64,000 bases of DNA from Gekko japonicus (taxonomy: Eukaryota), in assembly GCF_001447785.1 (NCBI RefSeq), contig NW_015176087.1, forward strand, positions 30,411 to 94,410, written 5' to 3'. Position numbers and translations under genes: made by a program. Shown one piece after another: positions 1 through 64,000 of the stretch. Under the pieces are notes generated by a model, which was given only the letters and a program-made list of their open reading frames with translations, had not been told where the DNA came from and did no database searches. The number at the start of each line of letters is the position of its first letter. The first letter of the stretch is position 1.

Positions 1-220
1 ATTTATTTATTTATTTATTTATTTATTTAAACATTTACACTCCATTTTTCTCCTCAATGGGAACCCAAAGAGGCTTACATCATTATTCTCCCTTCCTACA
101 TTTTATCCTCAAAACGATAACTCTGTGAGAGTGACTGATGCAAGGTCACCCAGAGAGCTTCCATGGCAGAGTGTGGATTCATACCTGGTTTCCCAGATCC
201 TAGTCTGACACTCTAACCAC
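1..220 (-). mobile_element. Old tRNA-derived SINE with (ATTT)n tail
   Basis: Reverse strand reads gtggttagagtgtcagactaggatctgggaaaccagg..(taaa)n. Confidence 0.65.
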
Positions 221-1152
221 TGTACAGGATTAGCCCACCCAGGCCAGTCCAGGGATGGGAGGGAATCCTGTACTTTTCAATACATTAAACAACAAACCCA
301 GAGGTAGGCTATACCCTCTTGGGTTTTCAGAACAATGTGCAACCAGAACCTCTTTTCTCTAGTCCCTGCATTTCCTAAGGGAGAGATTCCAGCCCTTAGT
401 TAGCATCTGGGATTTAACACAGTAGCCACTCTAGCTCAGAGATGCACGCTTTACTCTCCAATGGTAGCATATATGGTGAGCGTTTAGGCACAGGACTTAG
501 ACTTGGAAGTCAAGTTACAACATCAAAGCCAAATTAGCTACAAAAAGGATCTTTATTCAGTACAGAGCACAGCAACAGACTACCAGAGATTACAAAAATA
601 ACAAAGGCTAGGGCTGTTTGCCTTAACTAAACATTAATGATTCATAGTTACCAAGTCAGGAACCTTCATCAGTCCAAAATAGTCCAAGTACCAGGGGATC
701 CAGAGATTACAAAAAATAATAAAGGCTAGGGCTGTTTGCCTTAACTAAACATTAATGATTCATAGTTACCACTTCAGGGACATTCCACAGTCAGCATTTC
801 CAGGCGTCATAAAACAGACAACGACAAGAGGAGGAAGGGAGAGCTAAAAAACTCACTCCCAGAGGGATCAATCAATTATAGCCCAATTCCAGTCACAAAT
901 TAGCTGTGGCCATCAGCCAATTGCGAGTGGGCATGGGTGTGCCCAATTGTTGGTTGCCGAAGCTGCAACACAGGAATGGCTACAAGTTTGGAGCCCCTCC
1001 TGCAGTCAGGTGACCCAAACTCCACAGCTTCTCCACAACACTCATGTGAAGCCTAGTGTGGAGCCTTACAGTCTAGCTTCTAGCATGGAAGTGTGAAGAA
1101 TGTGAGTTATAAAGTTGTTCAGCCCATCTGGACTCACCATTCGGCTTGCAAC
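221..1152 (-). mobile_element. Possible solo LTR with internal 70-bp direct repeat
   Basis: Starts with TG exactly where the SINE is cut. Minus-strand AATAAA near 552, CCAAT motifs at 880-950, repeat at 583-653/700-771. No TSD found and the right end is uncertain. Confidence 0.35.
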
Positions 1153-1519
1153 AGGAAATAAGGCACAGCATGTTATCAGAAAGACATCACAGGAGAAGGC
1201 AGGAGACTTTTAGAAATCAATATTTCTATACAATGACATAAAGTGCTAGTATTACTGTACTTGGTTGTTATTTTTGTTGTTGCTTTAACAATGGCTGCCG
1301 TACTTAATTCTGTCTCCAGATGATCGGCTCTCAGATCTCCTTCAGATATTATAGAAGTGATTGGCACGGGCACCGGTGTTGAAATTCCAGGGACACAGGG
1401 CTCTCTATTCTCCTGCTGTTAGCCATTTATGATATTTAGTGGTGGTGGTGACTCCAAAGGCCCTGCAGAACTGTGAAAGAACCCACAAGTCCCTGATCTC
1501 TACTCGGAGCTCATTCCAC

Positions 1520-1830
1520 CAGAGCAGAGCCACCACTGAGAAAGCCCTTGCCCTGGTTGTCACTTTAAATGTCCCATGAATCTATACAAATAGATCTGTT
1601 CAGGAACCAGGATATTGATTCAGTTTGGTTCATGGTTTAGTTTGTGGTTCAGTCATGCCCATCCCTAGTCTCAAGCCATGTAGGGCTGTAAAAGTCCAAA
1701 CCAACATCTTGAATATGGCTCAGGAAGAGATAGGTAGCCAGTGTAATTGCTGTAGCATTGGGGTCACATGTTCCTGATAGCTTCCCCCAAGCAGCAGTCT
1801 CTCTGCAGCATTCCACACTAGCACATCTTC
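1520..1830 (-). mobile_element. L2 LINE ORF2 3' fragment
   Basis: NAAERLLLGGSYQEHVTPMLQQLHWLPI matches the L2 C-terminal NAAARL..EHITP..LHWLP motif. Confidence 0.8.
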
Positions 1831-1849
1831 TGAATATCCATCAAGGCAT

Positions 1850-2175
1850 TTAAGCCACAAACTGCCCATGCGAGATTGGCAATATGATGTGATAGAAAGA
1901 GAAACACTGGGTGTCTGGGCCATTGAGGCCCCATGGCAGTACCTCTGAGACAACTCCTTCATTCTGGTGACCAACCACGTTCCCTTGTTATGGCTCCAAC
2001 ATGTGAAGGACACCAAGCCTAAGCTGACTTGTTCATACCTGGCATTGCAGCCATGTGCATCCATAGTGCAACAAAGAGCTGGAAGAGCCCTTCTTAATGT
2101 TGATTTCTTCTCTTGGCAGGTGGAAGAAGAAATGGTGACCCTCCCCAGCAAGGGTCTGGGACTAGAGGGGTAGGA
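1850..2175 (+). mobile_element. Ty3/Gypsy RNase H fragment
   Basis: YDVIERETLG..WAIE..YL*DNSFILVTNHVPLLWL..KD..KL..YLALQP..RAG..NVDFFS follows the Gypsy RNase H pattern. Confidence 0.8.
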
Positions 2176-2580
2176 ACCAAATCGCTTTGGATGAGACACC
2201 CAGATGGGAGGTTAGAGTGTGCCCTTGGGAATGAGGGGGGCAAAATGGTCCCAGGCAGGACCAACTGTGAGGGTGGAGGGGCAGGGAAAGTTGCTGGGGC
2301 AGGCATTTAAGGAAATGATGAAACATGCCTGGGGCGTATGCATTCCAAGCACTAGAAACCCATTGAAGAGTCAGTGTTTTAACTGGTTCATTTATTTACA
2401 AAATTTATACACTCCTTTCTCGCCAGTCAAGCTCACCACTATTGATGACTAATATTTAAAATATTATATAATATATAAAAACAATTTATTAAAACAATTA
2501 AAACCAAAACTAAATAAATATTAAAACACATACAAGAGCAATTACAACATAGGTCAAAAAGAAGGGATCATTGAGGGCTA

Positions 2581-3264
2581 AACTAGAATGAAAGATCTTT
2601 CCAATATGCTCAATGACCTGTGTTGGCCTGATTCTAATTAATCAATCAAATGTACAGCAAATGATTTCACTTGACCAGTCAGGTCTGTTGGTAACCAGGT
2701 AAACTGACCAATCAGATGGGATTGTAAATTAATCCAAACACCATTTAGCTGCATTGGGTTCAATTAAACAGACACCTTCTCTCATCCATAAGCACAGAAG
2801 CTAATGAAATGGAATGTAGCCTCCTAGATTCTTGTGCCAGGCCTAATATTATGAGCAGCATCTGGGTTACCTCCCATCTCCCAGTTTGATGTAGTGGTTA
2901 AGAGCAGTGGCCTCTAATCTGGAGAACCGAGTTTGATTCCCCACTCCTCCACATGCAGCTGCTGGGTGACCTTGGGTCAGTCACAGTTCTCTCAGAGCAG
3001 TCCTCTCAGAGGCAGTCCTCAAAAGAGCTCTCTCAGCCCCACCTCCCTCACGGGGTGTCTGTTGTGGGGCGGGGAAGGAGACTGAAAGAGTGGTGTATAA
3101 AAACTAACTCTTCCTCTTCTTCTTCTTCCCTTATTTGAGTCTTTGAAGCTATAAGTAGCTTGACCTATGTTTCAGAGAAATAAACTTCTATCATTTCTAG
3201 GCCTCAGCATGAACCATTGTTTGAATTAAACTAGAAACTGCTTAAAGAGATGAGTTTCTTGACA
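2581..3264 (-). mobile_element. Truncated LTR (same family as 39524-40257 and 48397-49278), split by a SINE
   Basis: Reverse complement of 48397-48840. Ends in tgaca at 3260-3264 and is nested within an L2. Confidence 0.75.
2881..3128 (+). mobile_element. tRNA-derived SINE, Squam3-like
   Basis: gtagtggttaagagc..gtttgattccccactcc A/B-box head, ctctctcagcccc body, (CTT)n tail. Confidence 0.85.
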
Positions 3265-4490
3265 GACACTGTTTCAGGGTACCACCTGCCTAATTACAGA
3301 AGGTGGGGACACTAAAGTAGACCTCAGGAGATTACCTTAGCGATCGGGTAGTTTCATATGGGAGTAGGCTGGTCCCAAGCCATACAGGGCTTTAAAAGTC
3401 AACACAAGCACAATCAGCTTGGAAACACACTGGGAGCCAGTGTAGATGGTCTAAATGGATATGGTCCCTGTGGCCCACTCCAGTGAACATCCTGCCTGCA
3501 GCATTCTGTACCAATTAAAGTTTCCAAGCACTTCTCAAGGGTAGTCCCACATAGAGTGCAGTGTAGTAATCTAATCTAGATCTAACCAGGGAATGCACCA
3601 TAGTGACCAGGCAAATCTTTTCTGTCCAGGACAGGCTGCAGCTGGCCAACCAGTCAAAGCTATTAAAAGGTGTTCCTGGTTATAGGTACTCCCTGCATGT
3701 CCAGGGAACTCCCCCCCCCCCAGCTATAGACCTGCTCCTTCAAGGAGTGTGCAGTCCCATCCAGAACAGGTGACACTTTAAATCCTGGATCATGCTCTCT
3801 ACTCACCGATAGCATTCTATCTTGTTGGGATTATACTTCACTTTACTACAAAACCTATCTCCAGTCCTGACTCAGGGTTTCTGCAGCTTTCCTGGGATCC
3901 ACTGGAAGAGTGACATAGGGCTGAGGGTCATTAGCATATTGGTGACAGCTCAGCCCAAATTTCTGAATGACCTCACTCAGGGGTTTCATGTAGATGTTGA
4001 AAAGCTTGGGGGGACAATATGGAGCTTTACCAGACCACATGGGTCAGTAGCTAAGAGTTTAAACAGCTATCTCCCATAGCCATCTCCTGAAACCTGCCTT
4101 CCAGGTAGGACTGGAACCACTGCAAAACATTGCCACAAAGTCCCAACTCCTCATTCCATTGCCCGATGCTGCTGTAAGTGACAATGAAAAAATACTCCTA
4201 TAGGCTGTGCAGCTATCTCACTTCCAGGAAAAAAAGTGACAGGGGGTAGCTCTAGGCAAAAGATAACCAGAAACTGAACATTCCACGTGTTGCTATGCAT
4301 GGCTTGGCAACCCTATACTGAAAGCCACTGAAACGTCTAGGAGAACCACTAGAGTTGCATTCCTTCTGTCTATCTCCCAGTGCAGGTGATCCATCAGGGT
4401 AGCCAAAACTTTCAGTCCCATAACCAGACGTGAAAACACGTTGTAAAGCATCCAACAATCAAAACACTGTGCCATTTGGGTGGGCATGTA
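3265..4490 (-). mobile_element. L2 LINE ORF2 (RT) fragment, degraded
   Basis: SGYGTE..LHWEIDR..LVVLLDVSVAF and KLFNIYMKPLSEVIQKFGLSCHQYAND (YADD region). A MITE is inserted at ~4150-4315. Confidence 0.85.
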
Positions 4491-4652
4491 AGGATGCTTT
4501 GGTTATGTAACTATCAAATCAATGGTCATCCATCTTCAGAAAGAAGGCCTGACAATATTGTAATTCAAAAAGACCTTATTTTGAAATTAAATCACCCTTC
4601 CTCTGCGTAAAGTTTGTTTTTAAATACAGTGTACTTTATTAACAAAACATGC

Positions 4653-4864
4653 AGAGACAGTGGCTCATTCATAGGGCATCTGCTTGGCATGCAGAAGGTC
4701 CCAGGTTCATGCCCTGCCTGGCATCTGATTTGAAAAAAAACTAGGCAGTAGGTGATGTGGAAGACTTCTGCCTGAGACCCTGGAGAGCTGCTGCCAGTCT
4801 GAGCAGACAATCTTGAAAGTGATGGACCAAGGGTCTGATTCAGTATAAGGCAGTTTCCTGTGTT
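4653..4864 (+). mobile_element. tRNA-derived SINE, Squam2-like
   Basis: tggctca..gcatctgcttggcatgcagaaggtcccaggttc head and gatggaccaa..ctgattcagtataaggcag tail. Confidence 0.75.
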
Positions 4865-4959
4865 TTAGTGAACTGAACTGCAAAAAGAAAAAGAAAAAAC
4901 CCCACCTTTTTTGGTAAAGAAATGGTACTAATAGATCAAAAAGAAATTACTGCTTTCTG

Positions 4960-5350
4960 TAAGCTTGTTTAATTAATCTCCTAGGAATTGAGAAGAAGTA
5001 AAAAAAAAGAGTCTTTATTTCTGGCTCATTTATTAAGTGATCATACTTTCAGAGCTAGAAATAGAACAAGGCTTGCATTAACTTTCAGTTGAGCTTCTGG
5101 TTCACTGGGGAGTCTAACTCTGTAATGTTGTAATTATTATGACCCTTTCAACTTTAGATTATTTCAGACACACACTACATTTAATGATCTCCCTGAAGAG
5201 AGATCAGAAAGAAAATTACAAGTGTTCATTAGAATGCTTTGGGTGATCATGGTTTCCAAATAGTCTAATGAAGCGCAGTTATCCAGAGAGCTTCCCAGAT
5301 GTTTTGTAGGCTCCTTTCAGAAATTAATTGATCCTCAAGTGGTCACATGG
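4960..5350. promoter_or_regulatory. Candidate OR-cluster enhancer: three homeodomain + O/E(EBF)-like composite motifs
   Basis: TAATTA-atc-TCCTAGGA (4970-4986), TAATGA-tct-CCCTGAAG (5182-5198), TAATTG-atc-CTCAAGTG (5325-5341), with extra TAAT cores between, in AT-rich DNA with no repeat I could recognise. Function is inferred. Confidence 0.45.
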
Positions 5351-5719
5351 CATCTTTGTGCAATTTTTTCTGAGAGTACTGAAATTCAAAATATTGATTA
5401 GAAGCATATTTTCCAAGCAGGTTAATGCTTATGTCAAATTTGAAGTTACAGATGTCTTTTCAAGTGAAACACATTCCAGCCAAATTACAATCTCCAATCC
5501 CATCCTTTATAGAAAAGGTTGGGATAATTTGGGGTTGTATTGAACCAGATTTTCTGCTGGTGAAAAAAGAAAAGAAGCTATGCTGGGGATAAGGGGGCCT
5601 ATGTGGACAAGAGCGACATGGGATGGGAGCTATTGAAAGGAGGCAAAGTGGGCAAGAATCAGCAAAACAGCCATCGGGATCCAACCTTTTGAATCCCACA
5701 TCTCTGCTCTTTCAAATCC

Positions 5720-5891
5720 AAAATCAAGTTTGAGTCCAGTGGCACCTTTAAGACCAATGGAGTTTTATTCAAGGTGTGCACGCACACACAAAGGCTTATA
5801 CCTTGAATAGCACTTTGTTGGTCTTGAAGGTGTCACTGGACTCAAACTTGGTTTTGCTGCTTCAGATCAACACAGCTACCCATCTGAATCT
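5720..5891. mobile_element. Penelope-like element terminal repeat in inverted arrangement
   Basis: Arms caagtttgagtccagtggcacctttaagaccaa and ttggtcttgaaggtgtcactggactcaaacttg. Related sequence at 61565-61690. Confidence 0.65.
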
Positions 5892-6117
5892 GCTTTCAAA
5901 CCCAAATCTCTGTTCTAATTTTGTCACCTTTGTGCAGATTGAATCTCTTTATGCCTTCAACGTAACTTCCCTGTAACATTAACATATTTTTGAACTCTAC
6001 TAGAAATAGATTTACATTAAACATATAGATTGCATACATTGTTCATTTAAATGTCACATAATTGCACACAAAAAGCTGTAGAAAGCAAACAGTAAGCCAT
6101 TGACCAGTAAGTAATAT

Positions 6118-6303
6118 GGTGGTGGTGGAAAGTGCCGTCAAGTCACCGCTGATTTATGGCAACCACCGTGAGGGTTTCAAGGCAAGAGACATTCAGAGGT
6201 GGTTTCCAGAGCCTTTATCATGACGCTGGTATCCCTTGGATGGTCTCCTGTTCAAATACTACCCAGGTTTGCCCTTGCTTAGCTTCTGAGAGCTGATGAG
6301 ATC
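6118..6303 (-). mobile_element. 5S rRNA-derived SINE (5S-Sauria-like)
   Basis: Minus strand gatctcatcagctctcagaagctaagcaagggc..ctgggtagtatttgaacaggagacc resembles the 5S rRNA internal region, followed by an RTE-type tail gacttgacggcactttc(cac)n. Confidence 0.75.
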
Positions 6304-7469
6304 AATAAAATAAAAAAGAAAACATCTGCTTATCCCTGCTGTAGAATCCAAATGGCTGATCACAATCATAATTTATGCTCTTGTCAAACTCCTTGGCTGA
6401 TAATTGAGTACTATAGGAAAAATAGAGAGGGCCATGAAAATAAGCAATATATAGTACTGTTTATGAAAAAGGAAGTAAACAGGCAAAACCCTGATATTTC
6501 CAAAAGCTCTATCTTTTTTTTTTAAAAAAAAGTAGGAAATGATCTCAATAATCTCAGCATTTCATAAAACAATAATCATGCCCTTCCTGAAAATAAGAAA
6601 CAAAATTAAACTGATAATTTTGAAGGGTACACTTTAGTTAATACTGGGTGAGCAAATATAATCCATTCCAGCAGCAAGCAGAGCCCTATCATTCTGTCCT
6701 AGCAAGACAATGTTCTGGCTGTTGGGGCTGCTGGAGAAAAGATAAGGCTATGGAGGCCCACTGAGGTTGCCAAGCTCTAGGTAGGTCAGAAGATCTTCCA
6801 GAATTACAGGTGATCTCCAGAATACAGCAATCAGTTCCCCTGGAGAAAATGGCTGCTTTGGAAGGTGGACTCTATGGCATTATACTCTGTTGAGCCTCTC
6901 CTCTCTTAACCATGCCTTCCCCAGGCTCCACCCACAAATCTCCAGGATTTTCCCATCAAGTCCTGGTGACCATAGGGACAGTAGCACCAAGGAGAGAAGG
7001 GGGAGGTGGACAGGCATCCCTCTTTCCTTCATGGGTATTAAAGTAGGCCCAGCATTCAGAGCTGTCAACTTTCTTGCTCCAAAACACAAGGGGGAGAAAA
7101 GAGCACCCTCAAAGAATGTGAAAAATGAACTACAAACTTACAGAATAGTATAACAAAAATAGGGGTGTATAGTAATTGTATACAGCCAACAATTGTGTAC
7201 AGCCAACAATTCAAAACAAGGACCCCAAAATGTCTCTCATCCATGCTATATAGTATGCAAAATAATATCATCTGTCTTTGAAATTACAAATGGCCTGAAG
7301 AAACAAGACGATACAGGAACATTCTAAGGAAGTGCTTGACCTGGCAGAATCCATTAGTCTCACTGGTTCTGGCTTCACCAATGGTGGACTCTGGGAGCTG
7401 TGCCAGGCTCAGCTGTGTTGGTAATGGACACCGGAAACCATGTCAAGCTCAGTCACAGTTGCTCCAGAC

Positions 7470-7806
7470 TAGGGTTGCCAAGTCCTGGGGGGGCGGGGGT
7501 TTACCTGCTCGATATGTCCCTTATCCACCATCTTAGATCAGGTCGCTGGGGGGAACCCCACCTCAAAAGTGTCGGTATCGCCTCAAAAGTACCCGGTGTG
7601 ATGATGTCACCTGGAGGTGACATCATCATGTCACTCTATCATTTCCCCTCAAATGATAGTGGTCCCGCCCCCAACATGCCTGACACAATGATATCACTTC
7701 TGGGTGATGTCACTGCGGTGAGCGCACTTCGCACGTGTGTCAAGGAACTCCCAGAGAGGGCCAGGACTCCCCCCGCTGCAGCCATAGGTAAGACTTGGCA
7801 AACCTC
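7470..7806. mobile_element. hAT-type MITE with TAGGGTTGCCA termini
   Basis: TIRs tagggttgccaagt / acttggcaaacct. 8-bp TSD ctccagac at 7462-7469 and 7807-7814. Confidence 0.8.
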
Positions 7807-8379
7807 CTCCAGACTCTGCCAAGTGTGTGGGGCATGGCCACCTAGCAGAGTGTGGGAGCTGTGCAGGACCTAGCCAAGGCAGCAGGGGACTCTGGGAACT
7901 GCACAGGGCCCAAAGGTGGCTGACACAGTAAGCTGGAGCCTCATGGGGCCTGTAGGAAGCTGTGGTAGTGACTGGGAGCTGTACAGGGGTCAGCAAGCAA
8001 GTGTGGAGAGAATGGGATTGTCCTCTCACACGAGTCCTGTAGGCCACCATTTGTATATTCTAACAGCCAAATTCGCCAGATCTAAGGATCTAAGCAGGGA
8101 ATGGGCAGGGTAGATCTTTCTATAAACCTGAAAATGCCTCAGGTTTGCAGAAAGATGTGATATCTAAACTTGAGAAAAAATACACTGGGGGGTTTAGAAA
8201 CACCAAAATGGTAAATGGAAGTCCTGTAGCTTTAAGAAATGGATTCCCTCAGTGGCTGTTTCTAGGCAACTACAGCTTCACAGGCTTTGTTTCTGTAAGT
8301 AAGAGACAGGAGGAGGGGCAGGGTCCTTGCCAGGCTTGTTTTGGCCTTTGAGGAAGGAATCATTGGGGCCAGGCCTGGG

Positions 8380-9520
8380 TATGGTTGCCAGCTCCAGGTT
8401 GGGAAATGCATATAGATTTGGGGGTGGAGTCTGGGGATGGTGGGGTTTGAGGAGGGGAGAGACCTCAACCAGATATAATGCCATAGAACCCACCCTCAAG
8501 AGCAGCCATTTTTCTTCAGGGGTACAGATCTCCGTCATCTGGAAATCAGTTGTAATTCTGGGAGATCTCCAGGTCCCTCCTGGCAGTTGGCAACCTTATG
8601 CCTTTCAGCAACTACTGGATGACTTGAAACCAGCTGACTCACATGACTCAACTAGGCCTGGCTGCTTGCCACTGTCCAACAGCAGCTATTTAATGAAAGC
8701 CAGTGTGGTGTAACCGTTACATCTTCAGACTAGGGTCTGGGGCTGGAGTCTTCCTGTGGAAGCTCACTGGGTGAAGTTGAGCCAGTCACATGCTTTTAGA
8801 CTAACCTACCTCACAGGTAGGGTTGCCAAGTGTAACTTACCTCAGCAGCAGGGGACTCCTCTCGGATGGTTGTGGCCCCGCCCCCAGCGTGCCTGGCATC
8901 ATAACGTCACTTCTTGGTGACGCGCATGCCAGGGTGGGGTTCCCCCCGGGACCCGAACTTCCAGCGGCGGGGGACGGGGCTCTGTGGCAGGGGGTTTCCC
9001 CCAAAAAAAGCCCTCGGTTTTGACAACAAACAGAGTAAACAGAATGAGAAGCAAAAGGTGAGTGTGGTAACATGAGGGTGTGGTCTAATATGCTAATGAG
9101 CTGTGAGATCAGGGGTGTGGCCTAATATGCTAATGAGTTCCTGTTGTTGGGTGTGGCCTATTATGCTAATTAGTTCCTGCTGGGCTTTTTTTCTACAAAA
9201 AAAGCCCTGGTACACGATAAGGCTGGCCCTCTGAAATTGCTGTTTTTTTCCTTGGGGAGCTGTTCTATATAGTCTAGAGATCATTTGTAATTCCAGGAGA
9301 ACTCCAGGCTGTACCTGGAGGTTGGTAACTCTATTAGACATAGGGTTGCCAGCTCCGGGTTGGGAGATACATGGAATTTTTGAGGGGTTTGGGGAAGGGA
9401 GGAGCTTTAATGGGGTATAATGTCATAGAGTCCACCTTCCAAAGCAGCCATTTTCTTCAGGTGAACTGATCTGTCACCTGGAAATCAGTTGTAATCCCAG
9501 GAGATCCTCAGACAATGCAT
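8380..9520. mobile_element. Cluster of TAGGGTTGCCA-family and related MITE copies plus a SINE head
   Basis: Repeated gggttgcca/tggcaacc termini and a shared gtccacc..gcagccattttc..gatctc body at 8380-8598, 8818-9020, 9220-9333 and 9341-9510. Related copy at 6763-6960. Confidence 0.65.
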
Positions 9521-10934
9521 AAAATAAATCATAAATAAATATTTTTCTGTTAAATGCAAGGGATGCCATTAAAAAAGGAATCCCATGTATTCCTCTGATG
9601 CCTGGTTTCTATTGGAGAGGATGAAAGAAGGGATAGCCCAAGTGGAGAGGATGTTTCTGTCTCAAGGAGTTTCATATACTGTGTCAACTGCCAGTATGGC
9701 CACTGACCTGTTCTCCCTTGATTCCAAATTGTTTATGAGTAAATTAAAGAGTCTTAACAATACAGCTCTCTCGGGGATCCCCGTGCTTAGTTATCTTCAT
9801 TGTAAGAACTGTCCATTTGTCCTTAACATCTGCTTCCTAATCCATGAGAAGACCACTTATACCATGGCTACGAAGTCTGCCCAGGAATATTAAGGGAAGG
9901 ACACAGTCAGAAGCTTTTTGAAGCTCAAGTATATAATCAATGATAGTCACATATGTAAGGGAGATACAAGGAGTTAACCATGATTATTGACTCAGAACTG
10001 TTTTGTAAGAAACAGTGGGGTTTTACTTAGGGAAGACAGAAAGGCAGTCACACACACCCACGTTTTGTGACTACATAATTCCCCTGACATGGCTGATTAG
10101 ATAAAATCCATATTTTAAAAAAACACAACAATTTTTTCAAATAACTTTACTATGAAATCTTAAATATAAAAATCTCCTTATTCACACACCCTTGCATTGA
10201 AGCTTGGCATTCCCTTCTCTCCCCTGCAATATAACACTCATGTTAATCCAAGACCTGCATTTTCAGAACAGAAATGCACAGAAATATCATGGAAACATTA
10301 TTTGGTTAGTTAAATAGGGATAGAGTTATATTAAAAATATACATCTGTATTAGACAAACTGCAAGCAGGGACTGTGAAATGGAGGCAGGAGGAAATATTG
10401 GGCCCTCTGCCCTCCTACAAGACACTCACAACCTTCTCCTCCAAAAGTTTGTGAGCTGTCAGTTTCCCCATCTGTCTCTGTTTTCCCTTTATCTGACCTC
10501 CAACAGTTCTCAACATTCCTTATCTTCTAGAGAATACTCAGTCCTCACTGGGGCATTTTGGGTGCCTCCCTTGCCTTTTAGTCAATTTACCCAAAAAAAA
10601 AAAAATCTGCCTAACTGGAGCTGTCCCCGAATGTGCAGAAACCGTTCTTTGGTGGCCTGGTTTTGCTGCTTTCATGATTAGCATAGATACAAGCTTGCCA
10701 CTTCATTATTAGAGATACAGTTAATTGTACTGGATATTGTAAAAGATTTGACAGGGTCCTCTTGGTCACTTGGGGATGTTCAAAAGTTGTTGTTGTTGTT
10801 GTTTTTGTTAAATGAGAGTGTATACCAAAGCTAGGAACACTATTTATGGAGGCATTTTTTCTATCTATCTACTGCCTTATAATCCTCCCCTTCCTCCAAG
10901 GAGCTCGGGGCAGTTTACATGCTTCTCTCTACAC

Positions 10935-11213
10935 CCGTTTGGTGTAGTGGTTAGGTGTGCGGACTCTAATCTGGGAAAACTGGGTTTGATTCCCCACTCC
11001 TCGACTTGCAGCTGCTGGAGGACCTTGTGCACGCCATAGTTCTGACAAGAGCTGTCCTTGAAAAAAAACTTCTTGAAAAGAGCTCTCTCAGCCCCACCTA
11101 CCTCATAGGGTGTCTGTCATGGGGAGGGGAAGGGAAAGGAGTTTGTAAGCTGCTCTGAGACTCTGAGTGAAGGGCAGGGTATAAATCCGATCTCTTCTTC
11201 TTCTCTTCTTCTT
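10935..11213 (+). mobile_element. Squam3-like SINE
   Basis: Same head, body and (CTT)n tail as 2881-3128. Nested in an older minus-strand SINE. Confidence 0.85.
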
Positions 11214-11975
11214 CCCCAACTTATTCTCACAAATGTCCTGTAAGGTCATGCAGTGAGTTTTATGGACAGATGGGGCTTTAAACTAGATCTCTTAGCTCAC
11301 TTAGTAGTGAATACATCTCACCAAACCTAATGGGATTTATCCACTGCCTGGTTCTAGTCTGACACTAGTCACTACACTTTACTAGGTCCCCCCAAAATCA
11401 TACAAGATTAATTAAAATGTTGAAATGCTTGACTCCCTGCAACTTTTTAATGTGTGGCAATCAGTTTATTGTGTTAGCTTCCAGCTATGGCAATCATGAA
11501 AAAAGCAGAGTACAAGATAATATCCATTAAAATGAAAATAACCATTAAAATCTAAATATCCATTGAAAGTAATAGCTATAAACTACCAATACTATGCAAG
11601 TATACATAATGCAAGGCATTTTGGTGAATTTTCTTTTTAAAAATTCTTTGAAGTTACTAAACAACAAACAAAAATCCCCAACAACACTGGTTGGATCCAG
11701 CCAGACTTTTTCACACAATCTCATCCAATCCGCCTTGCTACAGTTCCTACCCCATATGTCATGTGTCCACTTGTTTTCAATGATCTGTAGCATAGCCTAT
11801 TTGAGTGGGCAGGTGGAGGCCCTTGGCCCCTTTTCACCAATGGAAAAGCTAGTTGTATCTAACTCCACATCCAAAATTGAGCCAGCCTTATAGCCGTTAT
11901 TTTATTTCCTGTGAATTGCATTGACATTTTGAGAATTTCCATGGTTTCACTTCTAAGTGAAATTGAAAAATACCT

Positions 11976-12887
11976 CTAGTCAATCAGTTTCCACAGAGCT
12001 CCTTTGATATCTTTGTTTCTCATGCTATATATTAAGGGGTTCAGGAATGGTGGAACGACACAATAAGCTACAGCAGCCACTAGATCCACCTTTGATGGAG
12101 TCCTGTTGGTTGGTCGGAAGTAGGCAAAGACACCAAAGGAATAGAACATGAAAAGTACAATGATGTGGGGCAGGCAGGTAGAGAAGGCCTTTTGCCTTCC
12201 CTGCACAGATGGGATTCTCATCACTGCTTTGAAGATCTGCACATATGAAATAAGGATGAAAAGGAAGCAGCTAAAATATAAGCAACCAGTTAGGATAATA
12301 GCTCCAACTTCAAGGAGATACATGTGAGAGCAAGTGATCTTTAGCAGTTGTGGGATTTCACAGAAGAACTGGTTGATGACATTGGAACAGAAAGGGCTTG
12401 CAAATGTTGCTCCAGTATGTAAAGTTGCTGTCAGAAGGCCAAATGTCCATGCAAAGGCTGCCATTTGGACACAGGCAACTCTGTTCATGACAGTTTCATA
12501 ATGCAGTGGGTGACAAATGGCAGCATAGCGGTCATAGGCCATAACTGTCAGGAGAAAGAATTCAGATGCTCCAAAGAGAACAAAGGAAAAAGTTTGGGCA
12601 ACACAATGAGAATACAAAATCCACTTCGTTTTCATTAAGGAATTGGCCATAACTTTGGGGATGGTGACTGAGATGTATCCAAGGTCAACAGCAGATAGAT
12701 TTAAGACAAAGAAATACACTGGAGTATGGAGGTGGTGGTTGAGAACTATTATGGTGATGATTATAAGATTCCCCATCAGAGCCACAATATAAGTTATGAA
12801 AAATATCATAAAGTATAAACTTTGCACCTCTTGGGCTTCAGAAAAACCTACAAGTAGAAAGTACGTTATCGTGCTTTTGTTGGGCAT
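11976..12887 (-). CDS. Olfactory receptor, class II, OR14-like (OR-1), 303 aa, intact
   Basis: Single-exon ORF with OR motifs GNLIII, LHTPVYFF, MAYDRYAAICHPLHY, FFCEIPQLL, KAFSTC, PFLNPLIYSMRNKD and an N-terminal NKS sequon. Splice acceptor 29 nt upstream of the ATG. Confidence 0.96.
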   Translation of the reverse strand: MPNKSTITYFLLVGFSEAQEVQSLYFMIFFITYIVALMGNLIIITIIVLNHHLHTPVYFFVLNLSAVDLGYISVTIPKVMANSLMKTKWILYSHCVAQTFSFVLFGASEFFLLTVMAYDRYAAICHPLHYETVMNRVACVQMAAFAWTFGLLTATLHTGATFASPFCSNVINQFFCEIPQLLKITCSHMYLLEVGAIILTGCLYFSCFLFILISYVQIFKAVMRIPSVQGRQKAFSTCLPHIIVLFMFYSFGVFAYFRPTNRTPSKVDLVAAVAYCVVPPFLNPLIYSMRNKDIKGALWKLID

Positions 12888-13776
12888 TTCCTCCTCAGGA
12901 GATTCTGATGTGGCCTCTGCAATGGAACAGCCAAGAAAATAGTTACATGTTCAGACAGAAAATAAGGTCTGGTCACCTGAACCAATGAAGGTAAATGTTT
13001 CTCAACATCCTCAAGGTCCTGTTCATCTCATGGAACCTACACTGAACTGTGTTTAACTCAAATGATCTAAAGTCATTTGTCCAAATTACACAAAGTTCAC
13101 TGCACTTAAAGACTTGATGTTTTGAAATGTTGTTCAGCATCTTAAAAATCCTTCTAAAGAACTGACAGATTTCTGTTTCTGAGTCATTACTTTTGTAAAG
13201 TACTTTTGTAAAGTTCTATTGCAATTATGTGCGGATTCTGTGTAAGCCACCCTGAGCTGGCCTTGGCTGGGAGGGTGGGGTTAAAAATTCAATAAATAAA
13301 TAAATAAATAACATAAATAACATAAAAATAAACTTTATTGCATTGGCTCAATGCCTTAGCAAATAACACCAAAAGGTTTCAAAGTCTGTAAATTGCTTTT
13401 TTGTTGGTGTTGGTTGTTGGTCCAGATAATGGAATATATGTTTGGTGAAACATAAAAGCAAAGGTATTGATCCTTTTTCTCTAGAAATCCAGATATGCTA
13501 CATATCAAAACCTTTTAAAGTTTGTGGAACCCACACTGAAACCTGGTTAACTAAAATGGTCTAAAGGCATCTATCCAAATTAGACCAACATTCACTGCAC
13601 TGAAAAACTTAATGTGTAGAAATGTTGTTCCACCCCCCTCATTTCCTCTCATATTTATATGTATGCCAGAAGCCACTCTTCATTTAGCATATGATAGCAA
13701 GCTACATGAGTGGGTATTATAAGATACTGAAAAAGACTACAAGGAAGAAAAAATGAGTACAGCCAAGGAATGAAAT

Positions 13777-13870
13777 TTCCTTCCTTCTTTCCTTCCTTCC
13801 TTCCTTCCTTCCTTCCTTCCTTCCTTCCTTCCTTCATTCCTGCCTTCCTTCCTTCCTTCCTTCCTTCCTC
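13777..13870. repeat. (TTCC)n microsatellite
   Basis: Direct inspection. Confidence 0.95.
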
Positions 13871-15019
13871 CCCAAAGAGGCTCAAGTTGACCTACATCCC
13901 AGTATACTGGCTGGCATACCAATTTAAACAACACAGAATGTAGACAATCAAAAATCACAGAAACACAGATGCTAAAATCTGGCCAACACAATGCAAACAA
14001 ATTTTAATACAACCCAGAAAACAGCAAAGTCTTTTTGCAGAACAGAAATAACCCAACTGTCGCCTACTAACCTTCTCCTGCAAGCTGTTCCATAAACTTG
14101 GGGCAGTGACCTAAGAGGAACACACCTCTTTAAAGGATGGAACAGAAATCAGGATTGGATAGGAGAAACACAGTTGGTATGTGGGTTTGTGTAGGTTGAC
14201 AAGATTTGCTTTCCCTGTAGATTTCTTGTTACACCACATTCTTACCCTCTCTGCTGTACCTTTGTACAGTGTTCCACTTCTGAAGAAATTGTCACTCTAT
14301 CCATTTGATATTCTGCACCTCAGAATAGTGCAGTAGTAACAAAAGATCTGACTGGAAAGAAGCTTTATTCATAATGTTTGAGTGTTCAAAGATTCATTCC
14401 CTGAGGCTAGCAAAGCTCAGAAGTGGAAATTGTATAATTTGTGTACACATTTAATGAAATTGAAAAGAAGACCCAGACAAACTACTAATCTATAGTGCTG
14501 GTGTGAAGAAAGTCTAAACCTTTGACCTCCTCTTTCAAGCATATTACTGGACTTTTATGGCGTCAGGGCTGTCAGATAATGGGAGTGGACTGTATCAGTG
14601 CTGTTTCATTATTTACGGCCTACCCAGTCCTATGGCCAGGCCTTTTAAAAAACTGGTTGTTCCATGACATAGCAGTGTGAAACAAGACAAAAGGGCCCTG
14701 CAACATCCAGACAGAAAGTATGCCAAAAACTCCTGTTTGGCCCTAAAATGGCTGGCTAATCCCACACTGGATACATTTTTGGCTTGTATGTTTTTTAATG
14801 TATTTTATTTTATGTGTTTTATCTATACTGTAAATCGCCTTTAGCTCTGTAAGGATGACAGGTGGCTAATAAATATTTTAAATAAATAAATAAAGGTCAG
14901 GGGCTGGGGAAACCCCAGAATGCAATTGCCAGTTGATGGGCAGATTATGTATTTCCCCACCAAAATTCCTAGTAGTTGGGACAAAATGGTCCTGACACAA
15001 CAGGGCCCTCACCTCATGG

Positions 15020-15730
15020 ACCTTATTTTTGTGGTTTCCTTGGTTTTTCTTTTGTAGTGATTATAGTATTGGTGATACAAATCTTTCCACCACCACCACC
15101 CAAGAAAACCCCTACCCAGAACCACATTGTATTCTTACTGTCATCCTGCTATTCATTTGAAAGCCTGGAAAGATGACACAGCTTCTGTGGCAAGTGGCTT
15201 TTGGCATTATTTCCCCTGTTGCAGTTCTTTATGTTTTTGGCAAAAAAAAAACCATGTGCACAAATTGTGGGCCTGGTCTTCATGGCCTCAAACCAAGGCA
15301 GCAGGAGGAGGAAGTTGCTAGGGGAACACACATGCAGCATGGTTGTCCTTTGTTGTATTTGTATTATATGGTTGGTGACCCCAACTCCATTCCCATTCTC
15401 AACATGCACTCATATAATGGGGAAATCATAGTAGAATGTAATCAAGTGTCCTTCTCCATATTCTACTTTTTATGGGGCTCCCTGGATTTTCCAGCCATCA
15501 TGATCTTCACTGTAACTTTTCTGGTCAGCATGCTGTTGTTTTACAGCATTGGAATCTTCTTTATACCTGAGGACCAAGGGGCAATTTATTGTGGCTTGGA
15601 AGGTTTTTGCCATATTGGCCTCCAACATTGGTCTATTGGCTCCTTTCTCCCCAAATGTTACATTATTATTCCTAACTCCAGAAAGTTTCTAATAAAAAGA
15701 AAAGAAAAATTAAACCTGAATCCAAAATGG
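15020..15730 (+). pseudogene. Vomeronasal type-2 receptor (V2R, class C GPCR) 7TM-exon remnant
   Basis: Across frames it reads LLFI*KPGKMTQLLWQVAFGII, LAKK..VGLVFMASNQGSRRRKLLG, ICIIWLVTPTPFP, NMHSYNGEIIVECN, TKGQFIVAWKVFAILAS and PKCYII, all V2R 7TM signatures. Has frameshifts, a stop, and loss of the LPDxFNEAK segment. Confidence 0.88.
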
Positions 15731-16159
15731 TCTTGTTTTGTGTGGTTTTGTCTATAATTATTCCTCTTCCTATGACATTTCATTGCAAGGAGACAAGTGT
15801 AAAGGCAATGGGTCTGATCCACCCAGCCTTTTTGTTCAGTTTCTTCCAGTTTTCCTTACTACAGTGTCCATTCCACATGGCTTTTGTCCATGCTGGTCCC
15901 AAGATTCCCAGCATAGCTTTTTTAGTGGTCAAAGGGGAACTCCTTTCTGCATGAATGCAAGCTATTGTGTGGATATTACTTTAATTTATTATGTATCTGA
16001 GTTCTACAGACATAAGTTTCAAAGTAAATTCTGAACTTCAGAACTTAGAAATGTATAATGAGTAGCTCTCCCCCTCTGAAAAACTACTCAGTGTATCCTG
16101 AGTTGGGGGGGAAATGTTAAAAGTGGTTAGTTTGCAAGTGAAAATGACAAATTTATTTT

Positions 16160-17233
16160 TACTTGAAAGCCTTCAAAGTGCTGTCATGAACTCTTTATTC
16201 CTCATGCAGTAAATGATAGCATTGAATAAAGGGAGAATGACTGAATTTAACACAGCAAGTACAAGACCTAAATCTGGTGGAGACACATGATTGCCTACCA
16301 AATAAACAGTGCTTCCACTGATGAGAAGAGGACAATCAAGTGAAGTTGGTAAATAGGTTCCTTCTTTGTGTAGAAGGGATCTTCAGTAACTCTCTTAAAA
16401 TCTGGAAATAGGAAACAATTATAAACCAAACTCACTATCCCTATAAGAATGCAGGGAAGATAACAGCAGGATCTTCAGGAATATATGTAGGCTTTCAAAG
16501 AAGAACTGGTTCATAACTTTGGAGCAGAAGGTGATTACAAATGTACAGCTAGTGTGTAAGATCTGAACTAGACATTACATTTTGTGAGTTTGCCTGGGTC
16601 ATTTTGGCTGTTGAAAACAGTGGTGGGGGGATGCACTCTTCCTTTCCTCATACTGCTCTCCCAAGCAAAATTGGGTTCATCAGTGCTTTTTGCACAAGTT
16701 GCCACAGGGACTTGGAGTGGCAATATGACAAACTCATGAAAAAATTTAGTTGACTTCTAAACATCTAGTTGATTTCTAAAAGGTCATTAAAGAGGCTAAA
16801 AAGCCTTACTCTAGCTACTCTTGGAAAACAAGATACTTTATTCCCAAGATGATCGTATTGCAATGAGATGCAGTTGGCAACATACTGGCCATAGGCCATG
16901 AGAGTCAAGAAGAAGCATTCCAATGTTATAAAAAGGAGGAGGATGACTTGGTCCACAAATTCAGAATATGTAATTTGTCTGGTTGCTAAAAAGTAACTAG
17001 TTACTTTTGTTATGGTGACTGGGATATTACCAAACTCCATAGTAGCTAAATTCACCAGGAAAAAAATATACTGGAGTATGAAGATATTGGTTGAAGATTA
17101 CAGCAACCATCACCAGCAGATTTCCAGTCAGGGCTGCCAGACATATGATGAAAAATGCCACAAAGTATAAATTATCTTGGATTTCAAAGAATTGCCAGAG
17201 AAGAAACTTGGTCATGATGCTCTGTTTGGCCAT
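16160..17233 (-). pseudogene. Olfactory receptor pseudogene (OR-2p)
   Basis: Reads MAKQS..GNLL..LHTPVYFF, then frameshifts at the A-run near 17060. Later pieces read MAYGQYVANC, LHTSCTFVITFCSKVMNQFFFE, IIVSYFQI..KIPST and PLFNAIIYCMRNKE..AL*. The sequon and DRY are lost and a 217-bp insertion interrupts it. Confidence 0.93.
16560..16776. mobile_element. MITE (PIF/Harbinger-like) inserted in the OR pseudogene
   Basis: TAA on both sides (16557-16559, 16777-16779) and imperfect aactaga/tctagtt termini. Removing it restores N-D-L-L-H-T-S-C. Confidence 0.7.
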
Positions 17234-17447
17234 GCCATTTTCAGGATTCCCTGTGGGGTGTTTCTGTTAAAGAAAGCAGAGAAAGAAAAAGCAGAAAATA
17301 GAACACTGAATCTAGTAGACCTTATGCATGTTTGACAAAAGGAGATTTCGTTGTAATAATCTATGACATAAATTGCAGACTATCTTGCACTGATTTCCAT
17401 GTACCAGTAACTTAGTGATACTCCAAAGTTTTTCAATTTGTTTCATT

Positions 17448-17809
17448 TTTTGTTGTTGTTGTTCAGTCGCACAGTCGAGTCCAACTCTTCGTGACCCTAT
17501 GGACCACATCACGCCAGGCCCTCCTGTCTTCCGTCATGCTCTGGAGTTTGCTTAATTTCATGTTTGTCGCCTCGATAACACTGACTAACCATCACATCCT
17601 TTGTGGTCCCCTTTTTCTTTGACCTTCAATCTTTCCCAGCATCAGGGTCTTCTCCAGTGAGTGCTCCCTTGTCATTTGGTGGCCAAAGTATTTGAGCTTC
17701 AGCTTCAGCATCTGGCCTTCCAGGGAACAGTCAGGGTTGATTTCTTTTAGGATTGACTGATTTGATCTCCTTGCAGTCCAGAGGACTCTCAAGAGTCTTC
17801 TCCAGCACC
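17448..17809 (-). mobile_element. RTE/BovB LINE, 5'-truncated
   Basis: WTARRSNQSILKEINPDCSLEGQMLKLKLKYFGH..SLEKTLMLGKIEG, a (CAA)n tail, and a 12-bp TSD atttgtttcatt at 17436-17447 and 17810-17821. Confidence 0.93.
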
Positions 17810-19246
17810 ATTTGTTTCATTAATCAACTAAAATTTCTTATTTTACCAATGACCCTAATATTAACTGAGGGGGAAGCCACCATGACTGTCCAGTACCAGA
17901 TATTTGTACTACAAATACAGCAGAGGATACAGTTCTGTGTAGTGATTGGAGTGTTTATCATGGTTAAAAGGAACTATTTTAATTACTCTTTGTCCAATTT
18001 CTGCCTGAAATCCAACAACCCCTTTCCTCTTTTTAGGGTTTTGGAGTCTATTTTGAATCAATTTCATTTTATCAAAGGGAAATCTGAAAAGTGAAGGAGC
18101 AGGAAGGGAGGTACTATAAAATTTTAGAATTTCATTCAGCTGATGCTCAGAGATAAGCAATGTCTTCCTAAAGCTTCATTCCCTCCTGCTAAAGCATCCT
18201 GTGGTGTCCATCAAAAGAAGAAGAAGAAAAAACCCCAACAAGGGCTGAAGTTATCAAAGAGTGTTTAGAGATTTAACCAAAAAAACTACAAGGGGAAATG
18301 AAAGTGACATTATTGTTTTCAAAAAGAAAAAGAATAAAAGGTATCAATGGCTATGTCCTTAAAAAGTGAATTTTGGAAAAAAGAAATTCTTCTCCCCGTA
18401 ATAACATTAGGAGAGGTAGGGTCTGAGAGACCCAGGTTTTAATTTCCACTCTGCCATGGATACTCATTGGGTTGTCATTCTCTCCCAGCCTAGCCTACTT
18501 CACAGGGTTAATGCTGTGAGGATAAAATGAAGGAAGGGATAATGATGTTGTAAATTCCTTTGGATCCCAACTAGATAAAAAAGTGGGGTATAAATATCTG
18601 ACTGGTGCACATGCAAATTCTACTGGAGCAGTAACTATTGTGATCCACTACCAGACTGGACCATCAGAGAAACTTCAGAAGGTCCTAGCTCATCATGCAC
18701 TCCATGCAGAAACGGTCTCTACTCAATATGATTACACTGTCATTAGCAACAGTAAGGGTGGGGTTGTACAAGTCCATTGTTCCACCCCATGCAGTCGCTT
18801 TGCCAAGGGGAATGTACTGGCATTCACTCTAGGGGTTAGACGAAGTTCTATTACCAAAGTTATATTATACTTTTACCTCAAATACATTTCAGTCATCTAT
18901 TCTATGATTTCATTCTTGTATAATACAGTGTAACACTGAAATGTGATCCCTTTAAGAATTAGATGTCAAAAATATACTTATTTACTCTGTTTCTAATTAC
19001 TGAGCTTCATTTCTACCCCATTATTGGATCTAGTAGGAAAGTGGATCGACAATTTAGCATGTGGAAGGACAGAGTATATGAATATTCCCTCAGCATGGCT
19101 TATTGGATGCTAGCCCAAACAGGGAAGTCTTACAAAGTTCATGGAAGTATTATGGATACATTCTCTTTGGGAATGAAGTTACTGCTTATTTAACACAGCC
19201 TTTCCCCCCAGTATATACTTAGGTTGAACAATGAACAAGGGAAATA

Positions 19247-19366
19247 AAAAAATAAGATTGAAAGAGTGATAATTGGGGGGGGGGAATCTTAACTAGTTTT
19301 GTATAGAAAAAAATAAGATTGAAAGAGTGATAATTAGGGAAAAAAATCTTAACTAGTTTTGTATCG
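19247..19366. repeat. ~61-bp tandem duplication
   Basis: aaaataagattgaaagagtgataatt..aatcttaactagttttgtat occurs twice. Confidence 0.9.
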
Positions 19367-20908
19367 ATGTCTTCTAAGCTGTGAAATAATTTCTGATTTA
19401 TATTTGGGTGAGCACTTTATCCATTTATCTGTCATTGTCTGTCTGTCTATCTGTCAATCTCTCTGTGTCTCTACTCCCTATTATGTCACTCCAAAACACT
19501 CCTTCACCTTGTCCTTCACCTTGTTTTTCTGGGCTCACTTGTCTCTCAGTTGTAAAGTGGGTTCTCATTGTAATATCTACTCCCTCTTACCACATTCCAA
19601 GCAGTTGTTTTTTTTAAAAAAAATCTCAAATGTTGATGCTTCAGGTTGGACCCAACCAGCTTTACTTTTGGTGAAAAAGAACTGCCAAACAAAGGCTATG
19701 ATTCACGCTAAAAATCATGTTAGATGGTTGCTGTAATAAGAATATGAATATGGCAAGGTTGAGTGAAAAAGCTGTCTGGGTCCACATTTTCTCTGAATCT
19801 TCTTCTATCCATGTCTACATCATCTACATCACTCTTCTACAACACTTATTGATCTTGTTTTAATATGTTATACATGTATAAAAGTGTGTGAAGTGAGATT
19901 CATGCTGTTTCCAAAGGAGTAGAATATCTTTCTTGGAAGGTTTCAGTATATCTGTTTTGACTTGACCTTTGGAGATAATTCCCTGGAGCCCAATACAGTC
20001 AGTTAATAACACTCTGTGGACAAAGAAATGTATTTAGATTATTAAAGATTTCAAGGAGAGGGAAACTGAGAAAAACAGAGTGCTGGTCTTCATCAGTGTC
20101 ATGCATCATGGCTTAGCCCTGGCACGTGCTTTCAGTTGGAGCATGTGAAAGAATGGGAGGAAATGTTCTGTCCTGAGCTGGTGTAGTATTCCCCTCTTTG
20201 TTAGAAAGAATCTCCACATAGATTTAGACAGAAGGGCTTCCAGATGAAATGGCGGAGTTTCGAGACAGTTTTGAGCCCCAGCATCCTTCTCTCTGTGTGT
20301 ATGTACGTTTAAGCTAGGAAAGGACCACCTATGAGATAGAATGTTCAAACTGATTCTAATCAGTTTTGATCAAAATCAGATATACTTCAGCACTGTATAG
20401 TGGTTATACTAGGTCTGAAATCCCACTCTGCCTTAGGAGCTTACCTGAGCCAGTCACACATTGTCAGCCTAACCTACTTCACAGGGTTGACATGAGAATA
20501 AAAGGCTAAAGGGAAGAATGTTATTAGCCTCTGGAGAGAAACGTGGGCTATAAATGGAGTAAATAAAATAATCCAGTTATTCTCATAATGTACTCATGAA
20601 AAAGAAAGTGTAAACTGAAGTGAGTTTACTTATCACTAAACATGATAAGGCACAGGAAGTTGACTTACAACTGGGGAGTGGGAGGTGATTGAAAAATTAA
20701 GGGGGGAAATGCCAGCTACAAGTAGACCATACATGGTATTTTTGGAAATTGCAGTGACCTGCAAGATATTAGTTTTCATAAAGACACGGGCCCCTAACTA
20801 GCTAAAATTAGTCCCATAGGAAGGCATGCAAATAGTTAATTGTCATTAACACTCCACCCGGTTCATCCAAACTTAGTGATCAGGGCTGTGCAATTTGAAA
20901 ACAAGTTT

Positions 20909-21844
20909 CTAAATGGAACTTGGATTTTTGTTTCTATGTGAAAGCTTCCAAAGTGCAGCTATGATGTCTTTGTTCCTCATGCTATAGATGAGGGGATTCA
21001 TAAAAGGAGGGACCATTGAATATAGCACAGCAAGGAGTAGATCCAAACCTGATGATGTCCTAAAGGTTGACCCCAAGCAAGCATAGAGACCAGTGAAATA
21101 GAACAAACAGAGCACAGCAAGGTGGGGTAGGCAGGTAGTCAAGGCTTTTTTCCTTCCCTGTGTTGAAGGGATATTAAATACAGCTCGGAAAATGTGCACA
21201 TAGGAAACAATGGTGAAACCAAAACAGATTATGCATATCAGCGCAGTAAAGATAAGAGCTCCAATTTCTATGAGGTAGGAGTCAGAGCAGGAAAGCTTCA
21301 GCAGCTGTGGGATTTCACAGAAGTACTGGTTGATAACATTGGAGCAAAAAGGGATGGCAAATGTGCAAGCAGTGTTCAGCGTGGCATCAAACATCCCAAA
21401 CATCCACGCACTGGCAGCCAATTTCATGCAGACTCCCATGTTCATTTCTTTCACATAGTTCAGGGGATGGCAGATGGCAACGTAGCGATCATAGGCCATG
21501 ACTGTCAGGAGGAAGAACTCCGATGCGCCCGCCCAAAAGAAGAAGAAGACTTGTGCCATGCATGCAAAATAGGAGATCGTCCTGGTTTTCATCAGAGAGT
21601 TAGCCATGGCTTTGGGCACCGTGACAGAGATGAAACTGAGATCAATAGCAGCTAAATTAGCCAGGAAAAAATACATTGGAGTATGAAGATGCTGGTTGAG
21701 AGTTACAATTGTTATCATGAGAAGATTCCCAACCAAGGCTGCCATATACATAAGCAAAAAGCCCAAAAAGTGTAAAATGTGCAATTCTGGAATGTCAGAG
21801 AATCCTAAAAGCTGGAATTCACTCACAACACTTTGGTTGGCCAT
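20909..21844 (-). CDS. Olfactory receptor, class II, OR14-like (OR-3), 311 aa, intact
   Basis: MANQS sequon, LHTPMYFFL, MAYDRYVAICHPLNY, YFCEIPQLL, KALTTC, PFMNPLIYSMRNKD. Confidence 0.97.
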   Translation of the reverse strand: MANQSVVSEFQLLGFSDIPELHILHFLGFLLMYMAALVGNLLMITIVTLNQHLHTPMYFFLANLAAIDLSFISVTVPKAMANSLMKTRTISYFACMAQVFFFFWAGASEFFLLTVMAYDRYVAICHPLNYVKEMNMGVCMKLAASAWMFGMFDATLNTACTFAIPFCSNVINQYFCEIPQLLKLSCSDSYLIEIGALIFTALICIICFGFTIVSYVHIFRAVFNIPSTQGRKKALTTCLPHLAVLCLFYFTGLYACLGSTFRTSSGLDLLLAVLYSMVPPFMNPLIYSMRNKDIIAALWKLSHRNKNPSSI

Positions 21845-23695
21845 TTACTTCTTGACAAAACTGTATGTTGCCTGTAGGTAGGAAACAAAAACCTTTCATT
21901 GATCTATGTCAGACGTGTACAACTGATACCTCTCCAAACTTGTAGCAGATCAGGATGGTCTGAAATGTCTCATCCCTGTTCTTTCAACTGGAAAAGCTCC
22001 ATTTTTATTTGTCTTCTCTTGTGCAAGGCATACCTGCAGTTCTTTACTTTTCCTTACCATTTCCTTTTCCTTTGCACCATAAAATGTACACTTTTCCACA
22101 ATGTTCTTTATGTGTCATTGAATTAGCATTGTACATGTTATGTTGATTACATATTGAAATGATGCTATATGTATAAATGCTATATAGCCGATACGTAAAA
22201 AGCATATAGCTTGTGCATACACAACAAATGACTCTGCAAGCTTGGAAGCAAAAAAGAAGAATTGAACATGTAGAAGGGGATATAAAATAAAAATAAAAAA
22301 AACCACAGGGAAAATGTGCCTCATCCATAGTGGTGGACCAATATTCATGTATCAAAGTCAATCAAGGTGTTGGTAAAACATCTGTTTAGCTGTCAGATCC
22401 AAGACTACAAAATGAGGGAACGGGAGGTTATCAGGCATATAATCTTCCCTGGTCATTGCATGCATCATTTCAAGTACCACTTCATATTCCTCATATTTCA
22501 CAGGTGAGGCAGTGTTTTTTTTTTGTTTGTTTAAAGCAGCATCTACCTCCTGGCTATATTCAAACACCTTTCCCCTGTCCCTGTCCCCTGTGCCATCAAT
22601 GAATGTCCTTTCTTGACATCCCACAATTTTTAAAATTATTGCACCAAACTTTTTATCTAATTGTTTTACCGTTGGATCCCCTTGACGTGAGGTCCCCCCC
22701 CCCCATCTCATTATTATTTGATACTGATGTTCCTTTTACATGCTACAGCTATTTCAGTTGATCAATTACCCCTTTTTTATTTTAGGTTTTAGGGCTGTTT
22801 GATAATGGGATTGTTTCATTGTTGTATGCTATTTTCTTCTATTGCAAATGACCTTTGTGAAGAAGGTGGTCTTTCAGAAATTGGTTGATTGTATTCAACC
22901 TTGTGAAAGTCTGATTTATTTATTTAAAAAGCTAAGAATCTGTGATAAACCTTTGTTCATTAGGAAACGGAGGAAAACTAATATTCTGCCAGATTTTCAT
23001 CACAATTTTGCATTAATTGTTTTGTCATTATGACCCTCACCCCACTTATCCCATGTGGGTCCCACAACTTTGAACATGCATGAAAGTGGCCCATCACCCA
23101 CATTTTACCAAAGCAAAAGCTATTAGGATACAATCGCTTTCAAACTTGGTGACATCCAACTATTTGCCTGTGGAAATATAATGATGATTATACTTAATTG
23201 CTGAAGTGCTTTCATTCTAACCACTTAATTTCCATAAGATGTATACTACTTTCTGTGGATCAAATATGATGCCCTGTCTTTCATGTGGTATTTTTATCAT
23301 TAAAATAAATATGCATGCTCATAAATAAAAGTTCATAACAGATTTTATTAGTTAATTGTTACCCTTTTAAATAGAAAGATTTTCTAAGGATTTTTTTCAG
23401 TTTTCACTTAAAAAGGAGTCCGAATTCCATAACAACTAAGCGATGGGTTAAATGATAAAACTATACAAATGATAACTGTGCATTCCTTCCATATAAGGCA
23501 TTAGAAAATTTCTTTTGAATGTCAAAGAGAAATGGAGGACAAGCAGTGGATGGCTATTGAGATTATGTCTGGGATCCAGCCAGCTTTTTTTTTGCTAAAT
23601 CTTGCCCAATTCTCTTTTTTACCACAGCCTTTGACACATGGCTTTTGACTCTGTGGGTCTAATAGTCCCCAGCCTGGCCTATTAAGATTGTGAAA

Positions 23696-25170
23696 AGGCG
23701 ACTTCTGGTTTTGGCACTCTAATAGTGGATGTGCCACTCGGGAGCTCCCAAGGGCTTGATCTGTGAACTGGTGGATGGAGAGGAGGTGTGATTGTATGCA
23801 CCCCCCTGGAACCCTTGCAAAGGGTTCCTAGCCATGGGGTGCCAAGGATCGCCTCTCCCCCAGCATGATGCCGGTGGATTGAGGTGTTCTGATGCCCTGA
23901 TGGTCTCACCACTGTGTTCCAGTACTGGACTCAGAGACGCACACCGGGACAAGCTGTGTAGAGGTCGAGCATTTTAGACAATAAATGGTGTGATCTACTT
24001 GATCTACATTAAAAGTGAGTTTGGTTGAAGCAAACACCAGATCATCGGCTGAAAGTCCCCTTTAAAGCAAGCAAGGGCAGGGCGGGAACCCCCTCCACTA
24101 AAATAAAAATGGACTTAAAACAGAAGGGGGGTGGAACTAAAAGTGAAAAGAGACTATATTAAAGAACTTACAAAAGACTTTGAGGTGATGCGCAGGCTTT
24201 AGAGACTTTTGGCAACTTTATTCTGAATGTAAACATCCTCAAAGATGTCACTGAAAAAGACAGTGAAAGATAAGCATCTGAAATCTAAGCCTTCTTCAGG
24301 AACTGCCAGCCCAGTGAGTGCGGTCACGTGGCCGGATGTAATCATAGAGTTCTCTAAGATGCTAACAGATGCTTTGCAACCTCTGCTGGAGCAAATGAAG
24401 ATGCTCAATGAAAATTTTGCTGCACAGCAAGAGCAGCTAAAAAAACAGAGCAAACAGCTGAGAACCTTAAAAAAATGGATGCCAACACTAAAAAGCTTAA
24501 AAAACAAATGCAGGAGATGGAAAAGAAGAGAAACTCAGATGAAGCCCAGCTTTTACAGCTGCAAATGGAAAAGGCAAGCTTTATTCTGAGATTTCAATGA
24601 GTTCCTGAGACTAAAGGAGAGAATCTAAAGTAGATCATGATTGATGCCTGGGACCGGTTACAGATTTAAAAGCAGATATTCTTCAAAGTGAGATGGATGT
24701 GATCTACAGATCATATTCAGACTTTATAAAGAAAAATAATCTGCCCGGTGGTTAGATTCTCCAGAAGACAAGTGAGAGATCAGATCTTAAAGGCAACAAA
24801 TGGAACTACCTTTATAATTGATGGCAAGGAGATAAGAGTTTTGAAAGACATTCCCTTTGAAATAAGAAAGAAGAGGAAAAACACAGAGACTTGGCTCTAT
24901 TTTTACAAAAGAATAACATCCCCTACAAACGGATTATATCTGAAGTTATACTCTTTAAATTTAAAGACAAGAGGGAAAAATTGATTCTGTTATGAAAGCT
25001 AGTGTGTTCTTGCAGCAGTAACTTGGACCATCAGAGGAAGAAGATGAGGAGAGTCATAAGGGAAGTGATGATGAAACACTTACTGGAGAAGACTCGGACT
25101 CAGAACGTGGGGCGGCGGCCCCTAAGCAAGGATATTGTTTAAGGAAGAGAAAAGACAAAAAATGAGATGC
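23696..25170 (+). mobile_element. L1 LINE 5'UTR + degraded ORF1
   Basis: GC-richer leader, then a coiled-coil-like N-terminus from 24245, LRFQ*VPETKGENL and VRFSRRQVRDQIL..IDGKEIRVLKDIPFEIRKKR (ORF1p RRM/CTD-like). Frameshifts and stops present. No ORF2 visible. Confidence 0.8.
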
Positions 25171-27537
25171 CAATACTTTCTGAGGTCTGTTTTTGTTTGT
25201 TATTAATATATAAACATTATTTTGTATTGTTCTTTAAGAAGTCAGAAGTCCTGGACTTGAAGCATATAAGCTTTTTCAATGATCACATTTAATGTAACCT
25301 AATACCTTTTTATTTTTACCACCACCTCTTGGGTTTTTCTTTTCTTTCTCCTGTAGTTTGTACTTCCCTGTCCCTATTTTCTTGTAGTGTTTTAGGAAAT
25401 AATAAAAAAGATGGTGAAAAGGCCTCCCACTCCCCTTTTCGGAAGCAGAAAAGCTGGTGGGGTCCCACCCTATGTGACCAATATGATAAACAAAGACATA
25501 CAATGGAAGACTGAGCTGTATTAAATCCTTGCAACATGCTCTGTACTGGATACCTTAGAAATAACCAGTCAAGGACTTTGACTTTCAAAAGTCAAGTGAA
25601 AGACAATTGGTTTTAATATTTCAGATACGAAATATGGAACCCAGTTTACTTCCCACAATGCTTTTTCTAGCATATACAGTAAATTACCTGCAACTTACTA
25701 GTTTGCAATTACTTTATGTTTGTCTTTGTGAATGAACCTTAATTTCTCCCATTGTGTATAAAAGCATTATGAAATGGGGCATATAAGTGTGGAATTGCAA
25801 CCCCAAGTGGCACTCCACAAAAAGGGGATGGATGGGTCATGTAGATTCCAGTTTCTCTCTGAACATTCTAAATTCTATGGACAGAACTGGACACCTAATT
25901 TATAGTTCCATATCAAAATGCATGGAGAACCTACACACTGGAGCCATGTGCGAACCTTATAGCAGACATATCTATTATTATGGACTGAGTTTGGAGGCAT
26001 CATGCTCCACATTCCACTAAAAAATACAGAATCACTCAGTAATGCTAGATCTTTGAAATAGTTTCACTTATTTCTACTGGACTTGCTTTGCAGAATATGT
26101 GTTTAACCTCCTATCCCCGGGACAATAAAACGTATTATTTTTGGAATACTTTATCTGATATGGATTCAGACTTATTGTAATGGCATCTGCAAGGTGGAAC
26201 AGCAGCTACCAGGTGAGGAGTCAAACTGTCTGAATAATGTCAGCCTTACCAGAAACCAGTGTTTCCATCCGCTCTTTGAGAGACTGAAATTTCCCCCATC
26301 ATTCTGAGACTTTCTTTTCCAAATATCCTAATCAAGCCTGTGAGTTGCCACTAATTTAACACCTTCCCAGAGTAAATGAGAGGACCCTGTGATGCTCACC
26401 TAGATATTCTGCCCATGCCTCAGAGAAACCAGCTCTGGTAACAGTTGTTTCCTTCTCATGATGAACACACACAAGAACTTTGCGTGAGGAAAATCCTATC
26501 TGGAGAATATTTTGCACACACACGATCTTCTTTTGCACAGCTCTTATGCCTTCCCAGTTACTAAATCGTTTGTGCTATATTCTGTGATAGTGAAGAACAA
26601 TTGATGTATGCTCCTGAACAAGTGGAATAGCATAAGAATCCTCAATAACAAAACAGAGTATCATGATGATGTACTGAACAAAGAAACATGGATATGTGCG
26701 AGAAAGATGGTAAAAAACAAAAACAAAAACACTTACTGCTTTAGAATTCTTCCAAGGCCTATAAACCGTACTCCTGAGTTCTTTCAGTATTTAGCTTGGG
26801 ATATCTTTATAGTTCTGCACTGTGGATAAAATCCATTGTCTGACTGTCACCATGAAAGGAACTGTAGTACCCAAGCTTGTTTTGCTAAAGGGGTTTACTG
26901 CTAATCATAAGCAGGGACAGAATCCTTGTTTGGGCTGGAAGTTTATCTCTGCTTCATGTACAAGGGGGCTTGGAGATTTTGACGCTGGAGCTTGTAGTAA
27001 TTAGTTCCTAGGGAACGGTAGCTATATCTAAATATTTTAAGTAACATTTATTGACTCAGGATGTTTCTTAACCTGCTTTTCTCCACAATGGGGACCCAAA
27101 ATGGCTCACAACAAAACCTGCCAGCAGTGCAGCGGGGACCAATTATTTCCCAGCCTACCTAAGCCGAGGCCTGGGAGGGCTGCTTTGTTGGATCAACTGG
27201 TCTCCTAGGTGCAAGCCTCCAAGCCCGGAATCCCTGCAAAGGCAACCTGACTTCAGGGAGAAGGACACTACCTTTCTCTGGAGCAGCTCAGAACCCATTA
27301 TTAATTAAAAACCAGCAGTAAAAACCCAGCCAGAGCATAAAAACATAAAACACCGAGCCACTTCAAATTAGTCATACACAATTCTCAGGCTAAAAGCAGG
27401 ATATAAAAACCTGTTAAAATCTACCCCCTTAATTAAAGCCCTGGGTAAAAACAAACAGTTTGGCTTGGCATCTAAAAAACAGTAGTGCAGGAACCAGGCT
27501 AGCCTAGAAAAGAGAGGCACTCCACAGGTCAGGTACC

Positions 27538-27740
27538 CAGTGTTCCCTCTAAGCTGAGTTAGTGTGAGCTAGCTCACAGTTTTTTAGCCTCCAGCTCACA
27601 CATTTTTCTCTTAGCTCAGGAAGAATAGCTCCAGAGCAAGCTAGTTTATGCAGTAGCCAAATTAATGCTCATAGCTTTAATGCCAGTAGCTCACAAAGTG
27701 GAATTTTTGCTCATAGGACTCTACAGCTTAGAGGGAACAT
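27538..27740. mobile_element. hAT-like MITE
   Basis: TIRs cagtgttccctctaagctg / cagcttagagggaaca. Confidence 0.75.
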
Positions 27741-27829
27741 ACCACCACTGAAAAAGCCTGTCTCTAGTTGCCACCTAACTCACCTCGGAAGATGGGACAA
27801 GGAACAGGGGTTTTAAGAAAGATCTAAAC

Positions 27830-28210
27830 CAGAGGTGTTGAACTCATTTGTTACAAGGGCTGGATCTGACATAAATGTCATTTTGTCAGGCCAGGCCAAG
27901 GCCATGTGTACCATAAGCTCTGAGTTGGTGTATCCTCACTGCAAGACCTGGGGGGGGGGGGGGGAAAAGGAGAACACCTTTGGGGTGGCCGGAATGGAGA
28001 TCCAGTGGTGCAGCACTGGGAAGATGCTCCCATGCTGCTTGACTGCTACAGATGAGGTTGTTCTGCCATGCTGAAGCCATAATTGGGGTGGCTCCACCCA
28101 CTCCCCCATGAATAGTCTCTTGTACCCTCCCTTGCACTAGTTTCTCGTGGGCCGCATAAGAGCACTGGATGGGCTAGTTCCACCCCCGAGCCTTATGTTT
28201 GACACCCCTG
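27830..28210. mobile_element. hAT (Charlie-like) MITE
   Basis: TIRs cagaggtgttgaac / gtttgacacccctg. 8-bp TSD atctaaac / atctaagc. Confidence 0.85.
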
Positions 28211-28259
28211 ATCTAAGCTGGTGGGCTGGACCATATCAGATTCGGAAATGATAAACCTA

Positions 28260-28546
28260 CAGTTTGGTGTAGTGGTTAAGTGCGCGGACTCTAATCTGGG
28301 AGAACCGGGTTTGATTCCCCACTACTCCACTTGCACCTGCTGATGTGACCTTGGGTCAGTCACAAGCTCTGGCACAGCTGTCCTTGAAAAACAGCTGTTT
28401 CTATCAAGAGCTCTCTCAGCCCCACCCACCTCACAGGGTGTCTGTTGTGGGGAGGGGAAGGGAAAGGAGTTTGTAAGCCGCTCTGAGACTCCAAGTGAAG
28501 GGCGGGGTATAAATCCAATCTCTTCTTCTTCTTCTTCTTCTTCTTC
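28260..28546 (+). mobile_element. Squam3-like SINE, well preserved
   Basis: Complete head with retained CpGs, body and (CTT)n tail. Confidence 0.88.
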
Positions 28547-28852
28547 ATGACTCTGGTCAATTCCAGACTCTGAGTACCTGTTTATCTTTAACAAAGGTAC
28601 TGTGTTTCCTTTACAATCATTCCGTGGGTCTTTTTCTGTCCACTGCATCTGGCAAGCTATCATCTATTTTATCTTGCTTTTTCTTTGAAGAGTTCAGTGT
28701 GGCCTGTATGCTTCTGACTTCTCTGTTTTATTCCTACAAAAATACTGTGAGGCTGAATAGGCTGTGAGAAAGCAGTTAGCTCAAGGAATGTATGGCTGAG
28801 TTGGAATTTGACTACTCTACTCCATTGCTCCAGTTACTCTGCCTATGCTTTC

Positions 28853-29217
28853 CTGTGTGGCAAAACCTTCATTAACAGTGCACCATTTACTTCTCATCAA
28901 AGAAACCATATACATGCCTGGAGTGTGGAAAAACTTTAGTCAGAGTGCACACTTTACATCCCATCATAGAATTCATACACTGGAGAAACTGTATGAATTC
29001 CTGGAGTGTGAAAAAACCTTTGGATGATAAGATAAATCAACTTCCCATCACAGAATTCACACCCAGGAGAAATCATATAAATGCCTGGAGTGTGGATACA
29101 GCTTCAAGATACAGCTACAGTTGCAATGGAAGCCTAACTTCCTATCAAATAATTCACTCAAGGGAGAAACTGTATATATTCCTGGAGTGTTGCAAAAACT
29201 TCAGCAAAAGTGCACAC
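28853..29217 (+). pseudogene. Degenerate C2H2 zinc-finger array (about 4-5 fingers)
   Basis: Repeating ~84-bp units translating to CGKTF..SHQR, CLECGKxFSQSAHFTSHHRIHTLEKLY, HHRIHTQEKSYKCLECG and IIHSREKLYIFLECCKNF (TGEKPY-linker pattern), with stops and frameshifts. Confidence 0.88.
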
Positions 29218-29844
29218 TAGGGATGTGCACAGTCCAGAAAAATTACAGTCCGTGGAGATCTGTGGGTCCATGAGGTTTATGGACCCCGGATCATGAACCT
29301 CCATGTTAACGGATTGGACCATGGGACACTGGACTGTGCCATTAAAATTTTAAATGGCTTTTGCAAAGGTGCCCGGCGCACTAGTGAAGGCTTGACCTTC
29401 ATATATCACATCCAGGTCAGGACAGCCAGGAAAGTTGCAACCTCTGACAGAATTAGCTCAGCCCCAGTAGAGGCAAGACTGGTGGGAAGGACCCTGGCCC
29501 CTCCTGACAAACAAGCTGCCAGATGAGCAACTGGCAGTGGAAGGTGGTTGGCTGAGTCTAGGAGAGGGGGAAAGAACCAGGGACACACCCTTGCCAGTGA
29601 TTAGCTCCTTGATATAAGGGGGGGAGAGGTGGAAACAGTTTAAAAGGAGAGAATTCCCTGAAGGTCAAGAGGATGCAAACTGGAGGGTTCCTTGTTACTG
29701 GAGCCATCTAGCCAGGGTCAGAGAGGACTTGGATCCCATTAACCCCTTCCCCTGTCTGAGGCCTGGGGAGACTCCCAAGCCAGATATTTTCCAAGCCAGA
29801 GATATCAACCCTATCAGGTGGCCATTTTTATAACAGTAGCATTG

Positions 29845-29891
<47 letters not shown>

Positions 29892-29895
<4 letters not shown>

Positions 29896-30770
29896 CAGTA
29901 AAGCCCGTTGTGAAAGCAATACAACGAGATCTAGAAAGAGGCTCTGGGGCAGTGCTCTGGCTTTGGGCAAACAGTGTCAATTTGCTGTGGTGACCTCAGC
30001 AGGGTATAATGACAGAGTCCACTGTTTTCTCCAGAGGAACTGATCTCTGCTACCTGAAGAGCAGTTGTAATTGTGAGTAATCTGTAGCCCTCACCTGGAG
30101 ATTGGCAACAATTGTTACCCAGGACAAAATGGCTGGTTTGGAGGGTGGAGTCTATGGCATTCTACCTGTCTGAGGTCCCACCCCTCTGCAAACCCCACCC
30201 TCTCCAGGCTCCACCCCTCAAATCCCCAGGAATTTGTCAGCATGTAGTTGGCAACCCCATCTCCTTCCCAGCTAGCCACCAACCTACCATTATCTGCCCC
30301 TTTGACTTCAGCTGACTTCTGCCCTCCCTTCTGCAGAGCAGTTGTAATTCTGAGTGCTCTCCAGCCCTCACCTGGAGATTGGCAACAATGGTTCCCTATG
30401 TGGGACTGACTGGTTTGGAGGGTGGAGTCTATGGCAGTGTACCTGTCTGAGGTCCCACCCCTCCTCAAACCTCACCCTCTTCAGGCTCCATCCCTCAAGT
30501 CTCCAGGAATTTCCCATCTGGAGTTGGCAACCCTATCAGGATTGGCCCCAATGTGTTTTCTCCCAAAGGCCAAAGTAGGTGACAGGACCAAGCTTAGTTG
30601 CCTACCAACAGGCACTGAGGGGAATGTAGGGTTGCCAGCTCTAAGGAGGGAAATACCTGGAGGTTTGGGGGGTGGATTCTGTAGAGGGCCGGGCAACGGA
30701 GGCATCGGCCTTCCGTCCCCCACCTCGCCCCCCCAATCTCGGCCCGGGCGTGTGTGTGTGTGTGTGTGTG
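29892..30770 (-). mobile_element. Non-autonomous Helitron-like element
   Basis: Minus strand ends cgttgt..acaacgggc-tttactg-CTAG|T (hairpin, then CTAG). About 280 bp is shared with 48090-48370. The 5' end is not defined. Flanked by (CA)n and (TG)n. Confidence 0.6.
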
Positions 30771-31078
30771 TATAGCATATATTATAATCTATAACAAAAT
30801 ATATGTATATATTTTCTTTTCTTCTTCTCTTCATATTATAATGGAATCATTTAGAAGATGTTTCAATAAAGGGAACAGGACTGCAGACTATACTACTGTA
30901 GCACATTATTATTGTTATAATATGTTTTATCTGTTGCTGTATGCATTAGCCAGCTCTCTGGCTGTCACTGCATTGCATTTCTATTTGTGTAATACCATTT
31001 TCTGCATGTTTAATGTGCTTTATTTAACACTTGTGCTTGCTTCAGAGATCTGCTTTGCACTCTGTATTAACTTACATT

Positions 31079-31602
31079 GGCTGCAGTCACACGGAGCATT
31101 AGGCATGCTAGAGGGCTGGAAGATAGGCAGATTTTCCGGGCGCGATCGCACCGCCACATCTGAGAAGCGTCGAGCTCCCGTGGTGAACCCGAGGCTTCCA
31201 GCGGAAGATGCGTGGTAAAAACTAGTACCTCGGAGGTACTAGTTTTCTGAAACTGTGGGGCAAGGGTGGGCGTCTGATCACTGTTCCGGTGGTATTTCCT
31301 GCGCCCACCCACGTCCCCTCGCAAAAGGTTTTTTCCCCTGAAGTCTCCACGGATGTGCACAAGCACCCAAGGAAGCATGTGCACATTTGAGTTTTTTAAA
31401 AAACCCAATCCTGTTTGCCCCGTGCCCCGCTTCTTTGCTGCGCTGCAGGACTGTGGAGTGATCGGCCCCTCCCCCCTACCACGGGACCTCCATGGGACCT
31501 CCACGGTAGGTCTGCTCACGCAGCCGTGCATTTTTTAGCCCTGGGGCAAACAGTCACGCTTCCCCCCTCCCCCCGCATTTTCCTGCCCGTGTGCCCGCAA
31601 CC
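31079..31602. mobile_element. PIF/Harbinger-like MITE, CpG-rich
   Basis: TIRs ggctgcagtcacacgg / ccgtgtgcccgcaacc with 3-bp flanking repeat att. Second copy at 53701-54219. Confidence 0.8.
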
Positions 31603-32906
31603 ATTATGTATTATAGTCTTAGTGAGAAAGACATACTATATATAACATAAATAAATGAATACATTACTTTCTAATGAGCTTAAGTTCCTGTGACTTCCAA
31701 ATTTTATTATAACTTCCAGAATTCTTGACATTGGAAAATCTTTCATTTTTATTTTAAGAAAAACATATGTTAAACATTTCCATTGTAATAATTTCCCATA
31801 AAGCTGGTATACCTGAAACTAGGTTGTGTGTATGTGTTGTAAACTGTAATTGTTATTTTTGAAGATCAATAAACCCTCCAGTAAAAAGAGTTAGAATTCT
31901 GAATATTTTTGATTGCATCGGCCACCATTACATTGAGAAATTCTATTTAATGGACATCAACACAATCTGTAAACTATCTCTTACAGTGTCAGAAGCTTGC
32001 AGTGAATCATCTTCAAACAGACAACAACATATGCACACGAACAAAAGAAACGTCTAGAAGAACACTAGGCAGCATGCTAGGGGACAGCTGACCTGAATTA
32101 AAATTCTTATATTTATTTTCAACTCTGGCTTCCAACTCAGTCTTTATTATAAGTGAAAATATTGTGAGGACTTGATGGAGGGATCTCATTGTACGATTCC
32201 CTCTGACATTTCCTTTTTGCCTTCTGAAATGCTTGCAGATTCTCTTGTTTCCTTCTCTCCCAGCGACTTACGTCTTCTGTTCCCCCCCAGCAGCCTCTGC
32301 CTTCTCCCTTACATACCTTATACCTCCCCATTTTCAGCTTCCATTTTTTTTTACCTTTTCTGCTCCTACTCTCGTCAGCTTTACATTCCAATCATCCTGT
32401 ATTTTACTTTTTTAGGATGCCTTTATCCCTTCCTCAAAAGAGGCAGAAATGTCGGAAACAGCTAAGGGGTGGGGCACGGAAATGTCGGAAACAGCTAAGG
32501 GGTGGGGGATGTTTATGGCATGCAAAGGAACTCATGCCAATCCCTCTTACGGGCCAATGGCATAACAGTATAACAGCAGTTTTATATGTTCTGGGGATTC
32601 AAACAGCTTGAATGGTCTGATCTAGGATACATGAAATATTGAGTCTGAAAAGCAATGGATCGTTTCTTGCAGCAACTTTTTAAAATATATCCTATTAATC
32701 AGACATGCAGATACTTCTCAAGAATCATCTTATATTGGCAGATGCAATGGGAGAGGGATGTAATTCTGATTTTAAATGTCACTACCACATTGAAAACTAT
32801 GCGAAAATAACACACTACTCTGAAAAGCTTCCCTTCAGAATTATCCATGCACAAAGTAAAATAGTAGGTTTTACTGATATCCTCTACTTTCTCAGTGAAC
32901 TTTTGG

Positions 32907-33905
32907 CTATGAAAATTCTTTTTTCTTTGACAAATTATGCTTGGGAACTAGATTGATAAGAGGAAACCTTGCTTTTCTTCCTGGAAAAATGCCACATTGT
33001 AACATTTTCCATAGTGCAGCTTTGATGTCCCTGTTCCTCATTGTATAAATGATAGGATTCATCAGTGGAGGTACCACAGAATACAGTACAGCAAACACCA
33101 GATCCAGATCTGAAGGGGATTGTGCATTTGGCTTCAGGTAGGCAAAGCTTCCAGTGCTGATAAACAAGGAGACCACAATAAGGTGGGGTACACATGTTGA
33201 GAAAGCTTTATTCCTTCCCTGTGTGGTGGGGATTCTGAGCACTGACTTGAAAATGTGCACGTATGAAACAATTATGAAACCAAAGCAAGACAAGGCTATA
33301 AGTGTACTGAAAACAAGAACTCCAAATTCAATGAGGTACATACTGTCACAAGATACTTTCAGTAGTTGTGGGATCTCACAGAAGAACTGGTTGATGACAT
33401 TGGAGCAGAAGGTGATAGCAAAAGTACTACTGGTGTGTATGCCTGAGTAAAGAAGACCAGCAACCCATGCACTGGTTGCCATCTTGATGCAGACTTTTCT
33501 ATCCATGACTGCCTCGTAGTGTAGTGGGTCACAGATGGCAACATATCTATCATAGGCCATGCCCGTGAGGAGGAACAAGTCTGATATCAAGAAAAAGAAC
33601 AAGGAATACACTTGTGCTACACATCCAGAATACGAAATTTCCCAGGTGTTCAAGAGGGAATTAATCATGGCATTTGGGATGGTGACAGATATGGATCCCA
33701 GATCAACGACAGATAAATTCACCAAGAAAAAGTACATGGGCGTATGTAGCTGCTGGTCCAGGGACACAGCTGAAATGATGAGCAAGTTTGCTGTCAGAGC
33801 TGCCAAGTAAATCACCAATAAAAGAATGAAGTACAATACATTTTGCTCCCAGGTGTCAGAGAAACCCAAAAGAAGGAAAGTTGTAACAGTGCTTGAATTG
33901 GGCAT
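32907..33905 (-). CDS. Olfactory receptor, class II, OR14-like (OR-4), 332 aa, intact, long C-tail
   Basis: MPNSS sequon, LHTPMYFFL, MAYDRYVAICDPLHY, FFCEIPQLL, KAFSTC, PLMNPIIYTMRNRD. Confidence 0.96.
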   Translation of the reverse strand: MPNSSTVTTFLLLGFSDTWEQNVLYFILLLVIYLAALTANLLIISAVSLDQQLHTPMYFFLVNLSVVDLGSISVTIPNAMINSLLNTWEISYSGCVAQVYSLFFFLISDLFLLTGMAYDRYVAICDPLHYEAVMDRKVCIKMATSAWVAGLLYSGIHTSSTFAITFCSNVINQFFCEIPQLLKVSCDSMYLIEFGVLVFSTLIALSCFGFIIVSYVHIFKSVLRIPTTQGRNKAFSTCVPHLIVVSLFISTGSFAYLKPNAQSPSDLDLVFAVLYSVVPPLMNPIIYTMRNRDIKAALWKMLQCGIFPGRKARFPLINLVPKHNLSKKKEFS

Positions 33906-34448
33906 TTCCTTGCACAGACTTTTCCTGGATTGCTGTTGAGTGAAAAAAAGAGAGGAAAGCTTGATTCAGATTTTATTGATGAAGAGGATTGTCTCACAGG
34001 GTAGGGTCCAGCCATCTTTTTTTTTTTGCTCAGTTTCACCCAATTCTCCTCTTTACTTCAGTCCTGGAAGGTCCCATTATCCCCAGTCAAAGTGGATCCC
34101 CCCTTCCTTTCTGCCCAACAGAAAAGATGGTTGGCCCCAATGCAATAACTTTTATTTCACTTGTGTTGTTTATAATGTTTGAAACTTGCAGGTAGCTGTG
34201 CTATGCATAGATATTCTAGAATGGATTTCTCTATATGTTTTCGTGCTCTGGAAACTTACTGAAGGCAAAAGTATGACAGCCACAGTAAAAGATAGAAGCC
34301 ATTGTCTTACACTACCGTATGTGCACATGTGTGTGTGATTTACATGAAACTGGCCAGAGAGTTTTATCTCCTGAAAAATGTTTGTACATATAAACTAGTA
34401 AAGAGATGTCCCCTCATCGAACCAACATCAAATTTCTCTGAGCTTTCG

Positions 34449-35127
34449 AAGTGGTACAATAAAACCAAATGAGTTGTGCTTGGTAACATGTCATTTTTAA
34501 CTACAAGACGGAAAGGGGGCAAAAAGAAAAAGATTGTTTACAAGCAGAGAGAAAGAGATGGGACTGAAGGTGACCAGCTTTTCTGTTGGCAAATTTGGTA
34601 TCAGAATATAAGTGATAATTTTTGTGGTCCTTTGTTTTTTGCTTAGTATTGCTTGCACTGAAGATCAGCCTTTTCCTGTTTCCTAATAAATCAGTTTCTC
34701 ATTTTATCCAGTTTGGATGTAATGATGAAGTGTATTTTTTAAATGTTTATAGAATAGGAATCCATAAAAGGAATAAACCGTGTTTTGGAAAAGTGGTACA
34801 ATAAAACCAAATGAGTTGTGCTTGGTAACATGTCATTTTTAACTACAAGACGGAAAGGGGGCAAAAAGAAAAAGATTGTTTACAAGCAGAGAGAAAGAGA
34901 TGGGACTGAAGGTGACCAGCTTTTCTGTTGGCAAATTTGGTATCAGAATATAAGTGATAATTTTTGTGGTCCTTTGTTTTTTGCTTAGTATTGCTTGCAC
35001 TGAAGATCAGCCTTTTCCTGTTTCCTAATAAATCAGTTTCTCATTTTATCCAGTTTGGACGTAATGAAGTGTATTTTTTAATGTTTATAGAATAGGAATT
35101 CATAAAAGGACTAAACCATGTTTTGGA
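34449..35127. repeat. Near-perfect ~342-bp tandem duplication upstream of OR-4
   Basis: Units start aagtggtacaataaaacc at 34449 and 34791. Confidence 0.95.
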
Positions 35128-37870
35128 GTCCTGATAGGCGAAGAAAGTGCTTTGTTTATTTGTGTGTTACCTGATACTGCAGCTACAAGATACTGCAGTT
35201 TTGTTTGTTTCCAAAAGTTAAAGCAGATTGAGATCAATGAGGCTATCTGGAAACTAGACATGCTACTCATATGTAGGTTCAAAATTCCATGGACTCACTC
35301 ACTGATTAATTAATTAATAATTAATATATATCGTTCAAGCAATAACGGTCTCTAATGTCCATCCAAGATCAAAAGTGATTACATTCACTTATAACATTAC
35401 TTGCTCCTGACTGTATAACCTCTGAAACTTGGGAGAAATATTTTTCCTCCAGTTTTAAAGAGACTTTTAATTTTAACTTTCAGATTGCTCACATTGAGCC
35501 TCCTTTATCTGATCTCTGGCCTCCAGTCTCTCCTTCTGATTGAATGAATGAGCTCAGGTAAAACACCTGGGACAGACTTAATTCCAGTTGACATTACTTG
35601 CTCAAAAAATAGTTTTGGACTTTGAATATAACACTTGCAAGTATCTGCCTTGACACAGTCTCCAGTCCCTTTGTGTTTGAAGGTGAGTACCTGAAGATGA
35701 AATGACTGGCTGATATAAATCTCTCTATGAAAACAGAATATATATCTGCGGAGGGTGGAGAATAGTTTGCTAATAAGTGGGAATGCCAAACCAGCTGGGT
35801 GGACATATGTAAGGGTATGTTAGTATGGAAAGGAATGAAGGAAGTGATAGGGATGCATAGAGATATTGGGTTTATGCATATATTCAGGTATTATGTTTCA
35901 GTTTCCATAATGTCTCCATCACACTGAGGGATGCACACAAGTGAGGTTACCACATGTTGCCAAACACAGTTTTTCATACCATGTTGGCAGAAAAGCTGGG
36001 GAACCATGGTCACTGGTGCAGAAAATGAAAGACTGTTTCTATGGAAATACCATGGTAGCATAATGGGTTGCATCGTGAGGAATAAAATACTGAGAGATAA
36101 AAAGTTGGCTGGATCCAATCAGCTTTTCCACTTGTGAAAAAGGGAGCAGAAGTGTTCTTTGACCACCCAAAAACACTATGCTGGGGATCATGGGACAAAT
36201 GCCATATGGCAGAAGAATTGGGCAGGATTCTGCCCAGTGACTATGTGATGCTAAAGGCAAGCATGAAGCCTTACTCAAACAGTCCAAACAAGAGATTGTA
36301 AGCCTATTTCATTCCCAAGTATGTCCCCTTCATAGCTAGTTTTCAACATTTAGGTAGCATATTTCATATGGTCCGACTTCTTCCATGCATGATTTTAGTA
36401 ATGATCACAAGAACATTATAAATTAGGCTTAAAGGGCAGGTAAGAAGGAAGGATGCTTAACCTGAGAGAAGAATAGTAGATCATGTCTTTACCAAGTTGC
36501 AATTTCATACACTAGATTTTTCAAAGAAGATAGATATTGGATGACAATGGATAAGGATAGATAAGGAGATCAATGACAGAGTTTTACCTTTCAGGGAGGC
36601 ACTTTCAGTCTTTCGTATTTGATGTCTCCTTTTCATAAAGGTATACCCAAAAGCTGACAGTGGATTCCATGTCTATCCACATCTTCTGCAATAATTCTCT
36701 CTTTGAATTCATAGGAAATGCATACTTTGTGGGAAAGGACTTTTTAATATATACATATATGTATCCATTCTGCCCTGTTCTTGGGGATGTTCACCATATA
36801 TGCCAGAAGAGTTCAGTAACAGAGGTCCCAAGAGAAATTATTCCTATTTGTAGACTGCAATTACTTTCTAATAAAAAAGTATTCCCTGGATTATGTGCCC
36901 ATAGGAGTGATCTTCTAATTCAGAAAGTGAATAAGCATCATACTCCACCCTTTCCACTACCAGACATTTAACTTATGATGTTTGCATTGAAAGAATTGGT
37001 GTTTCTTTTAAGAAAATCAACATTTCTAATTATAAAAGTCAGTGGTCATTGGTGTTCCCTAAATGGGCACATGGATAATTTTATACCTGGCAATGTACTC
37101 TCCAAACCCCATTCCACCCCCCATTTTTTTTCTATTGAAAACTATTGTTAACTATTGTTAACTCTGGGAGGTATAAAAAAACTAGGCATTTCAAATTTGC
37201 CCCCAGATTTAGGATGATCATGGGAGTTGTAGTGCCAAACATGAAGGGAACTGGAGCATCCTGGCCTGGGTTATGTCTCGAAGCCCCCAATGTGATTTGC
37301 AATAAAAGCTCAGGCTGACTATGGCAGGCATAAATGACACACGAGGCCAAACTGGGTGGATGATGAAACAGACATGCAATGGGAAGACAGATGAAGGAGG
37401 TTAATCATTTTAGCCAACTGATGAGAGTTGCAGTGCCTAGAATTAGGGGAATAGGAATTTGCAACAGAAGTAAAAGTTTCCTTGCAAGAATCCAGGAATC
37501 ACATAGATCAAGTCCCTGCAGGATTTATAACAATTCTACAGGGCCTATAAGCTGGAGCTCTTCCACCAAGCTTTTAGTTGAGGCAGTGGATGTCCCCCAC
37601 CCCTTCTGGCTGGCCTCCTATCAGTGGCTAGGATTCAATTAGCTACTTGGGAACCCACATTCTTATCCCATTTTAATTGCTGAAATATCTAATTAGATTT
37701 TTCATGGCATTTTATCATTATGTGCTGTTTAAATCTGTGGTTTAAATTGTATTCTATATTGTATTGATACTCTTGGAACCCACCCTGAGCCTGCTTTGGA
37801 GAAGGGTAGGATACAACTCCAATAAAATAAATAAATAAATAAACAAATAAATAAACATTGTGGCCCAGGT

Positions 37871-38443
37871 TACATAAGAACATAAGAGATGCCAATGTTG
37901 GATCAGGCCAAAGGCCCATCCAGTCCAACACTCTGTATCACACAGTGGCCAGAAATACCAGTGCCATCAGGAGGTCCACCAGTGGGGCCAGGACATTAGA
38001 AGCCCTCCCACTGTTGACCCCCCCAAGCACCATGATGACAGAGCATCACTTGCCCCAGAGTCCCTATCTATACCTTGTGGCTAATAGCCACTGATGGACC
38101 TCTGCTCCATATGCTTATCTAATTCCCTTTTGAAGCCGTCCATGCTTGTAGCCGCCACCACTTCCTGTGGCAGTGAATTCCAAGTGTTAATCACTGTTTG
38201 GGTGAAGAAGTACTTCCTTTTATCCGTTCTAACCTGACCGCTCAGCAATTTCATGGAGTGCCCACGAGTTCTTGTATTGTGAGAAAGGGAGAAAAGTACC
38301 TCTTTCTCTACCTGCTCTTTCCCATGTATAATCTTATAAACCTCAGTCATGTCACCCCTCAGTCGTCGTTTCTCCAAGCTAAAGAGCCCTAAGCGCCTTA
38401 ACCTTTCCTCATAGGGAAAGTGTTCCAACCCTTTTATCATTCG
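37871..38443 (-). mobile_element. CR1 LINE 3' end
   Basis: YEERLRRLGLFSLEKRRLRGD..RTRGHSMKL..FFTQTVINTWNSLP, plus the 3'UTR ending ttcttatg repeats. Confidence 0.93.
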
Positions 38444-38849
38444 ATAAACCACCCATCCCCATGCATTTTGCAATGTTGGGCATAACTCATCAGAAAATAA
38501 AGCAACTCATTGGAAAACTGGCCACCAGCTTCACTATAACAGTAGAAGTTGTAGTGCTAAGAATAACCAGCCATAAACTGGTTCTATTATTAGAGAGTTA
38601 ACATGGAATATTTCCTTCAAGAGTTGATAAGTAGTAATTGATAAGAATTGGGATTGCTACACGCTCAGATAAAGCAAATATTGTAAAATGAATTGTTCAT
38701 TGTGCAGTATTCATTAGTGTGTGAGCGATAATAGAAGAAAAATTTCTACTGAATTACTACAGTAAACGTTTTTGCAACTTATCTTTATTGACTCATCATT
38801 ATTTTTGTCATGGATGTTGTTTTTGGAATTCCACTTCCTCCCGTGATCT

Positions 38850-39200
38850 CTCATTTTGGGATTTCAGCTCTCAGAACTACTCCAGAAACACACTGAGTAA
38901 CTCCTAAGATAATGTGCAGGAACCTTAGTAGTGGTTTATCGATATTGTCTGTTACTGCTCTAATCTGGACCCCAGCAGCATAGAACATCTGCCCAATGAC
39001 TTTAGTGGTGAATACTTTAAAGGCCCATCCAGTCCAAATATATTGGCCCCCAGAGGAATAGTAGAATCTTGAGATGGCCTTCCAGGTATTCAAAAGCAAC
39101 TCTTATAACAAGCAGGTGCACCTTCCAAGAAAAATTTGCTTGAAAAATAAGTCCCAAATATTTGAAATGTTCCTTCTGCTTCACAACAAGATGTGTCAAT
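38850..39200 (-). mobile_element. LINE RT fragment (RTE-X-like)
   Basis: EHFKYLGLIFQANFSWKVH..KAISRFYYSSGGQ. Same family as 41170-42210. Confidence 0.7.
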
Positions 39201-39523
39201 GATCATAATTGACTGGAACACAAAACTAGAATCAAATATTGTTATGAGATATGGGCTAGGAGTATGAAACAAAGCAGGAGAATGACCACAAGGTGGATAT
39301 ATCTGGATCCCTATGTGTCACCCATCTCAACATTTTCATACAAAATCCAAATATTTTCTTGTACTTGAGAGAGACCAAAGAGCTTTTATTCTGTTCTTGC
39401 TATCTATGTTATTTCTACTCATTTTTTCCTGATCTCAACCACACCTTCTTTGCACATCCTTTGCAATCCTATGTCATTCAACAGCTCAATTTAGTCATAA
39501 TGGCAGAAATCTGATGAAGGAGT

Positions 39524-40257
39524 TGTCAAGAAACTGGTCTCTTTAAGCTGTTTCTTGTTCAATTCAAACAATAGTTCAGACTGACGCCTAGGAAAGATGG
39601 AAGCTCATAGGTGGAAGAAGGTGTTTATTTAATTGAATCCAATGCAGCTGCAGGGTGTTTGGTTTAACTGACAAACCCATCTGATTGGTCATATCACTGG
39701 TTACCAACAGACTTGATTGGACAAGTGACATCATTTGCTATACATTTGATTGGTTAACTAGAATCAGGCCAACACAGGTCATTGAGCATATAGAAAAAAT
39801 GGTTCATTCTAGTTTTGTCTGGATTATATCTGACTTTGGGTCACTTTTTTGTGGGCCATATTGACCGGAAACTTTGTCTTGGTCTTTGGACCACATGGGA
39901 CTCTATCTTCCAGGTGACATCTGGATCTTGAAACAATGCTTGTAAATGTGCTCAGTTTTGATGTAGCTTTATTATTTTTAACTTCACTGTTCACTGCCCT
40001 TTTATCAACTGTTCCTGCACAATTACATAATAAAAGACTTTTCTTATATTTTGTGGTATTCTTGAATTCAACAGGCTTCAATCTGTATCTACTACTTTAA
40101 CCTTTACTGGTTACAGCTACCAGATTAATTGCTTTGTGAAACTTTCTTTGAAAGCATCCCACCTTGCAGGGGTGATTTTCTTGATCTTAGTCCCAGGAGT
40201 GCTGGAGGCTTTGTTCCTTGGTCTCCAGCTGTCTGGGTAGAAAAAGGGCTGGTGACA
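39524..40257 (+). mobile_element. Solo LTR (copy in duplication A)
   Basis: Termini tgtca..tgaca, several gattgg (CCAAT) boxes, AATAAA near 40030. About 150 bp is missing relative to copy B. Confidence 0.75.
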
Positions 40258-40434
40258 GAACTACTCAGCAATGGGAGCACTTACAGTTCAGCATTTTGAT
40301 TTTGTCCTGTTTGACTTGCACCCCTCCAAGTGATCCTGGCTCAGGGGTCCCTTGGCATTAATAGGTGTGCATGTTTCTCTCATGACTTTGATATTATTTC
40401 TCTCATAACATTGATCTCCTGTGTAATCAGACAC

Positions 40435-40670
40435 AGACATACTGTGTTAATTATCAAGTTACGTTTGTTCCAAAAACAGAAGATGTAATATAGCAACAGA
40501 AAATGGTTTCAGTCTGAGACCACAATTAAGTGAGCTGAACTCTTGGGAGTAAGTTGCCAAGCACAGGATATAAATGGATCTTTTTCTCATTTACACAGAG
40601 TTTAGGTTTTGGTTAGACAGAAATTATGAATGTACTTTGTAGCAAGTCCCCCAAGAACATGTAAGGAATT
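40435..40670 (+). promoter_or_regulatory. Candidate OR-5 promoter/first non-coding exon module
   Basis: gttaattatc (homeodomain core), ctcttgggag (O/E-like), gatataaat (TATA-like), then a gtaagg donor near 40661. Homologous modules at ~49450-49690 and ~60880-61080. Confidence 0.45.
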
Positions 40671-41169
40671 AGCAGCTGGAGAAGAAATTGAATCTGATGT
40701 TAACAAGGTTCTTATACATTTTTTCATTGTATCATGTGCTTAGTATTGTTGATGTCTTTTGCTCACAGCTTCCAGAGCTCTCTTCTATCCTGCATTTTTG
40801 TTTATAATTCATGCTACCCATCAATCTAACCATCTGAGCATATGGAATGAAGACCCAATATCTGCAAATCCAGCTACAATCTCAGCAGAAATTGACACAG
40901 GAGATCCCAGGAAGAAAAGAAGAACTACTTGGAATACTGCCTCATCCAGGGTATTCAATCATTTATAAAATTGGACAATCTATAAGTGTGGGTCTTTGTG
41001 TGTACAGGATTTTTGAAGAACAGTGTTCTTTATAGAGAATGCTTTCCCAGGCAATTTGATTGTAATTTGCTTAACAAGGCAAGAGGTAGTTAGATAAAAC
41101 CTTATATCCAGGATTCTAGGTGTGAACTGGATAATTTTAGGGTTTGTTTGTTTGTTTTAGCAGGGGTGG

Positions 41170-42210
41170 ATTTTAAGGTTCTTTTTTGTAAAAAAAAATG
41201 GAAGATAAAGAAATATAAGTGGTTGGTAGCAGGTCAACCTATGGAGCAAGTAGAGCATTTAAAATGTTTAGGAATCACCTTTCAAGCAAATCTTTCCTGG
41301 AAGGTGCACTTGAACTCTGCTGTTAGAGCCACTATGAGTACTGGGAAGGCCATCTCATTATTCCATGGGTGGCCAAAATGTTCCTGCAGCAGTCAAAGTA
41401 TTCAGTGCTAAAGTTGCTGGGCAGATGCTATATGCAGCTGGGGTCTGGATCAGTAACAGCCAATATTAAGTGACCTCTATTAAGATTCCTACCCAATATT
41501 CTAGGAACACCTCAGTGTGTGTCTGGAATAGCCCTGAGAGCCAAAGTTGAGGAGATGTCTTATGAAGCAAAAGCCTGGGGGAAGAGCATTCAATTTGGAA
41601 ATTAGGACTCTAAAATCAAACCCAGATATAAACCTTCTCTGACTAGTTGAGCTGGACCACCACACAAGTGATTGGGACAGATTACTGGACCGTAAACTAT
41701 TATGCCTAGGAATGACCCATGATGTGAAAGAAGTCATGAATAGACAAGAACTGTCACAGCTCATTAGAAGATGTTTGAGAGACCTTGACTATGGAAGCAT
41801 GTTGATTAGAGCCCTTAGAGTGTGCTGAACCTTTTCAGTAGGCAACAACGCCAAACTACTTATCTGAGATAATTATTCCAAAGTATACAAGGCCATTCAT
41901 GCTAGCACACCTGAATGTCCTACCTTCAGTTGTGATGTTAGGAAGATTTAGTGGGACTAAAGATTGACTCTGTAATTGCAGCACCATAAAAATCGATTCT
42001 GTGGATCATATTCTGCTTGATTGTCCCAAATTTTCAGCTCTAAGAGATGAACTGATCTCCCCATTATTTTATCAGGATTTCCTCTCTCCAGAAGCAAAAT
42101 CATCCTGGATGCTTTGAGTCGAAATAAAACAAACTACCGTGTGTTGGGCAAAATTTCTAGCACCTATTGTCAAATCACATACAAACTTTTGTGGTAGCAA
42201 CCTTTAAGTT
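41170..42210 (+). mobile_element. LINE ORF2 3' portion (RTE-X-like), degraded
   Basis: MEQVEHLKCLGITFQ..SWKVH and C-terminal LCNC..DSVDHILLDCPKF (Cys/His motif). The paralogous part at 50180-50940 is partly deleted. Confidence 0.7.
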
Positions 42211-42981
42211 CTTTCATGTTTTCCTGTGGAATGAGGTTTATTGTGGGATGAGGTTTGCTGATTATGACACTGGTTTCAAAAACAGTAAAGACAATAATTA
42301 AATATAGGGGTGGATCTTAATATTACATTGGCAGTTGCCAAGTTATCTCAATAGATTAAAATTAAAAATCACTAAATTTTAATATTATATAGACACATGT
42401 ATTAAATAAATTTCTTTTTTTTTAGTTTTAGTGTGACACTGTCAAAGCCAAATAGGCTATACAAGCAGTATTGTTAAAGTAAAGAGAAACAGTATTCAAG
42501 TTACTTCTTCCCATCATCTATTTGAAAGTGTTGCATTGAGGACAGATCCTGGTTAAAAATAAAAGTTACATCAAAACCTTTAAGTATAGAATAAGAGTGT
42601 GGATTGGTGCTCAGGGACGTATCCACTACCCCAGTTTCCATGAATAGATCATTTTGTATGCACAATGTCAATGCATGCACAAGTTACAGACACATACAGT
42701 CACTTTGTGAAGTTTGAGATAGTTTCAGATCTAGTGGCCAGAATCTATAAGCATGGAACTTGTATGAGTTTAGGTCACTGCAATGTAATATAAGGAGGTT
42801 TGTTTGACAACAGCAGGGGAGAATATTTCATTTTTCCTACATTCAATTCAATGCTAGGCTGTCTCTTAAACTTAGATGGTGAAACAAGGAAGCCAGACCA
42901 ATTGTTAATTGACATTACTGGAATAAAATGGTTTCTCTAATATGTCCTACAGACAGATTACAGCTGGATATTGAAGACACA

Positions 42982-43947
42982 ATGCCCAACCTTACCTCCA
43001 CATCGGAATTTCTGCTCCTGGAATTTTCAGACATCCGAGAACTACAGATCTTACATTTCTTTGTCTTCTTAGCAGTGTACTTGACTGCAGTGACTGGCAA
43101 TCTTCTCATCATCATTGCTGTAGCTTTTGATCATCACCTGCACACCCCCATGTACTTTTTTCTCCTGAACCTGGCACTTCTGGATCTTGGCTTGGTTTCT
43201 GTCATGGTACCCAAAGCGATGGCCAATTCCCTCCTGAACACCAGGTCCATTTCTTTTTCTGCATGTGTAGCTCAGGTTTTCTTCCACTTGTTCCTTGAAG
43301 GGTCAGATCTTGCCATCTTAACAATAATGGCACATGATCGGTATGTCGCTATCTGCAATCCATTGCAATATGAGACAATCATGCACAGAGAAGCCTGCAT
43401 TCAGATGGCAGCCAGTGCATGGATTGCAGGTATACTCCTTGGTATATTGCACAGTGGAGGAACTTTTGCCATCACCTTCTGCTCCAACAGGATCAATCAG
43501 TTCTTCTGTGAAGTTCCACAGATTATAAAACTCTCCTGTTCCGACATGTATCTAATTGAAGTTGGTATTATGGTGTTTGGCAGTTTCCTTGGACTCGGAT
43601 GCTGCATCTTCATAATTTTCTCCTACATGCAGATTTTTGCCGCAGTGCGCAGAATCCCTTCTGTTCATGGTCAGAAAAAGGCCCTCTCCACTTGCCTTCC
43701 ACACCTCACTGTGGTGTTTTTGCTTGTATTTAGTAGCATCTTTGCCTACTTGAGGCCTCGCAGTCGCACTTCATCTGACCAGAATGTTCTTTTTGCAATA
43801 ATTTATGCTATTCTCCCTCCCTTGCTCAATCCATTCATCTACAGTATGAGAAACAAAGAACTCAAGACTGCATTGTTGAAGCTCTCTAATTTGGGGCGTT
43901 TTTCAAAAATAATTGCAAGCAAAGCTTTTCTCCAAAAGCCGCATTGA
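42982..43947 (+). CDS. Olfactory receptor, class II, OR14-like (OR-5), 321 aa from MPNLT
   Basis: LHTPMYFFL, MAHDRYVAICNPLQY, FFCEVPQI, KALSTC, PLLNPFIYSMRNKE. Start taken at the second Met (42982) because a splice acceptor (ctacag, AG 42951-42952) lies between the two ATGs. Confidence 0.95.
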   Translation: MPNLTSTSEFLLLEFSDIRELQILHFFVFLAVYLTAVTGNLLIIIAVAFDHHLHTPMYFFLLNLALLDLGLVSVMVPKAMANSLLNTRSISFSACVAQVFFHLFLEGSDLAILTIMAHDRYVAICNPLQYETIMHREACIQMAASAWIAGILLGILHSGGTFAITFCSNRINQFFCEVPQIIKLSCSDMYLIEVGIMVFGSFLGLGCCIFIIFSYMQIFAAVRRIPSVHGQKKALSTCLPHLTVVFLLVFSSIFAYLRPRSRTSSDQNVLFAIIYAILPPLLNPFIYSMRNKELKTALLKLSNLGRFSKIIASKAFLQKPH

Positions 43948-44535
43948 ATAATCTTGTGCAGAGATTTTTTTTTTACCTCAAATATAGTAGAGTAGAAAGA
44001 CTATGTTGACTTTTTGGAAGCACTTCGGAAGATGCTGAAAGAGGTGAGGGCCAGTTCCATGTTTTGATGGTCCTTGGGCAAAGAGTGCTCAAGAGCCCCC
44101 CCCACTCTTATGTTCATTACCATGACCTCATTTACCTCCAACCTGCCTGTGTATCCTTTGCCTACCTGCTCCCAACCACTACCACAGCCATCTGCATGGT
44201 CTTTCCTTAATAGCACCATGAGGTGTGTGTGTCTGGGAGTGTCACTATCTGCAAACTCTTTCCTGGGAGTGCATCCCAGGTAGCTGAGAGCATCAGAGAT
44301 GAAATGCTTGCAAGCAGTTGGGCAAAGGAAGGGCTCTCAGGATGCTGGCAGAGGAGGTGTGTGGGCAGGGTACTGGGTCCAGTGGCAGTGAGCCCCCCAG
44401 AAGCCCAGGGCCCTGGCAGATGCCCCACCTCTGATGCCAACCCTGATAGTAGAAGTTTTGGGTTTCCCATTCTCCTCTGTGGGAGCTGAATATGTTGGGG
44501 CTTTCATATAGAATGGGATGCATCCCAAACAAGTA

Positions 44536-44673
44536 CCGTGTTTCCCCGAAAATAAGACACTGTCTTATATTTATTTTTTTCTCAAGAAGACACACTAGGG
44601 CTTATACCACAAATGCATAGAAATCCTGCTAGGGCTTATTTTTGGGTTAGGTCTTATTTTTGGGGAAACAGGG
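44536..44673. mobile_element. Tc1/pogo-like MITE (copy A only)
   Basis: TIRs ccgtgtttccccgaaaataagac / gtcttatttttggggaaacaggg at a TA site. Empty site aagTAactgc at 53621-53630. Confidence 0.85.
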
Positions 44674-44788
44674 TGACTGCAGTGAGGAGGAGGACGATTT
44701 CTGGAACACCCCACCTACCTTTGGTGCTGCTGGGGCTTCTGCATCTCTTAGAAGGCTTTTCGTGCTGACAAAAATAGGTCACAGGTCC

Positions 44789-44991
44789 NNNNNNNNNNNN
44801 NNNNNNNNNNNNNNNNNNNNNNNNNNNNNNNNNNNNNNNNNNNNNNNNNNNNNNNNNNNNNNNNNNNNNNNNNNNNNNNNNNNNNNNNNNNNNNNNNNNN
44901 NNNNNNNNNNNNNNNNNNNNNNNNNNNNNNNNNNNNNNNNNNNNNNNNNNNNNNNNNNNNNNNNNNNNNNNNNNNNNNNNNNNNNNNNNNN
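44789..44991. other. Assembly gap (others at 49337-49394, 52967-53061, 53246-53422, 62892-63287)
   Basis: N-runs. Confidence 0.99.
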
Positions 44992-46486
44992 ACATTTAAA
45001 ATTGTTAGTCCATATTTCCTTTGGTTTGCTATTTTTCAGTCTTTCAAGAAAGTACAAAACAGGACACAGGACATTTACTGGAGGGAGAAATCACAAATCC
45101 ATGTGCTTTTTAAAAATTAAAATAGGAAACAAAAATGTGTTCATCTGAACCTAGTGTATTTCATGCTGATCAAATCCTTCCTTGTATTCAGGAAGGAATA
45201 TAGATCAATCAGATATGTATCTGTAATGTATGGTCCATTTTCTATTGGCATGCAGTGGCAACGGTTTCAGCCTCAGATCTGGGAGGCCTGGGTTCAAATC
45301 CCTAGTCTTCCTGTATGGCCTTGGGCTGGTCACTCTCTCTCAGCTTATCCTACCCCCCAGGGCTTTGAGGGAATAAAGTGAAGAAGGGGGAAACAATGTA
45401 TGTCACATGAGCTTCCTGGGGCAAGGTTGGGATAGAAATGTAGTAAACTCAACTTAACAATGCTTTACTGCTACTGGTAAAATAAAGATTTTCTCAATAA
45501 ATGTCTCCAATATTATTTTTAATTATATATGCACAGTGTACTGTGAAACCCCAGCTACAGAAATTATATACATTTACAGGAGGAAGATAAGGGGGCATGC
45601 CACCATTTGGAGTGTCAGCTCCATGTTCTTACAGCGATTTCTGAGCTTCACTGTCAAAACTAATGTCGAGTTCAAATAGGTTGTCCTCATGGTCCCATGC
45701 TAAAATTCATGAAAGTTTACCTCAGATGTCTAATCTCTTAGGCTGAAGACCTATTTTTTGTTGTTTCAAATCAACCTACAATATATAGTTTCATAAATTA
45801 ATAATGTTTAATCTACACACACACAGTAAAAAAACAACATTCTATCTCACAACAAAGTATGTTTTAAAGTTCTGGGTGTCTTAATATTGTAAAACATGTT
45901 GACCTCTCACGCACAAGCCAACAAAAATGGTGGGAGACTTTTTTTTTAACCATGAGATATTTGGGAAATTTTGCTTGGGTAAAAATATACCCCATGCAAT
46001 ATGTAATATTTTTTTAATATGGTTTGAGGTTTAACTCCTAATAACACTGTGAGGTTGTAGTTGCTACCCAAGTTGTACTTATTTGGCAAAATGCAATGGT
46101 AAGTGTCTCTAGAGCCTTTCCTTCTTTGAACATTGTCACCTGTACAGCAGTGAACACTATCTCTACTAGGGATGGGCACAAACTGGGAAAATTGACGTTT
46201 GTTTTGGTTTGTGGTTTGTGAGGTCACACAAGTCACAAACCTTCACAGAATTTCCCATTCACTGAACGGGTTTGGTTCATGAGATTTGTGATAGTAGGAC
46301 CCCCCCCCCGCCAATGCTGCAGGTTCAGGAGTGTGTTGAATGCCCCCTGATAAGCTAGAGGCACAAACTTGTGAAGGACCTCCCTGGTAAGCCCCTCTAT
46401 CTGCCCTCCAAGTTGTGTGCAGATTGGCTTGTGGTCCAAAGTGCAAAAGGGGACAGGTCTAGTGTAGGAGGGAGGTAAGAAGTTGT

Positions 46487-46603
46487 AATGTAAGAACATA
46501 AGAGAAGCCAGTGTTGGATCAGGCCAATGGCCCATCTAGTCCAACACTCTGTCACACAGTGGCCAAAAATACCAGGTGCCATCAGGAGGTCCAGCAGTGG
46601 GGC
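46487..46603 (-). mobile_element. CR1 3'UTR fragment (copy A only)
   Basis: Matches 37875-37990. Absent at the paralogous site ~58860. Confidence 0.8.
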
Positions 46604-47369
46604 CAAGACAAGGTGTGGTGTTCTGAGGAAATCACAGCTGCATGTCTAGGACTTTGGAGTGTATAGAATGGAACCCCTGCACTCCAGAGGCATAAAACCT
46701 GCAGCAGACCTCCATGGGGAGCTTTCTTATTGGTGGCCAGCCCTGCCTGTCACACTTGGGAGGTCTACTATTGGTGTTTCCAGGCCTGCAGAAGGGCTGC
46801 AGAAGTACATTTCCCAATTGCTTTGAAAATAAATTGATTGGGGCCAACATGTCTGCTGCATGACTCGGCACAAATTGCATGAACCTCCATGAAAACCATG
46901 GAGGTTCATGGAAGGGTCACTGCAGGTGCAATTGCATGACCCCCTGCTTGCAAACCGCAAACCGGGCAAATTTTGTGATGAATTTAATGTTGAGGATCCT
47001 TCCAATCCGTAGTCACTACAGTACAGCCACATCACTCACAAATTACTGTCTATTTTAAAAAACAACCAACCAAAAAACCCCACAAACCCCGAGGTAGAAA
47101 ACAACCCAGGACTTGTATGTTAGCATAGTTTTTGTGCCCCATGAGTTTATTATCCAGGGAGCAATATTTGAGTTCTCTAGAGAGATATAGCCCATCATGA
47201 CAACATGAAACCCTTCCAAAAATGTGGAGAATACTTGTGTCACCACAGAACAATAGATTTGTGATGTAGATACAAGGTACAAACATGGGAAATTATTATT
47301 TTAGATGTTTTTCTTTAACTGTGTTTTCAGTATTATTTTTTCCCATTTTGCGAAGTGAACCTATGATTA

Positions 47370-47625
47370 CATAAGAATATAACAGATGCCAATGTTGGAC
47401 CAGGCCAAAGGCTCATCCAGTCCAACACTCTGTCACACAGTGGCCAAAAATACCAGGAGCCATCAGGAGGTCCACCAGTGGGGCCAGGACATTAGAAGAC
47501 CTCCCACTGTTGACCCCCCCCCAAGAACCAAGAAGCACCAGGTGAACATCACTTGCCCTAGAGTCCCTACCTATACTTTGTGGCTAATAGCCACTGATGG
47601 ACCTCTGCTCCATATGCTTATCTAA
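47370..47625 (-). mobile_element. CR1 3' fragment (copy A only)
   Basis: Matches 37873-38122. TSD atgatta at 47363-47369 and 47626-47632. Empty site ~59632. Confidence 0.88.
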
Positions 47626-48089
47626 ATGATTATTTAGTTTTGTAATGTTTGCTGTTTCCTCACAGCAAATTATTGCATTACAGTTCTGCATGTTGACTAT
47701 TTTCTAGTCATCAGTAACTTAGAATAATGAATTGGATCCAGATGTCAGCCAGCAGAAGATGCTGTCAGATATAGTTCTTTGGCACATTCTTCATCCCACT
47801 AGTCCCTTCTGATGGAGGAAGGGTCATTCCCTTGGTCATGATCCACCTAGTAAAGACTAATAGCTGTGCATGTTAAAGGTGCAGTACAGAGAAGGAGGTA
47901 GACGTACATTGCTTCTCTTCCTTTTAAAACATTAGGAGAACTGCACCACCAGAAGAGATACGAGCAGGGGTCTTTTGGGGGCCGGAGCACTCCGGAGCAC
48001 CGTTCCGGGAGTCCAGGAGCTGGCAAAATGGCAGTGGCAGCAAGCCCCAGCTCCCTGCACTGCGGCCCGTTGTCGACTTCCCAGGGCCC

Positions 48090-48370
48090 GCAGGTACAAA
48101 CCAACAGACTCCACCCTCCAAACCAACCATTCCCTTCTGGGGAACCATCGTTGCCTGTCTCCAGGTGAGGGCTGGTGATCACTCAAAATTACAACTGTTC
48201 TTTAGGTATCAGAGATCAGTTCCTCTGGAGAAAATGGTGGATTCAGTGTCATTATACCCTGCTGAGGTCGCCACAGCAAATTGACACTGAGTGTCCAAGG
48301 CCGGGGCACCCGCCCAGAGCCTCTTTCTAGAGGCTGTTGTATTTATTTCCACAACGGGCCTTTTTCCTAG
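48090..48370 (+). mobile_element. Helitron-like element 3' portion
   Basis: Ends gctgttgt..acaacgggc-ctttttc-CTAG|T. The paralogous empty site is gtcA|Taatgg (39497/39498), the canonical A|T target with no TSD. Confidence 0.7.
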
Positions 48371-48396
48371 TAATGGAATAAATCTGATATAGTAGT

Positions 48397-49278
48397 TGTC
48401 AAGAACCTAGTCTCTTTAAGAAGTTTCTTGTTCGATTCAAACAATGGTTCAGACTAGGGCCTGGGGAAGATGGAAGTTTCTTTCTCTGAAACTATGGTCT
48501 AGCTGCTTGTAGCTTGAAAGTAAGATAAAGAAGATGGGATGTAACCCAGGTGCCTGTCTCACCATTAGGCCTAGCACTTTCAAGGACAAAAGAATCTAGG
48601 AGGGTACATTCCATCATGTTAGCACCTGAGCTCATAGGTGGGAGAAGGTGTTTATTTAATTGAATCCAATGCAGCTGCAGGGTGTTTGGTTTAACTGACA
48701 AACCCATCTGATTGGTCAAATCACTGGTTACCAACAGACTTGATTGGACAAGTGACATCATTTGCTATACATTTGATTGGTTAACTAGAATCAGGCCAAC
48801 ACAGGTCATTGAACATATAGAAAAAATGGTTCATTCTAGTTTTGTCCTGCATCTGGATTATATCTGATTCTGGGCCACTTTTTTTGTGGGTCATACTGAC
48901 AGGAAACTTTGTCTTGGTCTTTGGACCCCTATCGGACTCTATCTTCCAGGTGACATCTGGATCTTGGAAGAATGCTTGTAAATGTGCTCAGTTTTGATAT
49001 AGCATTATTATTTTTATCCCCACTGTTCTTTTATCAACTATTCCTGCACAATTTTATAATAAAACACTTATACTGTGTGGTATTCTTGAATTCAGCAGGC
49101 TTCAATCTGTATCTACTACTTTAACCTTTACTGGTTACAGCTACCAGATTTACTTTGTGAAACTTGCTTTGAAAGCATCCTACCTCGCAGGGGTGATTTT
49201 CTTGATCTTAGTCCCAGCAGGGCTGGAGGCTTTGTTCCTTGGTCTCCAGCTGTCTGGGTAGAAAAGGGGCTGATGACA
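48397..49278 (+). mobile_element. Solo LTR (copy in duplication B)
   Basis: tgtca..tgaca termini, CCAAT boxes, AATAAA near 49058. Confidence 0.75.
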
Positions 49279-49449
49279 GAAATGCTCAGAAGTGTGACCA
49301 CTTACAGTTCAGCATTTTGATTTTGTCCTGTTTGACNNNNNNNNNNNNNNNNNNNNNNNNNNNNNNNNNNNNNNNNNNNNNNNNNNNNNNNNNNCTCATG
49401 ACTTTGATATTATTTCTCTCATGACTTTGAACTCCTGCATAACCAGACA

Positions 49450-49690
49450 CAGACATACTGTGTTAATTATCAAGTTATGTTTGTTACAAAAACAGAATAA
49501 ATAATATAGCAAATGGAAAAGGGTTTCAGCCTCAGATCACAATTAAGTGAGTTGAACTCTTGGGAGTAAGTTGCCAAGCACAGGATACAAATGGATCTCT
49601 TTCTCATTTACACAGCCTTTTAGGTTTGGGTTAGACAGAAATTAGGAATGTACTTTGTAGCAAGTCCCACAAGCAGATGTAAGGAATTAG
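49450..49690 (+). promoter_or_regulatory. Candidate OR-6 promoter module (duplicate of 40435-40670)
   Basis: Same ordered motifs: gttaattatc, ctcttgggag, gatacaaat, gtaagg. Confidence 0.45.
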
Positions 49691-50639
49691 CAGCTGGAGA
49701 AGAAATTGAATCTGATGTTATCAAGGTTCCTATACATTTTCTCATTATATCATGTGCTTAGTATTGTCGATGTCTTTTGCTCACAGCTTCCATAGCTCTC
49801 TTCTATCCTTTGTTTAGTGTTTATAATTCATGCTACCCATCAATCTGACCATCTGAGCATATGGAATGAAGACCCAGTATCTGGAAATTCAGCTACAATC
49901 TCAGCAGAAATTGACACAGGAGATCCCAGGAAGGGTATTCAATCATTTATAATATTGGACAATCTATAAATGTGGGTCTTTGTGTGTATATGATTATTGA
50001 AGAACAGTGTTCTTTATAGAGAATGCTTTCCTAGCCAATTTGACTGTGATTTGCTTAACAAAACAAGAGATAGTTGAATAAAACCTTATAGCCAGGACTC
50101 TAGGTGTGAATTGGAAATTTGAGGGGGGGGTTAAAGCAGGGGGGGAAGTGAATGGGAAATGTGAGGGGGGGGGGGTTAAAGCAGGGGTGGATTTTAAGGT
50201 TCTTCTTTTTAGTAAGAAATGGAAGATAAAGAAGTATAAATGGTCGGTAGCAAGTCAACCTATGGAGCAAGTAGAGCATTTTAAATATTTATGAATCACC
50301 TTTCAAGCAAATCTTTCCTGGAAGGTGTCCTTGAATTCTGCTGTTAGAACCGCTATGGATACTGGGAAGGCCATCTCAAGATTTTATTATTCCATGGGTG
50401 TCCAATATGTTCCTGCTGCAGTTAAAGCATTCAACGCTAAAGTTGCTGGGCAGATATTATATGCAGTTGGGGTCTGGATCAGTGCAGTAACAGACAATAT
50501 TGACAGAACTCTATTAAGATTCCTACACAATATTCTGGGAACACCTCAGTGTGTGTCTGAAATAGCCCTGAGAACTGAAGTTGAGGAGATGCCTTATGAC
50601 GCAAAGGCCTGGGGGAAGAGCATTCAATTTGGAAATTAG

Positions 50640-50922
50640 GGCTGATTTTGCACTAGAGTTGCCTCAATGTTGCGCCGCTGTTTGCTCCGATACTATTGGT
50701 CAATTTCACACCCGAATCCGCGGGGCTGCATTTGACCTGCGGCTTCACCCGATTTCCTCCGCAGTTTCGTGATCCTCAAAAAACAGGATCACAAAACTGC
50801 GGGGGAAATCCGGCGAAGCCGCGAGTCAAAATGCAGCCCCACAGCTTCGGGTGTGAAATTGACCAATAGTATCGGGGCAAATGGCAGCGCAACATCGAGG
50901 CAGCTCTAGTGCGAAATCAGCC
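50640..50922. mobile_element. Fully palindromic (foldback) MITE, Harbinger-like (copy B only)
   Basis: ~137-bp inverted arms around a tcaaaaaac loop, 3-bp TSD TAG, empty site atTAGgactc at 41601-41610. Confidence 0.9.
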
Positions 50923-51484
50923 TAGGACTCGAAAATCAAACCTTTTGTGGTAGCAACCTTTAAGTTCTTTCATGTTTTCCTGTGGAACGAGGTTTATTGT
51001 GGGATGAGGTTTGCTGATTATGACTCCAGTTGCAAAAACAGTAAAGACAATAAGAAAAAGTAGTGGTGGATTTTAATATTACACTGGCAGATGGCAAGTT
51101 CTTCTCTCGGTCAATTAAGATTAAAAATCATTAACTTTTATATTATATAGAGAAATATATTTAATAATTATCCTTTTCTTTTTTTAAGTTTTAGTGTGAC
51201 ACTGTTTAGAGCCAAATAGGATATACAAATAGTATTGTTAAAATAAAGAAGAACAGTAGTCAAGTTACTTCTTCCCATGATCTATATCCTTTTAGTTGCT
51301 GTAGATTTTCCGGGTTATCCTTTTACTTTACTATTTGAAAGTGTTGCATTGAGTTAAATATTAGTTAAATATTGAGTTAAATACTAGTTAAAAATAAAAG
51401 TTACATCAGAGCCTTTAAGTATAGAATAAGAGTGTGGATCGGCGCTCAGGGAAGTATCCACTATACCAGTTTCCATGAATAGAT

Positions 51485-52049
51485 GGGGAATTTCAGACAG
51501 GTGATATCTCCCGATAGGGAACCGGTTTTCAACCGGGTTCTGGTCTGTCATTTCAGACAGAACTCGGTTGAGAATCGGTTCCCTACCGGGATGTAACTGC
51601 CATTTCACACACAAAAGCTTCAGTCCCGTTTAGGAACCAGGACTGAAGCGTCTTACCTGTCAACCGCTTCCTATCAGTCTCCAGCTCCCTCTCCCGGTTC
51701 GGATACGCTTCTTTCCTGCCTTTTTTCGGCCGCGCGGGCTTTTTTTTTTTTGAACATTCGATTTATAGCGTTATATCAACCCCATTGGAATGCATGGAGT
51801 GTTTTGTTATACCGCTATAGCGCTATAGTGCTCTAAAGCAAACGTTAAAAAAAAAAAGCCGTAGATCGCCCGTACGGTGGGGGGAAAGCAGGAAAAAGTG
51901 GTGCAGTCTGAAATGGGAAACCACTTCATATCCTGCTCTTTACTGGAAGGGGAAAGCCATGTGTGAAATGGCAGCCCTGTACCGGTTCAACTCATAATGG
52001 AAGACTCCCGGCTTGAAACCGGGAGAAACTGGGTAATGTGAAATTCCCT
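51485..52049. mobile_element. Harbinger-like MITE (copy B only)
   Basis: TIRs ggggaatttca / tgaaattccct, 3-bp TSD GAT, empty site gaataGATcatt near 42647. Confidence 0.82.
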
Positions 52050-52421
52050 GATCATTCTGAATCCACAATGTAAATGCAAGCACAAGTTACAGACACATAC
52101 AGTGACTTTCTGAAGTTTGATATAGTTTCAGATCCAGTGGCCAGAATCTATAAGCATGGAAGTCATACAAGCTTAGGTCGCTGCAATATAAAATGAGGAG
52201 GATGTGTTTGAGGACAGCAGGGGAGAGATCTTGTTCCCTGTCTATTTTGTCCCTGGTGAAGAATATCCCATTTCCCCCACATTCAATTCAATGCAAGGCT
52301 GTCTCATAGACTGAGATGATGAAACAAGGAACCCAGACAAATTGTTAATTGATATTACAGGAATAAAATGGTTTCTCTAACGTGTCCTACAGACAGATTA
52401 CAGCTGGATATTGAGGACACA

Positions 52422-52966
52422 ATGCCCAACCTTACCTCCACATCTGAATTTCTGCTCCTGGAATTTTCAGACATCCGAGAACTACAGATCTTACATTTCT
52501 TTGTCTTCTTAGCAGTATACCTGACTGCAGTGACTGGCAATCTTCTCATCATCATTGCTGTAGCCCTTGATCATCACCTGCACACCCCCATGTACTTTTT
52601 TCTCATGAACCTGGCACTTCTGGATCTTGGCTTGGTTTCCGTCATGGTACCCAAAGCGATGGCCAATTCCCTCCTGAACACCAGGTCCATTTCTTATTCC
52701 GCATGTGTGGCTCAAGTATTTTTCTACTTCTTACTTGCAGGATCAGATTTTGCCATCTTAACAATAATGGCACATGATCGGTATGTCGCCATCTGTAATC
52801 CATTGCAATATGAGACAATCATGAACAGAGGAGCCTGCATTCAGATGGCAGTCAGTGCATGGATTGCAGGTATACTCTTTGGTATCTTACACAGTGGAGG
52901 AACTTTTGCCATCACCTTCTGCTCTAACAGGATCAATCAGTTCTTCTGTGAAGTCCCACAGATTCT
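52422..52966 (+). CDS. Olfactory receptor OR-6, paralog of OR-5; 5' part only, interrupted by assembly gap
   Basis: 181 readable codons with 12 aa differences from OR-5 and no stop or frameshift before the N-run at 52967. Intact versus pseudogene status cannot be determined. Confidence 0.9.
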
Positions 52967-53700
52967 NNNNNNNNNNNNNNNNNNNNNNNNNNNNNNNNNN
53001 NNNNNNNNNNNNNNNNNNNNNNNNNNNNNNNNNNNNNNNNNNNNNNNNNNNNNNNNNNNNNTGAATATGCGTCCCCACCCGCAGTTTCCTGCCAGTGTGA
53101 CCGGAGCCTTAGAAGGCTTTTTGTGCTGACAAAAAGAGGTCATCGGTCCAACCAAATAATTCCATTTATTAGAGAGAGCGAGAGAGGGAGAGAGAGAATG
53201 AGATCTCACCCTTCCCATGTTTCCTTTGGTTTGCTATTTTGCAGANNNNNNNNNNNNNNNNNNNNNNNNNNNNNNNNNNNNNNNNNNNNNNNNNNNNNNN
53301 NNNNNNNNNNNNNNNNNNNNNNNNNNNNNNNNNNNNNNNNNNNNNNNNNNNNNNNNNNNNNNNNNNNNNNNNNNNNNNNNNNNNNNNNNNNNNNNNNNNN
53401 NNNNNNNNNNNNNNNNNNNNNNGCTGAGAGCATCAGAGATGAAGTGCTTGCAAGTGGTGGGAAAAAGTGCTCTCAGGATGGTGGCAGAGGAGGTATGTAG
53501 CCCTGACAGATGCCCCACCTCTGATGCCAACCTTGATAGTAGAGGTTTTGGGTTTCCCCTTTTCCCCTGTGAGAGATGAGTATGTTGGGGCTTTCATATA
53601 GAATGGGATGCATCCCAAACAAGTAACTGCAGTGAGGAGGAGGAAGACTTCTGGAGCACCCCACCTACCTCTGGTGCCATCGGGGCTTCTGCGTCTCTTT

Positions 53701-54219
53701 GGCTGCGGTCACATGGAACATTAGCCACGCAAGAGAGATGGAAGACAGGCGAAGTTTCCGGGCGCGATCTCACTGGCACATCTGGGAAGCGTAGCGCTTC
53801 CGTGGCACAACCAAGGCTTCCTGCCGAAAACACGCAGCAAAAAACTAGTACCTCAGATGTACTTGTTTCCAGAAACTGCGGGGCAAGGGCGGGCGTCTGA
53901 TCGCGTTTCCGGTGGCATCCGCGCCTGCCCATGTCCCCTTGCGGAAAAGGTTTTTTTCCCCCTCAAGTCTCCATGGATGCGCACACGCACCCAACGGAGC
54001 ATGGACATTCGTTGTGTACACAAAAAAAGAAAACCAGTTTGCCGCACCGCGCGCTTCTTCGTTGCGTGCAGGCGTATCTTGTGATCAGCACCTCTCCCTA
54101 CCCACGGAACCTCTACAGAACCTCCATGGAAGGTGTGATCGCTTAACTGCGTGTTAGTTTGCCCCGGGGCAAACAGCCACGCCTCCCCCCCGCAGTTTCC
54201 TGCCCGTGTGACCGGAGCC
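53701..54219. mobile_element. Harbinger-like MITE (copy B only), same family as 31079-31602
   Basis: TIRs ggctgcggtcacatgg / ccgtgtgaccggagcc. Empty site tctcTTAgaagg near 44748. Confidence 0.85.
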
Positions 54220-55187
54220 TAATAATTCCATTTATTAGAGAGAGCGAGAGAGGGAGAGAGAGAATGAGATCTCACCCTTCCCATGTTTCCTTTGGTTTGC
54301 TATTTTGCAGTCTTACAAGAAAGCACAAAACAGGACACAGGACATGTACTGGGGGGGATCACAAATCAATGTGCAATTTTTTTGAGAAATTAAAATATGA
54401 AACTAAAGTGTGTTCATCTGAACCTATTGTATTTCATGCTGATCAAATCCTACCTTGTATTCAGGAAGGGATATAGTTAATCAGGTTTGTATCTGTAATG
54501 TATGGTCCATTTTTCATTGGCATGCAGTGGCAACAGTTTCAGCCTTGGATCTGGGAGGCCTTGGTTCAAATCCCTACTCTTCCATAAAGCACAATGGATG
54601 ACATTCAGCCAGTCACTCTCTTTCAGCTTATTCTACCTCATGGGGCTGTTGAGGGAATAAAGTGAGGAAGAGGGAAACAATGTTTGCAACCTGAGCTTCC
54701 TGGAGCAAGGGCAGGACAGAAATGTACTAAACCAAACTTAACAATGCTTTACTATTACTGGTAAAATAAAGATTTTCTCAATAAATGTATCCAATATTAT
54801 TTTTAATTATATACACAGTGCTCTGTCAAACCCCAGCTACAGAAATCATATAAATTTACAGGAGGAAGATAAGGGGGCATGCCACCACTTGGAGTGTCAG
54901 CTCCGTGTTCTCTCTCACAGCGATTTTTGAGCTTCACTGTCAAAACTAGTGTTCAGTTCAAATAGGTTGTCCTTGTGGTCCCATGCTAAAATTCATGAAA
55001 GTTTACATGAGATGTCTAACATCTTAGGCTGAAAACCTTTTTTTGTTGTTGTTGTTTCAAATTCACCAACAATATATAGCTTTGTAAAGTAATGATGGTG
55101 AATCTACACAAAAGAAACAGTCTGCCTCATGCCAAAGTGTGTTTTCAAGTTCTGGGTGTCTTAGTATTGTGAAACATGGTGACCTCT

Positions 55188-57837
55188 TGTTAGAGAATGA
55201 GATTGACATTTGCTTTATGGGCTATATTTATTGCTACACACAATGGACTGTGCACACACACATAGGCTCAAAAGGCTGTACACTATAAGACACCTGTTGT
55301 GATACTATACATAGAAGGTGCATGCACATGCCTTACATGTGAATAAGGTTTCAGCTACACAGTTACCCAGCCTGGTGAAGAAGCACAAACCTCCATTAGT
55401 GTGAGCAATGAGAAAACAACAGCTTGAGAAGAGAAAGCCCCCATTGCAGAAATAGTTGTGGTCACGTACTACCCATCACTGCTTTGTTCCTGAGAAGGCA
55501 TTTCCTGCCAAATGGACAGTTGGTTTTCAATAGAATGGCCAGCTTCATCAACACTACAATGGAGCATCTTGATGCCAGAGTTTCACACCTGTCCAGATGC
55601 CATCCTTTGAGTAAGGTTTTAGATTTCAATATTGGCCACTCCTTATAGGTAACCTCCCACTCCTATTTGCAACCAATAGGATTGTTTTTGGGACGGACTA
55701 ACAGGTAGGTGGGTCAAGAGATAATAACTAAAAATTGTATAGAGAAGATGAATAAAGAATTACAAGAGGTGTCAAAGATGGAGGTAGTTAAAAAAGTGAA
55801 GTATTTAGGGATTACAATTTCAAACCGTAATATAACCCTAATAGAAGATAACTATAATAAGCTTCTTAAGAATATCAAAAGAGATTTAGAGATTTGGAAA
55901 GATTTGAAGATTTCCCTGATGGGAAGAATAGCGGTTATTAAAATGAATATTCTACCCAGATTTCTGTTCTTGGCACAAAATTTGCCGGTATTAAGAAAAG
56001 CTAGGTATTGTACTGAGTGGGACAATATTTGCAATAAATTTATATGGGACAGTAAAAAACCAAGAATTAAACGGAAATATCTGCAAGATAAAAAGGAAAA
56101 AGGAGGATTCGGGGTACCAAACTGGAGAGTATATTATAAAGCAGCTGCACTAACTTGGATTAAAGATTGGGTGACTTTAGACAATGACAGACTGTTGAAA
56201 CTGGAAGGATTTAATCTAGCCACGGGATGGCATAATTATATTTGGTACCAGGAAGCAAAGGTTGCAAGAAATTTTATGCAGCATACTATAAGAGGAGCGC
56301 TGATGGATGTATGGAAGGAGATAAAAATAAGACATTATCTAAAGACGCCCAAATGGGTGGCACCTATAGAGGCAATAACAATACCAACCCTGATGGAGAC
56401 AAAAAAGAAATTTACATATGATGAATTATTAGAGAGAAATAACAATATAAAGACAGATGAACAGCTGAAAAAACATAATATAATCTTGACCTGGTGGGAT
56501 AGAACTCAAATTAATGCTAGACTTAATATAGACAAAAAAAGAGGTTTCTATGAAGAAAAAAATGAGCTGGACAAGATCTGGCTTTCCTCCAATGATAAAA
56601 TGATGCAAAAATTATATAAAATGCAACTGGAAGAGTATCTAATGGGAGATCTGATTAAAAATACAATGTTGACATGGTCTAAGGACTTGGGGGAAGATAT
56701 AAAAGTAGAACAATGGGTTAAAGTCTGGCAATCAATAAAATTAATGCGAGCTATTCCACTTAAAGAAAACATTTACAAAATGTTTTATAGATGGCATTGG
56801 ACGCCGGAGAAATTAGCGAAATGCTACGCTAATGCAAATAGAAATTGTTGGAAATGTAAAAATAATGTTGGCACGTATATGCATATGTGGTGGAGATGCG
56901 ATAAAGTTCAGCATTATTGGAAAAGAGTATATAAAATAATTAACGCAATCATGGTCATACAAATACCATTTAAACCAGAGGTAGCTTTGTTGAATATATT
57001 CCCAGATGAGATAAGTAATAATGATAAATATGTTATGTTAAACTGCTTCTCAGCAGCGAGAATTTTATTAGCAAAAATGTGGAAGGAGGAAAAAGTACCT
57101 TCAGATAAAGAGATAATAGATAAAATTCTGTATGTAGTCGAAATGGATAGATTAACTGTAAGACTACAATGTAAAAGCAGAGTGATATTTGAAAAAAGAT
57201 GGAAACCATTTTATACTTGGCTGGAAAATGTAAAAAAAAAATAAGACTCGCAAGCATAAAATGTAAACCGAAAATGGGTGTATATATAACAAAATGAAAA
57301 TAAACTATTAAAAAAAAAAAGAGGTTGGCACAGCCACAACCCATCTCTTGAACCCTCTATAAAAGGAAAGGACCATTCACCTGGCCCTTCCTAGCTAGCA
57401 ACCCCTGCAACAACCCCCGTCTGCTTTTTACTCCCCTTAAGTCCCACTTGCTATCCCCAACCCTTGCCTCCACTGCCCACTCGTTCTGGCTGGTTCTGGT
57501 CGTGTGTGAATTCCCTTAGTTTTCTATTTCTTCCCATCCATTCTTCATTGGAACAACCAAGCTGCAAGACAGATAAGTATTGCCCACCATCACCCCTACC
57601 TGGTAATGCAACCGTGCTTATTTTAATACTGTATTTCTAAGGAACTTGATTGAATGTGTGAGTGAATCAGTATTTTTTGTATGAGATTTATATTCTTAAG
57701 TAAAAGACATCTATTCTAACTACAACAGCCTCAAAATCTTTTACTGGTAACCCTTGGTGGGAACAGGACCTTGGTATGGTTGGCAAGGACCCATTAATAA
57801 ATTGCCAATTGCTGTAAATAAAGCAATTTGGCTAACA
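55188..57837 (+). mobile_element. Solo LTR (~1 kb, copy B only) interrupted by an L1
   Basis: Termini tgttag..ctaaca, 4-bp TSD ctct (55184-55187, 57838-57841), TATA-like ctataaaa near 57357, empty site gacCTCTcac at 45901-45910. Confidence 0.88.
55709..57320 (+). mobile_element. L1 LINE, 5'-truncated, ORF2 C-terminal 511 codons open
   Basis: KYLGITI, SLMGRIAVIKMNILPRFLFL, GGFGVPN, CWKC..GTYMHMWWRC. AATAAA at 57299 followed by an A-tail. Confidence 0.93.
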
Positions 57838-58539
57838 CTCTCACACAACATTTTTTTTTATTTACTTCCAATTTACTTGCAAGTCAACAAAAATAGTGGG
57901 ATACTTTTTTACCATGAGATATATGGGGAACTTGGCTTGGGTAGAAATATACCCCATGCAATATGCAATATGTTGTTGTTTTTTAAGATGGTTTGAGGGT
58001 TCACTCTAAAAACACTGTGAGGTTGTAGCAGCTCCCCAGTTGTACTTGTTTGGCAGAATGCAAAGGTAAGTGTCTCTAGAACCTGTCCTTCTTTGGACAT
58101 TGTCACCTGTACAGTAGTGAACCATATCCCTACTAGGGATGGGCACAAACTGGGAAAATCGAGGTTTGTTTTGGTTTGTGGTTGTAAGGTCATATGAGCC
58201 ACAAACCTTCACAAAGTTTCCCATTTACTGAACAGGTTTGGTTCATAAGATTTGTGATGGTAGACTGCCCCCCCTCATGCTGCAGGTTCAGGAATGTGTT
58301 GAATGCCACCTGGCAAGCTAGAGGCATCAAACTTGCAGAGGATGTCCCCAGTAATCCCCTCTACCTATCCTCCAAGTTGAGTGCAGATTGGCTTTTGGGG
58401 GTGAGTAGAAGCCCCCCAAAGTAGGTGCCCCCAGGAAAGTTGGGAAATCACAGAGGGGTCAGTAGTGTATTGAACAGACCTTGTGCAAGCTAGAAGCATC
58501 AAACTTGCAGTGGACTTCCTCAGGATGCCCCTCTATGAA

Positions 58540-58865
58540 AGGTGGGGAGATCTAGTGCAGTGTAAAGTTGGAAAGCCACACTGCAGATCAGGCACAGCAA
58601 GGGCAGCTGATGATGCTAAGCCGGGGGGTGAGCGCGCAGAGGTGCAGAAGTTGAGGATCTTAGGGTCCAAGGTGCAAAGGGGGGATCTAGCACAGGAGGA
58701 GGTGGAAAATTGGAAAATCAAGTTGATGGGCAGGTACAGCAAGGGGAACTGATGATGCCAAGCCTGATGAGTGAGTGCCCAGAGGTGCAGAAGTCAAGGA
58801 TCTTGGGGTCCAAAGTGCAAAAGGGGGAAGGTCTAGTGTAGGAGAGAGGTGGAAAGTTGGAAGAC
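58540..58865. repeat. Diverged ~140-bp tandem repeat (about 2.3 units)
   Basis: gatctag..aaagttggaaa..cagg.acagcaaggg..ctgatgatgc.aagcc..agaggtgcagaagt..aggatctt.gggtccaa.gtgcaaa recurs. Confidence 0.8.
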
Positions 58866-60879
58866 CAAGACAAGGTGTGGTGCTCCGAGGAAAGTGCTCT
58901 CTGGGGAAATCACAGCTGCAGGTTGAGGACTTCACAGTGTATACAATGGAACCCCTGCAAGGCTGAGGCATAAAACCTGCAGCACATGTCCACGGGGAGT
59001 TCTCTTATTGGTGGACAGCACTGCTTGTTGCACTTTGGAGGGCCACTATTGGTGTTTAAAGGGCTGCAGAAGTACATTCCCCAATTGCTTTGAAAATTAA
59101 TTCCTTGGTGCTAGTGTGTCTGCCTCATGAATCAGCATGAATCGCATGAACCTCCATGAAAACCATGGAGGCTCATGGAAGGTTTATTGCAGGTGTGATT
59201 GCAGGACCCCCTGCTTATGAACCGCAAACTGGGCAAATTTTGTGATGAATTTAGGTTCATGATGAGGATCCTTCCAATCCGTAGTCATTACAGTACAGCC
59301 ACATCACTCACAAATTACTATTTAAAAAACCAACCAAACAAACAAAACCTGAGATAGAAAAAAACTCAGGATGTGTATGTTAGCATAGTTTTTATACCCC
59401 ATGAGTTTATTATTCAGGGAGCAATCTTTCAGTTCTCTACAGAGATATAGCTTTTCTGACAATATGAAACCCTTCCAAACAATGTGGAGAATACTTCTGT
59501 CACCACAGAACTATAGATTTTTGACGTAGATCAAGAATCCAAAGTACAAACATGAGAAATTATTATTTTAGATATTTTCCTTTAACCCTGTTTTCAAGAT
59601 ATCATTTTTTCCCATTTTGCAAAGTAAAACTATGATTATTTAGTTTTGTAATGTTTGCTGTTTCCTCACAGTAAATTATTGTATTAAAATTCTGCATGTT
59701 GACTATTTTTTTAGTCATCAGTAAATCAGGATAATGAATTGCATCCAGATGTCGGCCAGCAGAAGATGCTTTCAGATGTAGTTCTTTGCCACATTCTTCT
59801 CACCACCACTCCCTTCTGATGGAGGAGGGGTCATTGCCTTGGTCATGATCCATCCACTACAAACTAATAGCTGTGCATGTCAAGGGGGCTGTACTGAGAA
59901 GGAGGTAAACAGAAATTCCTCCTCTTCCTTCTGTCCTCAGGAGAGCTGCATCAGCAGAAGAGGTAAGAGGATGAAATTTCTTCCTTTTTCTTCTCCTCAG
60001 TAACCACAAAGCATTGAGGTGGTTTATTTACATGGGTCCTACAATCCTGGAAATTAACTTTCCTGCCATTGGAAGGAAATGCTATGTGGAGCAGGGGGGG
60101 AAACGAACACCTATTCCTTGATGTAATCCTGTGTATGTGTAACTCTGTGTGTGTGTGTGTGTGTGTGTGTTCTATGTACAAATTATAGACATTGTATGCT
60201 ACATGATTTTTTTGCCTCTAGAAACCCTGGGACGGCCATCTTTCATTTCAGAAATGTAGTGTTTTTATTAGTCTTTTTACTAGTTTTAAATCTTTTCTTT
60301 TCTGTTTTCAGATGCTGTGTTAGGGCATCGTTATGAGGAACCTAACTGGCATACACAAACGAAAATCCTGGAATTTTCAGACCTTCAGCTCTCTGGGTCT
60401 GATCTGGAAGATCTGAGTTAGATTTTGAAACTGTCATCTAAATCTAAGGAATTAGTGTTGTTTTCACAGATTAATAATAAATCCAACCACAACTAGGTGT
60501 ATATGTCTGGGTCCCTTCCCAACATGACCACACTGAATCACAGTATTTCCTTATAGATGAGAGAGGACAGAAAGCTCTCCGACAGTTCAGCATCTTCCCT
60601 TATACCTACATGGCGAGTAAAGGGGAAGGGTGTTGATGAACATTTCTCTGCACAGGCATAATGTGTCAGCGAAGAAAAGCAAGATGTGATGAGAATACCA
60701 AGGTAAGCTTGGAATCAGTGTGATCTGTCTAGCCATTGGCAAAATTCTTGGGAGACTCAAAGAAGGTCCCTAAAAATGTTGTGGGAGCTTTCCTATGGGT
60801 GCATGGAGGCAAAAAGGAAGAATTAATACTGTGATAGAAATAGATTTTGCTTAGATGTGTTTGGTCTTACTTCATGCAC

Positions 60880-61080
60880 TGGTATGCTGTGCTAATTATC
60901 TATTTAGGTTAGTTACAAAAAAATAGAATAAATGATACACGAGAGGGAAAAGGCTTCACCATCACTTGGCTGATAACTGAGGTGAACTCCTGGGAACAAG
61001 ATGCCATGAACAGAACATAAATTAAGCACTGTCTTACACAGCCTTTTTTATTATGATTTGACAGAAATTAGCAGAGTATA
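60880..61080 (+). promoter_or_regulatory. Third, more diverged copy of the promoter-like module
   Basis: gctaattatc..tgaggtgaactcctgggaacaagatgcca..acataaat..ttacacagcc..gacagaaatta aligns to 40445-40630 and 49460-49650. Confidence 0.45.
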
Positions 61081-61564
61081 TTATACCACTCCATCTATGG
61101 AATGGCCTGGACAAGGAAATTTAAACAATTGAAGGAGAAATTGAACCAGACCTTCTCTCATTTGTCACAGATTTTAATTAATATTATCAATCCATTGGTC
61201 CACATCCACATCAAGAATGAAGAAATAATGCTTGATGACAGAACTTCCGCAGAAAAGGAGATGGGGAACCTAAGAGGAAAAGATCTGGAGAAGAAGCAGG
61301 ACTCCAAGGTATTCCATAATGTTAGGTAATGGAAAATCAGTGTGTGGGGGTAGAATGATTGTAGCACAGAATCAACGTTACTCCATCCTGTCTTTTACAA
61401 TGTTTTACTATGTTATATGGAAGTGTTTCATTAATCACAAATCTTAAAAAAAATAAAATTATGTCAGTGTGTTAGAGGAATTGCTCCTGGAGCCATGATG
61501 CCAAACTCCCTATATGCATTTATTGATCCATGTCCGTTTGTGAATGCAAACCTATGAATACATG

Positions 61565-61692
61565 AATTCAGGTGGGTAATCATTTTGGACTGAAGCAATA
61601 CAACAAAGTTTGAGTCCAGTGACACATTTAGAATCAACAAAGTTTAATTCTAGGTATAAGCTTTCATGTGCATGCACACTTTGTCTTCCAGA
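61565..61692 (-). mobile_element. Penelope-like terminal repeat fragment
   Basis: Homologous to 5720-5891. Contains the gtgtgcatgcacatgaaag stem motif. Confidence 0.6.
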
Positions 61693-63287
61693 AATGAAAA
61701 AAAAAAGGGAAAGGGTGTTCAAATCATACATGTTTATTTAGAATAAAATGGGCAGCCAAAAGAAAAGGAGAGAGACAGGGCATATTCAAAACCTAAGGGA
61801 GCGGTTGTTACTGTCTAAAGGGGTAAAATGGAGAATATACAATATACATTTCCTGTCAGGTTAGAAGGGTTGTGGTGTTAAATGGTAAAAGACTCATTAA
61901 CTATTCTGGGTGAGAGATGGTCTTTGGGGAAGTCTGCCTTTGGTCGTCAAGGATGCCTGAATCTGAACTGCAGTGCAAAAGAGCCCTTTTAATATCATTG
62001 GGCCTAAGGACCACTGGAGTGGGATTCAGGAGCTGGGTGAAAAAATCTAGTTTGAATTAGAACAACCAGTGGGGAAGCTGAGAAGCTTACTGGATATGGG
62101 GAACCAGATTGAATTAAAATTAGGAAGACAAAGGATTAGGGTGGCTGTTGGGGATGGCATGGTTTGAGTCCTGCTTCTCTCGGTGACCCAGGAAACCTAC
62201 TTTCTTTTGGGATAAAATTGATCATTTGAAAGCTCTAAGAGGGGAATGCAGCATTCATAGAAATCAGCAAGGTAGAGTTAAAGTAATTCTCAGGCATCCA
62301 AGACAGGCCCTTTACAATGGTGGCCCAAGCTTTCTAGGGCTCTGTGGGTGTATAAATACCATTTACAGTATGGCTACTCTTAACCCTTTATGGAAAAAGT
62401 ACTCCAAAAAGGGGGACCCTAGTGGCCAGTTTTTATTGTCCACTCTGTCAGGAATATAGGACTACAAGGGAGGGGACTCCTAAGGGACTCATCACCGTGT
62501 GTGTGGGGAGATATTGTCTATGTAACCACAGCCCTTTATGTGTGGAACTGGATAAGGGATCAGAAAACTGTCCACTGACCCTTCCTATGCATGCGCAAGT
62601 TGGGTATGAGTCCCTCTATGAGGTTTGGTATAATTCCAGGTCAACTTACCAGAGTCTATGAACATGGAAGTTGTACAAGCTTAGGTCTGAGCAAACTAAG
62701 ACATGGAGGGTGGGATTGGGGACAGCCCATGCAGTTTGGCCATGCACAAACTATCCCATTTTTTCCTTGTTCAACACAGGGTTAGCTATTGATTTCTGAC
62801 AAGAAAAGCTGAATTTGTTTGAACATATGGAACTGTTATACTTTGTCTTGAGAGTTTTTGTTGTTTCTGTGCTTGTTTTTTTCTAATAGTANNNNNNNNN
62901 NNNNNNNNNNNNNNNNNNNNNNNNNNNNNNNNNNNNNNNNNNNNNNNNNNNNNNNNNNNNNNNNNNNNNNNNNNNNNNNNNNNNNNNNNNNNNNNNNNNN
63001 NNNNNNNNNNNNNNNNNNNNNNNNNNNNNNNNNNNNNNNNNNNNNNNNNNNNNNNNNNNNNNNNNNNNNNNNNNNNNNNNNNNNNNNNNNNNNNNNNNNN
63101 NNNNNNNNNNNNNNNNNNNNNNNNNNNNNNNNNNNNNNNNNNNNNNNNNNNNNNNNNNNNNNNNNNNNNNNNNNNNNNNNNNNNNNNNNNNNNNNNNNNN
63201 NNNNNNNNNNNNNNNNNNNNNNNNNNNNNNNNNNNNNNNNNNNNNNNNNNNNNNNNNNNNNNNNNNNNNNNNNNNNNNNNNNNNNNN

Positions 63288-64000
63288 CCACTGATGGACC
63301 TCTGCTCCATATGCTTATCTAATTCCCTTTTGAAGCCGTCCATGCTTGTAGCTGCCACCACTTCCTGTGGCAGTGAATTCCATGTGTTAATCACTCTTTG
63401 GGTGAAGAAGTACTTCCTTTTATCCGTTCTAACCCGACCGCTCTGCAGTTTCATGGAGTGCCCACGAGTTCTTGTATTGTGAGAAAGGGAGAAAAGTACC
63501 TCTTTCTTTACCTGCTCTTTCCCATGCATAATCTTATAAACCTCAATCATGTCACCCCTCAGTCGTCGTTTCTCCAAGCTAAAGAGCCCTAAGCGCCTTA
63601 ACCTTTCCTCATAGGGAAAGTGTTCCAACCCTTTTATCATTCGAGTTGCCCTTTTCTGCACTTTTTCCAAAGCTATAATATCCTTTTTAAGGTGTGGTGA
63701 CCAGAATTGCACACAGTATTCCAAATGAGGTCTCACCATTGATTTATATAGGGGCATTATGATATTGGCTGATCTGTTTACAATACCCTTCCTAATAATC
63801 CCCAGCATAGCATTTGCCTTCTTTATTGCAGTCACACACTGTCTCAACATTTTCAGTGAGTTATCTATTACAACTCCAAGATCTCTCTCTTGATCAGTCT
63901 CTGCCAGTTCAGACCCCATCAACGTGTATTTATATTTAGGATTTTTGGCTCCAATGTGCATCACCTTGCACTTGGCCACATTGAATCCCATTTGCCATGT
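63288..64000 (-). mobile_element. CR1 LINE ORF2 C-terminal part, open frame
   Basis: FNVAKCKVMHIG..ERDLGV..PLYKSMVRPHLEYCVQFWSP..LEKVQKRATRMI..LGLFSLEKRRLRGD. Runs off the window. Confidence 0.95.

Follow-up and report, generated by a model that had tools for sequence, protein, structure and literature searches.

The window considered here, a 64,000-nucleotide stretch of gecko DNA (C16377:30411-94410), belongs to a 128-kb contig with 11 OR genes or fragments, and OR genes are found on both sides of the non-coding element that is the subject of this analysis (Table 1), which thus has an intergenic position inside an OR cluster. The nearest OR reading frame within the window had been described, in an earlier sequence-only reading of this DNA, as pointing its 3' end at the element, and this holds for the intact OR14-family gene. 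The best named relatives of this gene are OR14A16/14I1-like genes of Eublepharis (88%), Hemicordylus (77%), and snakes (67-73%), whereas it reaches only roughly 55-60% with its neighbors. Given that its best matches are spread across geckos, lizards, and snakes, the gene can be regarded as an old anchor adjoining the element, and its relatives also bear out the squamate host that had been supposed, which is gecko-like.

Just beyond the left edge of the window, the minus strand carries a frameshifted OR, which turns its 5' end toward the element at a distance of about 7.3 kb, and whose start, together with the place of its expected promoter, falls inside a run of N. Because of this orientation, the main rival to an interpretation of the element as an enhancer came to be that it serves as the promoter of this gene outside the window. 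The remaining features of the window include a degraded and distantly related OR pseudogene within the OR14 array (16167-17233, minus strand, 29-48%, in three pieces), and two long ORFs (55748-57244, plus strand; 62786-63991, minus strand) which, from a reading of their translations, resemble LINE reverse-transcriptase/ORF2 fragments.

Table 1. Coordinates of the element, its motifs, and its surroundings in the window.
Feature	Position	Strand	Remarks
Conserved non-coding element, candidate OR enhancer	4932..5428		Extent defined by homology to the paralogues
Multi-copy repeat, left boundary	4677..4864		Matches at other loci
Flanking repeats, right boundary	5524..5889 (about 5524-5660 and 5714-5889)		Multi-copy matches; depth jump in three organisms
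Composite site 1: TAATTA + 3 nt + EBF-like half	4970..4986	+	0 pattern mismatches
Composite site 2: TAATGA + 3 nt + EBF-like half	5182..5198	+	1 pattern mismatch
Composite site 3: TAATTG + 3 nt + EBF-like half	5325..5341	+	0 pattern mismatches
Extra homeodomain site TAATGA	5266..5271	+	6/6 invariant across four paralogous copies
Stand-alone EBF/O-E-like site	5102..5111		Matches 9 of 10 bases in the core of the Ebf probe from the OMP promoter
OR14-family gene, intact; closest intact candidate target	11976..12887	-	303-aa ORF; 3' end faces the element

The segment 4960-5350 is AT-rich, as first described, with a GC content of 35%. No repeat match was found in 4865-5713 in a comparison with 0.41 Mb of DNA, and multi-copy repeats are present at both sides, in agreement with the earlier description of DNA without a recognizable repeat, flanked by TE-dense sequence. 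A further multi-copy repeat, at about 5524-5660, is visible on related-species contigs. Nor was a transposable-element identity found when sought in the form of many dispersed copies, given that the element query returned one genome-wide match and a paralogue query three, although these genome-wide copy counts are lower bounds. Among the 24 runs listed, none represents olfactory ChIP or ATAC, and no RNA source of the stretch was found. The RNA reads on 4880-5700 cover only the repeat at 5524-5635 (3% of one run, of unknown tissue), and have no bearing on expression.

Composite sites in the window

When at most two mismatches are allowed, a search with the pattern TAAT[TG][AG] + 3 nt + CCCNNGGG re-finds the three homeodomain-EBF composites previously noted at 4970, 5182, and 5325, all on the plus strand, with the identical spacing and orientation claimed for them, and with exactly the two mismatches counted in each EBF half. 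The pattern mismatches in Table 1 refer to the published 17-position mouse composite pattern (PMC11643329), a loose grading which differs from the score cut-offs of the original HOMER matrix. The 3-nt spacer of the gecko sites is the spacing given for the mouse Lhx2/Ebf composite in the same source, and the segment 4968-4988 is identical at 19 of 21 positions to the Sfaktiria composite EMSA probe of Monahan 2017 (PMC5608512), in which a 2-bp insertion is described as impairing competition for the Lhx2-Ebf fusion protein.

The three composite motifs are real, and their occurrence is beyond chance. In dinucleotide shuffles of 4960-5350 (n = 20,000), three sites were recovered in none and two sites in three, and among 300 block-shuffled 64-kb windows, a three-site cluster within 400 bp was observed in three and a single-strand cluster in none. 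In a spacer scan of the contig, the 3-nt spacer returned 14 matches, the top value of 21, in comparison with 0-11 for the 20 other spacers, and spacer 18 likewise produced one three-site cluster. The comparison with a shuffled background, which had been proposed as a check of the original suggestion, therefore shows a motif density in excess of the background. It also argues against an alternative in which the element was left behind, as a neutral relic, by a segmental duplication of long ago, with motifs that are chance matches surviving in AT-rich DNA, given that no local shuffle contained all three sites.

Paralogous copies and conservation

A pattern scan of 581 kb of other OR14 contigs recovered two composite pairs, both on contig C2321, and blastn with the element as the query aligned it with C2321:112219-112691 (60.7% over 509 columns, E 3e-22) and C2321:51656-52122 (60.6% over 502 columns, E 3e-19), two paralogues that sit in another OR14 cluster. 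A third paralogue is located on a 4-kb contig (C38909), and the three share 87-91% identity. A profile search of about 1.4 Mb, of which 1.26 Mb are OR contigs carrying 102 OR genes, recovered only these four copies within this span, with more distant copies being possible elsewhere in the genome. Outside 4932-5428, no alignment of the window copy with the paralogues was found besides repeats and OR genes, and the two C2321 copies align with one another over much longer stretches than with the window copy.

Sites 1 and 3 are present in all four copies, in which 27 of their 34 columns are invariant, in comparison with 160 of the 348 columns elsewhere in the element (p = 2.3e-4). By site, the invariant columns number 14 of 17 in site 1, 13 of 17 in site 3, and 9 of 17 in site 2. 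The homeodomain hexamers of sites 1 and 3, and that of the extra site at 5266, are kept in full in every copy, and the EBF halves vary in sequence at a constant spacing, with the paralogues carrying a better EBF half at site 3 (one core mismatch) than the window copy. Site 2 is absent as a composite from the paralogues, and the stand-alone EBF/O-E-like site is not retained as such in them; other blocks within the element are also conserved among the copies. Judged by this comparison, the old sites are 1 and 3; site 2 either arose in the window copy or disappeared from the other branch. In the three paralogues that are close to one another, all 34 site columns are constant, as opposed to variation at 50 of the 329 remaining core columns (p = 0.008) and at 132 of 722 flank columns (p = 0.002). 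The core as a whole does not differ significantly from the homologous flank (50/363 versus 132/722 variable, p = 0.07), a figure that leaves out flank columns that look misaligned.

The orthologous stretch 4880-5700 (821 nt) can be compared with three other organisms, which differ by 19 (A), 45 (B), and 49 (C) substitutions, with a further 50 gap letters in organism B. The counts by position refer to changes in A and B among the 40 differences listed of 83, with changes found only in C falling outside them and organism B assumed to be complete to 5452. On this basis, none of the 44 aligned motif positions is substituted, against 35 of 527 overall (one-sided p = 0.042), and the positions invariant among the paralogues change less across species than the others (6/182 versus 16/192, p = 0.047). 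A block of 107 nt (5022-5128), which holds the stand-alone O/E-like site, contains no listed change in A or B (permutation p = 0.006), and composite sites 1 and 2 likewise have no listed change in either. The difference between core and flank is not significant (20/371 versus 15/156, p = 0.085), and an 8-nt deletion from 5335 in organism B damages the EBF half of site 3. As the species compared are close, these data constitute weak support, with one contrary event, the deletion in B. The check on conservation that had been proposed for the locus thus comes out partly in favor of an enhancer, in that sites 1 and 3 are selectively kept in paralogues of 60% identity, but the regional peak is weak (p = 0.07-0.09).

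This evidence bears directly on the neutral relic. Patchy alignment, at 60-61%, is also seen in the DNA upstream of OR genes that were duplicated long ago, so the alignability of the element on its own shows nothing, and the persistence of such patches at about 60% identity, the non-significant regional conservation, and the damage to site 3 in organism B are all compatible with neutral decay, as are the loose composite pairs found elsewhere away from any OR (see below). Neutral decay does not account for the motif-specific retention in the paralogues (p = 2e-4), nor for the rarity with which two or more composites survive simulated decay to 61-69% identity (0.15-0.43% of 20,000 runs per setting), nor for the failure of flanks that align between the close paralogues to align with the window copy. 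A neutral origin of the motifs is considered very improbable.

With four element copies per 69 OR genes in the OR14 contigs examined, the element appears to have been duplicated as the OR14 cluster grew. An oddity of the family is that the element copies are 60% identical, in comparison with 82% for the OR genes alongside them, which points to an older duplication of the element, and the neighboring OR genes were probably homogenized or re-duplicated later. The OR adjoining the element is broken at two of the three loci where it is visible, with the sites intact there, and three of the five members examined of this adjoining OR subfamily carry a disrupting stop or frameshifts (C16377:20306-21214, C16377:27250-27980, and C2321:116190), although the breaks in the adjoining genes may be recent or assembly errors.

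Promoters of the OR14 genes and composites elsewhere

The OR genes adjoining the three readable element copies form a single subfamily, with about 82% DNA identity including 1.2 kb of upstream DNA. In the upstream alignment of this subfamily, a block located 1.0-2.0 kb before the start codon combines a homeodomain-like site with an O/E-like site at a distance of 11 nt and with the sequence TATAAAT. When iterated over 876 kb with 69 OR genes, a profile of this block recovers 33 promoter-like copies, 28 of which are found in the sense orientation 1.0-3.9 kb ahead of an OR start. The O/E-like site is present in 24 of the 33 copies and TATAA in 17, with no composite in any. From their position and motifs, these copies may be taken to represent the OR14 promoters. 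In many of the blocks, the homeodomain site is located 11 nt before the O/E-like site, with a TATA-like box about 25 nt after. Three of them lie in the window (40478-40657, 49494-49676, and 60925-61102, all on the plus strand), and others are found at C16377:22152-22333 (minus strand) and on contigs C2321, C11890, C15760, C11884, C14719, and C9655. For five of the promoter-like copies, the next OR start on the same strand is over 5 kb away, which may reflect the loss of a gene or the presence of a long intron.

The presence of a distinct promoter family at the nearby OR14 genes makes it improbable that the element is itself an OR promoter. A reading as a distal or alternative promoter, with a first exon, of the OR subfamily located 3.5-7.3 kb away does draw on the position of the three readable copies, all of which are upstream of, and in the same orientation as, genes of this one subfamily. 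Homeodomain and O/E sites are also described for OR promoters, and the mouse P enhancer is said to have been discovered through its similarity to a promoter (PMC12547500). The gecko element, unlike P, is not matched by the local promoter profile, being absent from the 40 matches at E<=0.5, and 4932-5428 contains neither a TATA-like hexamer nor, facing the gene, a GT[AG]AG splice donor. At both C2321 loci, a promoter-like copy, the subfamily's own O/E + TATA promoter at 1.1-2.1 kb from the start codon, stands between the element and the gene, and two of the five subfamily members examined (C16377:21214 and C2321:64971) have no element copy. The broken state of the adjoining genes at two of the three loci is a further argument against this reading, which is therefore rated as unlikely. 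For the specific proposal of a promoter serving the gene left of the window, the C2321 loci provide the contrary evidence, but at the window locus itself the expected promoter position is the run of N, which would hide a proximal promoter.

Outside the element family, single composites are not enriched in the 1.26 Mb of OR clusters, where 52 non-repeat matches were counted, or 43 without the nine of the element family, against 29-48 for 12 other spacers. Same-strand composite pairs in these clusters number nine, six of them from the element family, with the remaining three comparing with 0-2 for other spacers. The evidence is thus limited to the element family, and does not extend to a genome-wide set of reptile Greek Islands. 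At the scale of the genome, composite pairs reached 73 against 42 in the control, with a pattern that is partly fitted to the element, and chained triples were restricted, among the matches listed, to the element and four repeat arrays. A pair pattern fitted to the family recovered the four copies and two other places without nearby ORs, and no OR was found within the 10-20 kb examined around any of 11 other pair loci, nine from the genome-wide pair scan and these two.

A number of other candidates were considered and set aside. A single strong composite does not serve as a genome-wide marker of ORs, given that the tight pattern has three matches, the other two of which have no OR within 30-60 kb. 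The looser pattern has 83 matches against 61 in a reversed control, with only that of the element falling on known OR contigs, defined here by listed OR candidates (139 of 1018 and 131 of 1226). A class I counterpart of the J element was not supported, as a composite cluster is absent from 90 kb at the edge of a class I cluster. A second cluster in the window, at 26998-27430, was rejected as it includes only one strong unique site, with the others beside repeat-like DNA, and this site has no paralogue.

The strong site of this second cluster (26998-27014, plus strand) has no pattern mismatches, and occupies unique DNA at a distance of 5.2 kb upstream from the OR at 21844; the weaker sites are those at 27145 (minus strand) and 27430 (plus strand). 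In another class II OR cluster, same-strand composite pairs at C8401:111493-111670 and C8401:234740-234784, the sites of which have no paralogues, are candidates at the background level. A common repeat, found at position 9167 of the window and in at least 15 places on other OR contigs, carries a composite-like sequence with two core mismatches and 1-2 pattern mismatches, in 21-41 copies in the DNA examined. At least 16 of 82 composite matches stem from one common repeat, which inflates the composite counts, and new sites could be seeded in this way.

Relation to known receptor enhancers

Taken together, the motif density, the retention of sites in the paralogues, and the separate promoter family make it likely that the element is a Greek-Island-type enhancer of the gecko OR14 cluster. 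The original suggestion of a squamate enhancer of this kind is supported in this form at the level of sequence, most of the checks set for it having come out in its favor, with the amendment that only two of its three sites are old. By analogy with the mouse, the TAAT half of each fixed-spacing composite is predicted to be occupied by Lhx2, and the half next to it by Ebf, in olfactory neurons, where, together with Ldb1, these factors would maintain the element in an open state within the silenced cluster. The element may then contact, by looping, the promoter (O/E + TATA) of a single OR14 gene in its vicinity, as expected from the mouse, which would raise the chance of that gene being chosen.

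The mouse Greek Islands, as described in PMC5608512, hold 0-4 composites above a permissive score, a range that includes the three of the gecko element, and number 63 for more than 1000 ORs, in comparison with about 17 OR genes for each element in the gecko contigs examined. Like these islands, the gecko element is intergenic within a class II OR cluster, measures about 400-500 bp, and has the same composite spacing with degenerate Ebf halves. Unlike the islands, which are defined by Lhx2/Ebf ChIP and ATAC, it is reptilian, is defined by sequence alone, and forms a family of paralogues. It shares the grammar of homeodomain and O/E sites with the H and P enhancers and with OR promoters. The composite is reported to be enriched in mouse enhancers and not in promoters (PMC5608512, PMC12547500), and the gecko promoter family, with its O/E and TATA motifs and no composite, fits the description of mouse OR promoters (PMC12547500).

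The J element has a core of 330-430 bp, which contains multiple homeodomain sites as well as an O/E-like site and a composite on which its activity depends, and is described as conserved from platypus to human, and as not found in zebrafish or Xenopus (PMC7804114, PMC5638857). The gecko element resembles it in the scale of this core and in all three kinds of site, and differs in having two to three composites and in belonging to a class II cluster of OR14 genes, as opposed to the class I cluster of the single-copy J element. The mouse TAAR enhancers 1 and 2 also combine a composite with single Lhx2/Ebf sites within a chemoreceptor cluster; they are reported to be placental-only, with enhancer 2 duplicated together with receptor genes in some mammals (PMC8213717), and serve TAAR genes, unlike the element of the OR14 cluster.

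The element might also be functional, bound by homeodomain proteins and Ebf, and yet not an activator of OR choice, acting instead as a weak or shadow element, as a boundary, or in another cell type. Composites are also described in mouse elements other than the Greek Islands (PMC11643329), far from all of these islands have had enhancer activity demonstrated (PMC12547500), and the further conserved blocks within the gecko element would fit such a role. Against this, all three copies with readable surroundings lie inside OR14 clusters, and their combination of motifs is that of known OR enhancers, which leaves this reading with very little probability in comparison with that of a Greek-Island-type enhancer.

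Composite-bearing OR enhancers are described only in mammals in the sources considered here (PMC5608512, PMC7804114, PMC5638857, PMC8213717, PMC11643329, PMC12547500), and a literature search largely confined to work outside subscription journals found no reptile or bird OR enhancer. Within this literature, the gecko element would be the first candidate found in the reptile lineage for an otherwise known kind of enhancer. The mouse H and Lipsi enhancers are described as driving reporters in zebrafish olfactory neurons, which makes a reporter test of the gecko copies cheap. Zebrafish OR enhancers also exist (E15).

A broader scenario, which is put forward tentatively, as a possibility slightly more doubtful than probable, is that the fixed-spacing composite and the division between enhancers with it and O/E + TATA promoters without it were already present in the common ancestor of mammals and reptiles, that the gecko OR14 clusters grew by the duplication of an enhancer module with composites, and that the four copies form hubs and would work unchanged in mouse or zebrafish olfactory neurons. 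If the element is indeed an enhancer of the mouse kind, its family would date the Lhx2/Ebf composite code to the early amniotes, before the split between mammals and reptiles, and the four natural enhancer variants, with their 33 matched promoters, would represent a test set for the ancestry of the hub mechanism through which one receptor is chosen per neuron.
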